Source: Nitrosopumilus sp. (lineage in GTDB: Archaea; Thermoproteota; Nitrososphaeria; Nitrososphaerales; Nitrosopumilaceae). From it: a stretch of DNA of 64,000 nucleotides. The translations under genes and the position numbers were made by a program. This document shows positions 1 through 64,000 of this stretch, piece after piece. The notes under the pieces were generated by a model, which saw nothing but the letters and a program-made list of their open reading frames with translations, was not told where the DNA came from and did no database searches. The first letter of the stretch is position 1, and each line of letters starts with the position of its first letter. The DNA lies in assembly GCA_965203315.1 (NCBI GenBank), contig OZ241857.1:832001-896000 (forward strand), read 5' to 3'.

Positions 1-294
1 ACCTGGTCCGCCACCGCCAGAATTCTTGTATACGATATCGTCAAAGTGAGTATTCTTGTATAGTGTAATTTGAGTATTGTTTACAACTAGATCCATATGA
101 TTTGTAGTTTGATCTATATAGATTACTTTGTGATACTGTTGATCTAGAATAAACTCAACACCGTTAGCATTTACATCTATTATCTCGAGTTGGTGTTCTG
201 TGTCATTGATCTTGATGGCATATCTTTTATCCCCAAGCCTTTTGAGTATTACACCGTCAAAAGACTCTTCGATCTCGCTTATCGTATACTTCAT
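1..294 (-). CDS. accB: Biotin carboxyl carrier protein of acetyl/propionyl-CoA carboxylase (5' part; runs off window)
   Basis: ATG at 294 overlaps the accC stop; reads MKYTISEIEESFDGVILKRLGDKRYAIKIN... open to position 1; third gene of the carboxylase operon. The biotinylation motif is outside the window. Confidence 0.8.
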   Translation of the reverse strand, partial: MKYTISEIEESFDGVILKRLGDKRYAIKINDTEHQLEIIDVNANGVEFILDQQYHKVIYIDQTTNHMDLVVNNTQITLYKNTHFDDIVYKNSGGGGPG

Positions 295-1769
295 GATCTC
301 TCCTTCCATTGTGACAGTGTAGAATCAATTATGCGACTCTTGAGATACTCGTTGTGAATGATCGCAGCTGCTATGGCAGCTTTACTATGTGTACGTTTAT
401 CTTCTTTGAGATCTGCAGCTAGTCTATCGATCATCGAGAAGCGTTTAAGAAAATCGGTCGAGAGTTGACCAGTCTTGTATTCATCAGACTTTAGAATAGT
501 CTTGTACAATGGAATAGATGTCTCTACACCTTGGATGTAAAAGTCATCTAGTGCTGCAAGCATTCTTGTTCTAGACTCTTCAAAGGTTTGACCCCATGTA
601 ACAAGTTTTGCCATCAACGAGTCATAAAAGGGAGATACTGTACATCCAGGATACAGATAGGTATCACATCTAACACCTGGACCAGCAGGTATAGTGACAG
701 CAGGTATAGTACCTGTAGATGGTGCAAAGTCCAAGAATGTGTCCTCTGCGTTTATCCTACATTCTATTGCATATCCATTCATCTTTAGATCACTCTGCTT
801 GAAAGGAAGGGGTTCGCCATTTGCGATATCTAGCTGTAGTTTAACTAGATCTAAACCAGAGACATACTCTGTTATCGGATGCTCAACTTGAAGCCGTGCA
901 TTGATCTCGATAAAGTAAAACTCACCCGTATCAGCTCGAAGAAACTCGGCAGTTCCCAGATTTGTATAATCTACAGCCTTTGCTGCATCACATACGATCT
1001 GACCTATACGCTCACGAGTCTCATCATCTACTACAGGAGAGGGAGTCTGCTCGATCAGTTTCTGATTGCGACGTTGAATCGAACACTCTCGTTCAAAGAG
1101 ATGAACTGCATTACCATGAGTATCACGAGCCATCTGATACTCAATATGTCTAGTCTTTTCGAGAAACTTTTCAACAAGAATTGCAGACTTGCCTACAGCT
1201 GCTATAGACTCGCCGGTTACAGACTCGTATCCTGTTCGAAGTTCTGAATCGTTGTTGGCCAATCTGATTCCACGTCCACCACCACCATATACCGACTTGA
1301 GCAGTACAGGATAACCTATATCGTTTGCAATCTTGATGGCCTCTTCAACGTCTTTTACAAGATCAGGACTGCCTGGTACGGTTGGAACGTTTGCTTTGAG
1401 CATTGCAGCCTTGCAACGCATCTTGTCACCGCACAGATTCATAGAGTCGGCAGATGGACCTATAAAGTTGATCTTGTTATTTTCACAGAGTCTTGCAAAG
1501 TCGTCATTCTCAGACAAGAATCCATAACCTGGATGAACTGCATCTGCACCAGAAGATAGTATGACGTCTAGAATCTTCTCTTGATTTAGATACGATTCTG
1601 CAGGTGCAGCTCTACCTATATGATATGCTTCTGTGGCTTTCTTTACGTGTAACGAGTTGTAATCTTCATCAGAGTATATAGCAACGGTATCTATTCCAAG
1701 CGCATGACATGTACGCATCACGCGTAGAGCGATCTCACCCCTATTTGCAACAAGAACTTTCTCAATCAT
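291..1769 (-). CDS. accC: Biotin carboxylase subunit of acetyl/propionyl-CoA carboxylase
   Basis: VLVANRGEIA, HPGYGFLSEN, GGGGRG, ERECSIQRRNQK and EINARLQVEHP motifs. Confidence 0.97.
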   Translation of the reverse strand: MIEKVLVANRGEIALRVMRTCHALGIDTVAIYSDEDYNSLHVKKATEAYHIGRAAPAESYLNQEKILDVILSSGADAVHPGYGFLSENDDFARLCENNKINFIGPSADSMNLCGDKMRCKAAMLKANVPTVPGSPDLVKDVEEAIKIANDIGYPVLLKSVYGGGGRGIRLANNDSELRTGYESVTGESIAAVGKSAILVEKFLEKTRHIEYQMARDTHGNAVHLFERECSIQRRNQKLIEQTPSPVVDDETRERIGQIVCDAAKAVDYTNLGTAEFLRADTGEFYFIEINARLQVEHPITEYVSGLDLVKLQLDIANGEPLPFKQSDLKMNGYAIECRINAEDTFLDFAPSTGTIPAVTIPAGPGVRCDTYLYPGCTVSPFYDSLMAKLVTWGQTFEESRTRMLAALDDFYIQGVETSIPLYKTILKSDEYKTGQLSTDFLKRFSMIDRLAADLKEDKRTHSKAAIAAAIIHNEYLKSRIIDSTLSQWKERS

Positions 1770-1775
1770 CACACA

Positions 1776-3323
1776 TCACAAGTTTATGTTCCCATGTTTC
1801 CTTTGAAGTTGATGTTCTCGTTTGTTTGAGACTAGTTCTAGTGCCTTGATCAACATTGGACGTGTCTGTGCAGGATCAATTATATCATCCACTGTACCGT
1901 GTGATGCAGCAACGTATGGATTTTCAAACTTTGATACAAACTCGTCGACAAGCTGTTTGCGTAGTTTGTCTGGATCACTCGCAGCTGCGATATCTTTACG
2001 GTTCATTATCTTTACAGCTGCTTCGCCACCCAATACGGCACACCTAGCAGTTGGCCATGCATAATTGATATCAGTTCGAAGATTCTTACTGCCCATTGCA
2101 ATGTATGCACCGCCATATGCCTTGCCAAGTACTAGTGTGATCTTTGGCACAGTAGCCTCGCAGTATGCATATAATAATTTACTACCATGTCGTATGATAC
2201 CATTGTGTTCTTGATTGGATCCAGGCATATATCCAGGAGTATCAACTAGCGTCACTATAGGTATGTTAAACGCATCACAGAAACGAATGAATCTAGCAGC
2301 TTTATTGGAAGAGTCGATATCAAGTGCGCCTGCAAGATGCATTGGTTGATTTGCTACAATTCCTACAACGTTACCGCCTAGTCGAGCATAGCCAACCACA
2401 ATGTTTGGCGCAAAGAGTTCATGTACCTCAAAGAATCTATGTTCATCAACTATACTGTTAATGATCTCTTTAACATCGTATGGATGACGAGGATCATCAG
2501 GAATTATATTTATCAGATTGTGATCAATTCGGTTGGGATCATCTGTGTTGATTATCTTTGGCGGATCTTGAGAGTTGTTTTGTGGCAAGAACGATAATAG
2601 TTGTTTGATATAATCCATACACTCGTACTCGTTTGTGGCAACAAAGTGAGCGACGCCACTCTTTGTACCATGAGTTATAGCACCACCTAAATCTTCAAAA
2701 GAGATCTCTTCACCAAGAACAGTCTTTACAACATCAGGACCTGTGACGAACATCGTTCCTGCTTTCTCGACCATTATTACAAAGTCAGTCATAGCAGGCG
2801 AGTAGACAGAGCCGCCTGCTGATGGACCAATACTTGCGGTAATCTGTGGTACAACACCAGATATGAGTTGGTTGTGATAAAAGATATCTGCAAATCCATC
2901 AAGACTCATTATTCCCTCTTGTATTCGTGCGCCTCCAGAGTCCATTATTCCAATTATAGGGGATCCAGTTCTTGCTGCATGATCCATGAGTTTTGTGATC
3001 TTTGTTGCACCCATCTTACTAAGTGTTCCACCAAGAACAGTAAAGTCGTACGCAAATACAAACACTTGACGTCCCGATATCTTGCCATATCCACCAACTA
3101 CACCATCTGTAAAGAACTTTTTCTTTTGCATATCATACTCGTGATAGTGATGAGTAACCATAGCATCGATCTCTGTAAAAGTGCCTTCGTCTAAAAGAAT
3201 CTCAATTCGTTCACGTGCTGTCAGTTTGCCTTTACTATGTTGTGCATCTATACGATCTTTGCCACCTCCCTGCAAGACTATGTTACTCTTTCTTGTAAAC
3301 TCGTCAATCTTTTCAGAGTGCAT
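1776..3323 (-). CDS. pccB: Carboxyltransferase subunit of acetyl/propionyl-CoA carboxylase
   Basis: GKLTARERI, DSGGARIQEG, DTPGYMPG, KAYGGAY and KHGNINL motifs; start taken at MHSEK. Confidence 0.96.
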   Translation of the reverse strand: MHSEKIDEFTRKSNIVLQGGGKDRIDAQHSKGKLTARERIEILLDEGTFTEIDAMVTHHYHEYDMQKKKFFTDGVVGGYGKISGRQVFVFAYDFTVLGGTLSKMGATKITKLMDHAARTGSPIIGIMDSGGARIQEGIMSLDGFADIFYHNQLISGVVPQITASIGPSAGGSVYSPAMTDFVIMVEKAGTMFVTGPDVVKTVLGEEISFEDLGGAITHGTKSGVAHFVATNEYECMDYIKQLLSFLPQNNSQDPPKIINTDDPNRIDHNLINIIPDDPRHPYDVKEIINSIVDEHRFFEVHELFAPNIVVGYARLGGNVVGIVANQPMHLAGALDIDSSNKAARFIRFCDAFNIPIVTLVDTPGYMPGSNQEHNGIIRHGSKLLYAYCEATVPKITLVLGKAYGGAYIAMGSKNLRTDINYAWPTARCAVLGGEAAVKIMNRKDIAAASDPDKLRKQLVDEFVSKFENPYVAASHGTVDDIIDPAQTRPMLIKALELVSNKREHQLQRKHGNINL

Positions 3324-3395
3324 TAACGATATATACAAAAAATATTTCCTATATTAGTTTACAGATAGAATAGCAATAGTTGAATCGATTCGATA

Positions 3396-3707
3396 TTAAA
3401 GTTTGAGAGCAGTAGATCTATTACCTACCGCTCTTTGATATGAGTGTAGTGGATCATCTGTATCGACACATTTACTACATACACATTTAGGCGATATATT
3501 TGGTATATCACAGATATCTGCAAACTCGCATATTTCACAACCGGCAGGTCCACCACAGATGGCACAAGGTATAGACTCTGATTCAGAGCATTCAAGATGT
3601 TTGACGCCTTGATTCTTTGCCCATAGTCCAAGATCACCTTTTTTGAGATCACCCTTACATATGACACATTTGCCAGGAAACTTCATCTGCATCTTTATCC
3701 AACTCAT
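3396..3707 (-). CDS. Small Cys-rich (zinc-binding) hypothetical protein
   Basis: Multiple CxxC motifs; 4-nt overlap with rfcL, so probably operonic. Confidence 0.75.
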   Translation of the reverse strand: MSWIKMQMKFPGKCVICKGDLKKGDLGLWAKNQGVKHLECSESESIPCAICGGPAGCEICEFADICDIPNISPKCVCSKCVDTDDPLHSYQRAVGNRSTALKL

Positions 3708-4849
3708 ATCTTTTCAACCTCTTTTGTGATGATCTCTATGTGGTCATCGAATGTGATCGCATTGTGTTTGATGCAATACAACATAAACGGCATGCATATT
3801 GTAACAAATGCGCTCGATGACATGTGTAGTTGTTTTGCAAAAGACTTGGACATCTCTCGTATCTTTGCACCATCCCATCGTATTTGATTCAATAGAGGAA
3901 ATGATAGATTGTATTTCGTGTATCGAATTGAACTGTTCCCATGTAGACGCAGTAGAGTGTCATTTAGATATCTCAAGAGCCTCCAATTCTGTGTCTTTGT
4001 TATCTTGCCAAGCAACATATCTGCATCAGACAAGACGTTCAAAAGGCTCGCAAGTCTTTGTGCGTCTATATTACTAGTTATCACACTAGAGTAGAATCCT
4101 TGGATCTTTTCACGTGGATCGACTTGCATCGCATATAGTATACCACGTGCCTCTTCAATGGTTTTGGCTTTAAAGAAAGAGTTGATTCCGTCCTCAACCG
4201 AGATACGTTCAAAGGACGTATCTGTCTGTGGGTTAAATCCAGTAACTAGTGACTGAGCCAAGTTTATCATAGAACGGATATCGCCACGAGCCTTGTTGAT
4301 TACTTTGATCAGTGAACCGGGGCTGAGTTGAGCTCCCTCACGTTTTAGAATATCTTGTAGATATATGCGTAAAAGTCTTGGAGCGATTCGTTTAAACTTG
4401 ATCGTCTTTACTGCTTTGAGGATCGGTTTCATCTTGTCAGATGTATCGTCGTTTGCAGCAAGAATTATTGGAATGGTTGGTTCTTTGAGAATCTCAACTA
4501 GGGCGGCAACACCACCATAATCATTACGACCATGAATTCCGTCCACTTCGTCGATAAAGATCATTGGTGAGCCTACAAGGGTCGTACTCTCTAAAATAGG
4601 AGATAGTATCTCTTGTATCTTGGCCTTGTTTCTTACATCACTCGCATTGAGTCCGATCATATCATATCCAAACTGATCTGCAATGATAAATGCCATGGTG
4701 GTCTTGCCGATGCCTGGTGGTCCTACAAGTAAGAGTGGTTTTGAGCCCTTCTTCCATTTTGCAAACCATTCTACAATCTCTGCACGTGACTCTTCGTTAC
4801 CGATCATAGAGTTTATCGTCTTTGGTCGATGCTTTTCAGACCACATCAA
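3704..4849 (-). CDS. rfcL: Replication factor C large subunit
   Basis: WSEKHRP, Walker A GPPGIGKTT, LNASD, Walker B IDEVD, GDIR sensor. Confidence 0.92.
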   Translation of the reverse strand: MMWSEKHRPKTINSMIGNEESRAEIVEWFAKWKKGSKPLLLVGPPGIGKTTMAFIIADQFGYDMIGLNASDVRNKAKIQEILSPILESTTLVGSPMIFIDEVDGIHGRNDYGGVAALVEILKEPTIPIILAANDDTSDKMKPILKAVKTIKFKRIAPRLLRIYLQDILKREGAQLSPGSLIKVINKARGDIRSMINLAQSLVTGFNPQTDTSFERISVEDGINSFFKAKTIEEARGILYAMQVDPREKIQGFYSSVITSNIDAQRLASLLNVLSDADMLLGKITKTQNWRLLRYLNDTLLRLHGNSSIRYTKYNLSFPLLNQIRWDGAKIREMSKSFAKQLHMSSSAFVTICMPFMLYCIKHNAITFDDHIEIITKEVEKI

Positions 4850-5973
4850 TTAGGATCATCTCGCGGGAGTCGGGATTCAAGATCTTTCAATATATCTGAT
4901 CGTCGTAGTCGTGTATGCCAGTACTGATTGTAGTGTTCTAGTGTCAAAAACAGAAACTCTAGAAAGTCGGTATGAGTATAATCGTCTGGGAGTAGTTCTA
5001 GAGCGAGTCTTGCATCATCTAGATACAGATTGCTCTTCTTTAGTGTAAGATCAAGTCCATCAGAGACGCTACCCGACAGTAGTGAGTAATATAATGGCCA
5101 TGACGGAATCTTTATGAATTGTCCCTTCAACGAGTCTTCGATCTCATTACCACATCCAGCACTCTCTGCTGCACGAGCCATGCCGAGATAAAATATCTCA
5201 CCGAGAGGACGTTCTGCTAGTGCCATATTACGACCAGCGGTTCCCATCACTGCGCGATACTTTTTGTAAGATATGTTCATCTCTTCTTCGGTTATTCTAG
5301 TTGGTTTAGACTTTAACTGTTCATCCATATATTGTCCAACACGCGCATCTTGAAATCCTCGTTCAAACTCTTTGAGAACTTTATCGCCACCACGCGCTAT
5401 CTTTGTGCGAGCAAGTTTGAGAATATATGGATTCATGAGTTTATAGTCGTCAAGAAACTCTAGATCTTCGTCCCTGTCAACTATACGATCCATGGGCTCA
5501 CTCAGATCTATTGCAATGATGTGCCCTTCGACGATATCTTGGCGCAGTGTAGAATCATCGCGATTTGTGAGTTTTGCTGCACTGTCATACAATGCATTGA
5601 ATACAGGAAATGTCATCTTGACAAAGTTAGAGTCAAGTATACGTAGTACACGATCATACAATGTATCATAGTCATCGAGTCTTGAACGTATCGGTTCGAT
5701 CTCAGAAGAGTTGAGGGTGATCTTGGTAGAGCCGACCTCATCTGCGAATTTTTGTTGAGTACTATTAGGGTTTGGATCAGAACGGATCTCATCATATAGT
5801 CCTTTGGCAAAACGCTGCACAAATGCAGAAAACTCGTTCTCCGTCTGAGTCTTGTACGTTTCAAACATCTTGAAACCCTTTGATTTAAAGAGTCCTTGTT
5901 TGAGAATACTCTTTCCTGGTTTTGTACTCATCAAGGCTTCTTTACTTGTAACAGATGGATCCTTACTGCTCAT
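4846..5973 (-). CDS. Conserved hypothetical protein, possible divergent isoprenoid-synthase (trans-prenyltransferase) fold
   Basis: Long ORF overlapping rfcL; start moved to MSSKD because the longer ORF begins inside a MITE; degenerate DxxxD and GQxxD motifs. Confidence 0.7.
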   Translation of the reverse strand: MSSKDPSVTSKEALMSTKPGKSILKQGLFKSKGFKMFETYKTQTENEFSAFVQRFAKGLYDEIRSDPNPNSTQQKFADEVGSTKITLNSSEIEPIRSRLDDYDTLYDRVLRILDSNFVKMTFPVFNALYDSAAKLTNRDDSTLRQDIVEGHIIAIDLSEPMDRIVDRDEDLEFLDDYKLMNPYILKLARTKIARGGDKVLKEFERGFQDARVGQYMDEQLKSKPTRITEEEMNISYKKYRAVMGTAGRNMALAERPLGEIFYLGMARAAESAGCGNEIEDSLKGQFIKIPSWPLYYSLLSGSVSDGLDLTLKKSNLYLDDARLALELLPDDYTHTDFLEFLFLTLEHYNQYWHTRLRRSDILKDLESRLPRDDPN

Positions 5974-6040
5974 AGATCTCAGATCTAGGTTGTTGATATT
6001 TATGCTTTCAAACCACATACAAGGTACTGGTCTCGCGCAT

Positions 6041-6154
6041 GGATCTTTTCGATTTACGTGAAATGGCATCTTGGAAGATTTTCCTAAAAGTGCTCCTAAA
6101 AGACCGGCATTCCTTCTTCCGCTAAAATCTTATCTCACAAGAATCGAAGAATCC
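6041..6154. mobile_element. MITE family A copy (divergent interior)
   Basis: Terminal inverted repeats GGATCTTTTCGATTTACGTG ... CACAAGAATCGAAGAATCC; 114 bp; non-coding. Confidence 0.75.
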
Positions 6155-6186
6155 TATATTTGGGATACACTAAAGGAATAGACATA

Positions 6187-6327
6187 AGACTGTATGCGTA
6201 TTTCTTACATCATACTCACGTTTTAAGGTACAATAAAACACAAGTGTGATTTCTAGAGGCGAATTGATTCATTGTTGTCATGTTTGATGATGGGACATGA
6301 GCGCTCTTAATAATATGCATACAGTCT
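6187..6327. mobile_element. MITE family C copy
   Basis: TIR AGACTGTATGC ... GCATACAGTCT, flanked by ATA/ATA; homologous along its length to 35285-35423. Confidence 0.8.
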
Positions 6328-6350
6328 ATAGTCTCCAGGGTTGAGTCTTT

Positions 6351-8114
6351 CTATGCCTCATCTTGAGGTGGTTGCTCAGGTGGGTCTGTCACAGGTGGAG
6401 TGAATTTGTACGAATCTGCATGTGTGCCTATCAGTCTAGCCTTATCATTTGTGCCATATAGTATAATATCATAGTCGCCGGCGGTTAGAGAGATCGTAAA
6501 TGTCGCGTTGTTGTCAGCGATGCTGGTACTGCCACGTGTTACAGTGTCGTCAGAGGCGGTTACAATCCAGTGGATCGTACTTGGTCGGAGTGCTTTGACT
6601 GTGTCGCTTCCAGAGGCAAAGTTCTTTTCCTCAAACGTGTATGAAAATTGTATGCCAGTTGAAGAATTTGTGGCAGATATGTTCAGGTCAAATATCTTTG
6701 CTATCTGTCTAGACTGCTCCTTTTTAATGACACCAAATTGGCACACTACATCATCACTCAACTGTACACTAGTACCTTGAGGAAGATGGACTGTACCGGG
6801 CGCATTACGAATTGTACCGGGCGCAAAGTTTGTACTGCTGTCAGCATCTGGCAGCTGTATGATCAAGCCGTTATCTAATTTTTTATAGAATATTGGAGCT
6901 GCATTATAGTATAGTGGAGAACCACTAGAGCTGGTACTGTATACTCGTTTGTTGTTTATGGTATTATCGGTTTCAAAAAAGAATGCGATCAAACGACTAG
7001 TATCACTGTCACCAAATAGATCGTTTGAGATGGTTGCGTTATAATATCTAGAACCGCCACGTTCTTCGATAAAGGTGGAAGGCAGAGAGATGGAAAAGAC
7101 ACCAGTATCCTTCTTTATAATCACAAAGACTTTACCATCGAACTCGGTTTGACCCGTTGAAAATTTCAAGACAACATCTTGATCGGGAGTCATCGATACT
7201 GTATAGGATATCTTGTGACGCTCTTGGCTGCACTTTGGCATTGAGAGGTATTGCGTCATAATATCTTTATTTTGTGCAGTAAGGGTCGTGCTGTTTATCA
7301 TGTTGGAGTAATCTTGATGAGTGTATGTAGATCCAAGTTGGCTAGATGTAGAACTTGTAGATTGTGTACCTGGATTGAGGTTTATGGGATTTGCCGGTGT
7401 GGTTACGGTGTCTGCTGCACCGTAAAAGCCAGTCAGTCGTTTTGTAATGATGACCATATCATCACCATGTTTGCCGTAACATACAGTATTGTTACCTTTG
7501 AGGACATTGTTTGTATCGATCAGGTCAGTTGTACATACGGGGATTGGTTGAGCATCTAGTATGTTGTCACGTGGGGAAAAGTAGAATGGTTTTTTGTCTG
7601 CCTTGTCATATATGGTAACTCGCATGTCCCTGGCGATTATCAACGGTTGGTTAGAGGCAGCTTCAGGATCTGGTGAGCAACTTCCACCGCCTGTAACTTG
7701 AAAGTCTAATCCGTATGCAGATAGTCTATTCTTTTTGTTAGGTTCTATATTGTTGGGTATGTCAAAACCTGGAACACGTTTTGCGTTGAGCCATTTAACA
7801 CGCTCAAAATTTGCATGGCATTGAGTGGTAGAAGAGCCCACAAGCGCAGGGTGCTCTAATGTCATAGCGTACGGTACAATATAGAGATCAGCTGTAGTTT
7901 TTTCTGAGACGTCAACTAGTCTAGAAGCGGCACTAGCATAGTGCATACGACCATATTCGTCTGGATAGAAATAAACTTGAGAAGACGATGTCTTGTTGGT
8001 TATAGGAGTGATGGTTAATAGATCACTAGTTGCAAATGCATCATCTAGCTCAACTATCAGAAACGGTATAACTGTTATTAAAACTAGAACAGGGATCAGA
8101 TGACGCTTGTTCAA
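6351..8114 (-). CDS. Secreted/surface protein, paralog of 15538-19323 (one copy of a Cys-containing repeat module)
   Basis: Signal peptide MNKRHLIPVLVLITVIPFLIVELDDAFA; module QPIPVCTTD...CYGKHGDDMVIITKRLTGFYG; beta-rich C-terminus. Confidence 0.85.
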   Translation of the reverse strand: MNKRHLIPVLVLITVIPFLIVELDDAFATSDLLTITPITNKTSSSQVYFYPDEYGRMHYASAASRLVDVSEKTTADLYIVPYAMTLEHPALVGSSTTQCHANFERVKWLNAKRVPGFDIPNNIEPNKKNRLSAYGLDFQVTGGGSCSPDPEAASNQPLIIARDMRVTIYDKADKKPFYFSPRDNILDAQPIPVCTTDLIDTNNVLKGNNTVCYGKHGDDMVIITKRLTGFYGAADTVTTPANPINLNPGTQSTSSTSSQLGSTYTHQDYSNMINSTTLTAQNKDIMTQYLSMPKCSQERHKISYTVSMTPDQDVVLKFSTGQTEFDGKVFVIIKKDTGVFSISLPSTFIEERGGSRYYNATISNDLFGDSDTSRLIAFFFETDNTINNKRVYSTSSSGSPLYYNAAPIFYKKLDNGLIIQLPDADSSTNFAPGTIRNAPGTVHLPQGTSVQLSDDVVCQFGVIKKEQSRQIAKIFDLNISATNSSTGIQFSYTFEEKNFASGSDTVKALRPSTIHWIVTASDDTVTRGSTSIADNNATFTISLTAGDYDIILYGTNDKARLIGTHADSYKFTPPVTDPPEQPPQDEA

Positions 8115-8198
8115 TAATTCCCCCCCAAGGCGTTTATAAAAGTATCGATCAGTGGTTCGTAAGCAATTAACCTGACAACGACCTTGTAGTGTTTTGAG
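8115..8198 (-). promoter_or_regulatory. Promoter cassette: TATA box TTTATAAA (8133-8140) and G7 tract before the TTG start
   Basis: Homologous to 19324-19414; C7 run at 8120-8126 on the + strand. Confidence 0.7.
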
Positions 8199-8300
8199 GC
8201 ATCATGTTAGTTAATCGTATGTTTTTGAGTGATATCTTGCATCGCTTGTTTTCATACAAGTACAGTGAACTTAAATTAAAACGATCAAATCAGAGTATCA

Positions 8301-9095
8301 ATGGATATGATAGATGTACTAAAGGAGGCTTCAAAACGGATTTATGAGGATGTCAAAGGACTTGCAGGGACACCAGCAGCGGCAGGAGACTTTGGGGTCG
8401 GTGCAGGGGGAGATATTTCTAGAAACATAGACATTACAGCAGAGGCTTCAGTGTTAGATTTTCTGCGTGAGATGAAATTTGACGGAATTGTTCTAGGTGA
8501 AGAATGTGGTCCTGTACAGTTCGTCATAGAACCAAAAGGCTGCATAATAATGGATGCGATAGATGGTTCGGCAAACGCCGTAAGAGGATTACCATTCTTT
8601 TGTAGTTCGCTAGCATATGCTACAGGTGATACGCTTGGTTCAATAACGGACGCCGTGGTTACTGATCTATCAAACGGAGACATGTATTGGGCTACAAGAA
8701 ACAGAGGCGCGTATCTAAATGGAGTCAAAATATCTACATACGAGTACAATCCAATATATCGCATAGTTGGAGTAAACACATCAGGAGCAACACCAGAGCT
8801 GATGCGACAAATGGACTCTATATTCATCAACAATCATACTAGACATCTTGGTGCGAATGCATTAGAGATGGCCACACTTGCAAAAGGATCGATGGACGTC
8901 TTTATAGATCTACGAGAAAAGATCAGAGTTCATGATATTGCAGCTGGTTATCTAATAATAAATGAGGCAGGCGGTATTATCTTAGATAAAGAACTCGATA
9001 CATTAGATGCAACGATCAGTTATGATACTCGAATATCATTTATTGCAGCTGCCAACCAAAAGATCCTAGACGAAGTAATGTCAGATATGAGATAA
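8301..9095 (+). CDS. Inositol monophosphatase / fructose-1,6-bisphosphatase family
   Basis: VLGEE, DAIDGSANAVRGLP and HDIAAG motifs. Confidence 0.92.
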   Translation: MDMIDVLKEASKRIYEDVKGLAGTPAAAGDFGVGAGGDISRNIDITAEASVLDFLREMKFDGIVLGEECGPVQFVIEPKGCIIMDAIDGSANAVRGLPFFCSSLAYATGDTLGSITDAVVTDLSNGDMYWATRNRGAYLNGVKISTYEYNPIYRIVGVNTSGATPELMRQMDSIFINNHTRHLGANALEMATLAKGSMDVFIDLREKIRVHDIAAGYLIINEAGGIILDKELDTLDATISYDTRISFIAAANQKILDEVMSDMR

Positions 9096-9826
9096 ATGAC
9101 AATGTAAATCGACACTATAGGGTATCGAAATAAAGTATTTCATATATTGAAATCAAAGTATATTGTACAAATTCCCAGAACAGAATTCTGTAAGAGTGGA
9201 ATTATAATATAATGGAACAAAGATTAGAGAACTCTCATTGCACAATAGAGAGATGTCTACAGGAGACCGTATTCATAATTCAATTTTGGCCAATATTGGT
9301 GTTTGAATATTTTTGCGTGATGTGACGTGATTTGAGCTATTCCATTTATGTTGGGTTTTAATATATATGCAGATCTATAAATTCACAACATATTGTAAAT
9401 TTACCTCTAGGATATCAAAAATTTTGTCAAAAATTTTCATCAATATTAAACTAAACAGGAAATATGCATAGTGGTAAGTGTGTATTTTGGTTTATGTCAA
9501 GATGATCGTGGCGAGTATCAAGAGAGAACCGAATTGTGAATAGGGTCTAGGGGATTATTACTATACATAAGAGATAGAATTAGTTCTAATGATGAAAAAC
9601 TAAAAACCAAGACATGCATTATACTGTAAAGGCAACAAGATCGGCCATTCAATCATATGTACAATGACACATACATCTAAGAGACTCCAGATCGGACCAT
9701 GATTTATTGAATATTTTGTTGTACATTTGTACCATATTGCAGAATTCGTGCATTCATATCAGACATCAGTAGATTAGACGAAACGATAGGAAATCATATT
9801 ATATCCAATGGTACTATAGATACATC

Positions 9827-10666
9827 ATGGTATCAGAGGTAAAGGCAAAGATAACCTACATGGAGTTGATTAAAGAAGATCTTGTAATAATACGCATAGT
9901 TCCAGAGAACGGTATGCCAGATTACAAGACAGGTCAGTTTTTGACGATTGGTGTTCCAATACCATCAGAGAAGAAGATAGTCAGGCGCGCATACTCGATT
10001 GCATCACATCCTGAGAATAAAGACTATTTTGAATTTGTTATACGATGGGTTAGAAAACCATTGCCAGGTAGAGTTACAACCGAGTTATTTTATGCAAACG
10101 TAGGTGACGAGGTATACATGGGAAGTCCTACCGGTGCTGCTCTACAGATCAGTGATGTACTACCAGATGGTAAAAAAGACAACCGTAGAATAGTCTGTGT
10201 TGGTGGAGGAACTGGACTGGCACCATTTATTGCATTTGCAAAACATCTGCACGACACTGGGGATAAACGCGAAGTTGTTGTATTACATGGTGCAAGTTAT
10301 GTTGACGAGTTGAGCTATAAACGCCTGTTGACCGATCTCGAGTTAGAAAGCGAAAAACAAGGGAGAGACAAATGGAACTTTAAATACCGAGCTGCAATAA
10401 GCAGACCAAAAGAGTTCTTCAACAGATCATGGTCTGGACATGTAGGCAGAGTAGAGTCATTCTTCAAACCAGGCAAGACAGGCATGTCACCTCTAGAAGA
10501 GATGGTAGGAGAAGAGATTACACCAAACAATACAATAATCTACATCTGTGGATATCAGGGAACTATTGATGGAGTCTTGGGTTATGTTGAGTCAAAAGGA
10601 TTTGTAACTGAACAAGAGAAGAAGCCAGATGGTAGTTTTGGAGTAAAGTACGAGTCATATGGATAG
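9827..10666 (+). CDS. Ferredoxin-NADP(+) reductase family protein (paralog 1)
   Basis: GQF, RRAYSIAS, GGTGLAPF, YICG and terminal ESYG. Confidence 0.92.
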   Translation: MVSEVKAKITYMELIKEDLVIIRIVPENGMPDYKTGQFLTIGVPIPSEKKIVRRAYSIASHPENKDYFEFVIRWVRKPLPGRVTTELFYANVGDEVYMGSPTGAALQISDVLPDGKKDNRRIVCVGGGTGLAPFIAFAKHLHDTGDKREVVVLHGASYVDELSYKRLLTDLELESEKQGRDKWNFKYRAAISRPKEFFNRSWSGHVGRVESFFKPGKTGMSPLEEMVGEEITPNNTIIYICGYQGTIDGVLGYVESKGFVTEQEKKPDGSFGVKYESYG

Positions 10667-10759
10667 AATTGGTGTTCAGACAAGTTTGATAGTCACTTGA
10701 AAGATATCATAAGATATTAGTCAAGAAATGGGCACCAACAGGACAACTTTGCTATATTC

Positions 10760-10876
10760 GGATCTCTTCGATTTACATTGGATGATATTTCGTAGGACTT
10801 TTCTGTAATTTTTCCCCATAGAATCTTGCAGTGCTTTTTCTGTAACCGTTCTATCCTATGTGAACCGAAAAGATCC
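10760..10876. mobile_element. MITE family A copy
   Basis: GGATCTCTTCGATTTACAT ... ATGTGAACCGAAAAGATCC; 117 bp; TTC/TTC flanks. Confidence 0.85.
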
Positions 10877-10963
10877 TTCAAAGTGCCTAATCTGAATAGT
10901 AACTTGACACCATGCAAGATATCTGTCTGTGGATTTTTATATTGATTAATGCGTGAACAACAT

Positions 10964-11125
10964 ATGGCAAAGCTGAGATGTAATGACTATGGTTTTGAGT
11001 GTGAGTTTGTTGCAGAAGGTGAGATAGAACAGGTCATAGAAGAGTTTAGGACTCATACTGATGACGAACATGGAATAGATTATTCAAAAGAAGCCGTTAT
11101 GCAGTTTATACTACGAAAACAATAA
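10964..11125 (+). CDS. Small metal-binding protein (DUF1059-like), 53 aa, absent from the ORF track
   Basis: MAKLRCNDYGFECEFVAEGEIEQVIEEFRTHTDDEHGIDYSKEAVMQFILRKQ; C-x6-C ... H-x4-HG pattern. Confidence 0.85.
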   Translation: MAKLRCNDYGFECEFVAEGEIEQVIEEFRTHTDDEHGIDYSKEAVMQFILRKQ

Positions 11126-12214
11126 TCATGCATCTAGATGTCTCATTCTAGCAGACAAGACAGGTAGTTCTTTTGCAATCAACTTTTCAATAGCTGGTAC
11201 AATACCTGATCGTGCACTGGCATTCTCTTCATATATCTCTGATATCTGATCTCGAAATAATAGTTTGATTCCAGGCAAAGTCGTAATATCTTCAGCGACG
11301 GTTCGCGGATCAGATATATCTAGAATCAGAGTTCCTTTCTTCTTATCTTCCATGACAAGATGTATTCTCTCATAATTGATCAGAAAATAGTCAGATGTTG
11401 TAGCAACAAATACAATATCATATTTAGCAAATCCTGTCAGTACATCAGCAAACTCGACAGGAGTTCCGCCAACCATACTAGTGAATCCGGTAGCACGATC
11501 TATAGTTCTACTAACTACATCATATTTGAGTTGGAGTGAGTTGAGTGTCTTTGCAATCATTGCAGCAGGTGTACCTGTACCCATCAACAGAATATTCTTC
11601 TTTGCGTCAAGACCTGTCTTGTCCTTTACTAGATTGACCGCGACATCGCCAAGAGATAGTACATCTTTGGCGATCCCAGTTGTATCTCGCATTCTCGTTG
11701 CAAGTCGAAAGACGCTATCAAATAGCTTGGTCAGAATATTACCACAAGTTCCAGCACTCTTTGCTATAGAATGAGACTCGACAAGCTCGTTGTATATCTC
11801 TTGTTTACCGATTACAGTGGAGTCGAGACCAGTTGCTAGACGAAGTAGGTTTCGGTACACATCATCACCTTTGTAAACCTCTATAGTTTGATCAAAGTGA
11901 TCGATATCTATCTGCTCAAGCGAGGACAGAGATACCCATGTATCCTTTATCTGGTTTAGAACCAAGCCCTTTCCTTCAGCACGTCTGGCATCAGGCGAGT
12001 CAGTCGTCTCTACATTACTGACAGTAAATATCTCGACTCTGCTGGCAGTTTGAACTACGATGCACTCTTCTACATCTTTGATCTTTTTAAATTCCTCACA
12101 AGCTGCTTTGACGTCTTTGAACGCAAACTTTGATAATGTATGTAGCGGAACGTTCTTGAATGTAACTCTAGTATTCATAACATCAAATCTTACATGTGCC
12201 ACAAGTATCACCAT
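11126..12214 (-). CDS. Glutamyl-tRNA reductase-like protein (divergent HemA paralog lacking the catalytic Cys)
   Basis: LATGLDSTVIG, DIVFVAT and ILDISDPRTV are HemA-like; QTASRVE replaces TCNR(T/V)E. Confidence 0.85.
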   Translation of the reverse strand: MVILVAHVRFDVMNTRVTFKNVPLHTLSKFAFKDVKAACEEFKKIKDVEECIVVQTASRVEIFTVSNVETTDSPDARRAEGKGLVLNQIKDTWVSLSSLEQIDIDHFDQTIEVYKGDDVYRNLLRLATGLDSTVIGKQEIYNELVESHSIAKSAGTCGNILTKLFDSVFRLATRMRDTTGIAKDVLSLGDVAVNLVKDKTGLDAKKNILLMGTGTPAAMIAKTLNSLQLKYDVVSRTIDRATGFTSMVGGTPVEFADVLTGFAKYDIVFVATTSDYFLINYERIHLVMEDKKKGTLILDISDPRTVAEDITTLPGIKLLFRDQISEIYEENASARSGIVPAIEKLIAKELPVLSARMRHLDA

Positions 12215-12889
12215 TCAAGCATGTAACTTGGCGCGTCCACCCTTTGCAGTTCGAAATACATTCATTCCAATAAAATAGTTCTCGTGTAGTGACTCTAGAT
12301 ACGTAATCTTTTCTTGAGCAGCATCAATCTGACGTTGAGTAGCTTCTGGATCTCTCTTCAATTGTTCAAGATTTTGTTGTGCTTCTTCAAGGAATGTGTC
12401 TATACCACGTTCATAGTTTGACATGCCACCAAACTCTGGGCTCAGGACACGTTCTGGATTATATGTAGGTGTTTGGTCTTGTGGAATCTCGACCTTGCGT
12501 GTAAGAGACTCTTGCTCGTCTTGAGATAGGATTGGTCTCGGAAATCTGTCTTTCTTGTCAAGAAAGAACTCTGGCTCGTCCATCTCACGTCTAAATATCT
12601 CCTCACTTTGTCTCTTAAAGGTGTAATCAAGCGCCTTTTTTGTCTCTGCGTTTACCTCAGCCGCAATCGCTTTGTACTCTTCCTCTGCGGCCACTTCTGC
12701 GGCAGCTTTGGCCGTAGCCACTTTTTCCATTGCTGCCTCGAGTGCAAGTTCTGCTTCTACTGCAGCTTTGGCCGTAGCTTCGGCTTTTGCTATAGCAGCG
12801 TCAGTAGTACTATGTTCTTTGGATTCGTCGGCCTTGGGTGCAGTCTCTACATCACCGGATGCCTCGTTAGTAGTCTCTTTTACTGACAT
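12215..12889 (-). CDS. Hypothetical acidic protein with Ala/Glu-rich helical N-terminus
   Basis: Abuts the hemA-like gene; TATA-like TTAAAATC 23 nt before ATG 12889; internal ATAKAA repeat. Confidence 0.8.
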   Translation of the reverse strand: MSVKETTNEASGDVETAPKADESKEHSTTDAAIAKAEATAKAAVEAELALEAAMEKVATAKAAAEVAAEEEYKAIAAEVNAETKKALDYTFKRQSEEIFRREMDEPEFFLDKKDRFPRPILSQDEQESLTRKVEIPQDQTPTYNPERVLSPEFGGMSNYERGIDTFLEEAQQNLEQLKRDPEATQRQIDAAQEKITYLESLHENYFIGMNVFRTAKGGRAKLHA

Positions 12890-13001
12890 TAGTAATTTAT
12901 TCAAGTTGCTTAGATTTTAATATTCTTTTAGTCTTGCTCGATAAATATTGCGGCAGATCGATGACATAGTGACTAGATCGATGCGTTTTGGATTCCTCTC
13001 A

Positions 13002-13118
13002 TGATCTCTTCGATTTACATGAGATATAATTTTCACAGAAAATACTACAAAATTCCATATGGAAGATTTAGGGGAAAAGTTTTGCAAAATAACATACCAC
13101 GTAGATCGAAGAGACTCC
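13002..13118. mobile_element. MITE family A copy (opposite orientation)
   Basis: GATCTCTTCGATTTACAT ... ACGTAGATCGAAGAGACTCC; next to the tRNA-Asp 3' end. Confidence 0.75.
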
Positions 13119-13134
13119 GCTAGTATCAAGAGTA

Positions 13135-13212
13135 TGGCGCCCTCGGCGGGATTTGAACACGCGTCTCAGCCGTGACAGGGCCGAATTCTAGACCTGGCTA
13201 TACTACAAGGGC
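13135..13212 (-). tRNA. tRNA-Asp (GTC), CCA encoded
   Basis: GCCCTTG acceptor stem, anticodon loop CTGTCAC, TTCAAAT T-loop, ends GCCA. Confidence 0.93.
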
Positions 13213-13311
13213 ACTAGTTTTTGATGACAACATGTTAGATTAAAAGTTTTTGAAAGCGTAAAAAGATCCGTCATGTTACCTTTATATAGTGCATTACTGT
13301 GTATTACGGTA

Positions 13312-13743
13312 ATGCCTAGAAACTATGTTGACTTTGAAATAATAAAAGAGCCATGGAATAAATACAGCATAAGTGACGGAAGTGAGATAAAAACACGATT
13401 TGTGTTGAAATCTGTGTGGCACACTTTAGATAATGGTAAGATAAAAAAATTTATCGAACCAGAACGTTTCATAGTAATAATGTGTGATCCGTCACTTCAA
13501 GGAATGCCTAGTTCAGAGATGCCCAATAAGAGCGAACTTTTGAAAAATATCGAAGTTAACAATTCCAGATACACTACAACCTCATATGACGCAAATGAAT
13601 ATCTTTTGGACGAGGGTACACGAATACTAGTACATAACAACATAACAAAGATATCTCGAACTACACTTTACGATATACGCGGTAATCGAATGTATGATGT
13701 CGATCTTACTGAAAATATAATCATTACTCCACAATCACCCTAA
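13312..13743 (+). CDS. Hypothetical protein with internal duplication
   Basis: TTTATATA box 23 nt before ATG 13312; two similar halves (WNKYSISDGSEIK / ANEYLLDEGTRIL). Confidence 0.75.
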   Translation: MPRNYVDFEIIKEPWNKYSISDGSEIKTRFVLKSVWHTLDNGKIKKFIEPERFIVIMCDPSLQGMPSSEMPNKSELLKNIEVNNSRYTTTSYDANEYLLDEGTRILVHNNITKISRTTLYDIRGNRMYDVDLTENIIITPQSP

Positions 13744-13926
13744 TCAAACGCGATTATTTCATTAGTCTTTTCTGGCTTGTGTGTAATTATTTGAATTATT
13801 TGTCTAGTTGTAGAAGCGGTTGACATCGATAAATTCCTAGTCTCACCATCTCTTAGAAGTATACTATCATCCATGTATGTTATTATGTAGTAGTAATATA
13901 AAATGGTTTGGAGTAGTACGAAAAAT

Positions 13927-13990
13927 TGTGGGATCCGGAAAGTAGTTCGCCCCTCGTTTGATGTGGTATTCTTTAGGCGATTGCTCATTT
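13927..13990 (-). mobile_element. IS481-family right-end remnant
   Basis: TGTGGGATCCGGAAAGTAGTTCGCCCCTC is identical to 49958-49986; the tail encodes EQSPKEYHIK, similar to DESSRDEYRVN. Confidence 0.75.
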
Positions 13991-14137
13991 CGAGTCCCTA
14001 AGCATGTATTGCACCAATAAATCAAACAGATCGCAATCTCGGTTAACCATATGTGAAGCCGAAAAGAAATCGATCAGATGATACCAAGCATGCCAGATCC
14101 AAACGATCGTCTGTAAAACTAGCCAAGATGGCAAAAA

Positions 14138-14486
14138 ATGCAAACAAACACATTACCCACCAAAAAAGTAAAAACAAGAACGATCTATGTTGGAATAGAT
14201 GTTCACAAGAACTCTCTGTATGTGACAGCAATTGATGAAGATGACAACATCTTACTAGACAAACGCATAATGACAAATCACTATAGTGTTGCAGAGACAT
14301 TCAAGCAATTCCCTGTAGACAAGACCCACTATGTAATGGAGTCATCGTCAGTCTGGTATGGATTGTATCGATATATGACAGACGAGTTGGGATTTGATCT
14401 AGTACTATCGAATCCGTACCAAACAAAAGCGATAGCAGCATCAAAGAAAAAGACAGACAAGGTAGATTCAAAGATACTAGCAGAAC
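14138..14486 (+). pseudogene. IS110-family transposase, N-terminal DEDD (RuvC-like) domain only, cut off at a MITE
   Basis: YVGIDVHK, VMESSSVW and KKKTDKVDSKILA motifs; homology stops at 14487. Confidence 0.9.
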
Positions 14487-14605
14487 GGATCTTTTCGGTT
14501 TACGTGGGATGGTATTTTGCAAGACTGTTCTTGCTAAATTTTCCCCATAGAATCTCATAGTGCTGTCTCCATAACCATTCTATCCCACGTAAATCGAAAA
14601 GATCC
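14487..14605. mobile_element. MITE family A copy (best-preserved TIRs)
   Basis: GGATCTTTTCGGTTTACGTGGGAT ... ATCCCACGTAAATCGAAAAGATCC, 23 of 24 positions match. Confidence 0.9.
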
Positions 14606-14735
14606 ACAACTTGTACATGCAAACCAACTCGATGACAGTAGAGGGCGATCATTTATCGAGACAATGTATTGGATTTGTGAGCAGATATGGTGTTTTTGAA
14701 CACAGAGTTCTGAACACATTGATAAAAGAACCAAG

Positions 14736-14809
14736 CGGGTCTAAAGGGATTCGGACCCTTGACAACCGGATTAAAAGTCCGGTGCGCTACCTGGCTGCGC
14801 CATAGACCC
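14736..14809 (-). tRNA. tRNA-Lys (TTT)
   Basis: GGGTCTA acceptor stem; CCGGA-CTTTTAA-TCCGG anticodon arm; T-loop reads TCCGAAT. Confidence 0.92.
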
Positions 14810-15129
14810 ACCAACATAGACTATTGCATGCGTTAATTTAGTCCTTTACTCAGTTAACGCGAATATGTCTTTTTGAACAAGGCGATACAATATTTTACTT
14901 GGATCATTACTTCGAATATATTATGCATACTGTTACATAATTATTTCTAGGCGATTAGAGATATCGAGCCACCAAATTTCTAAAGATAAAAATCGACAAA
15001 ACATACATACTGATAGTCATTTACGTGATATGTGAATCCATTATTTTGTATGTCTGTGCAGTAGCCTTGACTTGAAAAATTCCCAACGATTCATCTTTAA
15101 TGCTCAGTTCGCGTTTACTACATGTAAAG

Positions 15130-15430
15130 GTAAACAGCAGACCATCCTTGAATGCATCCGCTATTGGTTTCTCACAGTCTCTTTGATTCTCTTCCTCATC
15201 CATTCGATTGTATGCGTATAACCGCACAGTCTCTGATCAATCTAGAACTAACGATATGAGATGTGTTTACTATTGTATCATCTATGATGATCTTGAATCC
15301 ATCCCATTTTGTATATTTGACATTACGATAATCAGATACCTTGTGAGTATCGGAGATATGGATCCTTATCGGCTTCATTTGGCCGACATGTTTGATCTTT
15401 TGGTTAAATGAGTTACATTTACGATGCTTG
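15130..15430 (-). pseudogene. Degenerate 5' fragment of the ISH3-type element at 47680-48924
   Basis: KVSDYRNVKYTKWDGFKIIID and CEKPIADAFK match the transposase N-terminus across frameshifts; eroded left end CAAGCATCGTAAATGTAACT. Confidence 0.85.
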
Positions 15431-15537
15431 AGTTGGAAAGATTCAGTTAGAACTATTAGAGCCGATCTCGCTGAATGAAGAACTTGTTCTTTTTTCTATG
15501 AACATTTGTGACGTCTGTATAATCCTAGTGCATAAAC

Positions 15538-18500
15538 TTACTCGGTTAGCCAGCCCAGATTGATCAGTGTTCTAGTGCGAGAGTCCATATCGCCAAACTC
15601 GTAGGTAAAGATATTGTCAATCTCGGCGTATGCTTTTGTCTTGTATGCATCGTATAGCGAGTCACGTAACTCGATCATCTTTTGGGTGTGCCAGTCGAGC
15701 TTGATCTTGAATGGTGTACATATTCTGTCGTTGATATCTGTACATACTGGGAATGTACCAGCGTATGGTGCATATTGTACTATGACAAAGTTGCCAAACG
15801 AGTTGCGACTCCACGTGTTTCCAAATGCGTCTGCCCATAGATCAGAGACCTTGTCTGTTCGTACTAGGACTAGATTGGTTGGACGTATATCTCCTGTATC
15901 TAGTGTGATTCCTGTATGTACTGTTGGTGGTGCATTTAGTGATGTACCGGTGACAAAGACACCTTCGTTCATGTAGTTTATTGCGTTTAATCCCAGTGTG
16001 TCTGTTACTTGTATTGCAAATGGTTCATGGTTCATCACCTCACGGAACAGTACATCCGGAATGGTTACTTGGGTACATTGCAACTCACCACCTGAACAAG
16101 ATGCAGTAGATACGATCGTACCAGTGATGTCATAATCTAGTATGTTGTTTGGGTCATGTACTGTTACGCCTTCGATATAATGGTATGACGGTTCGCTATA
16201 GTTTATACCAAGATTTACAGAAATGTATGCTTCAGCTGTACTCAGTGGAGCGCCCACATTTGGTACACTAAACGCCAGTACGACATTTCTCAACAAGGTT
16301 GGTGCATATGCCTTGAGAGCAAATGTGTGTGTTGTGTTTGTCTGGATTGTATCGCGTTCGTACTGGACATGATATGCGGTAACATCACGACAAGTGTCGT
16401 CCATTTTATAGCCACATGTTACGACTTGTTCACCGGTGAATTGTGATCTACCAAACGTTGGTACAAGTGCAAAATAGTCATCGTCTGAGGGTGGAGGTGG
16501 AGGCTCATCACCTTTATTGAAGTCGATAATATGCGTAGGTACAATTATTGTACCAGCAGTACCATAAAAGCCAGTCAACCGTTTTGTTATAATGACGATA
16601 TCATCACCGTTCTTGCCATAGCACATGATATTATTGCCTTTGAGAGTATTGGTGGTCGTATCGATCATATCAGTTGTACATGCTGGTATCGGTTGGGCCT
16701 TTGTTATGTTTTCACGAGGTGAGAAATAGTATGGATGTTCATCTGTTTTATCATATATGGTAAATCGCATCTCTTTGTCGGTTATGAGAGGTTTGGTAGA
16801 GTTTTTTGTGAGGTCTATGTTACATCCATCTCTTTTGATAAAGTTTGGTCCAAATGAACCCGAGTCAGCGATTAGATTGTCAGGTACTTTAAGAGTGAGA
16901 TTTCCATAATTGTTGTCTGCAATCAAAAGATTGACAATTCTGAATTGAGCTACACACGTACTCTCTTCCGGAAACTCGTTGGGGAGTATCTTTGTATCGT
17001 TTTGTATATGCAGGTCGCCTATTCTAGTGTTTTGGTGACCAGTATATCGTTCACGATCATTACCTGCCAAGTATGCACCAGGAGTAGTAGTTGGGTCAGA
17101 TGTAACAGCTAAAGTTCGACCATCTGCATTCAGTGCAGGAAAGTCCGATGGTGGTGCCAGTGTCAGAATATTGGTATCACGTGGAACGGTAGGTGCGTTG
17201 AGGTCCACGGGACTTTTAGGCAAGTTGACGGTATCGGCTGCACCATAAAATCCAGTCAGTCGCTTTGTGATAATTACCATATCATCACCATGTATGCCAT
17301 AACATATCGTGTTGTTGCCTTTGAGAACATTGTTGTTGCTCGTATCGATCATATCAGTTGTACACACAGGAATTGGTTGAGCTTGAGGTATTCTGTCACG
17401 TGGGGAAAAATAGTAAGGAGTTTTCTCTGCCTTGCCATATATGGTGATTCGCATCTCTTTGGTGGTTATTAGTGGTAGACTAGAGACAGCCTCTGGATCT
17501 GGTGTGCAGCTGTGAAAGTCTAATCCATATGCGTGTACACTACGCAGGGGCGTTTTAGGAACTATATTATTGGGTATGGCAAAGCTTGGAACCTTGTCTA
17601 TGTTTAGAGTTGCAACATGCTCGAAATTTGTAAAACAGTTGTAAGTACTAGTGCCATTAAACAGAGGGTGTACTAGTGTTATGGTATCTTGTGTCAAAGC
17701 GATATCAGCTGTGGGCTTGGTACTATGATCGGAGTATCTATAATCGACACCACCATAGTATATCTTGCCATTGTTAAATTCGTCTGTTTGGAAAGACGCT
17801 TGAGCGTAAGCGTCATCTTCCGCCTCGGTTAATGGCAGTATGGTTAATGCCATCGCATAGGTACTAGCAGGTTCGGTACTTGGAGGTGCTGCATTGAGAT
17901 CCACTGGATTTGTAGGTGTGGTGATGGTATCTGCCACACCGTAAAATCCAACTAGTCGTTTTGTTATAATGACGATATCGTCACCATGTACGCCATAACA
18001 TATAGTATTGTGATCTTTGAGTGTATTGTTGTTGCTTGTGTCGATCATATCAGTTGTACATACTGGGATGGGTTGTGCAGTAGATATGCTGTCAGGTGGA
18101 GAAAAGTAGAAAGGCTTTTTGTACACCTTGTCATATATGGTGACTCGCATCTCTGTGTCGGTGATCAGTGTTTGGTTAGAGACTTTACCAGGATTTGGTT
18201 TGCATTTCTTGTCAAAGCCTAGACCGTATGCAAAGAGTTCATTCTTTTGTGTAGGAGTGATATTATCTGGTACGGTAAACTTGGGACGCATGTTTTTGGC
18301 GAAATCTTTAACACGCTCAAAGTCCATATCACAGCTATACTCACCAGTGCCAGCAAACAGAGTGAGTGGTAGTGTTGTAGTATCACGTTCCAGATAGAGA
18401 TCAGCAGTAGCATCTGTATCCTCGTCGGTGAAATCGGTCATTCTAATAGTGTCTCCTTCATAGAATAATGTGCCGTCATATTCTGTCGTTGATTTAACGC

Positions 18501-19323
18501 TCAGTCCAGTATAATCTTTTTCATCGAATATTGGAGGTATTGATAATGTACCTGGCGGTGTACTAGCTGATCCATACTCTCCTATTTGTGTTGTTATTAT
18601 GACTAGATCATTCTTATACGTACCAGAACACATGCGGGTTTGTCCTTTGAGTTGCTTGGTACTGTTGTCAAAGTTTGCACTAGTACACTCTGGGATCAGT
18701 TGAGCCTTGGTGATATTTTCAAAGTGTGAAGAAAAGAATGCCTTTTTGCCAGCCTGACCATAAATGGTAACTCTCATAGATTTGTCTGTGAGTAGTGGTT
18801 CATTGTTAGAGTTTGCAGTGGTAAGAGCAGAGACGTCGCAGCCATGGGAATAGTCTTTAAAGTCTACACCTATTACTTTAACATCGCTTTCAGGTAAATT
18901 GGTATAGATGCTACCATTGACATTAGTAGGTAGTTTAGCATACTCGTGAATTGCATTAGATGGATTGGCACCAACGTTGTTTACTCCAAACTGGACTGTA
19001 CAGCCAATTGATGTCAATTTAGGGTTTGATAGTATCATTGTGCCCTTGTCTATGGTAATATCTCCTTCAGGTTGATAAACAGGGTCAATTCTATAGTGAT
19101 CATAACTAGTGACAGGAGTAATAGTTGCGCTATTGTTGCTATGTTTGACAAGTGGGATTCCGTTAGAATGAATATCAGTACGTAAACCTGTTGAGGGACT
19201 TAAACCAGGATTCGAATAGCTGTACGGAGGTATAACCGCACCAAACGCATCGTCTAGATCAACTAGTAAAAGTGGTACAACAGTTAACAAGACTAGAACA
19301 GGGATCAGACGATGCTTACTCAA
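15538..19323 (-). CDS. Large secreted/surface protein with four copies of a Cys-containing module plus a distinct C-terminal domain
   Basis: Signal peptide near-identical to 6351-8114; four MR(V/I/F)TIY...QPIPxCT...CYG..GDDxVIITKRLxGFYG-type modules; Pro-rich linker. Confidence 0.9.
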   Translation of the reverse strand: MSKHRLIPVLVLLTVVPLLLVDLDDAFGAVIPPYSYSNPGLSPSTGLRTDIHSNGIPLVKHSNNSATITPVTSYDHYRIDPVYQPEGDITIDKGTMILSNPKLTSIGCTVQFGVNNVGANPSNAIHEYAKLPTNVNGSIYTNLPESDVKVIGVDFKDYSHGCDVSALTTANSNNEPLLTDKSMRVTIYGQAGKKAFFSSHFENITKAQLIPECTSANFDNSTKQLKGQTRMCSGTYKNDLVIITTQIGEYGSASTPPGTLSIPPIFDEKDYTGLSVKSTTEYDGTLFYEGDTIRMTDFTDEDTDATADLYLERDTTTLPLTLFAGTGEYSCDMDFERVKDFAKNMRPKFTVPDNITPTQKNELFAYGLGFDKKCKPNPGKVSNQTLITDTEMRVTIYDKVYKKPFYFSPPDSISTAQPIPVCTTDMIDTSNNNTLKDHNTICYGVHGDDIVIITKRLVGFYGVADTITTPTNPVDLNAAPPSTEPASTYAMALTILPLTEAEDDAYAQASFQTDEFNNGKIYYGGVDYRYSDHSTKPTADIALTQDTITLVHPLFNGTSTYNCFTNFEHVATLNIDKVPSFAIPNNIVPKTPLRSVHAYGLDFHSCTPDPEAVSSLPLITTKEMRITIYGKAEKTPYYFSPRDRIPQAQPIPVCTTDMIDTSNNNVLKGNNTICYGIHGDDMVIITKRLTGFYGAADTVNLPKSPVDLNAPTVPRDTNILTLAPPSDFPALNADGRTLAVTSDPTTTPGAYLAGNDRERYTGHQNTRIGDLHIQNDTKILPNEFPEESTCVAQFRIVNLLIADNNYGNLTLKVPDNLIADSGSFGPNFIKRDGCNIDLTKNSTKPLITDKEMRFTIYDKTDEHPYYFSPRENITKAQPIPACTTDMIDTTTNTLKGNNIMCYGKNGDDIVIITKRLTGFYGTAGTIIVPTHIIDFNKGDEPPPPPSDDDYFALVPTFGRSQFTGEQVVTCGYKMDDTCRDVTAYHVQYERDTIQTNTTHTFALKAYAPTLLRNVVLAFSVPNVGAPLSTAEAYISVNLGINYSEPSYHYIEGVTVHDPNNILDYDITGTIVSTASCSGGELQCTQVTIPDVLFREVMNHEPFAIQVTDTLGLNAINYMNEGVFVTGTSLNAPPTVHTGITLDTGDIRPTNLVLVRTDKVSDLWADAFGNTWSRNSFGNFVIVQYAPYAGTFPVCTDINDRICTPFKIKLDWHTQKMIELRDSLYDAYKTKAYAEIDNIFTYEFGDMDSRTRTLINLGWLTE

Positions 19324-19414
19324 TAATTATCCCCCCCCCCCCCGTGATTTATAAAAGTATAGATTAATGGTTCGTAAGCGGTTAGCCCGACAACAGTTCT
19401 TACTGCGTTTTGAG
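19324..19414 (-). promoter_or_regulatory. Promoter cassette: TATA box TTTATAAA (19348-19355) and G13 tract before the TTG start
   Basis: C13 run at 19331-19343; upstream ~60 bp homologous to 8140-8198. Confidence 0.7.
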
Positions 19415-19433
19415 CACACAAGATATTGAGGAG

Positions 19434-19595
19434 GGTTCTGTTCGATTGACAGAGCGTCAGTTTTGTACAAAATTTTCATTTTGTAAAGTATGGAAATGGG
19501 CCTGTATCGTCTAATGTAAATCCCAATGTTGAGTTGCACAACATGTTTTCCGTGAGATAGTATCATTTTGATCGCAATCTACCATCAACAGAGTC
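19434..19595. mobile_element. MITE family B copy (eroded, reverse orientation)
   Basis: GGTTCTGTTCGATTGA ... TCAACAGAGTC; interior aligns with the reverse complement of 62613-62789. Confidence 0.7.
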
Positions 19596-19746
19596 GAGAT
19601 TATCGAGATCAAATTGCTCAAAAGATCTAAATTTAGAACTCGAGACTTTTTATCATACTCGTGTCTCATCGTGAACTTGTTTCATAGCCATTCTACATCA
19701 AAATTTGAATGCTTTTTGTACTATTCATACTGTTAAAACTACAGAA

Positions 19747-21198
19747 TCACTTGATCAGTTTAACAACAGCTGCATCAATACTAGATAGTGATCTATCAAT
19801 CTTGGATAATCGTCTTGTTGTCTCGGTACGTCGTCGCTTTATCTTGGACCGACGATCAGATATCATTCTCTTCTGTTCGGCATATCCAGATGAACCGTAT
19901 GAAGATCGTGCTTCGAGTGACGATTGAACTGTTGTCTTGGCGGTAATGCTGTGTACGAATTTTGGATCAATCTCGATATCACGTATAGCTGTTTGTATCT
20001 CTTGAATGTCTAGTTCAGAGATGAGACGAGTCCCTGCTTGTCTAACTAGTGCGCCTGCAATTTGGTGTGCGACTCGAAACGGCGCCTTGCCTTTTGTCAC
20101 TAACTCTTCTGCAATATCTAGTGCGATCAGATTACTAGACTCGGCTGCTGTCTTCATATTAGAGACGTTTACAGTCATCGATTTCAATAGACGATCAAAT
20201 ATCGGTATTGCGTCCAGAGCCACATTCGATGTACTCCAGATTGCAGGTTTGATCTGTTGTAGATCACGACCATAGCCGGTTGCGAGTCCTTTTAGGGTTC
20301 CCAGCATACCTGCAAGATCCCCGATCATCATTGACGTCTTGCCACGTGTTATCTCCAAGATATCCGGATTCTTCTTTTGTGGCATAACACTAGAAGGAGA
20401 TGTGAACTCGTCTGCAAGCTCTATGAACGAAAACTCTGATGTCGACCAAATTATGATATCTTCAGATATGCGACTGAGATTGGTCATCATTATCGATACA
20501 TCTGCAACATACTCTGCTACAAAGTCGCGATTACTAGTAGCGTCAATCGAGTTCTCTACGATTCCACCAAAGCCGAGCAGAGTTGTGGTCATCTCTCTAT
20601 CTATAGGAAGACTAGTTCCACCAACAGGTCCTGCGCCTAGAGGATTCCTGTTAACTCGATTAAATGTATCCGATAGTCGATCATAGTCACGTAGTACAGC
20701 ATCTAGACAAGATAGCAGATAGTGTGAAAAAAGTCCAGCTTGGGCCTGTTGTAGATGTGTATATAATGGCACAATACTCTTTTGATGCTCTTTGGCAAGA
20801 GATAGCAACGTATCAGCTAGATCCAATATTCTCTCACATACTCCAAGGATATCAGCACGAACCTTTAGTCGTATATCGAGTGCAACCTGATCATTCCTAG
20901 AGCGACCAGTATGTACTCGTCCTCCACTGGACATACCAGCGTGATCTATTACAGCTGATTCGACTGCTTCGTGGATATCTTCGAATTTTAGATCAATCTC
21001 TTGATGATCAATCTTGTCAAGTGCCACCAATATTGCTTTGGCGTCTACTCGATTCAAGAGCCTCTGCTTCAACAACATCAAGACATGTGCCTTTGTTCCA
21101 AGGATATCATAATGTATGATCTCTCGATCATCGCTTATCGAAGATAGGTAACGTAATGTAATATCATCTAGATCGCCAGAGAGTCGTGATCTGTACAT
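19747..21198 (-). CDS. argH: Argininosuccinate lyase
   Basis: EDIH, HTGRSRNDQ, YTHLQQAQ and SSVMPQKKNPD motifs. Confidence 0.96.
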   Translation of the reverse strand: MYRSRLSGDLDDITLRYLSSISDDREIIHYDILGTKAHVLMLLKQRLLNRVDAKAILVALDKIDHQEIDLKFEDIHEAVESAVIDHAGMSSGGRVHTGRSRNDQVALDIRLKVRADILGVCERILDLADTLLSLAKEHQKSIVPLYTHLQQAQAGLFSHYLLSCLDAVLRDYDRLSDTFNRVNRNPLGAGPVGGTSLPIDREMTTTLLGFGGIVENSIDATSNRDFVAEYVADVSIMMTNLSRISEDIIIWSTSEFSFIELADEFTSPSSVMPQKKNPDILEITRGKTSMMIGDLAGMLGTLKGLATGYGRDLQQIKPAIWSTSNVALDAIPIFDRLLKSMTVNVSNMKTAAESSNLIALDIAEELVTKGKAPFRVAHQIAGALVRQAGTRLISELDIQEIQTAIRDIEIDPKFVHSITAKTTVQSSLEARSSYGSSGYAEQKRMISDRRSKIKRRRTETTRRLSKIDRSLSSIDAAVVKLIK

Positions 21199-21248
21199 GT
21201 GTGGTGATTTGGCATGGTTATATATAGCGTAAACGATATTTTTGAGAC

Positions 21249-21569
21249 GTGAGTCAAGATATCAAGCAACTACGTGTAAAGCTCTTCGATGAACTATCAA
21301 AGATAGTCGATCCAGAGATAAACACATCGATTGTAGAACTAGAGTTGATAGACGAAGTTGATATCAATGGTAGTAATGTAAATGTCGATCTGCACCTAAC
21401 TAGTCCGTTCTGTCCAGCTGTGTTTGGATTCAAGATATGCCAAGATATTCATGACAATCTACTAAAGGTTGACGGAGTAGACGACGTAAAGGTAAACGTA
21501 TCAAATCACTTTATGGCAGAGCAGATAAACAATCAAGTGAATAATAGTCCCAATCCCAAAAAACCCTAG
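21249..21569 (+). CDS. DUF59 / MIP18 Fe-S cluster assembly protein
   Basis: VDPEINTSIVELELI and LTSPFCP motifs. Confidence 0.9.
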   Translation: MSQDIKQLRVKLFDELSKIVDPEINTSIVELELIDEVDINGSNVNVDLHLTSPFCPAVFGFKICQDIHDNLLKVDGVDDVKVNVSNHFMAEQINNQVNNSPNPKKP

Positions 21570-22330
21570 TCTTTGAAACCAAGTAAGTATCCACGCAGCA
21601 TCTGTATTCCCATGGCAGGATCTACCCCTTTTGGACATACCTGACTACATGATCCAGCAAAGTGACATCGCCAGATGCCATGTGACTCGTCGATAACTTT
21701 GAGCCTAGAGTCTCTGCCTTGATCTCTACTGTCTGCAACATATCGATATGCTTGAGCAAGAGCTTGAGGACCAACAAATAACGAGTCGGTGGTCATAGTA
21801 GGACATGCAGAGTTGCACAGTCCACATTTGATACAGTTTGCAAACTGGATATACTTTTCTAGCTCCTCCGGCGTCTGCCGAAACTCTGGTTCGTCGTGAT
21901 CCAGCTCGGTGTCATCACGTACAAGATATGGATGAATCTTTTGATGTGAGTCAAAGAGTCTTTCAAACCGTACTGCAAGATCACGAATTATCGGAAAGTT
22001 GTTCATAGGTTCTACTGTCACGGTATCAGTCCCAAGTTCGCTGATCTTTGTAAAACATGCAAGACGGGGTCTGCCGTTTATCATCATCCCACAAGATCCA
22101 CATGTTGCTTGTCTGCAAGAGTAACGTACAGCTATAGAGTGATCGAGATGTCGTTTTACTTCGAGTATGGCCTCCAGTACAGTAGTCCATCGCTCATAGG
22201 GTACGTCAAACTCGATAAACCCCGGTGACGAGTCAACGGATGGATTATACTTTGCGATTCGAAGTTTTACAATACTTTGTGGAGATAGATGAGTTGCCAT
22301 CTGCTCGTGTATAACATCTGATCGAGACAT
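21566..22330 (-). CDS. sdhB: Succinate dehydrogenase Fe-S subunit
   Basis: SCRQATCGSC, CIKCGLCNSACP and CHFAGSCSQVCPKG clusters. Confidence 0.96.
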   Translation of the reverse strand: MSRSDVIHEQMATHLSPQSIVKLRIAKYNPSVDSSPGFIEFDVPYERWTTVLEAILEVKRHLDHSIAVRYSCRQATCGSCGMMINGRPRLACFTKISELGTDTVTVEPMNNFPIIRDLAVRFERLFDSHQKIHPYLVRDDTELDHDEPEFRQTPEELEKYIQFANCIKCGLCNSACPTMTTDSLFVGPQALAQAYRYVADSRDQGRDSRLKVIDESHGIWRCHFAGSCSQVCPKGVDPAMGIQMLRGYLLGFKD

Positions 22331-22331
22331 A

Positions 22332-22688
22332 TCATACCATCCCCATATTTGTCATAATAATCGTTCGTGAACCATATGCGATCAAACCAAACATAGCCGC
22401 AAGACATCCATAGGATACTGCACGTTCGTACGTTCTACCTTGTTTGAGTTCGAGTAGTATTACACGTAGTCCATTAAACCCATGAATTGATAATAGTATC
22501 AGTATCAGCTCGAGCATTATAGCATACGGAATGAATCTATAGTTTGCAAGTACAGTCTCATACTCTAGAGATTCAGCAAAACTCGTTGTGACTCTCATCA
22601 ACACATGTACTGCCACTAGAGCCACTGCAGCTATTGCAGTGCCATAGTGAATCTTCATTATTGTACTCTCTCTCATATTACTCACCAA
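22332..22688 (-). CDS. sdhD: Succinate dehydrogenase membrane anchor subunit
   Basis: Three TM helices, HGFNGLR motif, operon position. Confidence 0.88.
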   Translation of the reverse strand: MVSNMRESTIMKIHYGTAIAAVALVAVHVLMRVTTSFAESLEYETVLANYRFIPYAIMLELILILLSIHGFNGLRVILLELKQGRTYERAVSYGCLAAMFGLIAYGSRTIIMTNMGMV

Positions 22689-23109
22689 ACATTACTGCCA
22701 AACCGTACATCATTGCAACAGCAGCAAGAACTATTGCCGAATATATCCCAATCTTGTGTTTATAGTTCTGTGATGCAGGTTTGTATGGATAGTCAGGTCT
22801 AGATGGTCGTCCTACACCTATGCCACCGTGTCCAAGCATCACTCGAATACCATTTACAGTATGAAAGACACACATCCCAATCACGATTGCAAGTAGTATA
22901 TGACCTTCGGTAGTCTGTGTCAATGCCAAAAACTCATCCCAACCAGCTTTACCACGTAGTATAGTACTGGTCTCATAGATATGACCAATAAAGTATGCAA
23001 GCAGACCTAGTCCACTAAGTCGCATAAGCCAATAGGCAACTCGTTCTATACCATATCGACGAGGATTGATCATTCCGCCAATGCCTTCTCTGTTCTCATC
23101 TTGTGCCAT
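22678..23109 (-). CDS. sdhC: Succinate dehydrogenase cytochrome b subunit
   Basis: RLSG and HTVNGIR motifs; TM helices. Confidence 0.9.
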   Translation of the reverse strand: MAQDENREGIGGMINPRRYGIERVAYWLMRLSGLGLLAYFIGHIYETSTILRGKAGWDEFLALTQTTEGHILLAIVIGMCVFHTVNGIRVMLGHGGIGVGRPSRPDYPYKPASQNYKHKIGIYSAIVLAAVAMMYGLAVMFGE

Positions 23110-24822
23110 CTAGTATCTCCTCTCTACAGGTTGATAGTTTGTAATTGTTACGGGAAATGTTCTCATTATGGGTTCAGCAGGATCATAGTATGCTAGTGTG
23201 TGGTGTAGAAAGTGGGCATCATCACGCCTCGGATAGTCTGTTCGTGAATGAGCTCCACGTGACTCTCGACGATTTATTGCTCCTATCAGTATGATCTCTG
23301 CTACACGAAACATCGAATCAAGTTCCATGACATGTACAAAGTTGGTATTGTACTCTTTTGCTTTATCGTCTACATGCTTCCACGTCTGATCTCGTAGGTC
23401 ACGAACTTGTTTGAGACCGTCGACTAGATCGGTCCCGTTTCTATACACATATGCCTTCTCGTTCATGATATCGGTTAGAGTCTGACGTATCTCGTATGGG
23501 TTTGCGCCACCGTTTCCACGAAATATCTCATCATATATGCGTGACTCTTCTGCGGCAACCAAATGGTATGGCCATGGACTCTCTGGTACTCCTTTGGCAA
23601 TATAATCAACTGCGAGCTCGCCTGTTATTCTTCCCCATACGATACACTCGGATGTCGAGTTTGCTCCAAGTCGGTTTGAACCATGAACGCTGTTACATGC
23701 AGCTTCGCCTGCAGCCCAAACTCCTTGAATCTCAGTTGCTCCTTCGATATCTGTGTGTAGACCGCCCATCATATAGTGACATACAGGTCTAATATCCAAC
23801 AGATCTTGAGCTGGATCGATGCCAGAGAACTTTATCGATATCTCACGAATTCCGCCCAGTTTTTCTTTGATCTTTTCGTCACCAAGATGACGTAGATCTA
23901 GCTTCATACAATCAACGCCAGTCTCATGTTTGAATCCTCGACCCTCTTGGATCTCGGTCATTATCGAACGAGACACTATATCTCGCGGTGCTAGTTCCAT
24001 CTTTTCTGCGGCATAGTTCTTCATGAACCGCTCGCCTTGATTGTTAAGTAGATAACCACCCTCACCTCTAGCACCTTCTGTGATCAAAATTCCTGAAGGG
24101 AGTATACCAGTAGGATGAAACTGTACAAACTCCATGTCTTTGAGTGCCATACCAGCACGTAGTCCCATATCTAGTCCGTCAGGTGTAGATGATAACGCAT
24201 ATGTTGAAAAGCTGTACAATCTACCAGCTCCGCCAGTAGCGATGATTAGCGCCTTTGCCTTTATAGTATAAAATGTTCCAGAGCCGAGCTCGATCGCAGT
24301 AACGCCCATAAATCGTCGACCATCATGAATTATTGATGTTACGAACCATTCGTTGAGATATTCGATATTATCAAACTTTTGACATGTATCATACAAGGTC
24401 TGCATCTCAAAGAACCCAACCTTGTCAGAGGCATATGTGGCTCGCGGAAAACTATATCCACCAAAGTTGCGCTGATCGATCCTGCCGTTCTCTCTACGAG
24501 ACCAAGGCATTCCCCAATGTTCTAATTGATGGATCTCTTTTGGCATCTCGACGCATAAACGCTCTGCGACATCTTGATCTGCAAGAAAGTCACTGCCCTT
24601 TACAGTGTCATATATGTGAGACTCTATAGTATCACCCTCATCCTCAAACAGTACAGCAGCTGTTCCCCCTTCAGCAGATACAGAGTGAGAACGCATTACT
24701 TGAAGTTTTGATACTATTGCAATTCGGAGACCCGCACCACGTTTTGCAGCAGCGATTGCTGCGCGTAATCCAGCTAGGCCGGATCCACATATTACCAGAT
24801 CAAACTCGATAGACTCTACCAT
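23110..24822 (-). CDS. sdhA: Succinate dehydrogenase flavoprotein
   Basis: GSGLAG, RSHSVSAEGG, QFHPT, ELAPRD, HYMMGG, HGSNRLGANS and RESRGAH motifs. Confidence 0.97.
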   Translation of the reverse strand: MVESIEFDLVICGSGLAGLRAAIAAAKRGAGLRIAIVSKLQVMRSHSVSAEGGTAAVLFEDEGDTIESHIYDTVKGSDFLADQDVAERLCVEMPKEIHQLEHWGMPWSRRENGRIDQRNFGGYSFPRATYASDKVGFFEMQTLYDTCQKFDNIEYLNEWFVTSIIHDGRRFMGVTAIELGSGTFYTIKAKALIIATGGAGRLYSFSTYALSSTPDGLDMGLRAGMALKDMEFVQFHPTGILPSGILITEGARGEGGYLLNNQGERFMKNYAAEKMELAPRDIVSRSIMTEIQEGRGFKHETGVDCMKLDLRHLGDEKIKEKLGGIREISIKFSGIDPAQDLLDIRPVCHYMMGGLHTDIEGATEIQGVWAAGEAACNSVHGSNRLGANSTSECIVWGRITGELAVDYIAKGVPESPWPYHLVAAEESRIYDEIFRGNGGANPYEIRQTLTDIMNEKAYVYRNGTDLVDGLKQVRDLRDQTWKHVDDKAKEYNTNFVHVMELDSMFRVAEIILIGAINRRESRGAHSRTDYPRRDDAHFLHHTLAYYDPAEPIMRTFPVTITNYQPVERRY

Positions 24823-24908
24823 TAGTTCAAGAGTTGTTTAGAGTGGGTTAAATATGTAATAAACGATTATGCGCAAGACAGAAATATATCGCTAGCGATA
24901 CAAGACGT

Positions 24909-25406
24909 ATGCACCAAAGATGGTTTCAGCAAGTCGGAAGTGCAGTTCCTCGTGGCTTTTCTAGATACTATATACTAGAGTCACTAAAGGACGAGTCGCT
25001 ATCTGGTAAAGAGATCATAGATCATGCGACAAGACAGACTAGTGGTGTATGGAAACCATCGTCAGGACTGATCTATCCGTTGCTAGGCAGACTCTTGGAT
25101 GAGGGATTGATAGAAGAGTTAGATGGCAAGTATTCGCTTACAGCAAAGGGAAGAGAGATGTCCCAAGATGTTGAAAAGCTAGAAGAGATTGTAAGGCACC
25201 AGCTAGATGTCTTGTTTAGGTTGAGTAGTGTCGGAAGATTTGTCGCGACGGATATACTAGAGAGGATATCTGCAATGGGTGCAATTCTTGGTGCAAATAT
25301 AGAAAAGATGAGCGAGGCTGAAACTGAAAAGTATCGACAGTTTCTCAGATCAGAGCTTGAAAAGATCCAAGATAAACCACAAGGTAAAAAGATCAAACTA
25401 GACTAG
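24909..25406 (+). CDS. PadR-family transcriptional regulator
   Basis: SGKEII...WKPSSGLIYPLLGRL...YSLTAKG winged helix. Confidence 0.88.
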   Translation: MHQRWFQQVGSAVPRGFSRYYILESLKDESLSGKEIIDHATRQTSGVWKPSSGLIYPLLGRLLDEGLIEELDGKYSLTAKGREMSQDVEKLEEIVRHQLDVLFRLSSVGRFVATDILERISAMGAILGANIEKMSEAETEKYRQFLRSELEKIQDKPQGKKIKLD

Positions 25407-25774
25407 ATTTCACGCAATAGACATGTGTGTTTTTCCAAGACATTACAATACTCTGTCATTGTTCAGTAAACGTCATGTAATCAAGAATTTGCTGTACGAC
25501 TAACCCGTTCGGTCGATTTTTACCTATAGAATCTTTGATCACAATAGCGATCAGGAATAACTGTTTGTATGTGCATTGCCCAAATAAAACCTTACCAAAA
25601 TATTGGGTTGATTTGCTCAAAAACACATTTGGATCAACTAATTTACATCTGCATTCTAGTAAATTTTTCAGGAATTTATGTACATTGTCAATACATGTCA
25701 AGCTAAAAACTGTAAGAGAAAAGAGACATGAGCGTCTACTCACAATACAAGCTTTAGATAGAAACATCAATAAC

Positions 25775-28700
25775 ATGAATAACGAAATAGGACGAAAAAC
25801 AACTAGTTTAATACTAATGACGATAATGGTCGCAGGCGGACTGACCTTTGCTATACCAAGCATGGAGCCAGTCTATGCCCAGTCGACACCAAATCTATAC
25901 GTCTCAGCTGCTGATCCAAATGGCTATGGCGCTAGATTCGACAACACCTTTGGTGGACTACAGATAGTAGAAGTTATCGTAACTGATCCACTATTGACTG
26001 ATTCAACTGATGCTGCGCCTCGTGTCACAGTAGATGACGTGACACTCACCATGTTACAATCTGGTGATGGTTCTTGGTATGGCTACTTTGCAGACAAAGG
26101 ACAAGGTACAGAAGACAACACTGCCGCACAACAGCCATTTAACGGAAACATAGATTGGGATAACTTGAGCGTTAATCAACCAAACAACAAAGGCAAATTT
26201 GACAATCGGGACAAAATCGAAGAATCTCCAAAAGTTTGGAAGGCACGCAATGCTACCGAACCACTCATAGTAGATACTAACACCGGTATCGCATACTTTG
26301 ATTTTAATGATAAGGATGAGGTCAAAGTAGTCTATCAAAAGGCTGGAAATCCTCAAACAGTAACACTCACATATGACAAGTCTAAAAACAACTCTATCGA
26401 GCTTGATCGAGACTTTTACACACAAGGAGCAAATGTATACATCACAATCACTGATCATGTGCTAAACATAGATCCTACATCCAAAGACAAATGGTTCTTC
26501 CACATGTATGATCTCAACGATACGGAACATGATGGAGAATATAGTACTCTGATTCCTAGTAACTTTGATGAGACAATGACTCTAAGTCGTGAATCAACTA
26601 GTGAGATATTGAAATCTAATGGTGATCCACAACCATATTGGTTCTATTACCACTACTCATCACTTGGTTGTGATGATAACTGTCTACTCAATATACCAAT
26701 GGGCGATACGGAAAACATAATCAACTATATGCCACAACCAGATTCTGATGCAATAGATGCAAAAGTTATTGGATTCATCGAGACGGGACCAAACACCGGC
26801 ATCTTTGAAATACGAGAACAAGATAGCAATAATGACGGTGTTAATGACTTTGGAGCAGTAAAGATCAAATCAGGCGCACCACGAGGAACAAACACACAGA
26901 TCACATACGATGACGACAATGTAGCCGTAAACCTACGACTAACTACTGCTACTGTAGATCTAGATGTATCCGACGGTACATGGAACTCTGGCGAAAAGAT
27001 AGACCTAACCATAGTCGATGCAGATCAAAACAAAGACAGTGATGCAGAAGACGATCAAACAATAGACAATCTAGACGCAAGGATTCCAACAATGATCATA
27101 GGTGATCCATACACACTAGCCGATGACCACAAGATGTCTGGTAATGTGAAAAATCCTAATTACCTCTTGCTAGGACCCGGCTTAGATCCAACGACATTTG
27201 CCAGTGCTAGCCAGATAGCTACCGGGCCAATGATGATGGATGATACACATCAACTAGGCACAATCAAAGTCAGCGGTTCCAATGACTTGACAACCAATAC
27301 TAATGGTAAAACCGGATATATGGTTATGGTTCTTGGATTCCTTGATGAATACCAAGCAGCAATGAGTCTACAAGATGACTTTGTAGGTGTAAATCTACTA
27401 AACTATGACTTTAGTAGTCTCGGTGCTACCAAGTACTGGCTCACGATGTATTCTTTCCCTTCAACGTCTCCTAAATATAATGTGGAGTTGGATAGTGATG
27501 GAGTAGGTGTATTCAATCTTGCAACAGATATGTCTCTCGCTACGAACTCTTCGATAAAGGCACAAGCAAGCGATAAAGGTCTAGCTAATCTAGGTACATA
27601 TAGAATTGCGGTCACTGCAGAATTTACAAGTACATTTGATGTAAGCAAGACATATCCAGTAGCCGCAGACGTCTTTAGCATTGGATTCACGGGTGACGGC
27701 GCACAGGCCTCTGAACGTATCAACAATCAGATAATACGAATCGAAGTAGAAGAGACCGGTGAGAACACCAGCACCTTTACAGGAACACTAGAGTACATAA
27801 TGATAAACCAACTCAACGTAAACAATCCAGATACATACAAAGACATCACTCCAATAGGCAACGAAGTCAAATTCATAGCCTTTGAGGATATGACAGGCTC
27901 TGACGCGCGAGTAAACTATGCCGACATTAACTCAAATGGCAACAATGCTACAGTCTCCGACCAACAAGATATCGCAACCTCTAGTGGTGTGGTATCTCTA
28001 AACGCAGAGACATACAGTGTAGGTAGTAATGTCGTAATCACACTAGAAGACTCTGATCTAAATACAGATCCTGATCGAGCTGATACATATACTGTCGTAA
28101 CACGAAACATGACTGGTGGAACCACGAACATTGGTAAGGACATGGACCAAGTGGGCATCGATGTCATGTCCAAGTATGAGACTCTACTACCAGGTAAGAA
28201 ATCACTAGGAATGCTACTCGAAGTAACCTTTGATGGTAAGAGATGGCAATCTGGTTGTACTCTGTCTGATGGAGTTCAGAACGGACTCGGCGAAACAGGA
28301 TTCACTCTACAAGAGACCGGATCCAGTACAGGAGTCTTTACAGGTTCATTTTCTGTACCAAAAGAGGTATGCAACTTTAATGATGATGGTAGTGTAAACA
28401 CGAACGAATCTAAAATAACTGTAAGCGGCAAAGACATTGGTGTAACATATCTAGACTTTAGAGATGCATCTGGTCAGATAGTTACAGCGGGCGACTCTGC
28501 ATCGATTGGTGCAAGTACAGGCTCTGTATCTCTAGATAGAACTGTATATCCAGTTCCGTATGGTCAGGGTACAACAACTGGTTCAAGAGCCCTAGACATG
28601 GCCGGAGCAAATCTTGCAGGCGGTACAGTCAAAGTCTATGTTCAAGTAAACGACCCAGATTACAACTTGAATCCTACAGGTGAGGACAAGATCGAAGACG

Positions 28701-30658
28701 AGGATGGAAATGGTCCAGTAAAGGTCACGATCTCTCGCAGTGGTGACGAGTGTCTAATAGGTAATGCAGGCGGTACTAGATCAGTTGCAACCGACGAGAT
28801 CAGTAGATTGTTAGAAGATCGAAATACAAAGAAAGCTAGCTATGATGCAGACAAGACAAACACCGACAAACAGACAGCATATCTCTTGGCACAACTAAAG
28901 TATGATGATGCTAGAAGTACAGGTGGTGCATGTCCGGTTCCAGAACCGTTTGGTGCTCTAACAGAGACATCTCCCGAATCTGGAGTGTTCGAAGTAAGCT
29001 TTGATCTATCTCACAGCATAGGACCAAGCAGTACCGACTGTCCAAATGATGATAACTGTATCCTACAAGGTGATATCCTCACCGTACAGTACAACGACAC
29101 TACAGACGCTTCTGGTAATCAACGCACAGTCACAGACTCTGCTACCTTTGATCTACGAAACGGTGCTCTACAGACAGACAAGTCTGTATATGTTATAGGC
29201 TCGGACATGATCGTAACACTCATCGATCCAGACCTTGATCTAGACAGCGGTACACGTGAAACATATACACTTGATCTGATAAAGTGGGACTCGGACGCAG
29301 GTACCAAAAACCTGAGTGAAGGTATATTCGATGCAGAACCAGGTTCTCTACGAGAGACTGGTCCTAGCACAGGCATATTCCAAGTGGTCATATCTGTTCC
29401 AAAAGCTATAGACAGCGACAGACTAGAGCGTGGTGAAGAGATCAAGCTAGAATACACAGACTATGGACCATCAGGTGCAGACTATGTAGGTGATAATACA
29501 GAAGATATCGACAGAACGGTATTCACATCAAACTTTGGTGCTACAATAGAACTAGATCAAAGCGTATACAGTTGGACCGACAAGGTATTCATTACTGTAA
29601 CAGCTCCTGATCACAACCTAAACACAAACCAAGTAGACGAGATTGGTGCTGATCCATATCCGGTACGTGTTGCTACAAGATCCGACGACATTAAAAACTA
29701 CAAACTCGTAGAGACAGGTACAAACACTGGTATCTTTACAGGTGAAGTAATACTGACAGGATTCTCGTACGACGCAGACGGTGATGATTCCACAGGAGAA
29801 AACGGTAAAGACGTCACAGGTCGTACATGTGATAGCTGTAAAGGACCAACCGATGGACTATTACCAACAGACAACGACGACGGACTCGAGGTATCATTCG
29901 AGTTCTCTGACGACGAGACTGTTCGCAAGTCTGCTCTAATCCGTTGGAACATTGGTGAGGTTCAGTGGCTAGAAGCAAGTTATCCTGCTACAGCTACAGG
30001 CGTACTACGTGTAATCGATCCCGACATGAACTTGAATCCAGAATCTGCAGACAATTTTGAGGTCAAAGTATGGTCTTCTAGTGCACCTAGTGGAATAACC
30101 CTTACAGTAACAGAGACTCAGCCAGCAAGTGGTATCTTTGAAGGTACTGTATTCTTTGGACTCTCTGTCCAATCAGGTGGTCACAAACTATCCACAGAAG
30201 AAGGAGACACAGTCACTGCAAAGTACAGCGACAACACTCTACCTGCTCCGTACAATACAGGCGACTCTGAAGACATCACTGCAACCACCATAATAGGAAC
30301 AATAGTACCTCCTCTAGAACGAGTAAAGATCGAGTCATTGAGAATAGTAGACTCTACAGGTACAACACTCAGTACAGTATCAATAGATCAACAAGTCCAG
30401 ATCACTGCAGATTTGACAAACACACAAGACAAAGACCAGCCATTTGCATACTTGGTACAAATACAAGATAGCGATGGCGTAACGGTATCTCTGTCTTGGA
30501 TTGATGGTTCACTAACACCATCTCAGTCGTTTAGTCCATCTCAGTCGTGGATACCAACTGCATCCGGTGAATACACAATTACCGTATTTGCATGGGAGTC
30601 GTTGACTATACCAACTGCACTATCTCCACAACAGACAACAACAATAACTGTAAACTAG
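25775..30658 (+). CDS. slaA: S-layer protein (1627 aa)
   Basis: MNNEIGRKTTSLILMTIMVAGG signal typical of AOA SlaA; repeated ETGxxTGxF Ig-like units; C-terminal QPFAYLVQIQD...PTALS; start reassigned to ATG 25775. Confidence 0.92.
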   Translation: MNNEIGRKTTSLILMTIMVAGGLTFAIPSMEPVYAQSTPNLYVSAADPNGYGARFDNTFGGLQIVEVIVTDPLLTDSTDAAPRVTVDDVTLTMLQSGDGSWYGYFADKGQGTEDNTAAQQPFNGNIDWDNLSVNQPNNKGKFDNRDKIEESPKVWKARNATEPLIVDTNTGIAYFDFNDKDEVKVVYQKAGNPQTVTLTYDKSKNNSIELDRDFYTQGANVYITITDHVLNIDPTSKDKWFFHMYDLNDTEHDGEYSTLIPSNFDETMTLSRESTSEILKSNGDPQPYWFYYHYSSLGCDDNCLLNIPMGDTENIINYMPQPDSDAIDAKVIGFIETGPNTGIFEIREQDSNNDGVNDFGAVKIKSGAPRGTNTQITYDDDNVAVNLRLTTATVDLDVSDGTWNSGEKIDLTIVDADQNKDSDAEDDQTIDNLDARIPTMIIGDPYTLADDHKMSGNVKNPNYLLLGPGLDPTTFASASQIATGPMMMDDTHQLGTIKVSGSNDLTTNTNGKTGYMVMVLGFLDEYQAAMSLQDDFVGVNLLNYDFSSLGATKYWLTMYSFPSTSPKYNVELDSDGVGVFNLATDMSLATNSSIKAQASDKGLANLGTYRIAVTAEFTSTFDVSKTYPVAADVFSIGFTGDGAQASERINNQIIRIEVEETGENTSTFTGTLEYIMINQLNVNNPDTYKDITPIGNEVKFIAFEDMTGSDARVNYADINSNGNNATVSDQQDIATSSGVVSLNAETYSVGSNVVITLEDSDLNTDPDRADTYTVVTRNMTGGTTNIGKDMDQVGIDVMSKYETLLPGKKSLGMLLEVTFDGKRWQSGCTLSDGVQNGLGETGFTLQETGSSTGVFTGSFSVPKEVCNFNDDGSVNTNESKITVSGKDIGVTYLDFRDASGQIVTAGDSASIGASTGSVSLDRTVYPVPYGQGTTTGSRALDMAGANLAGGTVKVYVQVNDPDYNLNPTGEDKIEDEDGNGPVKVTISRSGDECLIGNAGGTRSVATDEISRLLEDRNTKKASYDADKTNTDKQTAYLLAQLKYDDARSTGGACPVPEPFGALTETSPESGVFEVSFDLSHSIGPSSTDCPNDDNCILQGDILTVQYNDTTDASGNQRTVTDSATFDLRNGALQTDKSVYVIGSDMIVTLIDPDLDLDSGTRETYTLDLIKWDSDAGTKNLSEGIFDAEPGSLRETGPSTGIFQVVISVPKAIDSDRLERGEEIKLEYTDYGPSGADYVGDNTEDIDRTVFTSNFGATIELDQSVYSWTDKVFITVTAPDHNLNTNQVDEIGADPYPVRVATRSDDIKNYKLVETGTNTGIFTGEVILTGFSYDADGDDSTGENGKDVTGRTCDSCKGPTDGLLPTDNDDGLEVSFEFSDDETVRKSALIRWNIGEVQWLEASYPATATGVLRVIDPDMNLNPESADNFEVKVWSSSAPSGITLTVTETQPASGIFEGTVFFGLSVQSGGHKLSTEEGDTVTAKYSDNTLPAPYNTGDSEDITATTIIGTIVPPLERVKIESLRIVDSTGTTLSTVSIDQQVQITADLTNTQDKDQPFAYLVQIQDSDGVTVSLSWIDGSLTPSQSFSPSQSWIPTASGEYTITVFAWESLTIPTALSPQQTTTITVN

Positions 30659-30664
30659 TTCAAA

Positions 30665-30688
30665 CTTTCTCTTTTTTTCTTTTTTTAT
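30665..30688 (+). terminator. Oligo-T archaeal terminator of slaA
   Basis: Consecutive T tracts (TTTTCTCTTTTTTTCTTTTTTTAT) directly after the stop codon. Confidence 0.75.
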
Positions 30689-31317
30689 ATGATATAGCAA
30701 TGCATAGTAATAGCTGCATATGGTAAAGATAACAGTAATCGTATGTGATAGCACTACATACATCACGTTATAATACAATGATCTCTACTCTTACATTATA
30801 CAATATTGCTCATTCACAAGATACTTGATACGAGAGATCTGAATTTGGTGCGTAGGACGATAGACTACAAAACATCATGCTAAACTTTACACAGGCACAT
30901 TGCACAGCCTGTACAATTATTCATGTTATTGATGTTTCTTTCAAAAGTTTGTATTTAAAGACTGTGAACGATTTGTTCACGCCAAGATTAAGACAAATGT
31001 TGTCTACTTGTCTTTGATATCATGTAGAGGCTCTACAATCAAGAGAGATTGGATGTTCCGTCAAAAACAATGTACAACTGTAATAGCGATCCAACAACAT
31101 GTATTGTACAAACAAATCAAAGAGCATAATCTTGACTACCATATCACCACCCCATAGCTTTTAGATACAACAGAAACTTTGAATTCACTCACTATACCAT
31201 GTTTAATTTTGGTACATTTATGAGATGTACATAATCAATAAGAAATGTGCATATACTCCAATACCAAAATGTGGTAGGTTGTCTAACTTTAAATCAAATG
31301 ATATCTTTTGACAAGTC

Positions 31318-32193
31318 ATGAAGAGTTTTAGAACACTACTAAAGGCAAGAGATCCACTGGTCATACCAGGCGTATACGATGCACTAGGAGCAAAGATAGT
31401 ACAGAATGTTGGATTTGATGCGATGTTTCAGACAGGGTATGGAACATCTGCTGCGCTGTTAGGGATGCCAGATTATGGATTTATTGGAAGAAGTGAGACT
31501 GTTGAGAATGCCAGACGAATATGTAATGCAACATCTACTCCAGTTATAGTTGATGCCGATACAGGATATGGAAATGCTTTGAGTGTTTGGAAGTTGGTAA
31601 GAGAGCTCGAGTCTGCAGGAGCGGCAGGGATGTTTCTAGAAGATCAGCGATGGCCAAAACGTTGCGGACATATGCAAGGAAAGGAGATCATATCACAGGA
31701 AGAGTATACAGAAAAGTTGGGAGCAGCAGTTGATGCAAGACAAGACTCCAACTTTGTGATCGTTGCGAGAACAGATGCAAGAGCAGTTGATGGTTTAGAT
31801 GCAGCAATAGACCGAAGTAAACAAAATCAAAAGACAGGTGCCGATGCAATATTCATTGAAGCGCCAAAGACCAAACAAGAGATGAGAGAGATAGGTAAAC
31901 GAATCAAAGCGCCGCTAGTTGCAAACATGATAGAGGGAGGTGCAACGCCATCAGGTACGGCTGCAGAATTAGGCGAGATGGGATTCAAGATCATACTGTA
32001 TCCATTATCGATACTATATGCAAATACATATGCAACGATATCTGTCTTGTCTGAACTCAAACGTAGTGGAACAACATCTAGACATAGAAAAAAGTTGACC
32101 AACTTTGATCAGTTTAATGATCTAGTCGAATTGAAGAGATTTCAAGACATGGAAGTCAAATATGGAACAGACAATAACTCTACCAGATATTAA
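31318..32193 (+). CDS. prpB: Methylisocitrate lyase / PEP mutase family
   Basis: VDADTGYG, LEDQRWPKRCGH and ARTDA motifs. Confidence 0.85.
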   Translation: MKSFRTLLKARDPLVIPGVYDALGAKIVQNVGFDAMFQTGYGTSAALLGMPDYGFIGRSETVENARRICNATSTPVIVDADTGYGNALSVWKLVRELESAGAAGMFLEDQRWPKRCGHMQGKEIISQEEYTEKLGAAVDARQDSNFVIVARTDARAVDGLDAAIDRSKQNQKTGADAIFIEAPKTKQEMREIGKRIKAPLVANMIEGGATPSGTAAELGEMGFKIILYPLSILYANTYATISVLSELKRSGTTSRHRKKLTNFDQFNDLVELKRFQDMEVKYGTDNNSTRY

Positions 32194-32231
32194 ATGATAG
32201 TCCAAAATAAAAAATTTCAAGTAAAGTGCAG

Positions 32232-32519
32232 TTATGCTGCATTTCTCTTTACTTCAATCTCTATTGTCGAAACGTTTCTGGTTCTACCGTCTTGTGACTC
32301 GAGTGATTCGGAGCCAATTTGAATGTCGCCGATAGAGTAACCTGCGTTTTCTGTCTTTCGTGCGATGATTTGAGCTACATCTACAGCTCTAGCGATGCTC
32401 AGACCCCTGGCCTTGATGTTCACCGAAGGCAGATTTGCCAGTTGGATCAATGTTGATGTGACATATGCCATCAGTGGTTTCTTACCGATGAATATGGTGT
32501 CTCTTGCTTCAGTTGACAT
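32232..32519 (-). CDS. albA: DNA/RNA-binding protein Alba
   Basis: IFIGKKPLMAYV, KARGLSIARAVDVA and RNVSTIEI motifs. Confidence 0.95.
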   Translation of the reverse strand: MSTEARDTIFIGKKPLMAYVTSTLIQLANLPSVNIKARGLSIARAVDVAQIIARKTENAGYSIGDIQIGSESLESQDGRTRNVSTIEIEVKRNAA

Positions 32520-32639
32520 AAAAGCTTTGTTCACCTAGGATAATTTAAATCTAAAAAACGATAACTTGCAAAGGCAGAGAATTGAAGAGGTTTGGACAAA
32601 ACAGTCAAGATAACTCCAATCACGTTATAGTCTAGATCA

Positions 32640-32817
32640 GGTTCTTTTAACTTAATGGGGGGTTAAGATTAAGTTGTAGGTATTTCGAGAAACGCACGGT
32701 ATGCAACTTAAAACAGCAATAATCTACAATGGGTGATCTAACCATTTTTCATGACTTGTAAAATTTTGAGAGAATGTTGCGTGAAAACTATCGACCCCCC
32801 GTTAAGTTAAAAGAACC
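32640..32817. mobile_element. MITE family B copy with 8-bp target-site duplication
   Basis: 24-bp TIR GGTTCTTTTAACTTAA(T/C)GGGGGGT; CTAGATCA at 32632-32639 and 32818-32825. Confidence 0.93.
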
Positions 32818-32983
32818 CTAGATCACATACTTGCCGTCGTTGAGACCAATCTCTGCGTTGTTCTTTTATTCATGTATCTTGCTACCACTAGAATATTCTA
32901 GGTTTCATCTGACTAGAGATACGGTCGTTGTTGCAGCATAACAGAGTCCATTTTTAATAAATAATATTAGTTGCCAACAACGT

Positions 32984-33544
32984 ATGCGAGTTGTGCCAAG
33001 AGATATTATCAGAGTACTAGAGACTGGAACGAGTGAGGCCAAGATCAATGCACTAGAGTCGCTAGATTCCATAGATGATCATGTAGTTTTATCTAAGATG
33101 ATAGAGTTGCTCAATGACTCAGACATTAGAGTCAGAGGTGAGGCTTTTGCTGCACTAACTCTAAACAGCAATGACATAACAGAGATACTTTTGAGAGGTT
33201 TGAGATCAGAGAGTGTAAATGCGCGCAGTTGTATATTGCTCGTACTTGCAAACAGGGAAGAGAAGAGAGTCATTCCAAAGATCATACATTGTACAGACGA
33301 CACAAGCTCGGTTGTAAGATCTTGCGCTGCCGGCGCACTACGACATCTAGGAGCGACAAACGTTGAGCAGATATTTTACAAGCTAGTCTCTGATCCAAAG
33401 ATCGAGGTAAGAGAGAGTGCGCTGTATGGATTAATTGATCTAGAGATTCCAGTACCACCAAACATAGAACATGTCATTGATGTGTCTGACCCGTTAATTG
33501 CTAGACTAGTACAAGAGTGGACCGGAAGGGATTTGAACCCTTGA
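32984..33544 (+). CDS. HEAT-repeat protein
   Basis: Repeated L.D....VR..A..AL units; 3' end overlaps tRNA-Ala antisense. Confidence 0.85.
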   Translation: MRVVPRDIIRVLETGTSEAKINALESLDSIDDHVVLSKMIELLNDSDIRVRGEAFAALTLNSNDITEILLRGLRSESVNARSCILLVLANREEKRVIPKIIHCTDDTSSVVRSCAAGALRHLGATNVEQIFYKLVSDPKIEVRESALYGLIDLEIPVPPNIEHVIDVSDPLIARLVQEWTGRDLNP

Positions 33545-33591
33545 TCCGATGCATGCCATGCACCTATCCTACCAGACTAGACGACCGGCCC
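33518..33591 (-). tRNA. tRNA-Ala (GGC)
   Basis: GGGCCGG/CCGGTCC acceptor stem with G3:U70; anticodon loop ATGGCAT; TTCAAAT T-loop. Confidence 0.93.
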
Positions 33592-33793
33592 ACATTTAGT
33601 GATCAAGTGGACTAGAGATCGGTTATTAACTTTTAGTAATATTACCAGATAATTTTAGTAATAGTGTATCACAAGTGTGTCATGGGTACATCTAGTAATA
33701 GTCCAGTACCAAATGATCATTGAATATGCGGTTAGAGTGTTCTAGTAGAATCAACATTATGTATTTAACCTACAAAGTGGACATCTATAATGT

Positions 33794-34639
33794 ATGGTAG
33801 TAGATAACAAGGCAATAATCACTTATGTTCAATTACTAAAAGAGGATCTTGTAATTATGAGGATGGTTCCAAAGGATGGACCTGTTCCAGAGTATGAGGC
33901 AGGTCAGTTCATCACACTTGGACTGCCAAACCCCACAGAAGGTGGAAAGATAGTTAGACGGGCATACTCTATTGCATCACATCCAGAGAATCGAGACTAT
34001 ATAGAGCTAGTCATAAGATGGGTAAGAAAGCCACTTCCAGGAAGATTAACCACACAGTTGTTCAACGCAAAGGAAGGAGATGAGATACTTTGGCTCAAAC
34101 CGACCGGGCGTGCCCTATTGATCAATAACGAGCTGCCAAGTGGTCAGAGAGACGAGCGGAGAATAGTATGTATCGGTGGCGGTACCGGAATCGCACCATT
34201 TGTCAGTTTTGCTCAACATTTGCATGCAACAGGTGACAAACGTGAAATAGTTGTACTACATGGAGCAAGCTATGTAGATGAACTCAGTTACAAGGATCTC
34301 TTGACCGGACTAGAATATGAGAGCATTGCAAGAGGCAAAGAAGAATGGAACTTTACATATAGAGCTGCAATTAGTAGACCACAAGAATGGTTCAATAGAT
34401 CATGGTCAGGTCAAGTTGGAAGGGTTGAGACATTTCTGAGACCCAGAGATAATGGTCTATCACCACTAGAAGAACTCGTGGGTGAAAAGATCACAAAAGA
34501 GAATACAATATTTTATGTGTGTGGATGGCAAGGTACTATTGACGGTGTTATGGACTTTTTAAAACCAAAAGGATTTTTGACGGAGCAAGAGAAACGTCCT
34601 GATGGAAGTTTTGAAGTAAAATACGAGTCGTACGGTTAA
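33794..34639 (+). CDS. Ferredoxin-NADP(+) reductase family protein (paralog 2)
   Basis: Same motifs as 9827-10666 and highly similar sequence. Confidence 0.92.
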   Translation: MVVDNKAIITYVQLLKEDLVIMRMVPKDGPVPEYEAGQFITLGLPNPTEGGKIVRRAYSIASHPENRDYIELVIRWVRKPLPGRLTTQLFNAKEGDEILWLKPTGRALLINNELPSGQRDERRIVCIGGGTGIAPFVSFAQHLHATGDKREIVVLHGASYVDELSYKDLLTGLEYESIARGKEEWNFTYRAAISRPQEWFNRSWSGQVGRVETFLRPRDNGLSPLEELVGEKITKENTIFYVCGWQGTIDGVMDFLKPKGFLTEQEKRPDGSFEVKYESYG

Positions 34640-34659
34640 CACACACTATCAGAACAGCA

Positions 34660-35259
34660 TTGACGACAGCACTATATCTTGCGCATCTAAACCCGATAAC
34701 AAACGCACATGTAGAGATCATACAAGAGTTGATAGATCAGGCAGATAGTGTAAAGGTCATGCCAGTAGTCTTTAGACTAGATGATACCGAAGTGAACAGT
34801 AAGAGCTTTCCATTCGACTTTGATACACGAAGAATGATGCTTGAATCGGTATTCGATGATACGATAAACATAACAGACGATTATACTTTTGAAGCTCCTT
34901 TCAAGCGATACTTTCCACCGCTACTTGCTCCAAAGTCATGGGATCTACGAAGACAGATACTACATGACATCGATGATGAATTTTTCACATACACAGGAGA
35001 CAAGACAGAAGGTTTGATGTTAAAGATCTATAGACTACATCCAAAGGTCGGAGAGCGACGTAAACTTGCAGCATCTGTCGTAAAAGCAAAGATGTACAAA
35101 GAAGCACTAGGTGGTGATGATACATGGAGTACGGATGTACCAAAGACAATAGTAGACATAATTCGAGACAGATGGGATATAGTCAAACGATTTGCACAAA
35201 GTGAAGATGCTACTAGACGTATAGCTGGAATGAAGTTTCCAAGAGAAGGATGGTCATGA
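34660..35259 (+). CDS. Nucleotidyltransferase-like protein (HIGH superfamily)
   Basis: LAHLNPITNAH resembles GxFxPxTxGH; PFDFDTRRMML and ASVVK segments. Confidence 0.7.
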   Translation: MTTALYLAHLNPITNAHVEIIQELIDQADSVKVMPVVFRLDDTEVNSKSFPFDFDTRRMMLESVFDDTINITDDYTFEAPFKRYFPPLLAPKSWDLRRQILHDIDDEFFTYTGDKTEGLMLKIYRLHPKVGERRKLAASVVKAKMYKEALGGDDTWSTDVPKTIVDIIRDRWDIVKRFAQSEDATRRIAGMKFPREGWS

Positions 35260-35284
35260 TTTAGCGATGATGACAGTACACACG

Positions 35285-35423
35285 AGACTGTATGCGTATT
35301 TCTTATATCATACGCACATTTTAAAGTACAATAAAACACAGGTATAATTTCCAGAGGTAAACCGATTCATTGTTATCATGTTCGATGACGGGACATGAGC
35401 ACTCAATAATGCGAATACAGTCT
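35285..35423. mobile_element. MITE family C copy
   Basis: AGACTGTATGCG ... CGAATACAGTCT; homolog of 6187-6327. Confidence 0.8.
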
Positions 35424-35656
35424 TATGATATTTTGTGTAGTATGTTTTGATAGGTCTGGTTTTGTAAAATCTCATAAAACCTCAATGCCAATACTCGACC
35501 ATATCTAGAAACGCAAACATGGATTCGATTTAACTACAATCATACATGTCATAATGAAAAGGTGACAAAACATGGATTCCGAGATCGACACGATACGTCT
35601 CTCGATAAGAGTCCAAACAAGAATAGATTAATACACATATGAACTGATCTTATGGT

Positions 35657-36568
35657 ATGAATCTATCAAAGTATGTCTGGTTTGATGGCAAATATGTTAT
35701 TGCAGAGAAGGCAAAGGTACCTATAACAACACATGCCATTCACTATGGAACATCGATCTTTGAAGGCATACGAGCATACTGGAATGGTGAAAATCTACAC
35801 ATATTTCGACTCAATGAGCACCTGAAGCGATTTAGAAGATCAGGCAAGTTTTATGATATCGAGTTGAGATTCTCAGATAAAGATATGTACAATGCAATGA
35901 TCGGTATCTGTAAAAAGAACAAGATAAAGGCATCGTGCTATATACGACCATTCTACTTTGTTGGCAATTATGGAATAAATCTAAACGTTACAAAAGAGTC
36001 TCCAACAAATACAGCCATCTTTGTATTTCCGTTTGGTGATCTATTTGACAAGAGAGGCATATCGGCCAAGATATCTTCATGGAGAAAGTTCTCAGACAAC
36101 TCGACTCCACCTCAAGCAAAGATGGGAGGAAACTATCTCAACTCGATAATTGCTACGCAAGAAGCAAAAAAGTATGGCGCAGACGAGTCCATACTATTGA
36201 ATCATAATGGAGATGTCAGCGAGGCTCCTGGCGAGAATATCTTTATTGTAAGAGATGATATCGTATCAACACCAACGTTATCATCATCAGCTCTAGAAGG
36301 AATTACAAGAGATGCAGTCATCAAGATTGTCAATAACAACGAGATCGATGTGACGGAGCGCATCATTACGCGCAGTGAGTTACTAGTTGCAGATGAGGTG
36401 TTTCTCACAGGAACAGCAGCAGAGATCACGCCAGTTGTAAGCATCGATGGTGCAAAGATCGGAAATGGTAAACCAGGTACAATTACTAAAAAAGTGATCA
36501 AAGAGTACAACGATATCGTGACGGGCAGAGACGACAGATACTCTGATTGGTTGACTGCGGTGTACTAG
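35657..36568 (+). CDS. ilvE: Branched-chain amino acid aminotransferase
   Basis: HAIHYGTSIFEGIRAY, AKMGGNY, EAPGENIF, LEGITR and FLTGTAAE motifs. Confidence 0.95.
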   Translation: MNLSKYVWFDGKYVIAEKAKVPITTHAIHYGTSIFEGIRAYWNGENLHIFRLNEHLKRFRRSGKFYDIELRFSDKDMYNAMIGICKKNKIKASCYIRPFYFVGNYGINLNVTKESPTNTAIFVFPFGDLFDKRGISAKISSWRKFSDNSTPPQAKMGGNYLNSIIATQEAKKYGADESILLNHNGDVSEAPGENIFIVRDDIVSTPTLSSSALEGITRDAVIKIVNNNEIDVTERIITRSELLVADEVFLTGTAAEITPVVSIDGAKIGNGKPGTITKKVIKEYNDIVTGRDDRYSDWLTAVY

Positions 36569-37504
36569 ATGAAGATCGTCCAAGTAGGTGTAGGAGGATG
36601 GGGGCAGAATCATGTCCGTACACTCTCAGATATGGGAGTACTTGGAGCAGTCTGCGACAGTGATATCGGTAGAGCAGAAGAGTATGCTACAAAGTACGGT
36701 GTAAAGAGCTACGACTCGATCGATACGCTGTTGAGTACAGAAGAGTTTGACGGTGTGGTAATTGCGACACCCACATTGACACATGTAGACATTGCAAAGA
36801 GATTCATCGAAGCAAAAAAGCACGTCTTTGTCGAGAAACCTCTCACATATAGATCTAGTGACGGAGAATATTTAGCCAATCTAGCTAAAAAGAACAACAT
36901 ACTTTTAACATGTGGATATATAGAGAGATTTAATCCAGCTGTAGAGCGAGTCAAAAAGATGATCATAGACGGCACATACGGCGATCTGATAATGCTCGAT
37001 TTTAGAAGAGAGAATAGAATACCAATACATGTAACTGATGTGGGAGTGATTTATGATACATCAGTACATGATATCGATACAGCAAATTGGCTGTTTGATG
37101 AGATGCCACATGTCGTATATGCAAGAGCTGGAAAGATACGACAGAAACATGAAGACTTTGCAAGCATAATGCTCGGATATGATAAAGATCGTATTGCATT
37201 AATTACTGCAAATTGGATAACACCAAAACGGGTTAGACGTTTTAATGCCATATGTCACGATGCGGTAATATCATCGGACTTTATTACACAAGAGATAACA
37301 GTAGAAGACAATGAACAAACATCTACCATACATAGTAAGAGACAAGAACCATTATTAGTAGAGTTGCAGAGTTTTGTTGGTGCAATAGAGGGAAACAACG
37401 AACATATCGTTACAGCTGAACAAGCAGTAAACGTTACAAAGATCGCCGAAGCTGCACTTTTATCTAGTCAAAAGGGTACCCCAATATACTTGGAGTTAAA
37501 ATGA
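36569..37504 (+). CDS. Gfo/Idh/MocA oxidoreductase
   Basis: GVGGWG, HVFVEKP, ERFNP and DTSVHDID motifs. Confidence 0.92.
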   Translation: MKIVQVGVGGWGQNHVRTLSDMGVLGAVCDSDIGRAEEYATKYGVKSYDSIDTLLSTEEFDGVVIATPTLTHVDIAKRFIEAKKHVFVEKPLTYRSSDGEYLANLAKKNNILLTCGYIERFNPAVERVKKMIIDGTYGDLIMLDFRRENRIPIHVTDVGVIYDTSVHDIDTANWLFDEMPHVVYARAGKIRQKHEDFASIMLGYDKDRIALITANWITPKRVRRFNAICHDAVISSDFITQEITVEDNEQTSTIHSKRQEPLLVELQSFVGAIEGNNEHIVTAEQAVNVTKIAEAALLSSQKGTPIYLELK

Positions 37505-37779
37505 GAAAGACCATGATGGACATCCTAGCATGTCCCATAGACAAGACCCATCCACTAGAACTGACTGTGATAAACGAGAGAGATGATATTGTATCAGAGG
37601 GTGTGCTGTCATGCCCAAAATGCAGTAGATTCTATCCGATAATCGAAGATATTCCAATAATGCTACCAGATGAGCTACGGGATAAAGAACAAGAGATCGA
37701 TTTTCTTACAAAGTTCAAGGAAAAGATACCCAAAACAGTCCTCACGTCTGCAAATCCTTGGCACCTCGAGATAGAATAA
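37501..37779 (+). CDS. trm112: Trm112-family protein
   Basis: DILACPIDK...EGVLSCPKCSRFYPIIEDIPIML. Confidence 0.92.
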   Translation: MRKTMMDILACPIDKTHPLELTVINERDDIVSEGVLSCPKCSRFYPIIEDIPIMLPDELRDKEQEIDFLTKFKEKIPKTVLTSANPWHLEIE

Positions 37780-37906
37780 AGCTTTGTAGAATCATCTAGA
37801 GAGACAAAAAGTCACAATTACTATTGGTTCTATCCGATGAATATTTGGGCGGTCGACAAGTCTGGGATTTGTACGGAAACGTATGAATGACCAAAGTAGT
37901 TTTTAT

Positions 37907-38022
37907 GGACTCTTCGATTTGCATGGGATGAAATTTCGCGAGATTTTTTTCATAATTTTCCTTTATAGAATCTTGTAGTACTTTTTCTGTCACCATTCAC
38001 CCCACATGAACCGAAAAGATTC
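37907..38022. mobile_element. MITE family A copy
   Basis: GGACTCTTCGATTTGCATGGGAT ... CCCACATGAACCGAAAAGATTC. Confidence 0.82.
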
Positions 38023-38626
38023 AAGAATAACACCTAGCCAAGAGAACTATGTTTTGTACAAAAAGTGCTATCTGAGTTATCTACGAATATGTTTAAAATC
38101 TTTAGGCATTCTGAATTTAGGATAGTGTTAGATGTATGATGTATGTGCTAGAATATATCTCAAGTATACAAAAACCATCTAGATTTTTCCACAGTTAGTA
38201 ATCAGCTAGTAATCGTAAGAGGCTATGTGAAACCGATAGGAGGTCTAAATTCTGATCTGTCAAGTAACTCAATAATTTCATCAATCTTTTTTGGATACTT
38301 GATTCCTTTACTGCTTAGCATCTTTAAGAGTCCTTGCAAATCGAGATATTTTATTCCTGATCTTGATGCTATTTTTTGTGCTCTCTTGTCATCAAGGATA
38401 CAATAAATATTATTCTCACATCCACCTAACTTTTGACAAGTCAAGAGTACATCTATCTCACCTATTTCAGCTTTTCGTCCATCTCGTTGAGTTTTATGGA
38501 TCTCTTTTAGGGAATTCTTTCTGTGCCGTGTGAGTTTGCCTTCTCTGATCAATCTCTTTACATTTGAACGTGTTCTATCGTCCTTTAACTCGTCCCATAC
38601 AAAATTTGTTATCGCCAGTTCATGTC

Positions 38627-40325
38627 GTACGAGGTTAGGTCTAAAAGATCTACCCAAAGGGACAACTTTTCTAGATAATCTAGGCTAAATCCAAACATTA
38701 CCAATTATGACAATGTCTAGACAGATCGCGAGACAAAAGACTACCAAAAAAGATAGGGAGACATCTGCCAAGATAGCAGATCTAGAGGATACTGTCAAGC
38801 AGCAAAATGATACCATCGAACAACAACAAGAGACCATTACGAGTCTACAAAAACAAGTTGCAAAGCATAAGAGAATGAATATGAAACTGTACGAGATTTT
38901 ACTTGCTACAATTATGGGACTTCAAGTATCTCCAAATTCAATCAATGATTGTTTTAATGTATTCCAAAGGATGATCAAAATTATAGAACGTGGTCAACAA
39001 CTATCACAGACCAAGATTCGTAACACCAGAAAAAAGATAGAGGGTAAAAAAGAAAAGATAGAGGTACAAACAGCACAGGCCAAGAACAAAGAAACGAGAC
39101 GCAAGCAGCTCGACAATTCTAACGTACCCTCATCAAAACAACCAGATCATGTAAAAAAGGGTACAAGAAAATCTAAAAGCGAATGGAAAAAAGCAGGACA
39201 GGACAAGGGTCACAAAGGAGTTTCCGACAACATAAAAACAGACAAGACAAGACATCATAAAAAAGAAAAGTGTGATGGATGTGGCAGTAAGCATGTTGAC
39301 AACAAGAGGTCTAGACAAAAGAGAACGATTGACATACAGATCATAATATTACACATACTCCATATCGGATACTTTTACAACTGTAGAGATTGTGGCGCAT
39401 CAGGTGATACATTCGACAGCATCCCAGACATACTACACAACACCATGTTGTGCCCAATTCTAGGCGTGATTGCAACCATAATGAGAAAGAATGGCTGTAG
39501 TATCAGAACAATAACCAGTACTCTCCAATGCCTAGACCCGTGTATATCTAAAAAGATGGTAACGGGAGCAATAGACACGATTGCCGATAAACTAGACAAA
39601 TATGTCAAAAAAATAGAGAGAATGAACCTAAAATCCAAGGTAATCTACATGGATGAGACGTCGATGTCCCTTGCTGCGAAATTGGGATGGGTCTGGGTTC
39701 TTGTCGGCGATTATGGTACGCAATTTATCATATCGCCAGATCGTACAAAAAAGTTTCTAGAAAAAACGTTCAAAAAGTATATTCTGATACCACTCGTGTC
39801 GGATGGATATGCCGTGTACAAACTATTCAATGTACGGCAACGTTGTTGGGCGCACATACTGCGAAATGCAAAAGATACAATGTGTGACGTACATACTGTA
39901 CTAATGTACAAAAGATTACAGAAACTACTTGAAATTGCAAAAGCACTACAGGTGGACAATCCCAATCATGTGGACATATACCTAAAATACAGAGTAGATG
40001 ATCTAGTGCAAAAGACATTATCACTTGCAGCAGAGTACAAGAAACTAGATAACGAAGCTTGTCGCAAATTTGGAGTTCATTTAGCGAATGCAGCAGATGA
40101 TCTATACACGTTTGTGCTATACTATGGTATGGAATACACAAACAACAGGGCAGAGCGCGCTATACGATCAATGGTGCTATTCCGCAAGGTAACTCAACGT
40201 ATTGTATCTGAGGAGAGTAAGCGACGAGTTGGCAATATCTTTACATGTGTAACAACATGGGAGCAACAAGGCCTCAACGTCTATGATACACTCCTAAAAG
40301 TTGTGCGTGAGACCTAACCTCATAC
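38627..40325 (+). mobile_element. IS66-family element, single-ORF (ISBst12-like), 1699 bp
   Basis: 16-bp TIR GTA(C/T)GAGGTTAGGTCT; 8-bp TSD TTCATGTC at 38619-38626 and 40326-40333. Confidence 0.95.
38707..40317 (+). CDS. IS66 DDE transposase (TnpC-like)
   Basis: Coiled coil, NSNVPSSK, GQDKGHKG, CxxC zinc finger, YMDET, VSDGYAVY, QRCWAHILR and TNNRAERAIR motifs. Confidence 0.95.
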   Translation: MTMSRQIARQKTTKKDRETSAKIADLEDTVKQQNDTIEQQQETITSLQKQVAKHKRMNMKLYEILLATIMGLQVSPNSINDCFNVFQRMIKIIERGQQLSQTKIRNTRKKIEGKKEKIEVQTAQAKNKETRRKQLDNSNVPSSKQPDHVKKGTRKSKSEWKKAGQDKGHKGVSDNIKTDKTRHHKKEKCDGCGSKHVDNKRSRQKRTIDIQIIILHILHIGYFYNCRDCGASGDTFDSIPDILHNTMLCPILGVIATIMRKNGCSIRTITSTLQCLDPCISKKMVTGAIDTIADKLDKYVKKIERMNLKSKVIYMDETSMSLAAKLGWVWVLVGDYGTQFIISPDRTKKFLEKTFKKYILIPLVSDGYAVYKLFNVRQRCWAHILRNAKDTMCDVHTVLMYKRLQKLLEIAKALQVDNPNHVDIYLKYRVDDLVQKTLSLAAEYKKLDNEACRKFGVHLANAADDLYTFVLYYGMEYTNNRAERAIRSMVLFRKVTQRIVSEESKRRVGNIFTCVTTWEQQGLNVYDTLLKVVRET

Positions 40326-40420
40326 TTCATGTCCCAATTGTAAAATATAATCAAATGCTTGTGGATACTGGAATTGATTAAATATCGCAATCAATGGCGA
40401 AGAGTCAAATATCTTCAATG

Positions 40421-41029
40421 TCAGATCCAGAATAATTTTCTTTTGGCCATCTCATCCATCATTATGTGTTTAGGTATACCAAGTAATTCTCCTGCTCTAC
40501 CTAGAGTAATCTTTTCTTTTACATACATTGAAATTATATGTTCTTTAATATCTGGTTTGAGTTTTTCATATGTTTTGGAACCTTTGGTCATATCTGGATA
40601 ATCACAGTACATATACGACAGCATCTCTGGTACGGTTATGTCATTGAGCATACTTTTATGATTGCTACATACTTGTGATATCTTTATATCAAATATGTCT
40701 TGAATCACTGGCATCCCACCCTTCTCATCTACGATAGCTTTTGCACATTCTATACTGTACTTGGTTAATTGAATGGTATCGTTTTTTTCTATCAGCATAT
40801 TCATGTGTACTAGGTGCTCCAAAGTATCATCTAGAACAGTACTGTATGGACCATCATCTTTTACTGTAAAATTACACCACTCTCTGATCTCTGGATAGGA
40901 ATCGCCCAACATGTACATCAAGACTTGGAGTTTCTGTCTACCGTGTATTGGCTCATCATCCACACATACAAGTAAAAGTATGTACTTTTCGAGTTCACTG
41001 ATCTCTAGAGTTGCAGTGTCTATTGCCAT
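40421..41029 (-). CDS. Putative antitoxin: Panacea/DUF4065-like N-terminal domain fused to a UPF0175-like C-terminal domain
   Basis: GRQKLQVLMY...GPYS motif; MYVKEKITLGRAGELLGI motif; ends 2 nt before the PIN gene start. Confidence 0.72.
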   Translation of the reverse strand: MAIDTATLEISELEKYILLLVCVDDEPIHGRQKLQVLMYMLGDSYPEIREWCNFTVKDDGPYSTVLDDTLEHLVHMNMLIEKNDTIQLTKYSIECAKAIVDEKGGMPVIQDIFDIKISQVCSNHKSMLNDITVPEMLSYMYCDYPDMTKGSKTYEKLKPDIKEHIISMYVKEKITLGRAGELLGIPKHIMMDEMAKRKLFWI

Positions 41030-41089
41030 ACTATTTTTATCCCCATGACGACATAAAAATATTCTGAAGTTACACAGTCATGGTACCAT

Positions 41090-41340
41090 GTATTCTTTGG
41101 TTTACATGGAACAAAATTTTTACAGAAAAAGTACTATGTGATTCTATAGTCGTGAACATGAGAATTTTCCTAGTGTTCAGTATCACAATTTGGTGTTATA
41201 TGTTCTGCCAGAGGTAAATTCCGTCTCTGATCCCACATATACGGGAGTAAACAAGAAAACAATTCCATTCGTGACCACATAATGAAAATTTAGTGAGAAC
41301 ATTCTTGTAAAGGATCATCTCATGTAAATCGAAGAGATTC
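41090..41340. mobile_element. MITE family A copy split by a nested ~131-bp insert (41147-41277)
   Basis: Left end GTATTCTTTGGTTTACATGG and right end CATGTAAATCGAAGAGATTC; removing the insert leaves ~120 bp. Confidence 0.65.
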
Positions 41341-41370
41341 TATAGAGCAGATATTATTTGTAATATGTGA

Positions 41371-41589
41371 TTACGCTCTATAAAAGAACCAGTTCTTGAA
41401 CTTTGATAGTATTACAACCCAGATCACAACCATGATAATCGCAACTATACCTTTGAGGAGAGATGTTACAATCTCATCAAGAGTACCAAATCCAGATATT
41501 GATAGAGGTCCAAGAATGATCACTGCGAATCCACCACCAAGAATGATCAACCCCCACATGCCAAGTAAAAATATGACAAGTTGTTTCAT
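41371..41589 (-). CDS. Small two-TM membrane protein
   Basis: Two hydrophobic helices; 4-nt overlap with the upstream gene. Confidence 0.75.
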   Translation of the reverse strand: MKQLVIFLLGMWGLIILGGGFAVIILGPLSISGFGTLDEIVTSLLKGIVAIIMVVIWVVILSKFKNWFFYRA

Positions 41590-42569
41590 AACATCATCAA
41601 CGCCGTAATTATGGCAAGACCTCCTGAAAATATACAGAGTTTGTAGACTGCCATACCCAGTTGACGTTCTGTTAGTGGTCCTCCTCTAAGAATCAGGCGC
41701 ACTAGTGATACAGGAGCGTTTGGATCGTCGGTTGCGCGTAGCAATAGATCTCTACCAAAGGTTACGCCTGCGCCTCCAGCCTTTTTGTACTCGACTATAC
41801 GTTTTACACTAGATAGAAATAGAAACGAGTTAAAGATTGCAGGAAGTAGTGCTACTGCTGCAACGATCTCGACTCCACCATAGATTGCAATGGCGCCGTA
41901 CATTGCTCCAAACAAGAGAGCTCCAGAATCGCCAGGAAATATTCTAGTAGGAATCTTGTGATATCTATAAAACGCAACTGATATCATTACAAGAAGTAGA
42001 GATGCAGATGCAATCTCATAGTTTTGTACAATTACTAGAGATATCGTTACCGCAGAGCCAGAGATTATCATAACCATGCTTGCTATTCCATTGGCAACAT
42101 CGATCGAGTTTATAGTATTTCCGAGAACCACTATCATCATCACGATCAGTCCGACATACAATAGCGGAATTTGAACCATCCCAAATAGTGGAAAGACTAG
42201 ATTGGTATCATATGCACCTATCAACAGTATCGGAACAGCAGCTACCGCCAAACCGATCGGCTTGAACCATCCCGTCATAGGTCTCCTATCATCGACATAT
42301 CCGACAACAAATGCGGCTATGGTTGTAAACAGTATCCCGAGAATAGCATCTAGTTGTAAAAATGCATAAAGAATGATCCCTGACGTAACAACTCCACCAA
42401 GTAGAGAGATACCTCCAGGTCTTGGCACCATGACCTTACCTGCCTTGTGAACGTCAGGTACTGTCATGTCTCGGGCTGTCAGATATTTGATCAGAGGAGA
42501 AGTAGTTACATAGACCGCACCAAATGCTACTGCGCTAGACAACATTGCATAATATAGCATGTCGATCAA
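41586..42569 (-). CDS. UDP-GlcNAc:polyprenol-phosphate GlcNAc-1-P transferase (MraY/GPT family)
   Basis: VPRPGG, GYVDD, NTINSIDVANG and IFPGDSG motifs; multi-TM. Confidence 0.9.
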   Translation of the reverse strand: MIDMLYYAMLSSAVAFGAVYVTTSPLIKYLTARDMTVPDVHKAGKVMVPRPGGISLLGGVVTSGIILYAFLQLDAILGILFTTIAAFVVGYVDDRRPMTGWFKPIGLAVAAVPILLIGAYDTNLVFPLFGMVQIPLLYVGLIVMMIVVLGNTINSIDVANGIASMVMIISGSAVTISLVIVQNYEIASASLLLVMISVAFYRYHKIPTRIFPGDSGALLFGAMYGAIAIYGGVEIVAAVALLPAIFNSFLFLSSVKRIVEYKKAGGAGVTFGRDLLLRATDDPNAPVSLVRLILRGGPLTERQLGMAVYKLCIFSGGLAIITALMML

Positions 42570-42571
42570 GA

Positions 42572-44686
42572 CTATCGTACTCGTTGTGCAGATACTTTTA
42601 ACTTGTCTGCAAGTTTTGGTCCAATCTTGTCAATCTTGGCAAGTTTAGTTGCAGGTGTACGTCCGAGAGCAGTAGCAGTCTTTATTCCACTTTTGTGTAA
42701 TTTGCGGGCACGTGCTCGTCCTATTCCTTTGACTCTGACTAGATCTAGTAGATCAGACTTTATCCCATATTTGATTCTCGTTCGTAAAACATCAAGCTCT
42801 TCTAGTAGATCACCACGATCTATATGCTTTGAGAGCTCTCGCATACAATAGAACAGCCAATCGGCATTCTCTACCATACGATACATGTCACCGGATTCGA
42901 GACCAAGGCTGTCAGATATTTTAGTATAACTAGACTCGTTTATCCACTCATTCAAGGCAATCAGGCTACGCGAATACTCGCCACGTATATCAATCGCTTC
43001 ATCGCGTATCTTAGGATGCAGTTCGCTCAATAGAGAGTAATCTTTTTCACGTAGGTAAAAGTTTGGAAAGAACTCGACAGCTTGAGTCACTAAATGTAGA
43101 TAACTGAGTGTATGAGATCGTTTAGACGATACACTCTCCAGTGCAGTTTTGAATTGAGTAGCAGTCTCGGGATCAATATACAACTTTACAACCTCATTTC
43201 CAAACTCTGTGGCAGCATATCGATCTCTCTTCTCTATCAACATCTCTTGATCGATTAGAGATCGCAGTGCCAAATCTAGGCTAAATCTTAGCGTCGTTTT
43301 AGGTATCTGTGATCCACCAAGTGTATGCGAAAAGAACTCGATCAACTCATCATGTGTGATACCAGGTTTGGTAGAGACTACTGCAAGTGTATGAACTCGT
43401 AGTGCACGATCACTAGTTATTGCAGACTCTATAGGCTCTGGTGTGCCATCTACATATCTATCATAGACTTCATCGATGGTATAGTTGGTAGCTATTATCG
43501 ACTCGCCGAGTTTGTCATATTGTGGTCTACCTGCTCGTCCACAGAGCTGTTTGTACTCGAGAACACTTATTGGGGCATTGATTCCAATCTTTGCATCATA
43601 TCGGGTAACACTAGATACGACTACACGTCTTGCAGGAAGATTTACTCCGGCTGCTAGAGTAGGAGTAGACGTCAAGAGTTTTATCGTCCCTCTACGAAAC
43701 TCGTCTTCGACTATTGTACGACAGTTTTGGTTTAGTCCCGCGTGATGAAATGCGACTCCTTTTTTGATCACATCTGCAAGAGTCTTTACGAGTTCAGTGT
43801 TCTCATTATCAGAGAGAATCTTGGATGATACCTTGGCTAGTCGTACTGTATCGTCAGTAGACAATAGCCGTTCTACTGCGCTAGTGGCCTTTACGGCAAG
43901 AGACTTTGAACGTGGTCGCGTAGCTGCAAACACCAACGACTGTCCACCATCAACTACACATTCAAGACCAAGATCGATAGCTAGTCCTCTGCTGCTAGTA
44001 GGTATGTCAAACTCTTGTCCGTTATTCATCACAACATGACCTCCACTACATACACCTTCAGCTAGTGGAACAGGTCGCCAGTCATTCTCAACTAATTTGC
44101 AACCTAGCCATCTTGCAATCTCGCCCGAGTTTGTAACTGTGGCGCTGAGACCGACTATTTGTGGTCTCGAATCGAGTCTCATCAGTTGTGTAAGAACCAT
44201 CTCCAGAGTGGGACCACGAGTCTCATCACCGATCAAGTGAATCTCGTCTGCTATTACCAATCCGATATTATCTATCCATTCATCACCGCGTCTGATCATC
44301 GAGTCCATCTTTTCGTTTGTAAGTACCAAGATGCTACGACTCTTGAGACCTCGAGCTGCTCGATCATAGTCACCCATGGATACACCAACCTTGAATCTGG
44401 TAGAGACTTGCTCTAGTTTTTTAAACTCGTGAAACTTTTCAGTTGCGAGTGCTCGTAGTGGGCTAAGATATACCACTGTACCGTTAGTCTTTGAGAGATA
44501 ACCCATAATCGCAAGCATTGCAATCAACGTCTTGCCACTAGCTGTTGGTGCAGATACCAAGAGACTCTTGCCGTCTAGTAGACCAGACTTTATGCTATCT
44601 GCTTGTGGTGGATACAACTTTGTGAATCCTTGAGATTTTAGAAAAGATATTGCAGACTCTGAGAGGTCGAGTTTGTCTATGTTCAT
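42572..44686 (-). CDS. hel308: Hel308/Ski2-like SF2 helicase
   Basis: APTASGKT, DEIH, LSAT, FHHAGL, TLAAGVNLP and GRAGRP motifs; C-terminal HhH. Confidence 0.94.
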   Translation of the reverse strand: MNIDKLDLSESAISFLKSQGFTKLYPPQADSIKSGLLDGKSLLVSAPTASGKTLIAMLAIMGYLSKTNGTVVYLSPLRALATEKFHEFKKLEQVSTRFKVGVSMGDYDRAARGLKSRSILVLTNEKMDSMIRRGDEWIDNIGLVIADEIHLIGDETRGPTLEMVLTQLMRLDSRPQIVGLSATVTNSGEIARWLGCKLVENDWRPVPLAEGVCSGGHVVMNNGQEFDIPTSSRGLAIDLGLECVVDGGQSLVFAATRPRSKSLAVKATSAVERLLSTDDTVRLAKVSSKILSDNENTELVKTLADVIKKGVAFHHAGLNQNCRTIVEDEFRRGTIKLLTSTPTLAAGVNLPARRVVVSSVTRYDAKIGINAPISVLEYKQLCGRAGRPQYDKLGESIIATNYTIDEVYDRYVDGTPEPIESAITSDRALRVHTLAVVSTKPGITHDELIEFFSHTLGGSQIPKTTLRFSLDLALRSLIDQEMLIEKRDRYAATEFGNEVVKLYIDPETATQFKTALESVSSKRSHTLSYLHLVTQAVEFFPNFYLREKDYSLLSELHPKIRDEAIDIRGEYSRSLIALNEWINESSYTKISDSLGLESGDMYRMVENADWLFYCMRELSKHIDRGDLLEELDVLRTRIKYGIKSDLLDLVRVKGIGRARARKLHKSGIKTATALGRTPATKLAKIDKIGPKLADKLKVSAQRVR

Positions 44687-46770
44687 ACTCTATTATAGTG
44701 ACCAGATTTTGGCTCATAAATAGTTCCTTCTTTTATCATCCGCTGGATATAGTTGTGAGCATCATCTTTGGTAAACTTTTCGGTCTTTTCAAGTTCGTCT
44801 ACTAGTTTACGCTCCTCTACAGGTATCTTGTTATCTCCCTCCATGCCTTTTAGTACATCCATGAAGAGCTGCATCCTAGAGACTTCACTTCGAGGTTTAC
44901 CGTGCAGTACACCTAGATCAACCTCTCCAGTATTTACGTCGACTCCGGCACCTTTGAGCATATTCTCTATTAGAAATATCGCTCGTTCTGCGTCCTCCTC
45001 TTCAACCTTGTCTTTCATCAGCAGACGTGCTCTAGCAGTAGACAGCCTGATGATTCCCTCTAGTTGACGAGGAGTGACGGTTATCATATCATCAGAGTCT
45101 ACGGTGCGCATCTTGAGATAGTACTCGATTATCTGATTCTTTGCAGCATCTGTCAGATCAGGTGTACCACGCTTTGCATATGCGAGATATTTAGTGAGCA
45201 TGTCTACATCGATGGGTGGACGCTTGATTATTCCTAGCGGAGTATGTAGATCTATGATATGTCTAGCAATCAGTTGATCGCGTTCTCGTCCTGCGACATC
45301 ACGAACCACAAAGATCAGATCAAATCTAGTCAATAGAGGGATCGGTATATTGATGTTCTCTGTAATGTTTTTGAATATATCGTACTTGCCATACATTGGG
45401 TTAGCTGCTGCCAAGATCGATGTTCGTGCATTAAGCGTCGCAACGATGCCACCCTTTGCAATACTTGCAGACTGTTGTTCCATCACTTCATGTAGTGCAG
45501 AACGATCTTCTGGTTTCATCTTGTCAAACTCGTCTATACTCACTAGACCCTGATCTCCTAGAACTACAGCTCCTGCCTCCAACATCATCATACCTGTTTT
45601 GTCTCGAACCACTGCTGCAGTTAGTCCAGCTGCTGTAGAGCCACGACCAGAGGTGTATAGACCACGCGGAGCTATACGTGAACAAAACTTTAGCATCTCA
45701 CTCTTTGCAGTACCTGGATCACCTACAAGAAAGATGTTGATATCACCTCGAATCTTACTGCCATCACCAAGAGAACGTTGATTGGATCCAACTATCAACA
45801 GCAAGATAGACTCTTTGATGATATCATGTCCGTGTATATGAGGTGCAAAAGAGTCGATCAGATCTTTATAAATCTCAGATCTACGAGATAGTGACTTTAT
45901 TATTTTTTCTTCCTCAGGAGATATCTCTTCACGTTCGATCTTGCGTGATGTCTTGGAGCCTCGTCCTCCAAGAAACTCGATATTGTTTCCTTCTATTCGT
46001 AGTCTGTATAAACTGCTATGTCCTCGGGTTACTCCTGTGACAGACTCTTGTTCTACACGCACTATTCCAGTCAGAGCTATTCTGTCGCCTGGTCTTGCGT
46101 TATCAACCAGATCCTGTCGTATAGTAATGTCAACATAATGAGGGAGTTGTCCCGGCGGTAGATCTTCTGGAAGCTCTTGTAGTCTGAGTATCTGAAAGTC
46201 GATAAACTTGCTCTCCTCTGGCTTTAGTTCAAACTCACGTAACTTACATTTTGGATTGTCACAAAGCGCAGGAGTCTTGACATCCATCCCCTTTATCTGA
46301 ACAACTTTGGTGATATGACCATCACCACATTTGAATACCAACTCTTTTGCAAGTGGTTTTACTTCAGATGCGCGTACAACCATTCCAGAGACAGATGTGA
46401 TTGTACCAATAGTCTCTGCATTGATCTGTCTAAGACTACGCTCTAGTGGAAAGTTTGCCAGTCTTACACGAATCTCATCCTTTATCTTTTCTGCATAATC
46501 AGGAAATCTTATCTGCAGTACCTCTTTGATTGCACGTGAGAATGCCGCAAGAATTTCATCGGGATTGGTAGTGAACATTGATGCAATCTCTTCTGTAAAG
46601 ACCAAGTCATTATAATCAACTACAATATATTTAGAGTTCTTGGGCATCATTGCATCTATTGCATCAATATACTTGTAGTCCCCCGATCTATCTTTGAATC
46701 GATTGAGAAATTCTTTCACCCTATCCGACAGTGCCGAGTCGGTATAGGCATCAGCTTGTTTTACGCTCAT
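44683..46770 (-). CDS. mcm: MCM replicative helicase (no intein)
   Basis: GDPGTAKS, IDEFDKM, LLTRFD and C-terminal winged helix. Confidence 0.97.
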   Translation of the reverse strand: MSVKQADAYTDSALSDRVKEFLNRFKDRSGDYKYIDAIDAMMPKNSKYIVVDYNDLVFTEEIASMFTTNPDEILAAFSRAIKEVLQIRFPDYAEKIKDEIRVRLANFPLERSLRQINAETIGTITSVSGMVVRASEVKPLAKELVFKCGDGHITKVVQIKGMDVKTPALCDNPKCKLREFELKPEESKFIDFQILRLQELPEDLPPGQLPHYVDITIRQDLVDNARPGDRIALTGIVRVEQESVTGVTRGHSSLYRLRIEGNNIEFLGGRGSKTSRKIEREEISPEEEKIIKSLSRRSEIYKDLIDSFAPHIHGHDIIKESILLLIVGSNQRSLGDGSKIRGDINIFLVGDPGTAKSEMLKFCSRIAPRGLYTSGRGSTAAGLTAAVVRDKTGMMMLEAGAVVLGDQGLVSIDEFDKMKPEDRSALHEVMEQQSASIAKGGIVATLNARTSILAAANPMYGKYDIFKNITENINIPIPLLTRFDLIFVVRDVAGRERDQLIARHIIDLHTPLGIIKRPPIDVDMLTKYLAYAKRGTPDLTDAAKNQIIEYYLKMRTVDSDDMITVTPRQLEGIIRLSTARARLLMKDKVEEEDAERAIFLIENMLKGAGVDVNTGEVDLGVLHGKPRSEVSRMQLFMDVLKGMEGDNKIPVEERKLVDELEKTEKFTKDDAHNYIQRMIKEGTIYEPKSGHYNRV

Positions 46771-47281
46771 CTCGCTTACCTTTTATCTGTCGTTCGAACT
46801 CTAAGATACTGTCGCGTATAGATTGGTAGAATGTGATCTCTTCGATTGCGAGTTTGTTGTATAGATCAGCGTTCAGATTTGTGGTATCGGCCATCTTTAT
46901 CAGCTTGCCACGCCTCATTCGAAAGAGTTCAAGCATCATACTCTCAGTTCGGTCATAGTCATAACGATCGAGTGTACTCATCTCGACCTTGAGTTGAATG
47001 TAAAAATGTGGATATAGTGTTGCAAGTTTGTACTCGCCGATCATCTTCTCTTTTGATAATGCCTGCTTGAGTTCAGATATCATGTCAGGCAACTCTAACG
47101 TAACATAGTTTTTGTCTTGGAGGATCCTTCCTATCCATTGTGGTGCATTGATCACCTCGCCCTCTGATCCCTTGATCTTTATACCGGCGACATCGATCTT
47201 GATGTCACGGTTTAGCGTTGTCTTGACCTCCTTTAGACTATACCCTATAGAATGAATACTTTCAGCATCGATTATCTCCAT
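46751..47281 (-). CDS. GINS subunit (Gins23-type)
   Basis: B-domain then A-domain order (PQWIG...L..HFY...RRGKL...EE..FY); overlaps the mcm start. Confidence 0.82.
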   Translation of the reverse strand: MEIIDAESIHSIGYSLKEVKTTLNRDIKIDVAGIKIKGSEGEVINAPQWIGRILQDKNYVTLELPDMISELKQALSKEKMIGEYKLATLYPHFYIQLKVEMSTLDRYDYDRTESMMLELFRMRRGKLIKMADTTNLNADLYNKLAIEEITFYQSIRDSILEFERQIKGKRDERKTS

Positions 47282-47679
47282 ACATGGACGTCAAGTTGTA
47301 CAATTTTGGTGTACAAACATTCAATAAATTAGCTAAAGACATAAAAATCATTATACAGACATTTAGTAGCAAGTAATCAAATATTACGGAGACATACATT
47401 ATACTTTATTGTACGGTAACCTATATTAAAACATGGTGATTGTCGGTTCTGCGTATCTTTTGGGCTGAGAATTTGATAAAGTATGCAATATTACTATTGG
47501 CTTTGCATACTGTTCACGTCATCAGAATCCTCAAGATCGGCGACCTCCTCCACTCAGTCAATTCACAAATCTGTTGGATAACAAAAGCTTTTTGCCCATC
47601 ATTTAACAGATTTCGAATGTTGAACTTGTATGTGGTTTAAAGATCATTCGGTGGTGCCAGATAACCAATTGTCAAAGCT

Positions 47680-48924
47680 CAGACATCGCAAAAGTAACTA
47701 TAATTTAACCAAAAGATCAAAAATATCGATCAAACAAAGTCAATAAGGATTGCATGTCTCAGGAATCTAATGCGCAAACAATCAGACTCGCTGAGACAAG
47801 CAGTATCTAGAAACCGTTCTACTTATAGATATATTTTCATAAACGCTATGGATCAGATACCATTCAAAGTATCTAATTATCACAATGCCAAATACACAAA
47901 ATGGGACGGACTCAAGATCATCATAGATGCGGCAGTAGCAAACAAATCTCCTGCTGATCGTTCCAGATTGATCAGAGATAGTGATGGTTATGCACCTACA
48001 GGCGAATGGATTAGGAAGAGGATCGAAGAGACGTGTGAGAAACCGATAGATGAGATATTCAAGTATGCCGTGACGCAACACCTGTCAGAGCTAAAACGGC
48101 TTGGTCGCTTTCCTCGACATCCTATCATTGGAGTAGACAGAACGAGTTTTTCAAGATATGATAAAGATAATCCAGATCTGATTAAGGGTAGAGCGAAAGA
48201 TGGTACGACTGTATTTGAGACACACATCTCTGCACAGCTGGTCAACCCCGGCACAAGACTTGTTTTATCTACATTTTCAGTCAAAAAAGGGGAAAAAATG
48301 CTGATTTTATGCCTAAAATTGTAGATTTTTACGAAATAAACTCTACAAGACCAGCGCTGTTTGTTGCCGATCGTGGGTTTTATTCAGTTGCTATGATCAA
48401 ATTCTTGAATGGAACTAGACACAAATATCTGATGCCATGCGTAAACACTTCTGGCATAAAAAAAGCAATAGAGGAATACAAACGAGGAGAACGAGTTAGA
48501 GTGTCAAAATATGTAATAAAGAACAACAAGGATCAAGCAGGATGTTACATCATAATAACTCGTGACAGAGATGACCCAGAAGAGTATAGAGCATTTGCAA
48601 CAAATGATCCAAATATTGATCTAGAGAAATATCGCGATCGTTGGGAGATTGAGAATGGATTCAAATTTACTCGAAATATGCGTGTTAGAACTCACAGTAG
48701 ATCAACACCGTGTAGAACATACATGTTCATGTCTGCACAAATGTTGCTAAACTTGTGGACTATATTCAATCTTGTATTGTTGGTTGAAGGTATCACATCT
48801 CACAAGATGTACCAAAGCTTGTTTCTTAAAACAGTGCAAACATTGATCGAGATCCCACCTGAGCCTCCGCCTGAGCCGATTGCACCCTAGATGCCAAAAT
48901 TTACACGTACATTTGCGATGTCTG
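47680..48924 (+). mobile_element. ISH3-family element, 1245 bp
   Basis: 13-bp TIR CAGACATCGCAAA; 5-bp TSD AAGCT at 47675-47679 and 48925-48929. Confidence 0.92.
47770..48890 (+). pseudogene. ISH3/IS4-clan DDE transposase split by one -1 frameshift near 48283-48300
   Basis: ORF1 IIGVDRT; ORF2 VADRGFYS and YRDRWEIENGFK; junction in AAAAAAGGGGAAAAAA. Confidence 0.85.
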
Positions 48925-49022
48925 AAGCTCCTTATCAGTAACAAGAATCAGAGTCAATTAGGCCACTCAAAAACTTGTGTTGCAAAATATAATGTAAGAG
49001 GTCTTCTTCAAATGATGAAATT

Positions 49023-49748
49023 TTATTGGAATCGATTGTGATCAGATTGGTCTCTATGCTTCACTAGTTCAGTCAGCTCTTTAATCGCATCTAACATATG
49101 TTTATTTTCTCTTCGCAACATATCTAATTCAGCAACAGCGTCTTGAATATTTGTAAACGTAACCATTTTATACCAAAAATCTGCATATTTATGAAATGTG
49201 TTAACTAGTACGTCAACACTTGCGTCAGACAATCCGTTTTCTGAACATAATTGTTTAACATAATCATCAGAAATGCTACGCCGTTGTAACTGATTCATGT
49301 AGTTGCTTGAAAAGTCTCCAAAACATTGAATGAAGTCTACAGTTACGTCATATTTTTTGGCCAATTCATCTAGAGAAATTTGCTTTATCCACATATCGTT
49401 CATAATATTTGGGATGTTTTCTTGAAAATTTTTGTCAGAAATTTTTGCCAATATACTTATTTCATATTGAACAGTAGGTGCTTGTTTTATGACTGCACTA
49501 ACTAATAATCTAGCATAAGCCTCTTCCATTCCCAATTGGAAGAGTTTGTCGCCTATAGTAGTTTCGTGGTGCTTAGAAATATCATTACGTATTGCGTCTA
49601 GTATTGGTAACATCCTATTCAATAATTCGTTGTGGTCATACACATAACCGAGATCGGCTACAATTGATGCTTTCTCTTGAGGCGTAAGAGAATTAAAAAA
49701 AGATATTGTCGTCTTGATATTAGATAGATCGCTTCCAAATATACTCAT
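49023..49748 (-). CDS. Hypothetical all-helical protein with C-terminal coiled coil
   Basis: 241-aa AT-rich ORF between IS elements. Confidence 0.75.
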   Translation of the reverse strand: MSIFGSDLSNIKTTISFFNSLTPQEKASIVADLGYVYDHNELLNRMLPILDAIRNDISKHHETTIGDKLFQLGMEEAYARLLVSAVIKQAPTVQYEISILAKISDKNFQENIPNIMNDMWIKQISLDELAKKYDVTVDFIQCFGDFSSNYMNQLQRRSISDDYVKQLCSENGLSDASVDVLVNTFHKYADFWYKMVTFTNIQDAVAELDMLRRENKHMLDAIKELTELVKHRDQSDHNRFQ

Positions 49749-49948
49749 ATGTCAAGTACACCATCAATTTTGTCAATCAAACAGTCAATCTTTAATTTAA
49801 ACTCACGTGCGTGATTGATACGAATCTTTTGGGGAGCATATACTGCTAAATTCAAATCATTAAATAATCGCTTTTTGTTTGGATCAAACGCAACAGTTGC
49901 TTTCATAATAAGAGTGTATACATCATGTTTAAAAACATTACGGGACAA
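49745..49948 (-). CDS. Small hypothetical protein, possibly 5'-truncated by IS481
   Basis: 4-nt overlap with the downstream ORF; begins 10 nt from the IS481 end. Confidence 0.4.
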   Translation of the reverse strand: MSRNVFKHDVYTLIMKATVAFDPNKKRLFNDLNLAVYAPQKIRINHAREFKLKIDCLIDKIDGVLDI

Positions 49949-49957
49949 GGCAGTAGG

Positions 49958-50572
49958 TGTGGGATCCGGAAAGTAGTTCGCCCCTCAGTTGACACGATAT
50001 TCATCTCTTGACGACTCGTCAATAATCGTTCCTTCTCTTGGCATCTTTCTACTAAATGCTTCATGAGGTGCCTCGTACCCACCTTTTCCAAGAGACATGT
50101 GTGGTCGTTCGTAATTGTGGTTGTGTACGAATAGGTCTACTGGATCACTAACTCTGCATAATTGCTTCAAAGGCAATTTACGTTGAACTTCACCGAACCA
50201 TCTCTCTATCTTGCCATTGGTCTGTGGATGTCCAACTCTAGCACGAATGTATTTGGTGCCCAGTTCTATCAGCCACATCTCAAATTTGGATACTCCCTTT
50301 TCTTGACCTCTGACTTGCAGAACTGTGTTTCACGATCAGTGAGTATTGCAGTTGGTTTTCCACGATTTTTGATCGCCTCCTCTAATACTGCAAGTGCGTT
50401 CTCTGTTGTTGCGGGATCAAACACTCCATATCCAACTATAAACCTAAAGCATCGTCTAGATATGCGATTAACCATCTGCCACCACATAGTTTATAGTCAG
50501 CATGCCATAACGAATTAGAGAATTCACGCTCATATTGTACCCATTTGTGTTGTTGATTCTTTTTTGGTTCTC
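49958..50572 (-). pseudogene. IS481-family transposase remnant with right end
   Basis: YEREFSNSLWHADY, ILTDRETQF, HPQTNGKIERWF and YERPHMSL across at least two frameshifts; end begins TGT. Confidence 0.9.
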
Positions 50573-50796
50573 ATCCAGATAGACACTCATCTCGTCTTAT
50601 GAATATGTCATGTAAGAACTAGACAAGATGCCTATCAAAGTGACATCTATCAAATGCGGTAGGACGCGTGTCAAGAAACATACAATTTATGTCAACTGAT
50701 TAAACAGAACCCAATTACCGGTGTCGCTCATGTGAGATAGTTTTGGCATACAAAATCTAAGAATCCTACTAAAATATACAAAAAGGGTTTTGGGAT

Positions 50797-50886
50797 CTAG
50801 TCCCAGCCGCCTTGGCAGTCATTGTCAGCAAATCCAGGTCCACAGGGTTCAAAAGTACTCGCGTTACGATTTACGTTTCTCTTCAC
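50797..50886 (-). CDS. Candidate 29-aa microprotein MKRNVNRNASTFEPCGPGFADNDCQGGWD (alternatively a small RNA)
   Basis: GTG...TAG ORF; TATA-like TATAATTTTATAT upstream; TGGGA-CTAGA-TCCCA hairpin and T tracts downstream; GC-richer than its flanks. Confidence 0.5.
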   Translation of the reverse strand: MKRNVNRNASTFEPCGPGFADNDCQGGWD

Positions 50887-51135
50887 GTATTACACTATGC
50901 AGAACATATAAAATTATAGACTAGATTCCCAAATCGTCTGTATGTCATTTGATCATGGAGACATGATAAGGAATCTAGGAAAACAAGCCATATCCCAAAA
51001 CTCTTAAAACATCAGACACATCTCTACAACTTGACAAATCTTTGGTCTCAGAATAAAATCGGATCCAATTCAAATCACAAATATGATGAAACGCTCAACT
51101 CGGATTTATTAGTGGGTTTTTAGTCCAGATATTAA

Positions 51136-52086
51136 ATGTCGGCTAGTGGAATGTGGGTCGAAAAGTATCGACCAAAGGATCTTGGTGACGTAGTAAATCA
51201 GACTGAGATAGTTGGGACACTACAAGCTCTGATAAAAGATCCAACAGATATGCCACACCTGCTCTTCTCTGGATCGGCAGGGGTTGGAAAGACCACGATT
51301 GCATTATGTATAACGAGACAGATCTTGGGCGAGTACACCAAAGACTATACTCTAGAACTCAACGCGTCAGACGAGAGAGGAATAGGGATGGTACGAGAAA
51401 AGGTGAAAAAGTTTTCTAGATATGCAGGAATGGGATCTGCTCCATTCAAGATCATAATACTAGATGAAGCAGACGAGATGACGGCTGATGCACAGACGGC
51501 ACTACGAAGAATAATCGAAGATACCGCAAAGATATGCAGATTCATCTTGATTGCAAATAACGTATCAAAGATAATCGATCCGATTCAGAGTCGATGTGCG
51601 ACTTTTAAATTTACTTCGATTAGTGAAGACGACATTGTGTCTAGGCTAGACATGATTGCAAAAAAAGAGAAGGTAAAGACGGAAAAGAGAGGGCTCAAGG
51701 CCATACATGACTATGCCGGAGGAGATCTGAGACATGCAATAAATCTGTTACAAGCTACAGCTAGCATGGGTGAGATCACCGAAGCGAATGTAAAGTCTGT
51801 TGCAGGACTGACAAAGATCAGTGATGTAGACAAGATTCTAGAGATGGCATTGGCGGGTAAAATATCCGATGCACGAACAAAGATGATCGAGTTGATCAAA
51901 GTGTACGGAATGTCTGAATCGGATTTTTTAAAGTACATCAATGCTGCTGTATTCAAGTCCAAGTTGGAGAACCTAGGCGAGATTTTGGAGATCATTGCAA
52001 AGTACGACTATCGAGTCTTGGTCGGAGCAAACCCCGAGATACAACTAGTTGCAATGCTAGCCGAGATTGGAGCGACAGAGAGATAG
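51136..52086 (+). CDS. rfcS: Replication factor C small subunit
   Basis: WVEKYRP, GSAGVGKTT, ELNASDERG, ILDEAD and IQSRC motifs. Confidence 0.96.
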   Translation: MSASGMWVEKYRPKDLGDVVNQTEIVGTLQALIKDPTDMPHLLFSGSAGVGKTTIALCITRQILGEYTKDYTLELNASDERGIGMVREKVKKFSRYAGMGSAPFKIIILDEADEMTADAQTALRRIIEDTAKICRFILIANNVSKIIDPIQSRCATFKFTSISEDDIVSRLDMIAKKEKVKTEKRGLKAIHDYAGGDLRHAINLLQATASMGEITEANVKSVAGLTKISDVDKILEMALAGKISDARTKMIELIKVYGMSESDFLKYINAAVFKSKLENLGEILEIIAKYDYRVLVGANPEIQLVAMLAEIGATER

Positions 52087-52170
52087 CGCAGAGAGAGGGA
52101 TTTGAACCCCCGTATGCTTGCGCACACAGGCTTTCAAGGCCCGCGCCCTACCGAGCTAGGCGACCTCTGC
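52087..52170 (-). tRNA. tRNA-Ser (TGA)
   Basis: Anticodon loop CTTGAAA, long variable arm, discriminator G. Confidence 0.92.
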
Positions 52171-52505
52171 ATAGTACATAGATAGAATCCGATTAAAATT
52201 TGTTGGGATAACGTATCACCAATACAATATACCAACATCTAGACTCTACAATTGGTATGATCGATCAATCTTGATGAACCATACAATAGTCCAGATTGGT
52301 TGTGAATCTAGACGCATCTAGATCGATTGCCCACACAATGAATCGAAGAGACTGTAAAGTCCAAACCACGAGATACATATCAGATATGACTCTAGTTGTG
52401 TGTAGAATCGAGGATCTGGTAAAGATAATGTCATTGTCATAATCTACCAACAGATCCAGTACACAAATAGAGTGTATTCAAAATAGGAAAAGAAAAAAGA
52501 GAGAG

Positions 52506-53078
<573 letters not shown>

Positions 53079-53218
53079 TTATTTAAAGTTAGGTTAAGAT
53101 CGTCATAGACGTAATTATTGAGACATTTATGATATACATGGATGTTTTTTGTGCATATCTGCTGTGTCATTACCAGTATGATCTCTACGTTCATAATGTT
53201 TGATTGGATGTACAACAC

Positions 53219-53881
53219 ATGGATATCATAAAGTATGACATGTATCGAGGGCCCAACCTAGGTGTATATGCAAAAGCGAATGACGATATACTACTAGTGC
53301 CCATGGGTTTTGCAGAGTCCAAAGCAGAGGCGTTGGCCGAGTATCTACAGGTATCTTACCAATATGTATCGATAGCAAACACACGATTGATCGGCGCACT
53401 AGCGGTTATGAATAATACAGGAATGTTGATTCCCAAGACTGCGTTTCAGAACGAGTATGAACGCCTGCAAGAGATCGGGCTAGAGATCGGTATACTCGAC
53501 TCTAAATTTACGGCACTTGGAAATATGATATGTGCGAACGACAAAGGAGCTGTCGTGTCGCCATTGTTGAGTAGATCAGACTGTAATGCAATATCAGATG
53601 TGTTGGGAGTAGAGGTGTATCAGAGAAGGATATCAGGGTTCTATCAGACAGGTGCAGTAATGGTTGCAAACAATACTGGCGCAGTTATCCACCCTGAAGC
53701 AGACGAAGAAGATATGAAGACTTTTGCAAATGTACTTGGAGTAAAGATTGAACACTGCTCGATAAATAACGGCATACCATATGTTGCGTCAGGCATAATC
53801 GCAAATAATCACAACATCATAGTCGGCACGCTCACTACAGGACCAGAGATCATGATGATCACTAGAGCATTTCTAAATTGA
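53219..53881 (+). CDS. eif6: Translation initiation factor aIF-6
   Basis: NLGVY, IANTRLIG, ALGNMICAND and TTGPE motifs. Confidence 0.93.
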   Translation: MDIIKYDMYRGPNLGVYAKANDDILLVPMGFAESKAEALAEYLQVSYQYVSIANTRLIGALAVMNNTGMLIPKTAFQNEYERLQEIGLEIGILDSKFTALGNMICANDKGAVVSPLLSRSDCNAISDVLGVEVYQRRISGFYQTGAVMVANNTGAVIHPEADEEDMKTFANVLGVKIEHCSINNGIPYVASGIIANNHNIIVGTLTTGPEIMMITRAFLN

Positions 53882-55148
53882 GAGTAGATATAGGATCTTT
53901 GGTCAATTGTTCTAACGATATTGTCTTCTCTTTGCCACCTCGCATGTCATGTACAATTACCTTGTTATCTTTGATCTCTCGTGGTCCGACAACTAGTGCA
54001 TATTGTGTGCGTTGAGCATACTCGAACTGTTTCTTGATGTTACGTCCTACAAGATCGATATCAGTAGGTATATTGTATGATCGAAGTGCAGAGGCGATGT
54101 TACAAGCTATATCTTTCACAGTATCGTTTACATAGATTACAGCGACTCGATCTTTTAATCGAGTTTTAAAGAGTTGATGTTCACGCATGGTCATGATTAT
54201 TCTCTCAACACCACCTGCAACACCTGCTGCCGCAATATCATCTCGGCCAAATGCTGCTGGTAGTGTATCATATCTTCCACCACCTGCTAGTGCTCCAAGT
54301 TTAGACTTTTTGTCAAAGACTTCAAAGACCATTCCAGTATAGTAATCCAAACCTCGAACTATACCAAAGTTTATGCGAATATTAGATATCATTCGATTCT
54401 GAAGAGTTGAGAATAACGTCTTTAACTCGTCCCAAGATTGTAGTTGAGACGTATCCATCTGTGACTCGATCTCAGATGTAGTTCCTCTAATCTGTGCAAA
54501 GGCAAGTATCTCTTTTAATTTTGTAGAGTCGTATCCCTTTGCTGCAAACTCTGCGAGAATATCATCCTTTGATTTCTTTGTAGTCTTGTCCATAGCACGT
54601 AACATGTCAGATACTAGTTCAGGGTTGTTTGAACCAAAGACTCTAGCGATATGAGACTCGACTAGATTACGATGGTTGATATCGATTATGACGTCGGATA
54701 GTCCTAGTGATGCAAAGAGTCGCGATGTCATCTCTACTAGCTCGGCATCTGTTTCAAGATTCTTTTTTCCGTATATCTCAAAGTCCCATTGATGAAAGTA
54801 ACGATAACGACCTCTTTGTGGTTCGTCATATCTAAAGACACCACCAAATGACGATACTTTGATGGGAAGTCTGAGCGAGCGCTGTGATGATACGTATCTA
54901 GTCAATCCCATTGTAAAGTCGAATCGAAGTGCGATCTCTCGTTGTCCTTTGTCTTTAAAGTAGTATATCTCATCTCGTATTGTAGGGCCTGATTTTGTTT
55001 CAAGGGTCTCAAGTGACTCGATAGGGGATGGATCCATAAATGAGAATCCATACAGATCAGATACTCTCTTGAATAAATGTCGTACATATTCGATATCTGA
55101 CATCTCTTGCGCCTCAAAATCTTTCATGCCACGAGGTAATTCCAACAT
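53862..55148 (-). CDS. hisS: Histidyl-tRNA synthetase
   Basis: PRGMKDF, FRYDEPQRGRYR, VRGLDYYTG and GGGRYD motifs. Confidence 0.96.
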   Translation of the reverse strand: MLELPRGMKDFEAQEMSDIEYVRHLFKRVSDLYGFSFMDPSPIESLETLETKSGPTIRDEIYYFKDKGQREIALRFDFTMGLTRYVSSQRSLRLPIKVSSFGGVFRYDEPQRGRYRYFHQWDFEIYGKKNLETDAELVEMTSRLFASLGLSDVIIDINHRNLVESHIARVFGSNNPELVSDMLRAMDKTTKKSKDDILAEFAAKGYDSTKLKEILAFAQIRGTTSEIESQMDTSQLQSWDELKTLFSTLQNRMISNIRINFGIVRGLDYYTGMVFEVFDKKSKLGALAGGGRYDTLPAAFGRDDIAAAGVAGGVERIIMTMREHQLFKTRLKDRVAVIYVNDTVKDIACNIASALRSYNIPTDIDLVGRNIKKQFEYAQRTQYALVVGPREIKDNKVIVHDMRGGKEKTISLEQLTKDPISTLNLEML

Positions 55149-55405
55149 ACTAGAGGCAAAGAATATCGTGATTTAGATTTTGCTAAATCAATGTACATGT
55201 GGTGTCGCAATGTGATGTCATAAATCTCATAATGTGTAAAGTGAATTTTGTGTAATGGTAGCTACGATGTAACATTTTGTTATCAACAATGCCCAATTCA
55301 ATTCTCGTCCAGTCTACAATCTGTTCAAGGTATTGTTGACAGTAAAGTGAATTTTCCAAGGGATGACTCATTCGTGTTGAGAACAAATTGGATGTCGGTG
55401 TTCCC

Positions 55406-55483
55406 ATATCTTTTTGGGTTTGCGAGGGATGGAATTTTTACTGAAGTCATGAGATGTCATATCACGTAAATCAAAAAAGATCC
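55406..55483. mobile_element. Internally deleted MITE family A copy
   Basis: ATCTTTTTGGGTTTGCGAGGGAT ... ATCACGTAAATCAAAAAAGATCC; 78 bp. Confidence 0.6.
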
Positions 55484-55536
55484 TAGTCACGTTACTGTAA
55501 TATGACTAGTGTCATGTAAACAGAACAGCGATTTAA

Positions 55537-56073
55537 TCATAGATGATCAACTGCGAGACCCAAACCTTCTCCAAAGTAGTAACCTGCCAAGAGTGTTCCT
55601 GCAGACCATAGTAGAGAGCCTGCAAAGGTGTAGATCAGAAATTTAGGTATGTTCATGCGTAATAACCCAGCTGGTATCGAGATCATCTCGCGCATTACCG
55701 GAACCATTCGTCCTAGAAAGACTGCCTTGTCACCATACTTTTCAAACCATCTCTCAACCCTGTCTAACTTTGCTTCTGACATTCTGATATACTTGAGATA
55801 ACGTAACAGTACTATTCGTCCTAGCTTGAGAGCGATAAAGTAGATCGCAGATGTGCCGATGGTCGCTCCAGAGCCACCCAACAAGATCATCGGAATTATC
55901 TCGATCGGGGTTAGACCTTGTTGACTTGCAATAAATCCTGCTGTAGGAAATACTGCCAAGGTTGGAATTGGTGGAAATATAGTCTCAGCGAGTGCGGCAA
56001 GGAATATTCCTTCATAGAGATAGGATCCTAAAAAGTCAGATAGCCACACCAGAAAAGAGTCAAAGGGTTCCAT
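55537..56073 (-). CDS. DedA-family membrane protein
   Basis: ETIFPPIP, WFEKYG, GRMVPVMR and SIPAG motifs. Confidence 0.93.
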   Translation of the reverse strand: MEPFDSFLVWLSDFLGSYLYEGIFLAALAETIFPPIPTLAVFPTAGFIASQQGLTPIEIIPMILLGGSGATIGTSAIYFIALKLGRIVLLRYLKYIRMSEAKLDRVERWFEKYGDKAVFLGRMVPVMREMISIPAGLLRMNIPKFLIYTFAGSLLWSAGTLLAGYYFGEGLGLAVDHL

Positions 56074-56288
56074 CTGTTTTTGACAATCGAGATCTTACTA
56101 AATTACTTTGTGTTATAGTTTCTGTAAATTTTGACTAGTCAACATATTATCCAAGTTACTTACCAGATTAGTATGTTGTGAATTAGTATCTTGAGATTTG
56201 TGTAGGTGACGAGTGCCAAAGATACGGTTTGATTTTGAATTCGGCCACAAATAACACTCTAGGATCTCTGATCATAAATTATAACACA

Positions 56289-59200
56289 TTACCAGAAACG
56301 CCACCATGGTTTTGGCTTTGGTTTGTCTTCTAGCACGCATCTGCCATCTACTAGTTTAGTTCCTTCACCACATACTTGTTCCTCAGGTTCTGGCAAGCCA
56401 ACTGCTTCATAGATGGAGTCGTACTGGGGATAGTTTTTGTCGAACCAACTCTTGAATGTTGAATCGGTACTATATCGATCCACGTACATCTCTGGATCGT
56501 CACCTTCTTTTACAAAGTTGGCGATGGGTTTGGCAGGAACTGGCTTTGTAGCATTCGGTGTAGCTGGTACTACTGGTACCGGCTTGTTGGGATCAGGTAG
56601 ACCAACTGCTTCATAGATGGAGTCGTATTGTGGATAGTTTGTATCAAACCAACTCTTGAATGAGTCTGCTTCATTGTTGTATCGATCTACATATGTCTGT
56701 GGATTCTCACCTTCTTTTACAAAGTCAGCGATTGGTTTGGATGGTTTAGTCTCTACAGGTGTTGTTGGTACCGGCTTGTTGGGATCAGGTAGACCAACTG
56801 CTTCATAGATGGAGTCGTATTGTGGATAGTTTGTATCAAACCAACTCTTGAATGAGTCTGCTTCATTGTTGTATCGATCTACATATGTCTGTGGATTCTC
56901 ACCTTCTTTTACAAAGTCAGCGATTGGTTTGGATGGTTTAGTCTCTACAGGTGTTGTTGGTACCGGCTTGTTGGGATCAGGTAGACCAACTGCTTCATAG
57001 ATGGAGTCGTATTGTGGATAGTTTGTATCAAACCAACTCTTGAATGAGTCTGCTTCATTGTTGTATCGATCTACATATGTCTGTGGATTCTCACCTTCTT
57101 TTACAAAGTCAGCGATTGGTTTGGATGGTTTAGTCTCTACAGGTGTTGTTGGTACCGGCTTGTTGGGATCAGGTAGACCAACTGCTTCATAGATGGAGTC
57201 GTATTGTGGATAGTTTGTATCAAACCAACTCTTGAATGAGTCTGCTTCATTGTTGTATCGATCTACATATGTCTGTGGATTCTCACCTTCTTTTACAAAG
57301 TCAGCGATTGGTTTGGATGGTTTAGTCTCTACAGGTGTTGTTGGTACCGGCTTGTTGGGATCAGGTAGACCAACTGCTTCATAGATGGAGTCGTATTGTG
57401 GATAGTTTGTATCAAACCAACTCTTGAATGAGTCTGCTTCATTGTTGTATCGATCTACATATGTCTGTGGGTTGTCACCTTCTTTTACAAAGTCAGCGAT
57501 GGGTTTAGGTTTACTAGGTTCTGGTTCTTTGGCTTGTACTACTTTGACAGGTTTAGGTTCTGGCTTTGCATTCTCATCTATACTATCTCTTACCTCGATC
57601 GTAATCGGTTCTGTATCTCTCAATCCACTTTGACTAGCAACTATCTCAAAGCTATACGTCTTTCCACCATCTGTCTTTGAAGGCTGCCATGTAAATTTGC
57701 CACTGCTCTCATTTATGCTAGCACCTTTTGGTGCTTTACTAAGAGCAAATTTATGACCACCTATTGAACTATCAGTAAGTTTTGCTGTAAACGAGATCGA
57801 CTTTTCTTCATCAGATGTGATCTTTTGTACTGGACTTATCTCTAATACGGTCTTCTTTGTAGCAATAGTTGCCTCATTTGATGCACTCTCACTCTTTCCG
57901 ATAGCATTGATTGCAAATACTTTGTAAGCATATGTTGTGCCCTCGTCTATATTTCTATGCGAGTATGTAGTAGATGAACTATTTGTGTTTTGAACCAAAG
58001 TTATGAATGAATTAGAACCCTTCTTGGACTCTATCTGATAACCGGTTATAGGCGTGTTTCCATCGTTGGACGGTGCTCTCCACGTAAGTGTGATCTCTGT
58101 CGAACTCTTTGCTGTCGCCTTTAGATCCCTTGGTTGATCAGGCGCAGTCTTTACGACTCGAGTCGCTTCTACTGGTGTGAGGTTAACATCTTTAGAGTCA
58201 CTCTTTGGCGTAGCAGATACTTTCGGAGCCTCATCTCCGCCACCAATTAAAGCGCTACCTACAGAGAGCTTTGCTGCAATCCTATACGAGTATTCTGTAT
58301 TTACAGTAAGACCAGATACGGTATGTGTGGTCACATCTGCTCTCGTTGTACCTATTTCGGAACCCGTATCACCAGTCGATAGTACTCCAAATATCTTATA
58401 TCCATTAATGGTAACTCCCTGAGGTATATTGGATGGTGGAAACCATGACATCTTTATTGAATTAGGACTATTGGGCACTGCTACGCCTATTGGTTGAGTT
58501 GTTCTTGTTGGTGTGACTTGTGATGATGTTGTTGCTGAACTTGTACCGTCAGAATTAATTGCGTATACCCGGTAGGTGTACTTTCTGTCACTATCTAATC
58601 CCTTGTGTACAAATAGTATTGATGAACTAGATGTATCATCTGTGATTACTTCGTAATCTCTTTGGGTGTCACTCTTGTACTCTATTTTGTATCCTGTAAT
58701 CGCTGGAACAGTACTTGCTAAATTAGGAACATTCCATTTGAGCAATATAGATGTGGGAGAGAGTGGAATGGCCTGTACATTTTGAGGAACAGTTGACGTA
58801 GTTGTAGATCTAGTCGTGGTTGTAGTTGTGGTGGTTGTCGTATTAGATCCTGAACGTGTTGGATCTACACTCAATACTTGTACTCTATCATTTCCAAAGT
58901 CTGCCACATACAAGAGATCATCTCTTGTATCTAATGCAAGTCCCATCGGTGACTTGAATTGACCATTAGACGTTCCTTCACGGCCGAATTTTTCTACAAA
59001 GCATATACCATTTTTAATCTTTGTGGTTCCATTTGGGCACTCTGCAGAATCAACGAGTTTGAAGGATTGAATTCGATTATTGCCTGTATCTGATACATAT
59101 AGCAGGTCGTTTGTTTCATCAATCGCAAGTCCTGATGGGTTTTTAAATTGACCATTATTGCTGCCGAAAGAACCAAAATTGTAATTGTCAACGTAGCATA

Positions 59201-59918
59201 GTTTACTGCCACTCTTTACTGCTGTATCACTAGGACAACTTCCACGATCAATAATTTTGAGTATTATGATCTCATTTCCCTCGGAGTTGGCGATATACAA
59301 CGTACTGTTACTGACCAACATTCCACTAGGATCGTTCAAGGAACGTAAATCTGTCTTGCTAAAACTATAATCAGAGTTTTGGGCCCAGTTTCTATTATTG
59401 CCTGCAAATGCCATAATTCGATCTCGTTCAGCATCAGAAACAAATACTATTGTAGACGAACCTTCATGAACGGCTATTCCTTTTGGACCACCCAGATAAT
59501 CAGAATTGGTAGTAACATGTGTACCAAATGCTGTCACGAAATCGAGTCCATTATTAAAGACTTGAACGCGTTTATTACCTGCATCTAAAACAAATTTGTT
59601 ATTACTGGTACTATCGATAGCAGTAGGATTCTTGAACTTTCCATCACAGTCAGGACGGATTCCTGTGTTGTCACAAATGCTACCGGTAATAGAATTATGG
59701 CGATCGCCTATAAAGGTACTAATTCGATTATTTCCACTATCTACAATATTGACATTTACGACAGCTCCCCGTCTGTCTAGCAGAACGTCTGTAACGTTAT
59801 CTAGATTAGTATTTCCTGAACCGCTAGAACCTATATTGCTTGAAAATTGAATATCGGCATATGCCAAGGGTACTGCCATCACTACGATTACCAGCAATCC
59901 CATAATGATCTTATTCAA
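56289..59918 (-). CDS. Secreted NHL-repeat / 3x fibronectin type III / Ig-like protein with C-terminal 64-aa tandem repeats
   Basis: Signal peptide; GQFKNPSGLA...YVSDTGNNRIQ NHL units; FN3 W..P...ITGY.IE...Y.V.AIN units; repeat array. Confidence 0.92.
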   Translation of the reverse strand: MNKIIMGLLVIVVMAVPLAYADIQFSSNIGSSGSGNTNLDNVTDVLLDRRGAVVNVNIVDSGNNRISTFIGDRHNSITGSICDNTGIRPDCDGKFKNPTAIDSTSNNKFVLDAGNKRVQVFNNGLDFVTAFGTHVTTNSDYLGGPKGIAVHEGSSTIVFVSDAERDRIMAFAGNNRNWAQNSDYSFSKTDLRSLNDPSGMLVSNSTLYIANSEGNEIIILKIIDRGSCPSDTAVKSGSKLCYVDNYNFGSFGSNNGQFKNPSGLAIDETNDLLYVSDTGNNRIQSFKLVDSAECPNGTTKIKNGICFVEKFGREGTSNGQFKSPMGLALDTRDDLLYVADFGNDRVQVLSVDPTRSGSNTTTTTTTTTTRSTTTSTVPQNVQAIPLSPTSILLKWNVPNLASTVPAITGYKIEYKSDTQRDYEVITDDTSSSSILFVHKGLDSDRKYTYRVYAINSDGTSSATTSSQVTPTRTTQPIGVAVPNSPNSIKMSWFPPSNIPQGVTINGYKIFGVLSTGDTGSEIGTTRADVTTHTVSGLTVNTEYSYRIAAKLSVGSALIGGGDEAPKVSATPKSDSKDVNLTPVEATRVVKTAPDQPRDLKATAKSSTEITLTWRAPSNDGNTPITGYQIESKKGSNSFITLVQNTNSSSTTYSHRNIDEGTTYAYKVFAINAIGKSESASNEATIATKKTVLEISPVQKITSDEEKSISFTAKLTDSSIGGHKFALSKAPKGASINESSGKFTWQPSKTDGGKTYSFEIVASQSGLRDTEPITIEVRDSIDENAKPEPKPVKVVQAKEPEPSKPKPIADFVKEGDNPQTYVDRYNNEADSFKSWFDTNYPQYDSIYEAVGLPDPNKPVPTTPVETKPSKPIADFVKEGENPQTYVDRYNNEADSFKSWFDTNYPQYDSIYEAVGLPDPNKPVPTTPVETKPSKPIADFVKEGENPQTYVDRYNNEADSFKSWFDTNYPQYDSIYEAVGLPDPNKPVPTTPVETKPSKPIADFVKEGENPQTYVDRYNNEADSFKSWFDTNYPQYDSIYEAVGLPDPNKPVPTTPVETKPSKPIADFVKEGENPQTYVDRYNNEADSFKSWFDTNYPQYDSIYEAVGLPDPNKPVPVVPATPNATKPVPAKPIANFVKEGDDPEMYVDRYSTDSTFKSWFDKNYPQYDSIYEAVGLPEPEEQVCGEGTKLVDGRCVLEDKPKPKPWWRFW
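56395..57505 (-). repeat. Intragenic 192-bp tandem repeat: five near-identical copies plus one diverged copy
   Basis: GGATTCTCACC recurs at 56701, 56893, 57085 and 57277 (period 192), with a variant at 57469. Confidence 0.97.
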
Positions 59919-60073
59919 ACTATGATTTCATCATATCATCTTTTTATTAAATTTGAGAACAACTTTCTTGATCCATTTACTCAATTGTGTTAAAGCTAAT
60001 TTTTTCTCAACTGCCTCTCCACACAGTGGATCTCTAGTAATCTGGTGCTAGAACAGACGCAGGTATGCTGACG

Positions 60074-60487
60074 TTAGAGATCTAGTAGAAACTTCATGTA
60101 TACTCGTGTGTTACGTCTGATCTCCATCTCGTAAAACGTAGGTGCCTTTATCTCTACCTTAAAGTTGTGTCTCTTGACGTCTAGTGGCTCTCCGAAAGCG
60201 ATAGCGTTGATGGTATATGTGTCATCCTTGAGTTCAAATTCTATCCTTCTTATCGCAAATCCTTCCGTGACTAGTATGAATGGTATCTCTTCCAGCCAAC
60301 TAAACAAGAGATATCTCAAGTCTTTGCCACTAGCAGTAAACTCTCTCTTATCTATCTCTTTGACATTATCTTGATCAATGGTCAGGTTGATCACTGCGTC
60401 TGCGGCTAGCTTGAACGCTTCTTTGATATCCTTTGCGTCGATCTCTATTATTGCATCAGTTGCATGATCTAAAAATCTATAGCTCAT
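60074..60487 (-). CDS. Archease
   Basis: YRFLDHATD, EIKAPTFY and terminal LDL motifs. Confidence 0.93.
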   Translation of the reverse strand: MSYRFLDHATDAIIEIDAKDIKEAFKLAADAVINLTIDQDNVKEIDKREFTASGKDLRYLLFSWLEEIPFILVTEGFAIRRIEFELKDDTYTINAIAFGEPLDVKRHNFKVEIKAPTFYEMEIRRNTRVYMKFLLDL

Positions 60488-60558
60488 CTACCTCTACTTG
60501 CTCATCTTTTATCTAAACTATACTTTCTACGATATCTTTGATCTTAACGCCCGGTATC

Positions 60559-61017
60559 CTACATAGTTGGAGTAATCTCTGCACTTCCGAATAATACTCC
60601 AAATGGTTTGCACCAAACCAAAACTTTGTTGTATTTATCGAGGTCTACGCCGTCTGGAATATCGTAATTTTGATCACCTTGGTTTGCTTTTAGTGAGCCC
60701 AAGTTTACGAAATCTTTCGCGTCAATGTCTGCTGACAAATACACATATAGATCAGGACCGTTTGTGGACCTAAAGTTCTCCAAGCGCAGTACTGTATTAC
60801 CATCTTTGAGGGGAATGGTATACGCATCACCTTGTGCATCATGGATGCCATCCCCTACACCAACAAACGTTCCACTATACGATACTGCACTCAACTCTCC
60901 GTCGCTCATATTCTCTGGTAGTTCTTCAATAACTGTGGACTCTGTAAAGTACGGAGAAAGAAATGCAGCTGCTGTCACACCCACTATGATGATACCAATA
61001 ATGATAATCTTATTCAT
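60559..61017 (-). CDS. DM13 domain protein with N-terminal membrane anchor
   Basis: LRLENF..TNGPDLYVYLS, LKANQGDQNY and VWCKPFGVLFG motifs. Confidence 0.92.
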   Translation of the reverse strand: MNKIIIIGIIIVGVTAAAFLSPYFTESTVIEELPENMSDGELSAVSYSGTFVGVGDGIHDAQGDAYTIPLKDGNTVLRLENFRSTNGPDLYVYLSADIDAKDFVNLGSLKANQGDQNYDIPDGVDLDKYNKVLVWCKPFGVLFGSAEITPTM

Positions 61018-61156
61018 AACTCGGAAATAGTAGCGGGATATATAGCAATTATCATGGTCCAGCATTTTGGGTTTTGATATTTTACAACGCAGATCGAAAT
61101 ACTCGCCCATATGATTATTCTAATTTTATGCAAAGTTAGAAGCGTGGTTTGGTGTC

Positions 61157-61272
61157 GGATCTTTTGTTCGTGTGGGATGACGTTTCGCAAGGCTTTTTCT
61201 GTAATCTTCACTTCTAGAATCTTGTAGTGCTTTTTCTGTAACCATTCTATTCCACGTAAACCATAGAGATCC
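61157..61272. mobile_element. MITE family A copy
   Basis: GGATCTTTTGTTCGTGTGGGAT ... TTCCACGTAAACCATAGAGATCC. Confidence 0.82.
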
Positions 61273-61320
61273 AGTTTTGGTAGACCATAAAATTTAAGAT
61301 AAGACGAATGTAGGTAAAGT

Positions 61321-62226
61321 ATGAGATTGTCAAGTAGGGCAAACAAGATACACGAAGAAGAACAAATCAGTATTGTAACAATGCAGGTATCGGAGCTAAT
61401 AAGAGAAGGTAAACGTGAAAGGATTCTAGATCTCTGTAATGACATACTTGCAAGAAATCCAGATGTTGCAATTGCACATCAATTCAAAGCTATGCATTTT
61501 AACGATCGAGGAAGACATGATGTTGCACTCGGTCACTGCGATGATGCAATACGGTGTGCTAGTCAAGCCTACAAACCAGTATATCTTGCCACAAAAGCAG
61601 CCATGTTGTATGATGCTGGCAAATATGATAAAGCTCTAGAATTTGCAGACAAGACTATGGATAGTGGACTAGACGATAGATCCTTGTTTGGTATTAAAGG
61701 ACTAGTATTGCATCAAAGATATAACAGAGATCCAAGCCCAGACCTTGCAAAAGAGATCCTGTACTATTATGACAAAGCTCTAGAATACAATCCGATCTAT
61801 AATACTCCCGATGATATTACAAACCATGAAGTATTTGATGTTCTACAAGCTGACTATAGTGACCAAGTTCTACACGGCAAGGGACTGTTATTATTTGATC
61901 TAAAAAAGTATAATCCAGCACTCAGGTGTTTTGAAGAGGAACTAACAACAGATCCTGATAATGTAAAGACTTTGACAAACAAGGCAACAGCGCTATATCG
62001 TGTTGGCAAAAACGAGGAATCAATAAAATGTTGTAGGCATCTGGCAAAACTAGATCCACGAGATCCTGACATATTGTATTCTCTTTGTGCGAGGTTTTAT
62101 GGTCTAGAACTCTATGATGAGGCACTCGATACCATAAATACTGCAATAAATCTAGATCCTTCTAATTCCAAAGGCGAAAAATACAGACGTGTCATCGAGT
62201 CAAAACTAGAGTCAAAGAATTGCTGA
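61321..62226 (+). CDS. Tetratricopeptide-repeat protein
   Basis: Repeated KG..L.....Y..AL..F/Y...L..DP units. Confidence 0.9.
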   Translation: MRLSSRANKIHEEEQISIVTMQVSELIREGKRERILDLCNDILARNPDVAIAHQFKAMHFNDRGRHDVALGHCDDAIRCASQAYKPVYLATKAAMLYDAGKYDKALEFADKTMDSGLDDRSLFGIKGLVLHQRYNRDPSPDLAKEILYYYDKALEYNPIYNTPDDITNHEVFDVLQADYSDQVLHGKGLLLFDLKKYNPALRCFEEELTTDPDNVKTLTNKATALYRVGKNEESIKCCRHLAKLDPRDPDILYSLCARFYGLELYDEALDTINTAINLDPSNSKGEKYRRVIESKLESKNC

Positions 62227-62327
62227 ATCAAGTATTTGATTGTGTTATTGTTGAGATTCTACCGTCTGATTATGTAGACCGAACAAATGTAAGATCGTTT
62301 TCTGGTACAAGTTTAAGCCCTGACAGA

Positions 62328-62432
62328 GGATTCTTCGATTTAAATGGAATAGTATTTCGCAAGGCTTTTTTTCTAATTTTCCCTTATAGAATCTTGTAAT
62401 ATTTTCTGTAACCGTTCATCAACCAAAGATCC
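62328..62432. mobile_element. MITE family A copy (eroded right end)
   Basis: GGATTCTTCGATTTAAATGGAAT ... AACCAAAGATCC; interior matches 61157-61272. Confidence 0.78.
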
Positions 62433-62498
62433 GACATGTTTTGTCTAAAAGTAATTTGTACATGTCTTTAGTTGTTGTCTTTTCTTGAGTATCTAGAC

Positions 62499-62612
62499 TT
62501 ACTCAAACGGTTTGTCAGGTATCTTTAGTTTTCTTCCACGACCGCCCTTGTCTTCCAAACCCAGAATACTCTCTTCGCTAAATCGATTGAGCCAACAGTA
62601 TACTGTACGTTC
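62499..62612 (-). pseudogene. Transposase helix-turn-helix fragment (IS630/IS481-like)
   Basis: ERTVYCWLNRFSEESILGLEDKGGRGRK; cut by MITE B. Confidence 0.65.
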
Positions 62613-62789
62613 GGTTCTGTTCAATTGACGTGGGTTGAGATCGTTATGACGTTATCTCAAAGAACGCAATAATATTTGACTCAAAACAGCAACAATTTAC
62701 GATAGTCGATATGAGGCCGTTTCCATGTTTTGTAAAATTTTTCGAGAATTTTGTGCAGAAAACACTAGCCCCATCAAATGAACAGAACC
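62613..62789. mobile_element. MITE family B copy
   Basis: GGTTCTGTTCAATTGA ... TCAAATGAACAGAACC; 177 bp; interior homologous to 32640-32817. Confidence 0.85.
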
Positions 62790-62924
62790 GATATTTGTGA
62801 CAAGTGTATCAATTCCATCATATGACTAGTGTTTATCATTATGAATATAGCAACAGTTCAATATCATGGATACATATCTGTAGAATCAGAGTATCTTTTA
62901 ACTATAAAGATACAATATATGAAC

Positions 62925-63071
62925 ATGGGAAAACTCGCTAGAAACCTAAGAATCTGTGGAGACTGTGGAGTTGCGTACACATCGGTAAGTTTGACTAGAT
63001 ATATTGACCAATGCCCAGTATGCAAATCATGTAGATTTGAAAGTATTCCGATAAAGTCTAGTGATGACTAG
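62925..63071 (+). CDS. Small zinc-ribbon protein (48 aa)
   Basis: CGDCG...CPVCKS; TTTAACTA box 20 nt upstream. Confidence 0.65.
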   Translation: MGKLARNLRICGDCGVAYTSVSLTRYIDQCPVCKSCRFESIPIKSSDD

Positions 63072-63101
63072 ATTTTTTAAGAGACTTCAATCATGTAACA
63101 T

Positions 63102-63494
63102 ATGACTGATGATCCAGAGATCGAGCAGATAAAACAGAGAAAGTTAGCAGAGATGTTGAGACAGAGTCAGATCGACCCAGGCATAATAGATCTGAACGAC
63201 GCAAACTTTTTACAAATTATATCATCAGAGACACCAACGTTAGTAGACTTTTGGGCTGATTGGTGTGGACCCTGCAAGATGATGCATCCCATATTTGAGA
63301 GTCTAGACAAGAAATATCCCAAAATAAAATTTGCCAGAGTAAATGTAGATCAGAATCAAGGAATCGCCATGAAATACAACGTACAGTCTATTCCCACATT
63401 TATAATGTTCAGGTCAGGTCTAGCAGTAGATAAGATGATGGGTGCAGTAGGCGCTCCAGGCATCCACATGATATGTAAAAAATATTCAGAATGA
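63102..63494 (+). CDS. trxA: Thioredoxin
   Basis: DFWADWCGPCK and SIPT motifs. Confidence 0.96.
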   Translation: MTDDPEIEQIKQRKLAEMLRQSQIDPGIIDLNDANFLQIISSETPTLVDFWADWCGPCKMMHPIFESLDKKYPKIKFARVNVDQNQGIAMKYNVQSIPTFIMFRSGLAVDKMMGAVGAPGIHMICKKYSE

Positions 63495-63633
63495 TATCAT
63501 CGTGGTATTTCTAGATATACAGCCTGAATTTGATTTTCTCGTTAGTTATAGATTTCCAAGACATGTCTTATTGACTTGCCATTGATATCTTTGATCAAAT
63601 TGGACTGTATGGTGTCTGATCATATACGACACA

Positions 63634-64000
63634 TCAGTATCCGTACGCAGCATCACGTTCTCGCTGTATCGCTACAATCTCATTAAATACAATCTGTTGA
63701 TCTGAATCAAGTTTATGTAAGAATCGATTCAAGATCATCTTTGCGTCACGCGATGGTGGAAATGTGTAATAGGCCTCATCTTCAAACAGGTGCCGTCCTA
63801 TGACCGCATCGTTTACTGAACATGCAACCTCGTCACCTGCTTGGGCCGATGCAACGGTCTTTTTGTCTAGTTGTATCTGATGTATGATACCAATACGTCT
63901 ACCCTTTGCATTCATGAACGGAATCTTTTGTTTGATGGTACCCACATCTACATGTACGCCAAACACAGCAGGATTGTTGTTATGAAATATCATACCTTTC
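63634..64000 (-). CDS. infB: Translation initiation factor aIF5B (IF-2), C-terminal part; runs off window
   Basis: FHNNNPAVFGV, AQAGDEVACSV and IGRH domain IV motifs. Confidence 0.88.
   Translation of the reverse strand, partial: KGMIFHNNNPAVFGVHVDVGTIKQKIPFMNAKGRRIGIIHQIQLDKKTVASAQAGDEVACSVNDAVIGRHLFEDEAYYTFPPSRDAKMILNRFLHKLDSDQQIVFNEIVAIQRERDAAYGY

Follow-up and report, generated by a model that had tools for sequence, protein, structure and literature searches.

Two poly-G tracts, each in the TATA-to-start spacer of a paralogous gene of a Nitrosopumilus archaeon, are probably archaeal contingency loci. The chances seem evenly balanced that both belong, with others across the genome, to a set of hypermutable poly-G/C contingency tracts in an archaeon without recognisable mismatch repair. 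Both genes lie on the minus strand of the window (the whole 64,000-nucleotide stretch of DNA analysed here, 40.5% GC), so their tracts read as poly-C on the plus strand. A preliminary description had put a poly-G run in the TATA-to-start spacer of each paralog, at 8120-8126 and 19331-19343, and these coordinates are exact. Read on the minus strand, the first promoter is TACTTTTATAAA-CGCCTT-G7-AATTA-TTG. Its TATA box TTTATAAA (8133..8140, read 8140->8133) lies inside TACTTTTATAAA and is followed in the core-promoter spacer by the G7 homopolymer (8120..8126, C7 on the plus strand) and by AATTA with the TTG start codon (8112..8119, the codon at 8114->8112), 18 nt downstream of the TATA end. The ORF behind it (6351..8114) encodes 587 aa with a signal-peptide-like N-terminus, and TTG is the only start that preserves this N-terminus (in-frame stop or no other upstream start). 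The second promoter is TACTTTTATAAA-TCAC-G13-ATAATTA-TTG, with the TATA box TTTATAAA at 19348..19355 (19355->19348), the G13 homopolymer in the core-promoter spacer at 19331..19343 (C13 on the plus strand), and ATAATTA with the TTG start codon at 19321..19330 (the codon at 19323->19321). This TTG is 24 nt downstream of the TATA end and has an in-frame TAA two codons upstream; it opens a 1261-aa ORF (15538..19323) whose N-terminus is signal-peptide-like and which contains internal repeats of about 230 aa. A script returned the same distances of 18 and 24 nt that had been counted before, and the 13-base run is indeed the longest homopolymer of the window, the runners-up being 7-mers. In an alignment, the homology of the two promoters extends about 70 nt 5' of the TATA box and, on the other side, on into the signal-peptide codons. 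The conserved upstream regions (8141..8215 for the G7 gene, with GTTGTCAGG..GCTTACGAACC..ATAC, and 19356..19430 for the G13 gene, both on the minus strand) belong to repeat family D6.

What do these genes encode? A Pfam search gave no family for the 587-aa or the 1261-aa protein, the best score of the window proteins in an ESM Atlas search was 0.84, under the useful range, and AlphaFold2 reached a pLDDT of only 31 for the N-terminal 300 aa with a six-row alignment. The earlier designation as surface proteins is putative, with the signal-peptide-like N-termini as its sole basis; Pfam and ESM Atlas added nothing to it. The 587-aa gene has a sister in the same genome (G000:C1:1253600) that encodes 583 aa behind a G12 promoter with a distance of 23 nt; the two proteins are 86.8% identical, with a dN/dS of 0.38.

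A tblastn search of this genome gathered a family of 15 members, every one with a tract in its TATA-to-start spacer, uninterrupted in 14 of the 15 promoters, and every one with TTG as start codon. The distances from TATA box to start are 24, 25, 25, 24, 18, 24, 23, 23, 25, 25, 30, 24, 26, 24 and 25 nt; 12 of the 15 thus fall within 23-25 nt and the G7 gene, at 18 nt, is an outlier. Without G7, tract lengths run from 11 to 15, with length 13 in six of the 15 promoters, and shorter tracts come with longer flanks (G11 with 5+9 or 6+8 nt, G14 with 3+6 nt). This compensation between tract and flank gives r = -0.76 (permutation p = 0.003) when two outliers are dropped post hoc; over all 15 paralogs, which are non-independent, it is not significant (r = -0.06, p = 0.39). 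The tract ends 5-9 nt before the start in 14 of the family genes (12 nt in the remaining one) and also in the VK/MK family. Flank identity in the eight closest copy pairs listed ranges from 0.94 down to 0.84, and the two window promoters are about 80% identical. Promoter tracts of close paralogs differ by 0-1 nt, those of MITE copies by 2-4 nt at comparable flank identity. In 12 of the 15 paralogs the consensus spacing is of the kind expected for an expressed gene, a pattern that suits stabilising selection for expression better than coexisting ON and OFF states.

How could the length of such a tract matter? In archaea, the distance from TATA box to transcription start site is set by the transcription machinery. 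The 21-23 nt counted previously between TATA box and start codon of housekeeping genes hold for the genome at large. When the starts of ORFs of at least 150 aa were counted d nt past the TATA 8-mer TTTA[TA]A[TA]N, the TATA-to-ATG distance peaked at 21-23 nt, with 29, 31, 29, 20 and 23 starts at d = 21-25 nt, 3-16 at d = 5-20 and 5-14 at d = 26-33. The G13 gene, at 24 nt, has the TATA distance of a leaderless gene, on the shoulder that extends from the peak to 25 nt; with its 18 nt, the G7 gene lacks it. A/T-rich sequence (G 13%, C 16%) is the rule in ordinary leaderless spacers, their longest G/C run is at most 2 in 36 of 39 cases, and the ordinary leaderless-spaced genes of this genome start with ATG. 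Because all 15 family genes start with TTG and ordinary leaderless genes with ATG, the leaderless reading of the family is not secure; non-AUG starts are poor on leaderless mRNAs. This is not a sigma-70 promoter with a tract between -35 and -10: the organism is an archaeon (amoA), and the TATA box stands at the archaeal distance from the start codon. The proposed mechanism starts from a spacer made up mostly of tract and from a start presumed to be leaderless. RNA polymerase would begin at a fixed position relative to the TATA box, 22-24 nt after the 8-mer judging from leaderless ATG genes. Given this fixed distance, each G gained or lost by replication slippage would slide the 5' end of the transcript relative to the start codon. 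At 23-25 nt (24 nt in the G13 gene) the 5' end of the mRNA would coincide with the UUG or lie just ahead of it, and translation would follow; at 18 nt (the G7 gene) the mRNA would begin 3-5 nt within the ORF, so that the start codon and the beginning of the signal peptide would be lost and the gene would be off. This assignment of ON to the G13 gene and OFF to the G7 gene is plausible. The tracts are placed where their length could affect expression: they fill spacers of 18 and 24 nt where the optimum is 21-25 nt. Single slips would probably tune expression and larger contractions would silence it. Spacings of 23, 24 and 25 nt are all represented in the family, so a single slip probably adjusts expression and does not flip it. 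The promoter anatomy, the enrichment across the genome, the spacing statistics, the gene classes and the recurrence in other genera are observed; that the tracts slip at a high rate, where transcription starts and how expression responds are inferred, and the steps differ in strength. It is likely that the tracts are hypermutable and kept by selection. That they change expression is slightly favoured, and that a start site displaced against the start codon is the means is a tentative proposal.

Is this a phase-variation switch, as the preliminary description held? In part. Its case is carried by the position of the tracts in the spacer, a geometry around the leaderless optimum, the recurrence in 15 of 15 paralogs, gene classes typical of contingency loci, and a genome in which no MutS_V or NucS_C domain was found. 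The part that falls is the pairing: G7 and G13 belong to different genes whose spacers differ beyond the tract, and they are not two states of one switch. G13 has a slip-prone length; G7 is at the lower limit and probably much more stable. The G7 promoter would most likely represent a contracted and now fairly stable off state. Because it is 5-6 nt short, and its tract too short for frequent slipping, a locked or decayed state is more likely than one that is a single slip away from ON. The G7 gene itself is intact, with a dN/dS against its sister that makes a poor fit with long-term silence.

The tracts of the window have company in the rest of the genome (2.47 Mb, 99.98% complete, amoA present). 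G/C runs of lengths 4 to 8 number 2066, 446, 77, 12 and 2, about a six-fold drop per added base, and extrapolating this decay predicts well under one run in the range where 38 runs of at least 9 nt, 36 of them of at least 10 nt, are present (2, 3, 9, 7, 9, 4, 3 and 1 at lengths 9, 10, 11, 12, 13, 14, 15 and 17). Tract abundance is far above chance. A place between a TATA or TATA-like box and an ORF start is occupied by 22 of the 38 runs, all 15 paralogs among them; eight lie in MITE ends, just within one terminal inverted repeat, five in or beside glycosyltransferase, DNA-methylase and giant-ORF genes, and three are unassigned. In three of those five the reading frame of the assembly is broken at the tract. 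A GT2 gene of 309 aa in the assembly would reach 567 aa at a tract length of +1 or -2, and a GT1 gene of 55 aa would reach 366-375 aa at +/-1; in a collection of 5.8 billion proteins, the in-frame alleles of the tract-split GT1 gene matched only the genome's own protein. In the 1774-aa ORF the tract is within the signal-peptide codons, and an ATG with a hydrophobic N-terminus is in frame only at G11 or G14. The methylase-associated tracts belong to two N6/N4 (N6_N4) DNA-methylase genes. A hydrophobic N-terminal segment (score at least 2.0) is found in 23 of 23 promoter-tract genes, the G7 gene included, and in 218 of 1743 ORFs of at least 150 aa. These genes make up about six unrelated N-terminal families with unlike tract flanks, which argues for independent origins. 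Genome-wide, promoter tracts measure 9-15 nt, G7 aside, and one spacer tract (C1:644372) is C-oriented. The classes that bear tracts, secreted proteins, glycosyltransferases and DNA methylases, are by analogy those of the classical contingency-locus repertoire, and the genome-wide excess of tracts sits, as in contingency loci, on surface, glycosylation and restriction-modification genes. A comparison of alternate contigs in search of second alleles showed no duplicate of C2, C3 or C7, and the near-identical 17.7-kb start shared by C1 and C5 (the first 17,739 bases are exactly identical) carries no tract.

The design recurs outside this genome, with the same promoter position of the tract in at least four genera. 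In a genome of another genus (G247), eight paralog promoters read TTTATAAG-CAAT[CT]-tract-(A)[CT]GGTAT-ATG; six of the tracts are pure G10-G13 and two are interrupted, and the TATA-to-start distances are 22, 22, 24, 23, 20, 22, 23 and 23 nt. Signal-like N-termini follow all the tracts of five further genomes (G164, G152, G106, G467 and G411). The four paralogs of G164 (tracts G11/G12) start 29-30 nt past the TATA box, so that exclusion of the start codon from the transcript cannot be the mechanism there. With G411 at 30-36 nt and one gene of the present genome (G000:C1:110477) at 39 nt, it cannot be the general mechanism. Within the genus, the DNA beside argH is about 70% conserved in 51 of 60 genomes. 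The giant gene with its promoter, searched against these 60, matched only this genome's own paralogs, and its N-terminal 400 aa matched in none of the 60. The family alignment found no relative among the genome contigs, and a metagenome scan with the promoter pattern returned six stretches, every one an unrelated chance match.

Do the tracts need to vary at all? The poly-G could be a fixed cis-element, either the site of a regulator that acts on secreted-protein genes or a stiff, hard-to-melt stretch at about -19 to -7, with its length incidental. Archaeal repressors typically act directly downstream of the TATA box, and the tract is always directly 3' of that box. Also in line with a fixed element are the single functional class (signal-like N-termini in 23 of 23), the narrow tract lengths (11-15 without G7, 13 in six of 15), the spacing kept at 23-25 nt, and the presence of the same design where the start is 29-39 nt from the TATA box. 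But a fixed element gives no account of the frame-breaking tracts in glycosyltransferase and giant-protein genes, nor of those at methylase genes and MITE ends. Spacer tracts occur in both G and C orientation, promoter tracts vary from 9 to 15 nt, and two G247 paralogs have kept the spacing and lost the purity of the tract. We consider this explanation unlikely. A stiff stretch would make the promoters weak or condition-dependent.

A neutral origin is conceivable as well. Without mismatch repair, G runs longer than about 8 nt might grow to an equilibrium of 11-15 nt and be spread by gene duplication and by mobile promoter or MITE cassettes, switching being of no adaptive use. The bimodal distribution of run lengths suits such growth, as do the eight tracts inside a MITE terminal inverted repeat, which control no gene, the richness of the genome in IS elements, and MutS and NucS, neither of which was found. 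Against a neutral by-product stands the placement: the same promoter position recurs across at least four genera and, with differing flanks, across about six unrelated families, 22 of the 38 tracts are in TATA-to-start spacers, and G/C runs stay at 2 or below in 36 of the 39 ordinary leaderless spacers. By class, the tract-bearing genes correspond to the phase-variable repertoires of bacteria, and total spacing is conserved despite varying tract and flanks. A purely neutral origin is improbable in our judgement.

The G run might instead be an extended Shine-Dalgarno-like element, in which case the mRNA would have a leader and come from a more distant upstream promoter. The tract does stand at the usual Shine-Dalgarno distance, 5-9 nt before the start in 14 of 15 family genes and in the VK/MK family. 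However, a conserved TATA box is found 3-6 nt 5' of the tract in 15 of 15 genes, the 70 nt of conserved sequence further upstream show no evident second one, and a start 22-24 nt past the TATA box would give a transcript without the tract. A motif search for the 16S 3' end gave no match with which such pairing could be assessed. This reading is very improbable.

Could the tract lengths be sequencing or assembly artefacts? Long-read assemblies are error-prone at homopolymers and a minor contig one base shorter was seen, but independent Logan contigs from two studies agree with the assembly across the tracts, and tracts come back at homologous sites, both in the 15 paralogs and in genomes of other species, so that this possibility is largely refuted. 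The comparison used assembled Logan contigs at 90% likeness. Contigs of runs X1, X2 and X4 cover the G7 tract ungapped (8079/8080-9293) and those of X2 and X3 the G13 tract (19316/19314-19700), the latter ruling out an assembly artefact at G13. Where contigs cover them, both tracts have the assembly length as majority length in runs of the two studies. In X4 no length difference was seen at G13 (depth 102). Runs X1, X2 and X3, all of one study, hold a sub-clonal contig that is one base shorter at position 19331, with depths of 84, 101 and 39 (single-copy depths of about 354-398, 198-211 and 387-494). This contig could be PCR/Illumina stutter or, at the 90% likeness allowed, a contig of a paralog; evidence that bears directly on switching is scant.

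Bacterial pathogens are the textbook case of bet-hedging by homopolymer phase variation, and the reading as contingency loci has several bacterial counterparts. In the vlp lipoprotein family of Mycoplasma hyorhinis, every member has a poly-A run in its promoter spacer, and the fim promoters of Bordetella have C-stretches; switching has been shown experimentally in both. The likeness is a multigene surface-protein family with a separate promoter homopolymer for each gene, so that members can switch independently and in combination, and the difference is that the bacterial spacers lie between -35 and -10 or between an activator site and -10. Another close likeness is offered by Treponema pallidum, with promoter poly-G tracts at tprE/G/J/L, which are paralogous outer-membrane-protein genes (tpr), and at tp0126 (PMC7864442). 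The tracts vary within isolates between 7 and 11 G and set transcription, other poly-G tracts occur genome-wide, and transcription starts a short way 3' of the tract, in tprL at the 4th nt after it. Exported-protein paralogs, each with a promoter poly-G, and further tracts across the genome are shared with the case described here. T. pallidum relies on bacterial sigma-70, with an effect on -35/-10 spacing (tp0126) or an undefined promoter effect, and on ribosome-binding sites (PMC7864442), whereas here the promoter is of archaeal TATA/TFB type, the start is presumed leaderless, the tracts are longer (11-15 nt), the organism is free-living, and length variation and its effect on expression are predictions. 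In Neisseria meningitidis, the spacer length set by poly-G between -35 and -10 of porA and by poly-C at -35 of opc takes expression from high to none (PMC7864442). Both cases have a core-promoter homopolymer, at surface-protein genes there and in front of signal-like N-termini here. In porA, the spacing of two hexamers contacted by polymerase controls promoter strength. With a fixed archaeal distance from TATA box to start site, a length change should move the start site and not weaken polymerase binding.

Other loci than the two window tracts recall a second bacterial system. Campylobacter, Haemophilus, Neisseria and Helicobacter have intragenic poly-G/C contingency loci, among them phase-variable Type III mod methyltransferases ('phasevarions'). 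In this genome, tracts in or beside two glycosyltransferases, two N6/N4 methylases and the 1774-aa ORF, with frames broken at the tract in the assembly, are candidates for a comparable role (for phasevarions, see PMC13076061). A 2025 review describes multi-locus phase-variable genomes as apparently confined to pathogens and urges surveys of archaeal phylogenies (PMC11868660). Among the papers searched, none reports switching by promoter homopolymers in archaea. If these tracts do switch, a globally important free-living nitrifier stochastically varies its surface, its glycosylation and its DNA methylation, with consequences for virus-host dynamics, biofilm behaviour and strain-level heterogeneity in culture. 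Movement of the start site relative to a leaderless start codon would then be a new archaeal regulatory principle, and annotation should read G-tract frameshifts as states and not as pseudogenes. In its widest form, which we offer as a possibility short of even chances, this would be a 'phasome' of about 30 loci in a free-living ammonia-oxidising archaeon, in which slippage slides the 5' end across the start codon, with repeated origin among ammonia-oxidising archaea and with pressure from viruses or grazers on the cell surface as the likely driver. Such a phasome would comprise 23 promoter tracts of secreted proteins together with the intragenic and flanking tracts at glycosyltransferase, DNA-methylase and giant-protein genes. 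A switch of this kind would require transcription of archaeal or eukaryote type together with leaderless mRNAs.

Two genes of the window, both on the minus strand, carry a G homopolymer between the TATA box and a TTG start codon, as the preliminary description had claimed. A 587-aa ORF (6351-8114; the G7 gene) is preceded by TACTTTTATAAA-CGCCTT-G7-AATTA-TTG, and a 1261-aa ORF (15538-19323; the G13 gene) by TACTTTTATAAA-TCAC-G13-ATAATTA-TTG. Recomputed from where the 8-mer TTTATAAA ends, the distances to TTG are again 18 nt (G7 gene) and 24 nt (G13 gene), and the longer tract, C13 on the strand presented, is indeed the longest homopolymer of the window, with 7-mers ranking next. The alignment of the two promoters shows homology that begins about 70 nt ahead of the TATA box and extends through the signal-peptide codons. 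TTG is the sole usable start. In the G13 gene a TAA stands in frame two codons ahead of it, and the next ATG, GTG or TTG comes only past the hydrophobic N-terminus. The G7 gene has its closest paralog at position 1253600 of C1, the contig of the source genome G000 whose positions 832001-896000 are the window; this paralog encodes 583 aa, is 86.8% identical and has G12 at 23 nt, so the G7 tract seems to have contracted by about 5 nt.

But where would transcripts of these genes begin? In archaea the start site is set by the distance from the TATA box. Among ORFs of at least 150 aa genome-wide, the distance from TTTA[TA]A[TA]N to ATG peaks at 21-23 nt, extending to the genome the spacing claimed earlier for housekeeping genes; counts for all start codons are 29, 31, 29, 20 and 23 at 21-25 nt and 3-16 at 5-20 nt. 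From this peak, transcription is expected to begin at positions 22-24 past the 8-mer, in agreement with the classical rule. At leaderless spacing (21-23 nt), ATG ORFs (n=39) far exceed GTG and TTG starts. These 39 promoters have A/T-rich spacers (G 13%, C 16%), 36 of which contain no G/C run above 2, and the lone spacer with a 9-nt run belongs to a tract gene itself. Distances in the family of 15 paralogs that includes both window genes are 24, 25, 25, 24, 18, 24, 23, 23, 25, 25, 30, 24, 26, 24 and 25 nt. In the G13 gene, position 24 is an A directly before TTG and preceded by T, and the mRNA would start A-UUG. In the G7 gene, positions 22-24 are AAC, the codon following TTG, so that its predicted transcript would be without the start codon, the next ATG lying past the signal sequence.

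How common are such tracts? G/C-run counts in G000 drop about 6-fold per extra base to length 8 (2066, 446, 77, 12, 2) and climb again to 2, 3, 9, 7, 9, 4, 3 and 1 at lengths 9, 10, 11, 12, 13, 14, 15 and 17. Extrapolating the decay predicts well under one run of at least 9 nt; 38 are observed. Sorted by location, 14 of the 38 lie in family promoters (with G7, all 15 are covered, and tblastn of G000 gave no family gene lacking one), eight between TATA box and start in five further gene families, eight in MITEs just inside one terminal inverted repeat, and five within or adjacent to genes for GT2, GT1 and two N6_N4 DNA methylases and a 1774-aa ORF, leaving three outside these four classes. A hydrophobic N-terminal segment scoring at least 2.0 is encoded by all 23 promoter-tract genes, which include non-independent paralogs from about six unrelated families with differing tract flanks, compared with 218 of 1743 ORFs of at least 150 aa (12.5%).

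The intragenic tracts were altered in length in silico and the resulting ORFs read, with results that point to slippage. The GT2 glycosyltransferase has G12 near its 3' end (G000:C1:1531753-1531764) and grows from 309 to 567-568 aa at +1/-2; the GT1 glycosyltransferase, with C10 in its 5' part (C1:1542267-1542276), goes from 55 aa to 366-375 aa, the usual size for its family, at either neighbouring length. The assembled sequence has each of these otherwise intact genes split or frameshifted at its tract. One N6_N4 DNA-methylase has C10 10 nt before its stop (C1:697399-697408; 406 aa, 521 aa at -1), and an 869-aa one has G11 9 nt upstream of TTG (C5:308223-308233), making both genes candidates for phase-variable methylation. 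The 1774-aa ORF has G12 within its signal-peptide codons (G000:C1:743037-743048); its ATG and hydrophobic N-terminus are in frame at G11 or G14 only, and since they are out of frame at the assembled G12, the gene looks to be off in this state.

The best reading of the sequence is that the tracts form a set of contingency loci, of which those in promoters would act via the position of the transcript 5' end. Counting against this are the ON-like spacing of 12 of the 15 paralogs, the TTG start in 15 of 15 family genes and purifying selection on the G7 gene (dN/dS 0.38, dS 0.21 against its closest paralog). Are the tracts instead a fixed regulatory or structural element? This alternative is live, but it leaves the frame-breaking intragenic tracts unexplained. 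A reading of the tracts as products of neutral expansion, spread by mobile DNA, is live too; it does not explain the repeated independent placement in promoters of secreted proteins. A Shine-Dalgarno-like element is a further, less likely rival. Artefact is countered by Logan contigs crossing G13 without gaps in sequencing runs X2 and X3, and G7 in X1, X2 and X4.

These four runs, of eight listed, cover most of the region as Logan DNA contigs, which were aligned to window positions 7800-19700 at 90% likeness, a threshold that admits paralog contigs. At neither tract does any run show a majority length that departs from the assembled one, a further point against contingency loci. A contig one base shorter at 19331 occurs at this likeness in X1 (depth 84), X2 (101) and X3 (39) and is absent from X4; single-copy sequence in the three runs has a depth of about 354-398, 198-211 and 387-494, respectively. 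X1 and X2 are one sample, yet the share of the shorter contig is unequal. It is compatible with a G12 sub-population, with stutter and with a paralogous promoter variant. A stretch of 3.7 kb lies between direct repeats of 71 nt at 10806-10876 and 14535-14605 that share 82% identity; in X1-X3 contigs a joint between the repeats omits 3729 bases, and further joints lie at the same repeats. As the shorter side of the joint is just 24-33 letters, this may be a mere dispersed repeat.

Is the spacing under selection? In the family, the shorter the tract the longer its flanks tend to be, G11 having 5+9 or 6+8 nt and G14 having 3+6 nt. Over all 15 promoters tract and flank lengths are uncorrelated (r = -0.06, p = 0.39); without the outliers at 18 and 30 nt, dropped post hoc, r is -0.76, with a variance as small in 0.34% of permutations. 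Given this exclusion and the relatedness of the paralogs, tract-flank compensation is only suggestive of selection holding the spacing. Between promoters with flank identities of 0.84-0.94 the tract varies by 0-1 nt, less than between MITE copies of like identity (2-4 nt at 0.88-0.92), where spacing should be irrelevant. The latter belong to a family of about 175 bp outside the window (G000:C1:199997-200011, 504843-504853, 708217-708229, 747016-747028; C5:236993-236999), with terminal inverted repeats GGTTCTTTTAACTTAAC, an expanded poly-G (15, 11, 13, 13, 7) inside one end and, at the other, a short C5-C6 run that is stable or interrupted. Two more MITE types share this build (C1:825908, 909446, 1075088; C1:318570, 376752), and the repeat plus tract is similar to ATACTTTTATAAGATAC-Gn of the family promoter. 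The element ahead of both window promoters (containing CAAGATCGTTGTCAGGCTAACCGCTTAC; 8141-8215 and 19356-19430) recurs in G000 on C5 beside the MITE at 236993, at C1:1278354 and at C1:1070924, one copy abutting a MITE end directly, and may belong to a mobile cassette. All 15 family genes have their TTG within conserved AATTATTG or GCTTATTG.

Runs of at least 11 G occur in 9 of 24 same-genus genomes (mostly closed) versus none of 16 from other genera of the order. Three relatives (G009, G017, G007) have several G runs upstream of signal-peptide ORFs, but no TATA-G-start arrangement. The pattern TTTAWAW-N1-8-G9 has 32 overlapping matches in G000 versus none for a reversed control, and is present in 3 of 150 other same-genus genomes and 7 of 400 genomes of the order. 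Signal-like N-termini follow in G164 (four paralogs, G11/G12, 29-30 nt), G152 (G9, 26 nt), G106 (G12, TTG start, 22 nt), G467 (G11, 25 nt) and G411 (G13-G16, 30-36 nt); none lies downstream of the matches in G221 and G306. In G247, of another genus, eight paralog promoters (contig C1, loci L220-L227) read TTTATAAG-CAAT[CT]-tract-(A)[CT]GGTAT-ATG, with tracts of G11, G10, G13, G11, G11 and G12 plus two interrupted ones, and distances of 22, 22, 24, 23, 20, 22, 23 and 23 nt, the leaderless optimum. These paralogs encode secreted-type proteins (about 494 aa shown). The tract-promoter design, as read from these predicted promoters, is one that recurs with unrelated proteins. The preliminary description had slippage shifting the transcription start across TTG, with G7 OFF and G13 ON. 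For the two window genes the spacings fit, 24 nt being near the leaderless peak and 18 nt short of it; the claim does not carry over to cases with starts 29-39 nt from the TATA box, so start-codon exclusion cannot be the sole mode of action of the tracts.

The nearest described system is the tpr family of Treponema pallidum with its poly-G promoters, and promoter-spacer tracts are described in Neisseria (both in the accessible text of PMC7864442). Among the passages available, Orsi et al. limited their homopolymer survey to coding regions of 18 archaeal genomes (PMC2831843), a 2025 review leaves surveys of archaea to future work and describes multi-locus phase variation as apparently restricted to pathogens (PMC11868660), and PMC13076061 names no archaeal phase-variable methylase. 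No account of homopolymer switching at archaeal promoters came up in the literature searched, subscription journals being outside its scope. The host, by its gene content, is an ammonia-oxidising archaeon, since it encodes an archaeal AmoA and its argininosuccinate lyase has its nearest records in Thaumarchaeota and Nitrosopumilaceae. Its genome (2.47 Mb, 38.9% GC, 7 contigs) is 99.98% complete, and no MutS_V or NucS_C domain was detected in it, whereas among 14 reference genomes the controls were positive in 11 and 6, respectively. IS elements of about 1.5, 1.7 and 2.9 kb are present in many near-identical copies, and the starts of C1 and C5 have 17.7 kb near-identical in common, the first 17,739 bases exactly, which points to an assembly-graph branch.
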